NCBI RefSeq assembly: GCF_900099735.1
Contig: NZ_FNDT01000001.1
Coordinates: 341,722 to 365,721 of the forward strand
Origin: Arthrobacter subterraneus
Lineage (GTDB): Bacteria > Actinomycetota > Actinomycetes > Actinomycetales > Micrococcaceae
Direction of reading: 5' to 3'
Length of the DNA stretch: 24,000 nt
The translations under genes and the position numbers were made by a program. The notes under the pieces are model-generated. The model did not search any database. It worked only from the letters and a program-made list of their open reading frames with translations, and was not told the DNA's origin. Positions 1 to 24,000 of the stretch are shown here, piece after piece; positions within the stretch are counted from its first letter, which is position 1, and every line of letters begins with the position of its first letter.

Positions 1-225
1 AGCTTGGCGCCCACCGGCCATTGCCCACACAGCGACGGCCAGGAAGCCAAGTGCTCCACTGGCATAGCCCCTGCGGTGTTGACGGAGTCCTTGTCAGACA
101 GACCCGATTTCAGCCCCACCTTCATGGTGGCGGGTCCGCCGGCTGCTACGGCTGACACATCAAAGACGCACGCGAAACCCGTCTGCCTTCTTCAGCTTTC
201 CACCAGCCGCGTTTAGGACAACTTT

Positions 226-263
226 GACCTGATCCATTGTGCCGGGCACCAGCGGATCAGGTC
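226..263. promoter_or_regulatory. Perfect 10-bp inverted repeat (GACCTGATCC-N18-GGATCAGGTC) with a nested GTGCC-G-GGCAC palindrome
   Basis: Read directly from the sequence: arms at 226-235 and 254-263. It lies about 95-130 nt upstream of the ATPase start and 10 nt after the stop of an unconvincing plus-strand ORF. It could be an operator or a terminator-like hairpin; no T-tract follows. Confidence 0.35.
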
Positions 264-356
264 CTTCCGCCACCGCATGTTCCCGGCGTGCGATCACGCT
301 GAGCTGGAACTTCCGCATCGCTTGAGCAACGTCAATTCCGAGAGGAACAAATACCC

Positions 357-2849
357 GTGAATCAAAAAACCCAAACCGCGGTCATGGAGGTATCCGGTGT
401 CCACTGGGCCTCGTCCAAGTCGGTCAGCGAATCCGTGCTGTCCCGCAGACCGGGCGTGCTCAGCGTGGAGACCAATCCTGTGGCCCAGACCGCCAACGTC
501 ACTTTCGACCCGGACCGGACTTCGGTCGCGGAACTGACCCGGTGGGTGCGTGAGTGCGGCTACCACTGCGCCGGCCAATCCGTGCCGGAGCACATCTGCG
601 ACCCCATGCATGAAGACCATGCAGGGCACGAAAGCCATTCAGGACACGGAACGACGGCGCTGAAGGAACCCGCGGCACCGGGCGGCACGGAGAACATCAC
701 GGTTCAGGAAGCTCAGGTCTCCCACGGGGAGCACGGGGAGCACGCCGGGCACGGCAAGGCCGCGGTCCGGGACGCGCAGGAAGTCATGGGCCACGGCGGG
801 CATGGCGGGCACGGCATGTCGATGGAGTCCATGATCCGTGACATGCGCAACCGCTTTCTCCTGGCGGCTCTGCTGTCAATACCCATCACCCTCTGGTCGC
901 CTATCGGGCGCGACGTCCTCGGCTTCACGGTCCCGGCCCCGTTCGGCCTGCGCGACGACGTCTTCGCGCTCATCCTGTCCCTGCCGGTGATCTTTTACTC
1001 GGCTTGGATCTTCTTTGACGGCGCCTACCGGGCGTTGAAGGCCCGCACCCTGGACATGATGGTCCTGGTCGCCGTCGGCGTCGGAGCCGGCTGGCTTTAC
1101 AGCCTCATCGTCACGCTGACCGGTGGCGGCGAAGTGTTCTACGAAGCGGCCACCGTCCTGGCCACCTTCGTGCTGCTGGGCCACTGGTTTGAAATGCGGG
1201 CACGGGGCGGCGCCAACGACGCCGTCCGTACGCTGCTCGAACTCGCACCCTCGATGGCCCTGGTCATTCGCGACGGGGAACCGGTGGAAGTCCCGACCGC
1301 CGAGGTGATGCCCGGGGATTTGATGCTGGTCCGTCCGGGATCGAAGATCCCCACCGACGGTGTCGTCGAAGAGGGCGAATCCGAGATCGATGAGTCCATG
1401 GTCACCGGGGAAAGCCTGCCGGTCGCCAAATCCGCCGGCTCTGAGGTGATCGGCGCTTCGGTGAATACCACCGGTACGCTCCGTGTCCGGGCCACCAAAG
1501 TCGGCGCCGACACCGCCCTGGCACAGATCGTCGCTCTGGTGCAGGAGGCCCAGAACTCCAAGGCACCCGGGCAGCGGCTGGCGGACCGGGCCGCGTTCTG
1601 GCTCGTGTTCGTCGCCCTGATCGGCGGCTCGGCGACGTTCCTGGCCTGGTGGCTCGCCGGCGCCAGTGTGGCCCAGGCTATCCTGTTCGCCATCACCGTG
1701 GTGGTCATCACTTGCCCTGACGCCCTCGGTCTGGCCACTCCGACCGCGATCATGGTCGGCACCGGGTTGGGCGCCAAACGCGGCGTGCTGTTCAAGAATG
1801 CCACGGCACTGGAAACCTCCGCCCGCATCGATACCGTAATTCTTGACAAGACCGGCACCCTGACCAAGGGCGAACCGGAAGTCACCGATTTCATCGCCCA
1901 CGGCATCGGCGAGGATGTACTTCTGGCCCTCGTCGCCGCAGTGGAACGCGAATCCGAGCACCCCCTGGCCGGCGCCGTCGTCAACTACGCCGTGGCCCGG
2001 GGCGTGTCCTCGCTGGACGCCAGTTCCTTCCGGAATGTCCCCGGACACGGTGCCGGTGCCACCGTGGACGGGCGCAGGGTCCTGGTGGGGAACCGAAAGC
2101 TCATGATTGCCGAAGGCGTTGATATTGCCCCCATCGCCGAGCAGCGTGAAACCCTCGCCTCCACCGGCCGCACCGCGGTGTTGGTGGCCGTGGACGGCAG
2201 GGCCGCCGGTGTCATCGCCTTGGCCGATGCCGCCCGCGAGACCGCTGCCCCCGCCGTGGCGGCCCTGCACGAGGCCGGGATCGAGGTTGTCATGCTCACC
2301 GGCGACAACGAGGCCACCGCCAGGCGCATCGCCGCCCAGCTGGGCATCGACACGGTCATCGCCGAGGTGCTCCCGGAGGATAAATCCGCGAAGGTAACCG
2401 AACTTCAGAAGGCGGGTAAACGGGTCGCCATGGTCGGCGACGGCGTCAACGACGCCCCCGCCCTCGCCCAGGCCGACCTCGGCATCGCCATCGGTGCCGG
2501 CACCGACGTGGCCATCGAAACCGCAGACGTGGTGCTCATGCGCTCTGATCCGCTGGACGTGCCCACAGCATTGCGCATCGGCAAGGGCACCGTGCGCAAG
2601 ATGCGCCAGAACCTGGGCTGGGCCATCGGCTACAACGTCATCGCTCTGCCGATCGCCGCCGGCGTCTTCTACCCCTCACTCGGCATCATGCTCAGCCCGG
2701 AAATCGCCGCCATTTCGATGTCCGGTTCCAGTGTCATCGTCGCGGTCAACGCCCTGCTCTTGAAGCGGCTGGACCTGCCGGAGCCGGGAGAGGCCATGGG
2801 CCAGGTCGCCGAAGCCGCGCCCGCACCCCAACCCACCGGCGCGAAGTAG
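357..2849 (+). CDS. P1B-type heavy-metal (copper-family) translocating P-type ATPase, His-rich N-terminus, CPD transmembrane motif
   Basis: 830-aa ORF with GTG start at 357 and GAGAGGA about 12 nt upstream. The translation carries TGESLP (actuator), DKTGTLT (phosphorylation site), SEHPLA, MLTGDN and GDGVNDAP. The TM signatures N-x5-GYN-x4-P and MSGSS-x5-N are typical of Cu-type P1B pumps. The TM metal motif reads C-P-D (nt 1713-1721). The N-terminus has an HMA-like segment lacking both CxxC cysteines, followed by about 80 aa rich in His/Gly/Glu. Confidence 0.93.
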
Positions 2850-2903
2850 ATACAGCGGTTCAGATTACGACCGTCATGACGAAAGCGAAAGGCAGCTACA
2901 TCC

Positions 2904-5336
2904 ATGAACCACACTCAGGAACTGTCCGAGAAGGATTGCGTACTGACACCCGATCAGCTTCAGCGCATCCACGCCTGGTGGCGGGCGGCAAACTATCTGT
3001 CCGTGGGGCAGATTTATCTGATGGACAACCCGCTGCTGCGGGAACCGCTGCGGCCGGAGCATGTTAAGCCGCGGCTGCTGGGGCATTGGGGCACCACTCC
3101 GGGACTGAACTTCATTTACGCCCATTTGAACCGGGTCATCATGGAGCGGGACCTGGACATGATGTACGTCATGGGCCCGGGACACGGCGGGCCGGGCCCG
3201 GTCGCCGCCGGGTGGCTTGAAGGTACCTACAGCGAGACCTATCCCGATGTATCCCAGGACCTGGCGGGGATGAAACGGCTGTTCAAACAGTTCTCCTTCC
3301 CGGGAGGCATTCCCAGCCACGTCGCCCCGGAAACCCCCGGATCCATCCATGAAGGCGGGGAGCTGGGGTATGCCCTCTCCCACGCCTACGGGGCGGCCTT
3401 CGACAACCCGGACCTGATCGTCGCGGCGGTTGTGGGAGATGGGGAAGCCGAAACCGGGCCGCTGGCGGCGAGCTGGCACTCCAACAAGTTCATGAACCCG
3501 GCACGTGACGGGGCCGTGCTGCCGATCCTGCACCTGAACGGCTACAAGATCGCCAATCCCACGGTCCTGGCCCGCATGGACCGGGACGAACTGGACGGGC
3601 TGCTGCGCGGCTACGGCCACACCCCCTACTACGTTGAGGGCGAAGACCCGGACCAGATGCACCAGGACTTCGCCCGGACCCTGGACGCCTGCCTTGACGA
3701 GATCCGGGAAATCCGCCGCCGTGCCCGGGACGAGGGCCGGACCGAACGCCCGCGTTGGCCGATGATCGTGCTGCGCTCCCCCAAGGGATGGACGGGACCG
3801 GCCGAAGTCGACGGGCAGAAGGTCGAAGGCTCCTGGCGCTCCCACCAGGTGCCCTTCAGCGCCGCACGGGAAAACGAGAGCCACCGGCAGGTCCTGGAGG
3901 ACTGGCTGCGCAGCTACCGCCCGGAGGAACTTTTCGACGACTCCGGTGCCCCGGTCGAAGCGGTCCGCGCCCTGCACCCGGAAGGGGCACGGCGGATGAG
4001 CGCCAGCCCGCACGCCAACGGCGGTGTCCTGCTGAAGGACCTGCGGATGCCCGACTTCCGCGACTACGCGGTGCCGGTGTCCGAGCCGGGCACCGGGGCG
4101 GTGGAGGCCACCCGTGTGCTCGGTGAAATGCTGCGGGACGTCATGGCCGCCAACATGGACAACTTCAGGGTCTTCGCCCCGGATGAGAACAATTCGAACC
4201 GGCTCGGCGCCGTGCTGGAAGCCACGGACCGGGCCTGGAACGCCCGGACCGTCGAGGAGGATGACCATCTCGCCCGTGATGGCCGGGTGATGGAGATCCT
4301 CTCCGAGCACACCTGCCAGGGCTGGCTGGAAGGCTACCTGCTCACCGGCCGGCACGGGCTCTTCTCCTGCTACGAGGCCTTCATCCACATCGTGGACTCC
4401 ATGTTCAACCAGCACGCCAAGTGGCTGGATACCGCCAACGGCATCTCCTGGCGCCGGCCGGTCGCTTCCCTTAATTATCTGCTGACCTCCCACGTCTGGC
4501 GACAGGACCACAACGGCTTCTCCCATCAGGATCCGGGCTTCATCGACCACGTGATCAACAAGAAGTCCGAGGTGATCCGCGTGTACCTGCCGCCGGACGC
4601 GAACACGCTGCTGTCCGTCGCCGACCACTGCCTGCGCAGCCGCCAGTACGTCAACGTGATCGTGGCCGGCAAGCAGCCGCAGCTGCAGTATCTGGACATG
4701 GACGACGCCATCGTGCACTGCACCAAGGGCATCGGCATCTGGGACTGGGCCAGCACGGATGCCGGCACCGAACCGGACATGGTGATGGGGTGCGCCGGGG
4801 ACGTGCCGACCATGGAAACCCTGGCCGCCGTGGACATCCTGCGCTCCCGCTTCCCGGACCTGAAGATCCGGGTGGTCAACGTCGTGGACCTGATGCGGCT
4901 GCAGGACGACGCCGAAAATCCGCACGGCCTGGCCGACCGTGAGTTCGACGCCCTGTTCACCACGGACAAGCCGGTCATCTTCGCCTACCACGGCTACCCG
5001 TGGCTGATCCACCGGCTCACCTACCGGCGCACCAACCACGGCAACTTCCACGTCCGCGGGTACAAGGAGGAAGGCACGACCACGACACCGTTCGATATGT
5101 GCGTGCTCAACGAGATCGACCGGTTCAGCCTGGCCATCGACGTCATCGACCGGGTGCCGCGCCTGAAGGACATCGCGGCGCACGTGCGCGAGGAGCTGAA
5201 AAACAAGCTGATCGAGCACCGCCAGTACATCCGGACCCACGGCGAGGACATGCCCGAAATCAGGAACTGGCAATGGGCCGCCGTGCCCGGGCCGGCCAAC
5301 CAGCCGGCCGATGAAGCGCGAGAGGAACCGGTTTAG
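2904..5336 (+). CDS. xfp: Phosphoketolase (xylulose-5-P/fructose-6-P phosphoketolase)
   Basis: 810-aa ORF with ATG at 2904, preceded by GAAAGG. The N-terminus [25 protein letters not shown]...[46 protein letters not shown] and the GDGEAETGP (TPP-binding) blocks are characteristic of the phosphoketolase family. Length is typical (about 800 aa). Confidence 0.96.
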
Positions 5337-5337
5337 C

Positions 5338-8300
5338 ATGTCCCCCGTTCATCCCGGCGGACTACACCCGTCCCAGGCCTCCGGGCACCGCACCCTATTG
5401 CCCTTTGATGCTGTGCTCTTCGATATGGACGGAGTCGTTACCCGGACCGCCGTCGTACATGCGGCGGCCTGGAAGGAGCTGTTCGATTCCGTCCTGGCCG
5501 ACCCGCGGTCCGGCACAGGAGCGGACACCCCACCGTTCGACGCTGATGCGGACTACCGGCTTTATGTGGACGGCCGGAAGCGGGAAGACGGCATCCGCGC
5601 CTTCCTGGCCTCCCGCGGGCTGCACCTGTCCGAAGGTTCCCCCGGTGACCGGCCGGAAGCCTGGACGGTTGCCGGACTGGGGTCGCGCAAGAATGACCTG
5701 TTCCTCACGGCACTGGCCCGTGACGGGGTCAGCGCCTATCCCGGGACTGTCGCGCTGCTGGAACGGCTCCGCGAGGCGGGTATTCCCGTGGGCCTGGTCA
5801 CGGCCAGCCGCAACGCTGCTGCCCTCCTGAAGGCGGCGGGCCTCGAACCGGCATTCGACGTGATCATCGACGGCCAGACCGCCGAGGATCAGGGTTTGCC
5901 CGGCAAGCCGGATCCGGCGATGTTCCTCGAAGCCGCCCGCCGGCTCGGCGTGCCGCCGGAGTGTGCCGCGGTCATCGAGGATGCCGTCTCCGGCGTGCAG
6001 GCGGGCCGCCGCGGCGGCTTCGGGCTGGTGGTCGGCATCGACCGCACCGGTCACCGGGAGCAGCTGGAACTGGCGGGGGCCGACGTCGTCCTGGGCGATG
6101 TCGGCCAGCTGGATCTGGGTGCTTCACGCACCGATCCCTGGACGCTGGTCTACGAAGGATTCGACCCGGCGCACGAGGGCCACCGGGAGGCCCTGACCGC
6201 CCTGGGCAACGGGTACATGGCCACGCGCGGGGCACGCCCGGAGCGCAAGGACGACGGGATCCACTATCCGGGGACCTACCTGGCCGGGGTCTACAACCGG
6301 ACTGCGGGCCTCATCCACGGCCGCGAACTGGAAGAAGAGCACGTGGTCAACGTCCCCAACTGGCTGCCGGTCGACGTCCGCATCGGTGACGGGCCCTGGT
6401 GGTCAACCGGCGACCTCGACGTCACGGAAGAACGAAGTGAACTCGACCTGCGCCGGGGCGTGCTCACCCGCCGCGCCACCCTCACCGGCCCCGAAGGCGG
6501 GCAGCTGTCCGTGGTGCAGCGGCGGCTGGTCTCCATGCACCGCCACCACCTGGCGGCCCTGGAAACCACGCTGACGGCCCGCGGCTTCACCGGCACCCTC
6601 AGCGTCCGGGCGGGCATCGACGCCCAGGTGGCCAACACCAACGTCCGCGCCTACGTCGGCACCGGCCAGGGGCACCTGGCGGACGCCACGTTCACCGAGA
6701 CGGACAGCAGCACCGTCCTGTGCGAGGTCGAGACCACCCAGAGCCGGATACGGATCGCCCTCGCCGTCCGGACCGGGTTCAACGGCGCTGCAGCGGTCAC
6801 CTCCCGCGGTGCCGAAAACGGTAACGCACGGTACCGGCGGCAGTTCGACCTCCGGCTGGCCGACGGGCAGCCCGTCACCATGACCAGGACCGTGGCCCTG
6901 GCCACCTCCCGGGACGGTGCCATCTCCGCTCCCGCGGCTGGAGCCCTGGCGGAGCTGTCCCGCCACGATACCGGCTTCGGCACGCTGCTGGAGGACCACG
7001 AGGCGGCCTGGCGGCGGCTATGGGACCGGTTCGGGATCACCCTGGACGCGGACCGGCAGTCACAGCTGGTGCTCAACCTGCACGTGTTCCACCTGCTGCA
7101 GGCCATCTCCGGGCACAGCGCCGTCCTGGACGCCGGGGTGCCGGCCCGGGGCCTGCACGGGGAAGGCTACCGCGGACATGTGTTCTGGGACGAACTGTTC
7201 GTCCTGCCCGTGATCGGGCTGCGCCTGCCGGAGGTCAGCCGGGCGCTGCTGGAGTACCGCTGGCGGCGGCTGGACGCCGCGCGGTCCGCCGCCCGCGCCG
7301 AAGGCCTGAACGGCGCGCTCTTCCCCTGGCAGAGCGGCAGCGACGGCCGGGAGGAGACGCCCCGCCAACTGTACAACCCCCGGTCGGCCCGGTGGATGCC
7401 GGATAACTCCAGCCGCCAGCGCCACGTCGGACTCGCCGTCGCCTACAACGCCTGGCAGCACTTCCAGGCCACCGGCGACCGGGACTGGCTGGCATCCCGC
7501 GGGGCGGAACTGATCATCGAAGTGACCAGGATGTTCGCCTCCCTGGCCACCTTCGACCCGGCCGGGGACAGATACCACATCGCCGGCGTGATGGGACCGG
7601 ACGAGTACCACGACGGCTACCCCGACGCGCCCGGGACCGGCCTGCGCGATAACGCCTACACCAACGTCCTGCTCTCCTGGATCTGCGACCGCGCGGCCGA
7701 CGTGCTGCGGGAACTGGCAGGCCACCCCGGCGACGATGTCGCCGACCGGCTGCACATCAGTCCGGAGGAGATCAGCCGCTGGTCCCGGCTCGGTTCCAGG
7801 CTCGCCGTCGCTTTCCATGCTGACGGGGTCATCAGCCAGTTCGACGGGTACGAGGACCTGCTCGAACTGGACTGGCCGCGTTACCGCGCCAGGTACGGCA
7901 ACATCGGGCGCCTGGATTTGATCCTCGAAGCCGAAAACGACGACACCAACCGGTACAAACTGGCCAAACAGGCCGACGTGCTGATGCTCCTCTATCTTCT
8001 CGGGCCCGCCGGCGTGACCGGCCAGCTGCGCCGGCTCGGCTATCCGGTCACCGAAGAGGACCTGGAACGCACGGTAAATTACTACCTCTCCCGCACGGCA
8101 GAAGGTTCCACGCTCAGCCGCGTAGTGCACGCCTCGGTGCTCTCCCGGTTTGACGCATCCCGGGCCTGGCAGGTCTTCCGCGAAGCCCTGATCGCCGATC
8201 TGGACGACACCCAGGGCGGCACCACGCGTGAGGGAATCCACCTGGGCGCGATGTCCGGGACGGTCGACATTGTTATCCGCTCCTTTGCCGGCCTACAAAT

Positions 8301-8595
8301 CGAGGCCGACGCCCTGACCTTCGCTCCCCGGCTGCCCGCCCACCTGGGAACAACCGGATTCCAGGTCCAGTACCGGGGGCACCGCATCGACGTGCACCTG
8401 GGCCCGGAACACCTCCGGATCCGGCTGCAGCCCTGCACCGCGCCCCCGGTCCGCATCGGCGTCGCGGGAAACTACGCGCTGCTCGCCGGCGGCGACGAAA
8501 AGACTTTCCCCGTAGCGTCAACGCCGGGACTGTCCGGGCCGGCACCAACCACAAAACCAACAACGCAACCGCAATCAGGAAGGACAAGCCCATGA
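5338..8595 (+). CDS. Fusion protein: HAD-superfamily beta-phosphoglucomutase-like domain + glycoside hydrolase family 65 (disaccharide phosphorylase-like) domain
   Basis: Continuous frame. I prefer ATG 5338 (1085 aa), which lies 1 nt after the xfp TAG with GAGAGGA upstream, over the track start at 5311, which overlaps xfp. The N-terminal ~250 aa show HAD motifs: LFDMDGVVT (DxD, nt 5422-5430), VTASRN, GKPDPAMF and EDAVSGVQAG. The remainder shows GH65-like blocks (YRGHVFWDELFVLP, FPWQSGSDGREETP, AYNAWQ). Confidence 0.88.
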   Translation: MSPVHPGGLHPSQASGHRTLLPFDAVLFDMDGVVTRTAVVHAAAWKELFDSVLADPRSGTGADTPPFDADADYRLYVDGRKREDGIRAFLASRGLHLSEGSPGDRPEAWTVAGLGSRKNDLFLTALARDGVSAYPGTVALLERLREAGIPVGLVTASRNAAALLKAAGLEPAFDVIIDGQTAEDQGLPGKPDPAMFLEAARRLGVPPECAAVIEDAVSGVQAGRRGGFGLVVGIDRTGHREQLELAGADVVLGDVGQLDLGASRTDPWTLVYEGFDPAHEGHREALTALGNGYMATRGARPERKDDGIHYPGTYLAGVYNRTAGLIHGRELEEEHVVNVPNWLPVDVRIGDGPWWSTGDLDVTEERSELDLRRGVLTRRATLTGPEGGQLSVVQRRLVSMHRHHLAALETTLTARGFTGTLSVRAGIDAQVANTNVRAYVGTGQGHLADATFTETDSSTVLCEVETTQSRIRIALAVRTGFNGAAAVTSRGAENGNARYRRQFDLRLADGQPVTMTRTVALATSRDGAISAPAAGALAELSRHDTGFGTLLEDHEAAWRRLWDRFGITLDADRQSQLVLNLHVFHLLQAISGHSAVLDAGVPARGLHGEGYRGHVFWDELFVLPVIGLRLPEVSRALLEYRWRRLDAARSAARAEGLNGALFPWQSGSDGREETPRQLYNPRSARWMPDNSSRQRHVGLAVAYNAWQHFQATGDRDWLASRGAELIIEVTRMFASLATFDPAGDRYHIAGVMGPDEYHDGYPDAPGTGLRDNAYTNVLLSWICDRAADVLRELAGHPGDDVADRLHISPEEISRWSRLGSRLAVAFHADGVISQFDGYEDLLELDWPRYRARYGNIGRLDLILEAENDDTNRYKLAKQADVLMLLYLLGPAGVTGQLRRLGYPVTEEDLERTVNYYLSRTAEGSTLSRVVHASVLSRFDASRAWQVFREALIADLDDTQGGTTREGIHLGAMSGTVDIVIRSFAGLQIEADALTFAPRLPAHLGTTGFQVQYRGHRIDVHLGPEHLRIRLQPCTAPPVRIGVAGNYALLAGGDEKTFPVASTPGLSGPAPTTKPTTQPQSGRTSP

Positions 8596-9653
8596 GCAAG
8601 ACCAGAGTGGCCGTCAACGGATACGGGGTCATCGGCAAACGCGTCGCGGACGCAGTCGCACTGCAGCCGGACATGGAACTGATCGGCATCGCCGACATCG
8701 TCACCGACTGGCGGATCCAGTCCGCTGCGGGAAGGTTCCCGCTGTTCGCGTCCACAGACGAGGCCCGGCAAGCGATGCTTCAGGCCGGGCTTCCCGTCGC
8801 GGGCTCACTGGAGGACCTCCTGGGGCAGGTGGACGTCATTGCCGACACGACACCCAAACACGTGGCAGCAGAGAACCTGCCCCGCTACCGGGCCGCAGGC
8901 GTGAAAGTTGTGCTGCAGGGCGGAGAATCCCACGAGACCACGGGGCACTCGTTCGTGGCCCAGGCCAACTATGAGAGCGCGCTGGGACGGGACATGACCC
9001 GCGTGGTCTCCTGCAATACCACCAGCATTGTCCGGGTCCTTGGCGCGCTGCAGGACGCCGGGCTGCTGGCCAAGGCCCGCGGCGTTCTGATCCGCCGCGC
9101 GACCGACCCCTGGGAGTCGCACCTGGGCGGGATCATGAACACCATGGTCCCGGAATCTAAAATCCCTTCCCATCAGGGGCCTGACGCCCAGACCGTCCTG
9201 CCCGGCCTGGACCTGGTGACCATCGCGGCCAAAGGCGCCCACACCCAGACCCATAACCACTACTGGACGCTGCAGCTCACCCGCCCGGCCAGCCGGGAGG
9301 AAGTCCTCGCGGCCCTGCGCACCGCGCCGCGCATCGCGTTCATCCGGATGGCCGACGGACTCGTCGCCCTGAACTCGACCATCGAACTGATGAAGGACCT
9401 CGGCCGGCCCCGCGGGGACATGTGGGAAGTCGCCGTCTGGGAGGACCTCGTCACGGTCCAGGGCGACGAGGCCTACCTGACCTACCAGGTCTACAACGAG
9501 GCCATCGTCGTACCCGAAACCATCGACGCCATCCGCGCCCTGACCGAAACCGCGCCCGACGCGGCGGACTCCATGAAGATCACCGACTCAACCCTGGGCA
9601 TGCGGCAGGACTTCCTCGCCGAAAACGTGTCCGCCCTGCGCGGCGACCGGTGA
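8592..9653 (+). CDS. Type II (archaeal-type) phosphorylating glyceraldehyde-3-phosphate dehydrogenase
   Basis: 353-aa ORF whose ATG overlaps the upstream stop (ATGA at 8592-8595). It is collinear with archaeal GAPDH as I recall it (e.g. Methanothermus): VAVNGYGVIGKRVADAV at the N-terminus, LQGGE, the catalytic VVSCNTTS block, IRRATDP, KIPSHQGPD and IVVPETIDAIRAL. Confidence 0.9.
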   Translation: MSKTRVAVNGYGVIGKRVADAVALQPDMELIGIADIVTDWRIQSAAGRFPLFASTDEARQAMLQAGLPVAGSLEDLLGQVDVIADTTPKHVAAENLPRYRAAGVKVVLQGGESHETTGHSFVAQANYESALGRDMTRVVSCNTTSIVRVLGALQDAGLLAKARGVLIRRATDPWESHLGGIMNTMVPESKIPSHQGPDAQTVLPGLDLVTIAAKGAHTQTHNHYWTLQLTRPASREEVLAALRTAPRIAFIRMADGLVALNSTIELMKDLGRPRGDMWEVAVWEDLVTVQGDEAYLTYQVYNEAIVVPETIDAIRALTETAPDAADSMKITDSTLGMRQDFLAENVSALRGDR

Positions 9654-9931
9654 ACCATAACGAACACCCGGCCGGCCACCGGCCCGGCCCGCCGCCTCCG
9701 CAGCAGCCAGGTCCGGACAGGCGGGCCCTGTCTGTGCGTGCCGGGCTGGCCTTCCTGATAGTCATTGCCGTGATCTACCTGCTGACCAGCCACTGGCTGC
9801 ACGTACTCGACGCCCTGCCCTACGTCCTCGTGGTGGGAATGCTGGGGATGCACCTGTTCGGGCACGGCGGCCACGGCGGCCACGGCGGCCACGGCAACAC
9901 TACCGGCGGGAGGACGGACGATGCCCGATGA
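9650..9931 (+). CDS. Small membrane protein with C-terminal (HGG)n tail, DUF2933-like
   Basis: The track ORF 9422-9931 overlaps the GAPDH gene out of frame. The plausible start is the in-frame GTG at 9650, overlapping the GAPDH stop (GTGA), giving 93 aa. The product has an NHNEHPAGH N-terminus, one clear hydrophobic helix (GLAFLIVIAVIYLL), then [27 protein letters not shown]. From memory this matches the DUF2933 pattern (LPYLLLL..PLMHLFMHGGHGGH). Confidence 0.7.
   Translation: MNHNEHPAGHRPGPPPPQQPGPDRRALSVRAGLAFLIVIAVIYLLTSHWLHVLDALPYVLVVGMLGMHLFGHGGHGGHGGHGNTTGGRTDDAR
9863..9895 (+). repeat. In-frame 9-bp tandem repeat (CACGGCGGC x3.7) encoding (HGG)n
   Basis: Three perfect copies at 9863-9889 plus the partial copy CACGGC, in frame with the DUF2933-like ORF. 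Confidence 0.9.
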
Positions 9932-10601
9932 CTACGGGTACAACCTCTGGTTCCTGGTGATCCTGAACTCGGCAATCTTCATTATCTTCGCGTTCAGTTT
10001 CGTCAAACCCCGGACGAAACCGGACTGGCGGGCCTTCGGCGGGTTCTCCGCCTTCGTGATCGCCCTGTTTACCGAGATGTACGGCTTCCCGCTGACCATC
10101 TATTTCCTGTCCGGCTGGCTGGGCAGCCGGTTCCCGGACCTGAACCTGCTGACCCACAATTCCGGTCACCTGTGGCAGGACCTTTTCGGCTGGCAGGGCG
10201 ACCCGCACCTGAACCCCCTGCACCTGCTGAGCAACGTGCTCATCTTCGCCGGCTTCATCCTGCTGTACCAGGCGTGGCGGATCCTGTATGCGGCCCAGCG
10301 GGAACACCGGCTGGCGGTCACCGGCATCTACGCCCGTATGCGCCACCCCCAGTACCTGGGATTCCTGACCATCATGTTCGGCTTCCTGCTGCAGTGGCCC
10401 ACCATCCTGACACTGATCATGTTTCCGATCCTCGTGGTGGTCTACCACCGGCTGGCCAAACGCGAAGAAAAGGACATCACAGCCGGATTCGGAGACGATT
10501 ACCTCGACTATGCCCGCCGGGTGCCGGCCTTCATACCGCGGCTGAGGCCGAACAAAACCAGTCCCGGACCGAACCGGCCGCACGGCCCGGACACCCGGTA
10601 G
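9921..10601 (+). CDS. Isoprenylcysteine carboxyl methyltransferase (ICMT)/phospholipid methyltransferase-family membrane protein
   Basis: 226-aa ORF whose ATG at 9921 overlaps the upstream stop (ATGCCCGATGA). It has several hydrophobic segments. The C-terminal signature is LAVTGIYARMRHPQYLGFLTIMFGFLL followed by EEKDITAGFGDDYLDYARRVPAFIP, typical of this family. Confidence 0.88.
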   Translation: MPDDYGYNLWFLVILNSAIFIIFAFSFVKPRTKPDWRAFGGFSAFVIALFTEMYGFPLTIYFLSGWLGSRFPDLNLLTHNSGHLWQDLFGWQGDPHLNPLHLLSNVLIFAGFILLYQAWRILYAAQREHRLAVTGIYARMRHPQYLGFLTIMFGFLLQWPTILTLIMFPILVVVYHRLAKREEKDITAGFGDDYLDYARRVPAFIPRLRPNKTSPGPNRPHGPDTR

Positions 10602-10676
10602 CGGCCGGTGCGGCCGCCAGTCTCCGGCAGCCACTCCGGGTTCTCGTAAATGGCTGCTGTACTTGCTGCAGGCGCT

Positions 10677-10707
10677 CCGGGGGCGGAGCCACCGCTGCCG
10701 CCCCCGG
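10677..10707 (+). terminator. GC-rich hairpin (CCGGGGGCGG-N11-CCGCCCCCGG), candidate operon-end terminator without U-tract
   Basis: Perfect 10-bp arms at 10677-10686 and 10698-10707, about 75 nt after the ICMT-family stop codon, in the first gap longer than 60 nt after a long run of tightly packed genes. Confidence 0.35.
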
Positions 10708-10735
10708 CCACCCCTTGGCCGGCCTTACGGGCGGC

Positions 10736-10769
10736 CCGCAGCGGGACGGTCCGCAGCGGGACGGTCCGC
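10736..10769. repeat. 15-bp tandem repeat (CCGCAGCGGGACGGT x2.3) in intergenic DNA
   Basis: Copies at 10736-10750 and 10751-10765, plus the partial copy CCGC, upstream of the permease gene. Confidence 0.85.
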
Positions 10770-10834
10770 CGGGTCACTGGCTCCGCTTCGCGTATCCTGA
10801 TGATCCTGACCGGAGGAGGTGAGCACGAACGTTC

Positions 10835-11818
10835 ATGAACCTCTCGGACCGCCCTTCGTCCCGCCTCCGTTCCAGCGGCGGCAGCCACGGTGCTCCCATG
10901 CGTAACCGTGACGGAGGCGTCCCTGTGAGACCGGCCGGACCGGGAAATCCCTTGCGGCGGCCGAAGCCGTTACGCATGCTCTGGATCACCTTTGCCTGGG
11001 GATCCTGTTTCCTGGCCATCAATATAGGACTGGAGGACGCGCCGGTCCTGTGGTTCGCCGCGTTGCGGGCGCTCCTCGCCGGCGGAGCCCTCCTCGCGGT
11101 GGCGGGGCTGCGGCGGGCGCCGATGCCGCGTGGACGGCGGACCTGGCTGCTGATAACGGTGCTGGGCGTTGTCAACGTGTCGGTGGCCTTCGGCGCCATG
11201 TTCGGCGGCCTGGTCGGGCTCTCGACGGGGGCCGCCTCGGTCCTGGCCAATGCCCAGCCGTTGCTCATCGTGCTTCCGGCCTGGTGGATCTACAAGGAAA
11301 GGATCTCGCCAAGGACTCTGGCCGCGGTCGGTGTTGGCTTTGCGGGACTGCTGGCTGTGGCCGCACCCGGTGGCGCGGGCACCGGGGCATGGCTATCGCT
11401 GACCTCGGCTCTGGCAATCACCGCCGGAACACTTATTTCACGGCAGCTGAAGTCCAACGTCCTGCCGGTGATCGGATGGCATTTCGTGGTCGGTGGCGTG
11501 GTACTGGCGCTGGCAGCCTGGCTGACCGAGGGCGCCCCGGCCATTAATTGGAGTGCACGGTTCGTCGCCATTCTCCTGTATGTGTCCCTCGTGGGGACCG
11601 CCGCGGCATTCCTCGCCTGGTTTACCGAGGTCCAGCACTGCCGCCTGGACACTCTTTCGGCGTGGACCTTCCTGGTGCCGGTATTCGGCATCCTGCTGTC
11701 GATACTCATCCTGGGAGAACCCCAGACCTTCTGGAGCATGGCCGGCATGGGCTTGGTTGTGCTGTCCATGGTCTTCCTGACAGCGCCGGGGAAACGCAGC
11801 GTCCAAGCGCCCCAATGA
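10835..11818 (+). CDS. EamA/DMT-superfamily permease
   Basis: 327-aa ORF, almost entirely hydrophobic helices after an Arg/Pro-rich leader. It has the two-repeat DMT look (WITFAWGSCFLAINIGL... and ...VSLVGTAAAFLAWFTEVQH). The start is uncertain: ATG 10835, 10898 and 10976 are all in frame. GGAGGAGG lies at 10812-10819. Confidence 0.75.
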   Translation: MNLSDRPSSRLRSSGGSHGAPMRNRDGGVPVRPAGPGNPLRRPKPLRMLWITFAWGSCFLAINIGLEDAPVLWFAALRALLAGGALLAVAGLRRAPMPRGRRTWLLITVLGVVNVSVAFGAMFGGLVGLSTGAASVLANAQPLLIVLPAWWIYKERISPRTLAAVGVGFAGLLAVAAPGGAGTGAWLSLTSALAITAGTLISRQLKSNVLPVIGWHFVVGGVVLALAAWLTEGAPAINWSARFVAILLYVSLVGTAAAFLAWFTEVQHCRLDTLSAWTFLVPVFGILLSILILGEPQTFWSMAGMGLVVLSMVFLTAPGKRSVQAPQ

Positions 11819-11949
11819 CTCCCGGACCAGTAGGCGGCACAACAGCCACTGGCCCGGGTGCCCTGCGCCTTGGTAGGCTCCACCTGTCAGAGCGGTCGAA
11901 ATGCTTAGTTTCCGGAACGCTTGACGCGTGGCAACTTCGAGGAGGCACA

Positions 11950-13002
11950 GTGAAGGCACTTGTTTACGGCGGACCGGGTCAGAAATCCTGGCAGGACGTA
12001 CCTGACCCAAGAATCGTCAACCCCACCGACGCCATCGTGCGGATCGACACGACGACCATCTGCGGTACCGACCTGCACATCCTCAAAGGCGATGTCCCCG
12101 CCGTCCAGCCCGGACGGATCCTCGGCCATGAAGGAGTCGGCACCATCACGGACGTCGGCGCATCCGTCGGCAATCTCACGGTCGGCGACAGGGTCATCAT
12201 CTCCTGCATCAAATCGTGCGGGCACTGCGCCAACTGCCGGACAGGGCTGTACTCGCACTGTCTGGGGGATGAAGGACAGTCCGGCATCGGCTGGATTTTC
12301 GGCCACCTCATCGACGGCACCCAGGCCGAATACGTGCGCGTGCCTTATGCGGATAACTCATTGCACCGGCTCCCCGAAGGGGTCAGTGACGAGCAGGCGG
12401 TCATGCTCTCGGACATCCTGCCGACAGGTTTTGAAATCGGCGTCCAGTACGGCCGGGTCAAGCCCGGCGACACGGTTGCGGTGATCGGCGCCGGTCCGGT
12501 AGGACTGGCAGCAATCGCCACGGCAGGACTTTACGGGGCAGCGGCCATCATCGCCATCGACCTCGATGAGAACCGGCTGGAGCAGGCCAGAACCTTCGGC
12601 GCCACCGAAACGGTCATCTCCGGCTCCGGCTGGAAAGAACAGGTCCTGGCTTTGACAGATGGCCAGGGCGTGGATGTTGCCATTGAGGCCGTGGGCATCC
12701 CCCAGACGTTCGAGATGGCCACCCGGATCGTCCGCCCCGGAGGCAACGTCGCCAACGTCGGCGTACACGGAAAGCCCGTCGAACTGCACCTCGAGGAACT
12801 GTGGATCCAGAACATCAACATCAGCACGGGGCTCGTCAACGCCAACACCACGCCCATGCTTCTGAAGCTGGTGGCCCAGCAGAAGCTCCCCGCGGAGAAA
12901 TTTGCGACCCACCGGTTCACCCTGGACAACATCCTGGACGCCTACGACACCTTCTCCCGGGCATCTGAAACCAACGCTTTGAAAGTTGTCATCACGCGTT
13001 AG
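11950..13002 (+). CDS. Zinc-dependent NAD(P) alcohol dehydrogenase (MDR superfamily)
   Basis: The real start is GTG 11950 (350 aa), directly after GAGGAGG. The upstream part of track ORF 11548-13002 overlaps the permease gene. Motifs: VKALVYGGPG, ICGTDLH, GHEGVG (catalytic Zn ligands), CGHCANCRTGLYSHC (structural Zn) and GAGPVGL (Rossmann). Confidence 0.92.
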   Translation: MKALVYGGPGQKSWQDVPDPRIVNPTDAIVRIDTTTICGTDLHILKGDVPAVQPGRILGHEGVGTITDVGASVGNLTVGDRVIISCIKSCGHCANCRTGLYSHCLGDEGQSGIGWIFGHLIDGTQAEYVRVPYADNSLHRLPEGVSDEQAVMLSDILPTGFEIGVQYGRVKPGDTVAVIGAGPVGLAAIATAGLYGAAAIIAIDLDENRLEQARTFGATETVISGSGWKEQVLALTDGQGVDVAIEAVGIPQTFEMATRIVRPGGNVANVGVHGKPVELHLEELWIQNINISTGLVNANTTPMLLKLVAQQKLPAEKFATHRFTLDNILDAYDTFSRASETNALKVVITR

Positions 13003-13186
13003 CCGGCTTCACCTGAAGAGCCCGAAGCAACCCGACCGCAGGCACTACAACGGAACAAGCGGCCTGGAAAGTGTCAGCGTCGCTTCTTCGTACCGCCTCT
13101 GCCCGGGCACGTACTGTGACGGGAGATTGGAGCCTCAACTGCCATGAATCTGCGCCTGCCGCGTTATCAGCAGAACCCTGAGCATC

Positions 13187-15436
13187 GTGCCGGATCCATG
13201 CTGTGACGCCGGGTCGATGACCACAAGCGGCGCCGCGCTGCCCTCAGCAAACGGTCCCGGCGCAGACAACGTGGGCAGTGGCACCGCCGAACCCCACGGC
13301 GCTGTCCCGGATGATCAGCCAGGCAGTGCGTCGATGACGGAGTGCGCCCCCTGCGTGGCCCGGCCGCTGCCGCTGCCCCAACGCGTGGAGTCAGTCCGGG
13401 CGGCCATTGCGGCAGAGCCGGAGCCGCTGGTCACACTGACGCACCTGCTGCAGCTGTGCCGTGACGAGCACCCGGTGCTGCAGGAACGGATACAGGATCC
13501 CGCCTGCCGAGCCCGGGCAGCACGGATCGCAGCCGGCGTGATGCCGCTGCTGCCCGCCCAGGCGCCGGGGGCCGTGTTCGGCCCGCAGGCCCGCGGTGCC
13601 CTTGCGGCAGCACTGGCCCCGGACCCGGACCTGCCGGCTGTAGTGGTGGCGCGCGCCCTGGCCGAACTGCTCGACGAACACTATTTCCGCAGCTTCATCG
13701 AGTCCTTTCGCCGCCGCAGCCCCTACCAGCCGGGGGTGGGCGATCCTATCCCGCTGGACAGTCCCGATCTACGGCAGGTCACCACGCTTCCGCCGACGTC
13801 CCCGCCGTGGCGGCTGGCCAACCGCCTGGACGAGACCCGCCACGTCCGGCTGGCCGGCGAGTGGGTCATGCAGTTCCAGGTCGTCTTCGACTACGGTCTG
13901 GCCGGCGCACTCAGCGGCCTCATCGGTCCGGACACCATCGTGGCAACCTGCCATCCGAACCAGACGTTAGCCGAGTTCCGGTTCCCTGCCGACACCCGGG
14001 GCCGTACCTTCCCGGTCCGCCCCGCGGACGAACAACGCCAGCACCGGGAAATTGACCGGCTGATCGGCGCAGCCGTTGCCGCCGGCGCGAGCATCGTCGT
14101 GCTTCCCGAACTGTGCGTCACCGAGCCGCTGGCCGCCCGGCTGCAGGGCTGGACCTGCCGCCCCGACGGGCCGCGGATGCTGGTCGCCGGCAGCTACCAT
14201 CACGACGGGCACGACGGGCACGACGGGCCGCCGCGGCGGCGCAACACCGCCGTCGCCTATCTGCGCGGCTGCCCGTCCCCACTGACCCAGGACAAGCATT
14301 CCCCTGCCGACCGGCCGGTCAACGAAGACATCCAGCCGCCGGGCTGGCCGCAGTTACGCGTCCATGTCAGCGACGACGGATGGCACCTGGTGATGGCGAT
14401 CTGCCGGGACCTGCTCAACCCGCACGCCGTGCACGCCCTGACCGAGGCCGGCGCCAACCTCCTGCTGGTACCGGCAATGAGCGAGACTATGACCGCCTTC
14501 GGTGGCCCCGTGGCGAACCTTGTCGGAGCGGGCCAGGCCTTCGTGGCGGTGGCCAACAACCCCGCCGATTTCTCCGGCCCGGCCGAGCCGACCGCCCGCC
14601 GGCCCGCCCGGGCACTGTTCGGCCACCCCGGCTTCGGGCAGCTGACCCGGCTCGTGCAGCCGCCCGGAGCCGAGCCGGGCGTGGCGCTGCTGCACGTGCA
14701 GACCGGACAGCTGCAATGGCTGGACACCGGTACCGCCCGGCCGCACCCGGGCCGTACCGGAACCGCGATGCTGCCGGTGTGGGCCGGCCGGCTGGCCCGG
14801 CTGACCGGGCCGGCCCGCTTCGGACCGGACCGGTGGCAGTCAACGCAGGTCGCCCTGCGGGCCGCGGCGGCGCTTGTACTGCTCACCGACGACAGCCGGC
14901 ACGGCCCGGCGGTACTGCTCACCGAACGCGCACCCGACCTGGCCCACTACCCGGGGCAACTGGTCTTTCCCGGCGGCGGCGCCGAAGCCGGCGACGACGG
15001 GCCGGCCGCCACAGCGCTGCGCGAGGCCGCCGAGGAAACCGGACTGGACCCGGGCAGCGTACAGATTCTCGGCACCCTGCCCCCGCTGGCGCATCCCGAC
15101 AGCGGCTTCCTGCTCACCCCGGTACTCGCCTGGTCGGCAGGTCCCGTCTTCACGGGCACGACCAACCTGGCCGAAGTCAGCACACTCACCACCATTCCCC
15201 TGCGCCGGCGCGCATACGCAGATCCTGAAGAACGGGCCCTGGCTGCGGACCAGGGAACACCGATTGGTGGTTCCCGGCCTGCCCCGCTTGGAGCCGTCAC
15301 CGGAACAATCCTCGACCTGCTCAGAGGCATGCTCGACCTGGGCGGGACACCGGATGCCGCGACGGCCGGGGCCGACCCCGTACAAGGAACGGTCCTACCA
15401 CCACTGACCCTCCGATCCTGGAAGCAGTCACAGTGA
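13187..15436 (+). CDS. Multidomain protein: unknown N-terminal region + nitrilase-superfamily C-N hydrolase domain + CoA-pyrophosphatase-type Nudix hydrolase domain
   Basis: Single 749-codon frame. The start is uncertain: GTG 13187, ATG 13217 or ATG 13334. C-N hydrolase blocks occur in canonical order: IVVLPELC (Glu, nt 14108-14110), TQDKHSP (Lys, 14294-14296) and VMAICRDLLNP (Cys, 14402-14404). The Nudix region is LLTERAPDLAHYPGQLVFPGGGAEAGDDGPAATALREAAEETGL (box at nt 14972-15046). Residues 1 to about 215 are not recognisable. Confidence 0.8.
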   Translation: MPDPCCDAGSMTTSGAALPSANGPGADNVGSGTAEPHGAVPDDQPGSASMTECAPCVARPLPLPQRVESVRAAIAAEPEPLVTLTHLLQLCRDEHPVLQERIQDPACRARAARIAAGVMPLLPAQAPGAVFGPQARGALAAALAPDPDLPAVVVARALAELLDEHYFRSFIESFRRRSPYQPGVGDPIPLDSPDLRQVTTLPPTSPPWRLANRLDETRHVRLAGEWVMQFQVVFDYGLAGALSGLIGPDTIVATCHPNQTLAEFRFPADTRGRTFPVRPADEQRQHREIDRLIGAAVAAGASIVVLPELCVTEPLAARLQGWTCRPDGPRMLVAGSYHHDGHDGHDGPPRRRNTAVAYLRGCPSPLTQDKHSPADRPVNEDIQPPGWPQLRVHVSDDGWHLVMAICRDLLNPHAVHALTEAGANLLLVPAMSETMTAFGGPVANLVGAGQAFVAVANNPADFSGPAEPTARRPARALFGHPGFGQLTRLVQPPGAEPGVALLHVQTGQLQWLDTGTARPHPGRTGTAMLPVWAGRLARLTGPARFGPDRWQSTQVALRAAAALVLLTDDSRHGPAVLLTERAPDLAHYPGQLVFPGGGAEAGDDGPAATALREAAEETGLDPGSVQILGTLPPLAHPDSGFLLTPVLAWSAGPVFTGTTNLAEVSTLTTIPLRRRAYADPEERALAADQGTPIGGSRPAPLGAVTGTILDLLRGMLDLGGTPDAATAGADPVQGTVLPPLTLRSWKQSQ
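14201..14227 (+). repeat. In-frame 9-bp tandem repeat (CACGACGGG x3) encoding HDGHDGHDG
   Basis: Three perfect copies, in frame (codons 339-347 counted from 13187). They lie between the Glu and Lys blocks of the C-N hydrolase domain. Confidence 0.9.
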
Positions 15437-15447
15437 CAGGTGGCGGG

Positions 15448-17106
15448 TCAGCGCTTCTTCCGGCGCGCGGTCCAGGCCAGGTAGGAACCCAGCGTAGCGC
15501 CCGCGCCGAGTCCTGCCCCCATGAGCGCCCGCGCCCACCGGCGAAACTCTTCCTTGTCGGCAACGACCAGTTCGCCCACACCTCTGATGAATGCGGCGGC
15601 GATCAGCCCTGCCACCAGGCGGTTGCCGATGCGCTCGGCCCGCTCCATGAGAGGCTCGAGTTCCGCCGCACGCAGATGCAGTTCGAAGCCGTCGGTATCC
15701 ATGAGGTCCAGGATCCGGCGAAGCTTTCCGGGCAGCTCGACGCCCAGTTCAGCGGCATCCAGCCCGGCCTGTCCAAACCGCCTGGCATAGGCGGAGGGCG
15801 AAAAGCTGTGCAGTGCCAGCCGCTGCGCGTAGGGGCTGAGCGTCTCGGTGAGGTTGAATGCCGGATCCAGCCGGACCCCTATGCCTTCTGCCATGAGAAC
15901 CATCTTCAGGATCAGCGCGATTTCACGGGGCAGCTGCAGGTGGTGCTCGCGCAACAGCGCGAGCAGCCGGCCGATCAGCGGCGCGATGTCAATCTCGGCC
16001 AGCTGGCGGTCCTGATAAAGGGCCAGGACCGCGGTAAGGTCTGCGCGCAGCCGTGCACGGTCCACGGGCCGTTTCGCAACGGACAGGTCCAGCAAGGCCG
16101 AGCCGGCCCGCTCCGGGTCGGCTCGGGCCAATGCGACCAGCAGGACAGCGAGTTGCCCCCGCAGCTTCTCGTCCACCTCACCGACCATGCCAAAGTCGAT
16201 CAGCCCGATGCGGCCGCCCGTTTCGATGAAAAGATTTCCCGGATGCGGGTCGGCGTGGAAAAAGCCGTCCTCGAAGATCATCTGCGCGATGACGCCGACC
16301 GCGCGGTTGGCCAGCGCGCGGCGGTCGATCCCGGCCCGGTCCAGGCCTTCGAGGTCATCGACCTTGACCCCGCTGATCCGCTCCAAGGTCAGCACCCGGG
16401 AGGTGGTGGTACCCCAAAAAACCCGCGGGATGTGTACGCCCGGATTCCCGGCGAAATTCCCGGCGAACCGTTCCGCGTTACGCCCTTCCTGCAGATAGTC
16501 GAGTTCGGCGCGCAGGGTCCGGGCAAATTCCCCGGCCAAACCGGCCAGGTTGTAGTCGGCGGCTGCCTCCCACCGGCGGTCCGCCTGGGCGGCCAGATTC
16601 TGCAGGATCTCCAGATCCTCCTGGACGCGTGCAACCACGCCGGGCCGGCGGACCTTGACGACGACGCGGGTCCCGTCGGCGAGCAGGGCAGCGTGTGCCT
16701 GTCCGATCGAGGCACTGGCCAGCGGCTCGCTCTCGAACTCGGCGAAGAGCTCCTCCGGGCCGGCGCCGAGTTCCTGCTGTATCAGCCGCCGCACCGTCTC
16801 GCCGGGCACGGGCGGTGCCCCGTCCTGGAGCTTGGCCAGCTCCTGCAGATACTCCGGCGGCAGCAGATCCGAACGCGTGGAGAGCAGCTGGCCGAGCTTG
16901 ATGAACGTCGGGCCGAGCTGTTCAAGGGCCAGCCGAAGGTGTTCCGGATTCGTGTAGGACAGCTCGCGGGACTCATGGCCCAGCACCCCGTGGTGGAACG
17001 GGACCCACCGCTCAAGCCCCGTGATCCCGGCGAGGAAGCCCAGTCCATGCCGGGCCAGGACCTCGGCAATCTCCCGGTACCGGCCGGCGTGACTGCTGAC
17101 GACCAC
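15448..17106 (-). CDS. ABC1/UbiB/AarF-family atypical protein kinase
   Basis: 552-aa ORF with GTG start at 17106 and AAGGAG 5 nt upstream on the minus strand. Family blocks: LEQLGPTFIKLGQLLSTRSDLLPPEY, ASIGQAHAALL, FFHADPHPGNLF and LIDFGMVG. The C-terminus has two hydrophobic helices and a basic tail. Confidence 0.92.
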   Translation of the reverse strand: MVVSSHAGRYREIAEVLARHGLGFLAGITGLERWVPFHHGVLGHESRELSYTNPEHLRLALEQLGPTFIKLGQLLSTRSDLLPPEYLQELAKLQDGAPPVPGETVRRLIQQELGAGPEELFAEFESEPLASASIGQAHAALLADGTRVVVKVRRPGVVARVQEDLEILQNLAAQADRRWEAAADYNLAGLAGEFARTLRAELDYLQEGRNAERFAGNFAGNPGVHIPRVFWGTTTSRVLTLERISGVKVDDLEGLDRAGIDRRALANRAVGVIAQMIFEDGFFHADPHPGNLFIETGGRIGLIDFGMVGEVDEKLRGQLAVLLVALARADPERAGSALLDLSVAKRPVDRARLRADLTAVLALYQDRQLAEIDIAPLIGRLLALLREHHLQLPREIALILKMVLMAEGIGVRLDPAFNLTETLSPYAQRLALHSFSPSAYARRFGQAGLDAAELGVELPGKLRRILDLMDTDGFELHLRAAELEPLMERAERIGNRLVAGLIAAAFIRGVGELVVADKEEFRRWARALMGAGLGAGATLGSYLAWTARRKKR

Positions 17107-17269
17107 AGGCGCTCCTTGCTGGACGGGCGGGACCGGCGGGGCGGATCGCCGCGAGACGGCCGGAATAACGTCGGTCCCTGAGTAGTTTAACCTGTCCGGA
17201 GACCACTGCTACGCCTTGTAGAATAATACCGGTAAACAACCAGCCCCACAGGACGGAAAGAACGGGTCC

Positions 17270-17764
17270 ATGATCAGCACGATAACGGGGCGGACCGCCA
17301 GATCCTCGTCCGCCATGTTGCTGACGGTTCTGGGGCTGGCCGCAGTGATCATGGGGATCCTGGGAATGCACGTCATGCCTGCCGGGCATGGATCTGCCGT
17401 TCCGGGCGCCACGACGGCTCACGTCACCGCTGCAACGCAGCCGCTAAGCGGGACGGACACACTTCCCTCCGCCGCAGCGCAGAGTGCCGCGGCAATTGCC
17501 GTCCCGCACGTTGAGGACGCGGCAGTTGGCGCCACTGAAACGGCTTTCCCGGCGATATCCTTCGACGAAGGCGGCCACGAGCCAGCCATGGCCGCGATCT
17601 GCCTTCTTGCCCTGGCCTTGTTGGGCATGGCCGTCCTCTTGGTGCTGTCCACGCTCGGGCGGCTGGCTGTCACGCACCCGGCCGCCGTCCTGCCGGGGCC
17701 TCATGGCAATTTACCCTTTAAACGGCCGCCTTCTTTGGTCCAGCTGTCCATCAGCCGTACATAA
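17270..17764 (+). CDS. Hypothetical two-helix membrane protein (possibly DUF6153-like), copper-module associated
   Basis: 164-aa ORF with ATG 17270 preceded by GGAAAG. The AT-richest patch of the window (gtagaataataccggtaaacaac, 17218-17240, containing TAGAAT) lies 30-50 nt upstream. The N-terminal helix ends in GILGMHVMPAGHG. A second helix, AMAAICLLALALLGMAVLLVL, contains a Cys. The tail is KRPPSLVQLSISRT. The family assignment is from memory of similar small proteins next to actinobacterial copper genes and is not verified. Confidence 0.55.
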   Translation: MISTITGRTARSSSAMLLTVLGLAAVIMGILGMHVMPAGHGSAVPGATTAHVTAATQPLSGTDTLPSAAAQSAAAIAVPHVEDAAVGATETAFPAISFDEGGHEPAMAAICLLALALLGMAVLLVLSTLGRLAVTHPAAVLPGPHGNLPFKRPPSLVQLSISRT

Positions 17765-17785
17765 CCCCGGCCCCCGTGGCCGGGG
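17765..17785 (+). terminator. GC hairpin immediately after stop codon (CCCCGGCC-cccgt-GGCCGGGG)
   Basis: An 8-bp perfect G/C stem with a 5-nt loop begins 1 nt after the TAA at 17762-17764. There is no U-tract (actinobacterial I-shaped type). It may attenuate read-through into the multicopper oxidase gene. Confidence 0.4.
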
Positions 17786-17943
17786 CTGGTATACGTCACA
17801 GGCCGCTGCCTTGCTCCGGTGCCCTCTTAATATTTAGCCCGTGTCCGTTGACGTGCGTCCGGCACGTGCTTCGACGCCACCGCCTCCCGGCGCGTCGAGC
17901 CAACAGCTCTTGAACCTTGGTCCCTCGTGGAAAGAAAGCCCTC

Positions 17944-19485
17944 ATGAACCGTCTCCTTACCCGCCGCTCGGTCCTCTCAGCCTCCGTAGCCACCGCTACC
18001 GCGGCCGCCCTTGCCGCCTGTTCCAATCCTTCGGCCCCGGCCGGCGCAGCCACCCGGATCCTGCCGACCGATCCGCTGATCGCAGACTTCGAAGCCCGCC
18101 GCGCCGCCGGCGGGGCGATAGTCACCCAACAACTCACCGCCGCACCGTTCAACACGCAAATCACCGGGAAGTCCCTGACCACCTTGGGCTACAACGGGTC
18201 CCTGAACGGCCCGCTGATCCGGGCTAAAACAGGAGACCTGCTCGACATACCGGTGGCGAACAAACTCACCGAAGGCAGCAGCGTGCACTGGCACGGCCTG
18301 GCCCTGCGCAACGACGCCGACGGCGTCCAGGGCCTCACCCAGGAGCCGATCGCCGCCGGAGCGGACTACAGCTACCGGTTCCGGCTGGCCCACCCGGGCA
18401 CCTACTGGTACCACTCCCACTTCGATATGCAGCGCGAGCGTGCCCTTTACGGGGCCCTGGTCATCGAGGATCCGAAAGAGGCCCTGTCCTACGACCAGGA
18501 GTGGGTCATCATCCTCGATGACTGGCTCGATGGCATCACCGGCACCCCAGAGGAAGCCCTGGAAGAGCTGTCCATGGGCATGGACATGTCCGGCGGCAAC
18601 ATGGAAGGCATGGACCACGGCGACATGGGCGGGATGGACATGGGCATGAAGCATATGCTCATGGGCGCCACCAGCGACTATCTGGGCGGCGACGCCGGGG
18701 ACGTGAAGATCCCGGTCCACCTGTTCAACGGAAAACCACCCCAGGATCCCGAGATCCTGGACAGCAGGCCCGGAAACAGGGTCCGGCTGCGGATCATCAA
18801 TGCCGCCGGCGACACGGCCTACCGGGTCGGCGTGCCCGGGCAGAAGATTACCCTGACCCACACGGACGGCTTCCCCGTCCAGCAGCAGGACGTTGACGCC
18901 GTCGTGCTCGGCATGGGCGAACGCATCGATGCCCTGCTCACGGTGCGCGACGGCTACACGCCCGTCCTGGCGCTGCCGGAAGGCAAGGACGGCAATGCCT
19001 ACGGGCTGATCAGCACGGGCATCGGCACGGCACCGTCAAGCAACCGTCTGCCGAAGGCGCTGGACGGAACCGTCACGGACGGCAGCCGCCTGAAAGCGGA
19101 CGAGTCCGTCCTGTTCGCCCCCAAGCCGCCTGACCGGGTCCACGAGATGCGGCTGACCGGATCCATGGAGAAATACGACTGGGGCATCAACGGGCGACGC
19201 TTTGACATGGCCAATCCGCTCGACGGGGCCTTCGACCTCCGCCTGGACGAGCGCGTACAGGTCAAGATCGTCAACGACACCGACATGTGGCACCCCATGC
19301 ACCTGCACGGCCACACCTTCCAACTCGCCGGCAACGGTGCCCGCAAGGACACCGTCATCGTCAAACCCAAACAGACGGTGGTCTTCGAATTCGACGCCGA
19401 CAACCCCGGCCAATGGCTCACCCACTGCCACAACTCCTACCACGCCGAAGCCGGCATGATGGGCGTCTTCTCCTACCTCAAGTAA
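17944..19485 (+). CDS. Multicopper oxidase, predicted Tat-exported lipoprotein, with Met/His/Asp-rich insert
   Basis: I prefer ATG 17944 (513 aa) because the product then begins MNRLLTRRSVLSASVATATAAALAAC, a twin-Arg signal plus an LAAC lipobox. The four copper-ligand blocks are present: VHWHGL, YWYHSH, HPMHLHGH and HCHNSYHAEAGMM. The insert MGMDMSGGNMEGMDHGDMGGMDMGMKHMLMG spans nt 18574-18666. Confidence 0.93.
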   Translation: MNRLLTRRSVLSASVATATAAALAACSNPSAPAGAATRILPTDPLIADFEARRAAGGAIVTQQLTAAPFNTQITGKSLTTLGYNGSLNGPLIRAKTGDLLDIPVANKLTEGSSVHWHGLALRNDADGVQGLTQEPIAAGADYSYRFRLAHPGTYWYHSHFDMQRERALYGALVIEDPKEALSYDQEWVIILDDWLDGITGTPEEALEELSMGMDMSGGNMEGMDHGDMGGMDMGMKHMLMGATSDYLGGDAGDVKIPVHLFNGKPPQDPEILDSRPGNRVRLRIINAAGDTAYRVGVPGQKITLTHTDGFPVQQQDVDAVVLGMGERIDALLTVRDGYTPVLALPEGKDGNAYGLISTGIGTAPSSNRLPKALDGTVTDGSRLKADESVLFAPKPPDRVHEMRLTGSMEKYDWGINGRRFDMANPLDGAFDLRLDERVQVKIVNDTDMWHPMHLHGHTFQLAGNGARKDTVIVKPKQTVVFEFDADNPGQWLTHCHNSYHAEAGMMGVFSYLK

Positions 19486-19674
19486 CCGCCCGGGGCCGCC
19501 GGCGATGCGCCTGCCCGCCGGGGGCCCGCCCCTACCCCAGGATCATGTTATGCACCCTTCCCTCGCCGCGGAACTCTTCCTCCCGTCGCCCGCCGCCAGC
19601 GCCCTCAGTATCGGACGGCTGACAACGGCGGATGGGCATGAACCCCCTGCCGGATGCTCAAGAGGATGGTAGAA

Positions 19675-21816
19675 GTGCGTCTCTGGCCGGGAACGGCGTA
19701 TCCGCTGGGGGCCACGTTTGACGGACGCGGCACCAATTTCTCCCTGTTCACCCGGTTCGGTACCGCTGTAACGCTGTGCCTGGTGGACGGGTCCGGTTCC
19801 GAAACCCGGGTGCCGCTGACCGAAGCCGATGGATACATCTGGCACGGTTACCTGCCGGGGATAGGACCGGGACAGCGTTACGGATACCGCGTGGACGGCC
19901 CCTATGAGCCATCCGCCGGCCACCGCTTCAACCCCAGCAAGTTCCTGCTCGATCCCTACGCCAAGGCCATCGAAGGTGGCCTGCACTGGGATCCCGCGCT
20001 TTTTTCATACGGCCAGGCAGATCCCCAACGGCGCGAACACTCCGACTCCCTCCCGCACATGATGCTCGGCATGGTCATTGACCCCGTATTCGACTGGCAG
20101 GGTGACACGGCCCCGAATACCCCCTACCACGAGACGGTGATCTACGAGGCCCATGTGAAGGGCCTGACCCGGCTTCACCCCGAGGTACCTGAACGGCTGC
20201 GCGGCACCTACGCGGCCGTGGCCCATCCGGCAATCGTGGCGCATCTGCGAAAGCTCGGTGTCACGGCCATCGAATTGATGCCGGTCCAGCAATTCATCCA
20301 TGACCGGTTCCTGATCGACCGGGGGCTGTCGAATTACTGGGGATACAACACCATCGGGTTCCTCGCCCCGCATAACGGCTATGCCTCCGCACCGGACGCG
20401 CTCAGCGCGGTCACGGAATTCAAGACGATGGTCCGCACCCTCCACCAGGCCGGGATCGAGGTCATCCTCGACGTCGTCTACAACCACACCGGCGAAGGCA
20501 ACCATCTCGGTCCCACCCTCTCCTTCCGGGGCATCGATAACGCCTCCTACTACCGGCTCGACGAGACCCGCCGGGAGTTCTATACGGACTACACGGGGAC
20601 CGGAAACTCGCTCAATGTCCGCACCCCGCATACCCTGCAGCTCATCATGGATTCCCTGCGGTACTGGGTGACCGAGATGCACGTGGACGGCTTCCGCTTC
20701 GATCTGGCAGCTGCCCTGGCCCGGGAGTTCTACGACGTCGACCGGCTCTCCAGCTTTTTCGACCTCGTCCAGCAGGACCCGGTCGTCTCCCAGGTCAAGC
20801 TGATTGCCGAACCCTGGGACCTGGGACCCGGCGGCTACCAGGTGGGAAACTTCCCACCGAACTGGAGTGAATGGAACGGAAAATACCGGGACACCATCCG
20901 GGATTTCTGGCGCGGCGAACCGTCAACTCTCGGCGAATTCGCCTCCCGCCTGACCGGCTCCTCGGACCTCTACGAACACTCCGGGCGGCGCCCCCGGGCC
21001 TCCGTCAACTTCGTCACCGCCCATGACGGCTTCACGTTGGCCGACCTTGTGTCCTACAACGACAAACACAACGAGGCCAACGGGGAAGACAACAGGGACG
21101 GCGAAACCCATAACCGGTCCTGGAACGGCGGCATCGAAGGACCCACCAACGACCCGGCCGTCCTGCGGCTGCGCTCCAGGCGCCAACGCAGCCTCATGGC
21201 TACGCTGCTGCTCTCACAAGGGGTCCCGATGATCCTGCACGGCGATGAAGTAGGACGGACCCAGCACGGCAACAACAACGCCTACGCCCAGGACTGCGCA
21301 CTGGCCTGGATCAACTGGGACAGCGCGGACGAGGTCCTGCTGGAATTCACCATCGCCGTCAGCCGGCTGCGCGCGGCACATCCCACCTTCCACCGGCGCC
21401 GGTTCTTCAGCGGAGAACCCGTCATCCAACCGGACGGCGGGCAATTGCCCGACGTCGTATGGCTAAGACCGGACGGCAGCCCGATGGCACCCGCGGACTG
21501 GACCCGGGGTACCGACCTTTCGCTGGGAATGTATCTGAACGGCAGCGGCATCCGCTGCTCCGACCTCACCGGCAGCACGATGACCGACGCCGACTTCCTG
21601 CTCTACTTCAACGCCGGTGCCGAGGCGAGGAAGTTCACCCTGCCACCGGCCCAGTACGCGCCTGGCTGGGAACTCGTCCTGGACAGCTCCCGGGAGGCAG
21701 CCCGATCAGGCCTGACCGCGGGGCAGATACTGGAGATCCCACCGCACACTCTCCTCGTTCTTCGGGAACCGGGCAGGACGGTCCATGCCAAAGACCGCTT
21801 CAACACCCCATCGTGA
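19675..21816 (+). CDS. glgX: Glycogen debranching enzyme GlgX (GH13)
   Basis: The ORF opens at 19654. GTG 19675 (AGAGGA about 10 nt upstream) gives an N-terminus (M)RLWPGTAYPLGATFDGRGTNFSLFT, like actinobacterial GlgX. ATG 19654 and 19666 are alternatives. GH13 regions are present: DVVYNHT, GFRFDLA, IAEPWD and FVTAHD. Confidence 0.93.
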   Translation: MRLWPGTAYPLGATFDGRGTNFSLFTRFGTAVTLCLVDGSGSETRVPLTEADGYIWHGYLPGIGPGQRYGYRVDGPYEPSAGHRFNPSKFLLDPYAKAIEGGLHWDPALFSYGQADPQRREHSDSLPHMMLGMVIDPVFDWQGDTAPNTPYHETVIYEAHVKGLTRLHPEVPERLRGTYAAVAHPAIVAHLRKLGVTAIELMPVQQFIHDRFLIDRGLSNYWGYNTIGFLAPHNGYASAPDALSAVTEFKTMVRTLHQAGIEVILDVVYNHTGEGNHLGPTLSFRGIDNASYYRLDETRREFYTDYTGTGNSLNVRTPHTLQLIMDSLRYWVTEMHVDGFRFDLAAALAREFYDVDRLSSFFDLVQQDPVVSQVKLIAEPWDLGPGGYQVGNFPPNWSEWNGKYRDTIRDFWRGEPSTLGEFASRLTGSSDLYEHSGRRPRASVNFVTAHDGFTLADLVSYNDKHNEANGEDNRDGETHNRSWNGGIEGPTNDPAVLRLRSRRQRSLMATLLLSQGVPMILHGDEVGRTQHGNNNAYAQDCALAWINWDSADEVLLEFTIAVSRLRAAHPTFHRRRFFSGEPVIQPDGGQLPDVVWLRPDGSPMAPADWTRGTDLSLGMYLNGSGIRCSDLTGSTMTDADFLLYFNAGAEARKFTLPPAQYAPGWELVLDSSREAARSGLTAGQILEIPPHTLLVLREPGRTVHAKDRFNTPS

Positions 21817-21948
21817 CCAGGGCCCGGCCCGGGCAGGACCTGGACCGGAGGGGAAACACTGATCCGGAAGCAACTCTCTGGCCGGGCACGGCGCGTCTCC
21901 AGAAACGAGCGCAGGCAGGCGGTCCGTCCTGCCCGCCTCCGGCCAAGT

Positions 21949-23100
21949 TTAACGTGCCCGGACGACGGCGGCGGTCGCCTCGGCGATCGCCGCCTGTTCG
22001 TCTGTGGGCACCACCAGCACCGGGATGGCCGAGTCCGGGGCGGAAACCGACCGGGCCTCCTCCGTTCCGCCAGCGGCTTCATTGGCGTCCGGGTCGGCTC
22101 TGATGCCCAGTGGCTCGAGCTTGCCCAGCACCTTGGCGCGGAACGGCGCCGAGTTCTCCCCTATGCCGCCGGTCAGCACCACCGCCTTCGCCCCGCCGCA
22201 GGCCACGTGGTAGCCGCCGATGTACCTGGCCAGCCGGTGAGCTGCCATTTCCAGCGCCAGCTCCGCTTCCTCGTCCCCGGCGGCTGCGGCGTCGGTGATG
22301 GCGCGCATGTCGTTGTGTCCGGCGACTGCCTTGAGCCCGGAATCCCGGTTGAGCAGGTTGTCCAGTTCGTCGGCGGAATAGCCCTGTCGGAGCAGGAAGA
22401 CCAGTACGCCCGGATCCACGTCGCCGGACCGGGTGCCCATCATCAGGCCCTCCAGCGGTGTGAAGCCCATGGAGGTGTCCACGCTTCGACCGCCGCGCAC
22501 TGCAGTGGCCGAGGCGCCGTTACCCAGGTGGGCGATGACTCCGTCGAAGTTCGCCCACGGCACGCCCAGCAGCCCGGCGGCACGCCGGCCCACATACTCG
22601 ACGCTGATGCCGTGGAAACCGTACCGGCGGATGCCATGCCGCCGGTAGAGCCCGTCCGGCAGGGCGTAGCGCCAGGTGTGTTCGGGCAGCGTGCGGTGGA
22701 AGGAAGTGTCGAAGACGGCAACCTGCGGCACATTCGGCCAGGCCCGGGTGGCCGCGCGGATGCAGAGCACGGCCGGCGGGTTATGCAGCGGGGCCAGCGG
22801 GTTGAGCAGCTCGAGGGCGCGGGTAATCTCGATGTCGATCAGGACGGGACCGGTGAAGCGGCCGCCCCCGTGGACCACCCGGTGCCCGACGGCGCCGAGT
22901 TGCCGGTTGCCCAGCGAACCGGCGAGCTCTTCGGCGACCAGTTCGAGGGCCACGGTGTGATCGGCGACCTCGTCCTCGCCGATCCGCTCTATGGCGCCCC
23001 GGGCGATCTCCTGTCCGCCCGTTCCCGGGTTGCCGGAGTCGAGTCGGCGCACCGAGTACTTCAGCGATGAGGAGCCGGAGTTGAGTACGAGGACGAGCAT
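21949..23100 (-). CDS. ackA: Acetate kinase
   Basis: The track ORF extends to 23304. The conserved N-terminus MLVLVLNSGSSSLKYS begins at the ATG at 23100 (383 aa), with AGGAGG 6-7 nt upstream on the minus strand. Motifs: HRVVHGG, FDTSFH, RYGFHGIS, HLGNGAS and GGIGENS. Confidence 0.94.
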   Translation of the reverse strand: MLVLVLNSGSSSLKYSVRRLDSGNPGTGGQEIARGAIERIGEDEVADHTVALELVAEELAGSLGNRQLGAVGHRVVHGGGRFTGPVLIDIEITRALELLNPLAPLHNPPAVLCIRAATRAWPNVPQVAVFDTSFHRTLPEHTWRYALPDGLYRRHGIRRYGFHGISVEYVGRRAAGLLGVPWANFDGVIAHLGNGASATAVRGGRSVDTSMGFTPLEGLMMGTRSGDVDPGVLVFLLRQGYSADELDNLLNRDSGLKAVAGHNDMRAITDAAAAGDEEAELALEMAAHRLARYIGGYHVACGGAKAVVLTGGIGENSAPFRAKVLGKLEPLGIRADPDANEAAGGTEEARSVSAPDSAIPVLVVPTDEQAAIAEATAAVVRAR

Positions 23101-23127
23101 CGGTCTGCCTCCTGGGATCGGGTGGGT

Positions 23128-23166
23128 CCGGTCAGGCTCCGCATTCGCCTGCTGAAGCCTGACCGG
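23128..23166. promoter_or_regulatory. Perfect 11-bp inverted repeat (CCGGTCAGGCT-N17-AGCCTGACCGG) in the ackA leader / ackA-usp divergent region
   Basis: Arms at 23128-23138 and 23156-23166, lying 28-66 nt upstream of the ackA start codon (minus strand). It could fold in the ackA 5' UTR or be a dimeric-regulator site. Confidence 0.35.
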
Positions 23167-23345
23167 CATCCATTCTGCCAAAGCCAGAAGCCCGCGACAG
23201 GCACGCTTCCGGTCCTGCAGCCCCCCGCGATCGCGCCCTGATGCTTGGTTGTAGTCCTCTCGTTTGGTTGAACAACCATGGCAGGCCCGTCCCATATCTG
23301 CCACACTGGGTCAGGCATGTGCAGGCGCTGAAGGAGGACAGGTCC

Positions 23346-23792
23346 GTGGACAACGGGGAGAGTTTTCAGGTCGTGGTCGGTTTGGACGGATCGGACGGCT
23401 CACGGGCCGCCCTCGGCTGGGCGGTGTCCGAGGCGCGTCTGCGCAGGGGAAAGGTCCGGGCGGTGACCGCGTGGCAGCCTCCTGCGGTAACGGCGGGGAT
23501 GGAGGGCCTGATTTGGGATCCGGCGTCGTTTGAGGCCGCGGCAAAGAACGAACAAACACGGGTTTTGAAACGCGTACCGGCCGAGGACGTCCCCATCAGC
23601 AGGCTGCTGGTCCAGGGATCACCGGCGGCCGTCCTCCTCGACGCTTCTAAGGACGCGGACCTGCTCGTCGTCGGTTCACGAGGACTCGGCGGGTTTAGCG
23701 GCCTGCTGCTCGGCTCCGTGTCCACGCACCTCATCCATCACGCAGTCTGCCCCGTATTGGTCGTCAGGCCCCGGCAAGGATCCGCAGCGTAA
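23346..23792 (+). CDS. Universal stress protein (UspA family)
   Basis: GTG 23346 (148 aa) follows GAAGGAGGA. The product shows VVVGLDGSDGSRAALGWAV and the ATP-binding-type C-terminal block LLVVGSRGLGGFSGLLLGSVSTHLIHHAVCPVLVV. Confidence 0.9.
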   Translation: MDNGESFQVVVGLDGSDGSRAALGWAVSEARLRRGKVRAVTAWQPPAVTAGMEGLIWDPASFEAAAKNEQTRVLKRVPAEDVPISRLLVQGSPAAVLLDASKDADLLVVGSRGLGGFSGLLLGSVSTHLIHHAVCPVLVVRPRQGSAA

Positions 23793-24000
23793 GCGCACCC
23801 AAGAGCTGCGGCCCGGGTCCTGCAACGGGTCAGGAAGCGGATGAGGAGGCCGGTATCAGGGCCTCAGGCGATGGCATAGAGGCGTTAGGCAACCCGCCCC
23901 GTATGATCCTCACGGCGGAGCGGGATTTGACGCATAGCTCCCGTGCTGGATGGACACGGGCATGACGCAGGCCGGAGGGTAAACCCAGGCTTCCGGCCGC

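Follow-up and report, generated by a model that had tools for sequence, protein, structure and literature searches.

A conserved actinobacterial protein joining a family-specific N-terminal domain, a nitrilase-superfamily domain and a CoA-type Nudix domain, and its association with copper-resistance genes

CoA pyrophosphatases of the Nudix type, including NudL of E. coli, DR1184 of D. radiodurans, human NUDT7, Arabidopsis NUDT11 and yeast Pcd1, are known as single-domain proteins of ~190-240 aa. Nitrilase-superfamily amidases, such as NitN of Nesterenkonia, N-carbamoylputrescine amidohydrolase, AmiF formamidase, Nit2 omega-amidase and the glutaminase domain of NAD+ synthetase, have an alpha-beta-beta-alpha fold with a Glu-Lys-Glu-Cys set of catalytic residues. 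Pantetheinase (vanin) also belongs to the nitrilase superfamily; vanins are eukaryotic, are secreted or GPI-anchored, and carry a different second domain. An amidase is fused to a nucleotide-pyrophosphate hydrolase in the NitFhit protein of flies and worms, where Nit is joined to the HIT-family Ap3A hydrolase Fhit; the two are not known to catalyse consecutive steps of one pathway. How bacteria degrade CoA was, according to a preprint, unknown until NudC and NudL (bioRxiv 10.1101/2020.01.31.929182). Peptides that carry CoA-cysteine disulfides lose the ADP moiety through the action of a CoA-type Nudix enzyme; which enzymes strip CoA from oxidised or CoAlated targets has yet to be defined (PMC5989533).

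The analysis of a 24,000-nucleotide stretch of Arthrobacter subterraneus DNA (the window) revealed a protein in which both kinds of catalytic domain are present, preceded by a third domain (Table 1). Searches of PDB, NCBIfam and the literature gave no characterised protein built of these three parts, in agreement with the initial annotation of the window, which knew of none. Literature on nitrilase, Nudix, CoA, copper and pantetheinase topics yielded no paper on the family, which also goes unmentioned where the Rhodococcus WAY2 genome and the metal island of S. lividans are described. The fusion itself is fairly widespread: 345 clusters were matched and the family is present in 48 species genomes, which makes it uncharacterised and not rare. 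With NitFhit the protein has in common the logic of an amidase fused to a nucleotide-pyrophosphate hydrolase. It differs in having a Nudix and not a HIT domain, a nitrilase that is not a branch-10 Nit, the order nitrilase to Nudix, an extra N-domain, a bacterial host range and an island-borne gene. Membership of NitFhit was rejected because the second catalytic domain is Nudix; the likeness is one of analogy only.

Table 1. Features of the fusion gene and its neighbours (coordinates are those of the window)
Feature	Position	Strand	Basis or remark
Fusion ORF, 749 codons and stop: N-domain / nitrilase-superfamily / CoA-type Nudix	13187..15436	+	GTG start; full-length homologues
Variable N-terminal extension, residues 1-52, probably disordered	13187..13342	+	Unconserved in alignments; pLDDT <50
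CAPC motif, C53-x-x-C56	13343..13354	+	C53 74/100, C56 93/100
Family-specific helical N-domain, residues 60-178	13364..13720	+	AF2 pLDDT >90
Connector, residues 179-250, with FRRRSPYQPGVGDPIPLD and TSPPWRLANRLDETRHVRLAGEW	13721..13936	+	Highly conserved; invariant columns in alignments
CN_hydrolase domain, residues ~251-515	13937..14731	+	Pfam PF00795 E 3.1e-4; Foldseek; catalytic residues
Catalytic E308	14108-14110	+	Invariant 100/100
Catalytic K370	14294-14296	+	Invariant 100/100
Catalytic E380	14324-14326	+	Invariant 100/100
Catalytic C406	14402-14404	+	Invariant 100/100
Inter-domain linker, residues 516-555	14732..14851	+	Poorly conserved except W532
CoA-type Nudix domain, residues 556-720	14852..15346	+	Pfam, NCBIfam, PDB profile, Foldseek
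CoA signature and Nudix box, LLTERAPDLAHYPGQLVFPGGGAEAGDDGPAATALREAAEETGL	14915-15046	+	At the residues given in the initial annotation
C-terminal tail, residues 721-749, and stop codon	15347..15436	+	Unconserved; differs even from 97%-identical relative
HMA-domain heavy-metal (copper-type) P-type ATPase	357..2849	+	Pfam; island member; within 10 kb in 25/49 non-redundant loci, 42-89% identity
EamA/DMT-family transporter	10835..11818	+	Pfam; 20/49 loci, recurrent neighbour
UbiB/ABC1 atypical kinase, convergent	15448..17106	-	Pfam ABC1 4.5e-77
Multicopper oxidase, island member	17917..19485	+	Pfam; recurrent in related loci

The frame was found to run without a break from end to end, as had been read from the sequence at first. 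Its GC content by codon position is 0.77/0.56/0.82 and is coding-like in each 100-codon block. Comparison with the 97%-identical gene of Arthrobacter sp. VKM Ac-2550 gave 46 nucleotide differences and a dN/dS of ~0.2. Across Actinomycetota, homologues of full length (~700 aa) fall into more than 120 clusters at 54-97% identity; 100 full-length homologues could be aligned end to end, and the domain order is common to independent homologues from isolates, MAGs and plasmids. The DNA is 63-74% G+C and rich in long shadow ORFs, such as 15433..17181 (+), which would fit with a long ORF arisen by chance at high GC, or with two genes joined by a sequencing error. However, more than 120 independent clusters with the same domain order, a frame-specific GC3 signal along the whole ORF and the dN/dS value leave the probability of such an artefact negligible. 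The same data refute a split into two ordinary genes by a stop or frameshift, a possibility raised with the initial annotation. The fusion was thus confirmed as a genuine, conserved actinobacterial protein of an uncharacterised family.

A natural split of the fusion was sought. The one apparent two-ORF case examined (L037) proved to be a frameshift within the Nudix domain and not in the linker, and a homologue without the Nudix domain (P0043) diverges abruptly in the linker and resembles a frameshift product. In the 100 aligned full-length members the nitrilase-Nudix fusion is obligate. The start of the ORF is uncertain, with GTG 13187, ATG 13217 and ATG 13334 all being candidates; ATG 13217 (M11) corresponds to the annotated start of the closest homologue (P0001) and ATG 13334 (M50) to that of P0002. 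Over the family the length of the N-terminal extension varies from 0 to 101 aa.

The C-terminal quarter of the 749-aa protein has the same fold as the CoA pyrophosphatases, and the initial assignment of this domain to their subgroup was borne out by NCBIfam, PDB profile and Foldseek searches, all of which placed it nearest to them. The match to Pfam NUDIX (PF00293) had an E of 3.6e-15 (56.6 bits, against a threshold of 21.1). In NCBIfam the best match was CoA pyrophosphatase NF007980 (E 5.9e-22; next family 1.8e-5), and the PDB profile search gave NUDT11 (1.3e-26), DR1184 (1.2e-22) and NUDT7 (4e-22) against 2.5e-5 for MutT. By Foldseek the top six matches were all NUDT7 or NUDT11, with NUDT7 at 2.8e-11, and DR1184 showed 40% identity. 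The upstream LLTxR...G...FPGG signature is present in the fusion, with a deviation at one position described below, and its Nudix box, G-x5-D-x8-REAxEExGL, is of the type seen in NUDT7. The box G597-x5-D603-x8-R612 is the variant of NUDT7 in the PDB-profile alignment, and R612, E613, E616 and E617 are invariant (100/100). NF007980 is an equivalog model, and the score of 78.2 bits against its 134-bit cut-off, together with the three-part structure of the protein, indicated that it is not a NudL orthologue.

As had been noticed at first, one position deviates from the CoA signature. With LLTxR[SA]-x3-[RK]-x3-G-x3-FPGG taken as the PROSITE-style NUDIX_COA pattern, all positions fit except the basic [RK], which is replaced by A586 in the fusion. 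Over the family this position is occupied by T, A, G or R, with T, A or G in most members. The equivalent position is also without a basic residue in the solved AtNUDT11 (S) and DR1184 (P) structures. As judged from these alignments, the A586 deviation need not disqualify the CoA signature.

For the middle domain the profile search recommended with the initial annotation gave a divided result: NUDIX was above its threshold, but the CN_hydrolase score of the window protein, 20.6 bits, lies under the 23.2-bit gathering score, and here membership was confirmed by the fold and the triad. Precomputed PF00795 matches exist in many homologues. Residues E308, K370 and C406 had been named exactly and, with E380 as a second glutamate, occur in the canonical order. 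The PEL glutamate (E308) corresponds in the alignment to catalytic E41 of the Nesterenkonia amidase, the position changed in the E41Q entry 4izt, and the CRD cysteine (C406) to catalytic C145 of that enzyme; K370 aligned within the match to the NAD-synthetase glutaminase domain in the PDB profile search. AF2 pLDDT is mostly >85 over residues 250-515, and Foldseek returned NitN amidase (E 7.5e-9, TM-target 0.63), with a probability of 1.0 also for CPA amidohydrolase, AmiF and Nit2. The fold and the catalytic set are thus shared with these amidases, whereas identity to them is only 10-20%, and the obligate ~200-residue N-terminal helical domain with connector that this branch carries is present in no solved nitrilase. 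The domain is a divergent branch and not a non-member of the superfamily.

By its sequence and fold matches, the nitrilase domain is most like amidases of the generic, small-amide kind, the glutaminase domains of NAD synthetases, and Nit2. A faint NCBIfam match to deaminated glutathione amidase was also seen (E 0.077). Pantetheinase, vanin and biotinidase share the superfamily, and their hydrolysis of the pantothenate-cysteamine amide is the chemistry that the model of the initial annotation requires. However, none of the three was among the 31 PDB profile matches at E<=10 or the top 50 Foldseek matches listed, and no specific likeness to this branch was detected.

Residues 1 to ~215 had been reported as matching nothing recognisable, and this held in both searches: no Pfam family was matched, and Foldseek against PDB found no matching fold (best E = 1.3). 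A profile of the N-domain matched only 116 representatives among 1.84 billion proteins. In the family alignment H86 is conserved in 93/100 members and C91 and H95 in 100/100; together with C53 and C56 they form a conserved Cys/His set that may be a metal site. The connector was modelled well only in the full-length prediction, with the nitrilase domain present, and fell to pLDDT <50 in the isolated N-domain model. The alignments indicate that the N-domain is specific to this nitrilase branch and the CxxC...H...C...H set to the Nudix-fused subfamily. The domain is without structural precedent, and the branch of the nitrilase superfamily that carries it is new.

Proteins of ~440-520 aa with the N-domain, connector, nitrilase core and catalytic set at 23-34% identity were also found (P0167, P0184, P0200, P0223). 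They differ from the fusion in having neither the Nudix domain nor the CxxC motif, and are also uncharacterised. A wHTH/MarR-like gene lies directly downstream of such genes in L055/L056, L058 and L059, and two of these relatives adjoin McrBC or type I R-M genes. The occurrence of the same N-domain and nitrilase core in unrelated contexts indicates that the amidase core did not evolve for the Nudix product.

Among the non-redundant loci compared for genomic surroundings, 32 were 15 kb or longer. Of these, 27 have a copper marker (HMA-ATPase, MCO, CsoR, DUF305, CopD) within 10 kb of the fusion gene, and the remaining five have none. Phosphoketolase, GH65-HAD, Usp, UbiB and EamA genes also recur near the fusion gene, and the same islands contain acetate kinase and GlgX genes as well as the stress genes YflT and M48 peptidase. 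The fusion gene was found on 16 plasmids, among them pMSPYR101, with heavy-metal ATPase, MCO, DUF305 and SHOCT genes adjoining; plasmids of Rhodococcus, Mycolicibacterium and Streptomyces carry it. In L054 it lies 218 nt downstream of copA, and CsoR of the Streptomyces locus L053 and of L054 has the C...H...C Cu(I) ligand pattern. No functional clue is stronger than this location in a horizontally mobile copper/stress island, which the initial annotation had missed. The carbon and energy genes and Usp mean that the theme could be general stress or dormancy and not copper. A DosR/dormancy-regulon reading would be conceivable in view of Usp, the P-type ATPase and a GH65-HAD protein like OtsB1; direct support exists for the copper theme, through its markers.

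No fixed operon partner was found. The immediate neighbours vary (UbiB, EamA, Usp, CopA, ADH), and so the context gives a theme and not a pathway. In loci of the Arthrobacter group and Mycolicibacterium, the gene that most often adjoins the fusion gene is UbiB/ABC1, and EamA is directly upstream, overlapping the fusion start, in Blastococcus (L015, L018) and Arthrobacter sp. 260 (L023). The ORF 15433..17181 (+) overlaps the stop of the fusion by 4 nt and was rejected as a coupled partner: it is a shadow ORF with no family match, and the opposite strand encodes UbiB/ABC1. A CsoR/RicR-type operator (TACCC-N-GGGTA and relaxed forms) was not detected within 500 nt upstream in 38 loci, and a promoter and terminator consensus scan around the fusion gene gave no match. 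The only k-mer enriched in the upstream set is coding sequence of the CAPCVA motif.

The initial annotation had proposed that pyrophosphate cleavage of CoA is followed by amide cleavage in the same polypeptide. In the strict form of this scheme the Nudix domain would yield 4'-phosphopantetheine, from which the nitrilase, as a (phospho)pantetheinase, would release cysteamine and (phospho)pantothenate; the cysteamine could chelate copper and possibly be exported by EamA. The obligate fusion of a CoA-type Nudix and an active amidase agrees with it, as do the location of the L037 frameshift inside the Nudix domain, the superfamily membership of vanin and the recurrence of EamA/DMT, which sometimes overlaps the gene start. 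The scheme is opposed by the lack of vanin, biotinidase or pantetheinase among the profile and listed Foldseek matches, by nearest relatives that are generic amidases, glutaminase domains and Nit2, by the Nudix-less proteins and by the NitFhit precedent. The proposal was purely inferential, and a route from CoA by way of phosphopantetheine to cysteamine is reasonable as chemistry but lacks support; we regard strict sequential dismantling as unlikely. Less probable again is an extension of it to copper defence. Here the Nudix domain would act on CoA, whether free or bound to Cu(I) or in a disulfide, to give 4'-phosphopantetheine; the nitrilase, as the first bacterial (phospho)pantetheinase, would free cysteamine as a copper chelator that may exit via EamA; and the Cys/His-rich N-domain would, on binding copper, switch the enzyme on. 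If true, copper resistance in bacteria would gain a new arm, and their degradation of CoA a defined pathway.

Another reading is of two independent house-cleaning activities, fused only for co-expression under stress: removal of oxidised or damaged CoA by the Nudix domain, and repair or degradation of an unrelated damaged amide metabolite (Nit1/Nit2-like) or a mycothiol-derived amide by the nitrilase. Nit2 and other omega-amidase-like enzymes among the closest folds, the faint deaminated glutathione amidase match and the general stress genes Usp, YflT and M48 peptidase would suit this. However, strict conservation of the fusion and linker architecture across Actinomycetota orders, and a full-length AF2 model with pTM 0.72 suggesting a defined inter-domain arrangement, fit functional coupling better, and we consider separate activities doubtful, though less so than strict sequential dismantling. 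A conflict or defence effector, with a nitrilase toxic as in CARF-nitrilase or DRT1 and a Nudix domain degrading a nucleotide signal or cofactor in phage infection, was suggested by a DRT1 nitrilase match (E 9e-4), by a weak PADLOC match to CARF_nitrilase (E 0.053, 10.1 bits) and by the McrBC and type I R-M neighbours of two Nudix-less relatives. The PADLOC match was the sole one and not significant, so the protein is not a known anti-phage defence protein; 27 of the 32 long loci of the Nudix-fused family are metal/stress islands and not defence islands, and their neighbourhoods show no recurrent sensor or partner gene of the kind that accompanies defence systems. Such a role is very improbable.

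Our preferred reading, held tentatively and at somewhat less than an even chance, is that the gene encodes a bifunctional enzyme of the cytoplasm that hydrolyses CoA-type thiol metabolites in copper/thiol stress. The Nudix domain would be an intact CoA-type diphosphatase whose substrate is most likely CoA or one of its derivatives, such as CoA disulfide, a mixed disulfide, a metal-thiolate or acyl-CoA; cleavage of the diphosphate would give 3',5'-ADP and a 4'-phosphopantetheine moiety. The nitrilase domain, a predicted catalytically intact Cys-Glu-Lys-Glu C-N hydrolase, would cleave a non-peptide amide, either within the Nudix product or in a related thiol metabolite; the two active sites may be coupled. 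The N-domain is probably a regulatory or metal/redox-sensing module, and expression may be induced by copper. The gene belongs, as an accessory, to an island for copper resistance and stress survival that is transferred horizontally, and this membership makes clearance or remodelling of CoA-type thiol cofactors in copper/thiol stress the most likely role.

A CoA-type Nudix domain, an active amidase and a new Cys/His-bearing domain are here physically coupled, conserved, plasmid-borne and located beside copper-efflux genes. This combination gives a testable entry point to the handling of thiol cofactors by actinobacteria under copper stress. It also brings into view a widely transferred island of actinobacteria in which copper resistance is bundled with an energy metabolism based on phosphoketolase and acetate kinase. 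The turnover of CoA in bacteria is little understood, and the fusion family provides a lead on the breakdown of CoA-like thiols under copper stress.

Since the window DNA (63-74% G+C) is rich in long shadow ORFs, the frame of the fusion gene was verified. Positions 13187-15436 (+) form a single ORF of 749 codons with a GTG start, uninterrupted as the initial annotation had it. The G+C content at codon positions 1, 2 and 3 is 0.77, 0.56 and 0.82, and the same pattern was found in each 100-codon block. A search among 5.8 billion proteins gave 345 matches to the fusion protein, more than 120 of which are full-length homologues (~700 aa, 54-97% identity), and comparison with the closest relative, from Arthrobacter sp. 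VKM Ac-2550 (97% amino-acid identity), gave a dN/dS of ~0.2. We regard the explanation of this ORF as an artefact as vanishingly improbable. The start codon is uncertain: GTG 13187, ATG 13217 (annotated in the closest homologue) or ATG 13334 (the start of another homologue, P0002). Residues 1-52 show no conservation and were modelled as disordered.

The fusion gene stands alone. A gene for a Zn-dependent alcohol dehydrogenase ends 184 nt before it (intervening region 13003-13186), and the minus-strand UbiB/ABC1 gene (15448-17106) faces it on the other side, the stop codons of this convergent pair being 11 nt apart. A 582-codon plus-strand ORF (15433-17181), which overlaps the fusion gene stop codon by 4 nt, was considered as a translationally coupled partner and rejected as a shadow of the UbiB/ABC1 gene. 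The C-terminal ~29 residues of the fusion protein (15347-15436, ending ...DPVQGTVLPPLTLRSWKQSQ) are wholly unlike those of the otherwise 97%-identical VKM Ac-2550 protein (ending ...GPGPGPGQSYHH), suggesting that the tail is unconstrained and was altered by an indel or frameshift.

In an AlphaFold2 model based on 100 homologues (mean pLDDT 80.4, pTM 0.72) the fusion protein divides into four parts, as listed in the table. The connector folds in models only when the nitrilase domain is present.

Parts of the fusion protein, gene pairs of Nudix-less relatives, and neighbours of the fusion gene
Feature	Position or frequency	Basis
Helical bundle	residues ~60-178	AlphaFold2, pLDDT >90
Connector, very conserved, FRRRSPYQPGVGDPIPLD and TSPPWRLANRLDETRHVRLAGEW	residues 179-250	AlphaFold2 model
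Nitrilase fold, alpha-beta-beta-alpha	residues ~251-515	AlphaFold2 model
Nudix fold, preceded by variable linker	residues ~556-720	AlphaFold2 model
Nudix-less gene + winged-helix/MarR-like gene	L055 8001-10837; L056 396-3232; L058 3928-6555; L059 3412-5489	
HMA-type P-type ATPase	25/49 loci	tblastn, ≤10 kb
EamA transporter	20/49 loci	tblastn, ≤10 kb
GH65+HAD	18/49 loci	tblastn, ≤10 kb
UbiB/ABC1	13/49 loci	tblastn, ≤10 kb
Phosphoketolase	13/49 loci	tblastn, ≤10 kb
CsoR	11/49 loci	tblastn, ≤10 kb
Usp	11/49 loci	tblastn, ≤10 kb
ICMT-like methyltransferase	11/49 loci	tblastn, ≤10 kb
GAPDH-like protein	11/49 loci	tblastn, ≤10 kb
Multicopper oxidase	10/49 loci	tblastn, ≤10 kb

The Nudix domain recognized earlier scored well over the Pfam threshold, and its assignment to the CoA-pyrophosphatase subgroup was upheld by NCBIfam NF007980 (E 5.9e-22 versus 1.8e-5 for the next family). 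Against solved structures the family profile matched AtNUDT11, DR1184 and NUDT7 at 1e-22 to 1e-26 and MutT at only ~1e-5; the best six Foldseek matches of the domain were all NUDT7 or NUDT11. Residues R612, E613, E616 and E617 are invariant across the aligned homologues. The CoA signature deviates at one position, A586, where AtNUDT11 and DR1184 are also non-basic in profile alignments. The domain clearly belongs with the CoA pyrophosphatases.

For the nitrilase domain, the proposed fold and catalytic set were recovered, but the Pfam score of 20.6 bits lies under the 23.2-bit threshold. E308, K370 and C406, as well as the Nudix segment, were found exactly where they had been placed. Foldseek matched the domain to the NitN amidase (E 7.5e-9, probability 1.0). 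E308, K370, E380 and C406 are invariant in all 100 sequences, and the Glu and Cys align to E41 and C145, which are catalytic in the Nesterenkonia amidase. The domain is divergent, yet its modelled fold matches nitrilases unambiguously. Both catalytic domains are shown to be intact and under strong constraint.

For the N-terminal region no match had been recognized; indeed, it has no Pfam match, and its best PDB fold match reached only E = 1.3. A search of 1.84 billion proteins with its profile yielded only 116 representatives. About one third of those listed are Nudix-less proteins of ~435-530 aa, composed of N-domain and nitrilase core, with 23-34% identity and the catalytic set kept. The existence of these relatives implies that the N-domain and nitrilase unit is an older, distinct superfamily branch, to which the Nudix domain was joined in one sub-branch; there the fusion is shown to be obligate. 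This sub-branch has also acquired a CxxC motif. Among 100 sequences, C91 and H95 are present in every one, C56 and H86 in 93 each and C53 in 74, and these five residues are a candidate metal or redox site. Directly 3' of the Nudix-less gene (~450 aa) in L055, L056, L058 and L059 lies a gene for a winged-helix/MarR-like protein (194-478 aa), suggesting a conserved two-gene module. The L055 pair is ~4 kb from McrBC, and another Nudix-less relative (P0217) adjoins type I R-M genes.

When one genome per species was scanned, 48 loci with the fusion gene were located, nearly all in Actinomycetota (Micrococcales, Mycobacteriales, Streptomyces, Pseudonocardiales, Geodermatophilales, Propionibacteriales and Acidimicrobiia). 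The sole non-actinobacterial locus is a 6.9-kb contig of a MAG labelled Verrucomicrobiota (L033); its neighbours (cytochrome b, P-type ATPase) correspond to those of the actinobacterial island, and misbinning or recent transfer is its probable origin. Mycolicibacterium chlorophenolicum DSM 43826 has two copies on different contigs (L020, L026) with differing island gene arrangements. Sixteen plasmids carry the fusion gene, 12 of them from Rhodococcus; other carriers are Mycolicibacterium gilvum pMSPYR101, M. vanbaalenii, Streptomyces mirabilis and Mycobacterium paragordonae (partial match). Portions of the island have ~80% DNA identity to Corynebacterium and Citricoccus plasmids and ~78% to a Pseudarthrobacter plasmid. 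Positions 2970-8403 (phosphoketolase and GH65-HAD) share ~80% DNA identity with Corynebacterium marinum, C. comes and Citricoccus plasmids, which indicates recent horizontal spread across families.

Positions 357-23792 of the window are one stress island. Its order is copper-type P-type ATPase, phosphoketolase, GH65+HAD fusion, GAPDH-like protein, DUF2933, ICMT-like methyltransferase, EamA, Zn-ADH, fusion gene, UbiB(-), DUF6153, multicopper oxidase, GlgX, acetate kinase(-) and Usp. This content pairs copper resistance with a route from glycogen/trehalose through acetyl-phosphate to ATP (phosphoketolase and acetate kinase). The GH65+HAD start (ATG 5311) overlaps the phosphoketolase end (stop at 5336) by 26 nt and the GAPDH-like gene start (8592) overlaps the GH65+HAD stop (8595), so that the three genes look like a translationally coupled unit. 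The gene order is also present in VKM Ac-2550 (L004), and plasmids as well as distantly related Actinomycetota carry the set in shuffled form.

All coding-like ORFs lying no more than 10 kb from the fusion gene were clustered, recurrent clusters annotated and markers counted by tblastn. The 49 non-redundant loci share a recurrent yet shuffled neighbour set, which also includes DUF305, SHOCT, cytochrome b, M48 peptidase and YflT. At least one copper-homeostasis marker lies within 10 kb in 27 of the 32 loci of ≥15 kb, the Cu(I) ligand pattern is present in the CsoR proteins of island loci, and annotated example loci bear out this picture. The genes directly adjoining the fusion gene differ among loci; it is a member of an island, not of an operon, and travels with copper-resistance genes. 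The Streptomyces locus L053 (3094-5550) has extra Lnt (apolipoprotein N-acyltransferase, also of the nitrilase superfamily) and Lgt paralogues; immediately upstream of the fusion gene it encodes an ECF sigma factor and, after this, a 284-aa protein that no Pfam family matches. CopD, an Rv1733c-like protein, a fusion of cytochrome b and DUF305, Usp and CsoR are present there too.

The fusion protein is predicted to combine the working of a CoA-type Nudix enzyme with that of an amidase of the nitrilase superfamily. The Nudix domain would cleave CoA or one of its derivatives, the amidase domain may act on the Nudix product or a related thiol metabolite, the N-domain could sense metal or redox state, and the whole enzyme would serve copper or thiol stress. 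This general model we hold tentatively, as somewhat short of probable. Independent house-cleaning activities of the two domains seem rather unlikely. The strict pathway from CoA through phosphopantetheine to cysteamine, close to that first proposed, is doubtful: the nitrilase domain bears no specific likeness to pantetheinase, and its core is also found without the Nudix domain, in unrelated settings. That the protein is a defence effector appears highly improbable.

The fusion protein is not a NudL orthologue: it has three parts and scores 78 bits, where the equivalog cut-off is 134 bits. No specific similarity to vanins could be detected, so it is not placed in their branch, and it is not NitFhit because its nucleotide hydrolase is Nudix, not HIT. 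The architecture was not found in the solved structures, curated families or literature searched, in line with the novelty claimed for it, and source annotations of homologues read only 'NUDIX domain-containing protein' or 'amidohydrolase'. Two familiar catalytic folds and a structurally unprecedented N-domain are combined in a conserved, uncharacterised, mobile family. Copper defence by conversion of CoA to cysteamine is very unlikely; if true, it would be a substantial discovery. The link to copper-resistance islands is newly found, and makes the family experimentally approachable.
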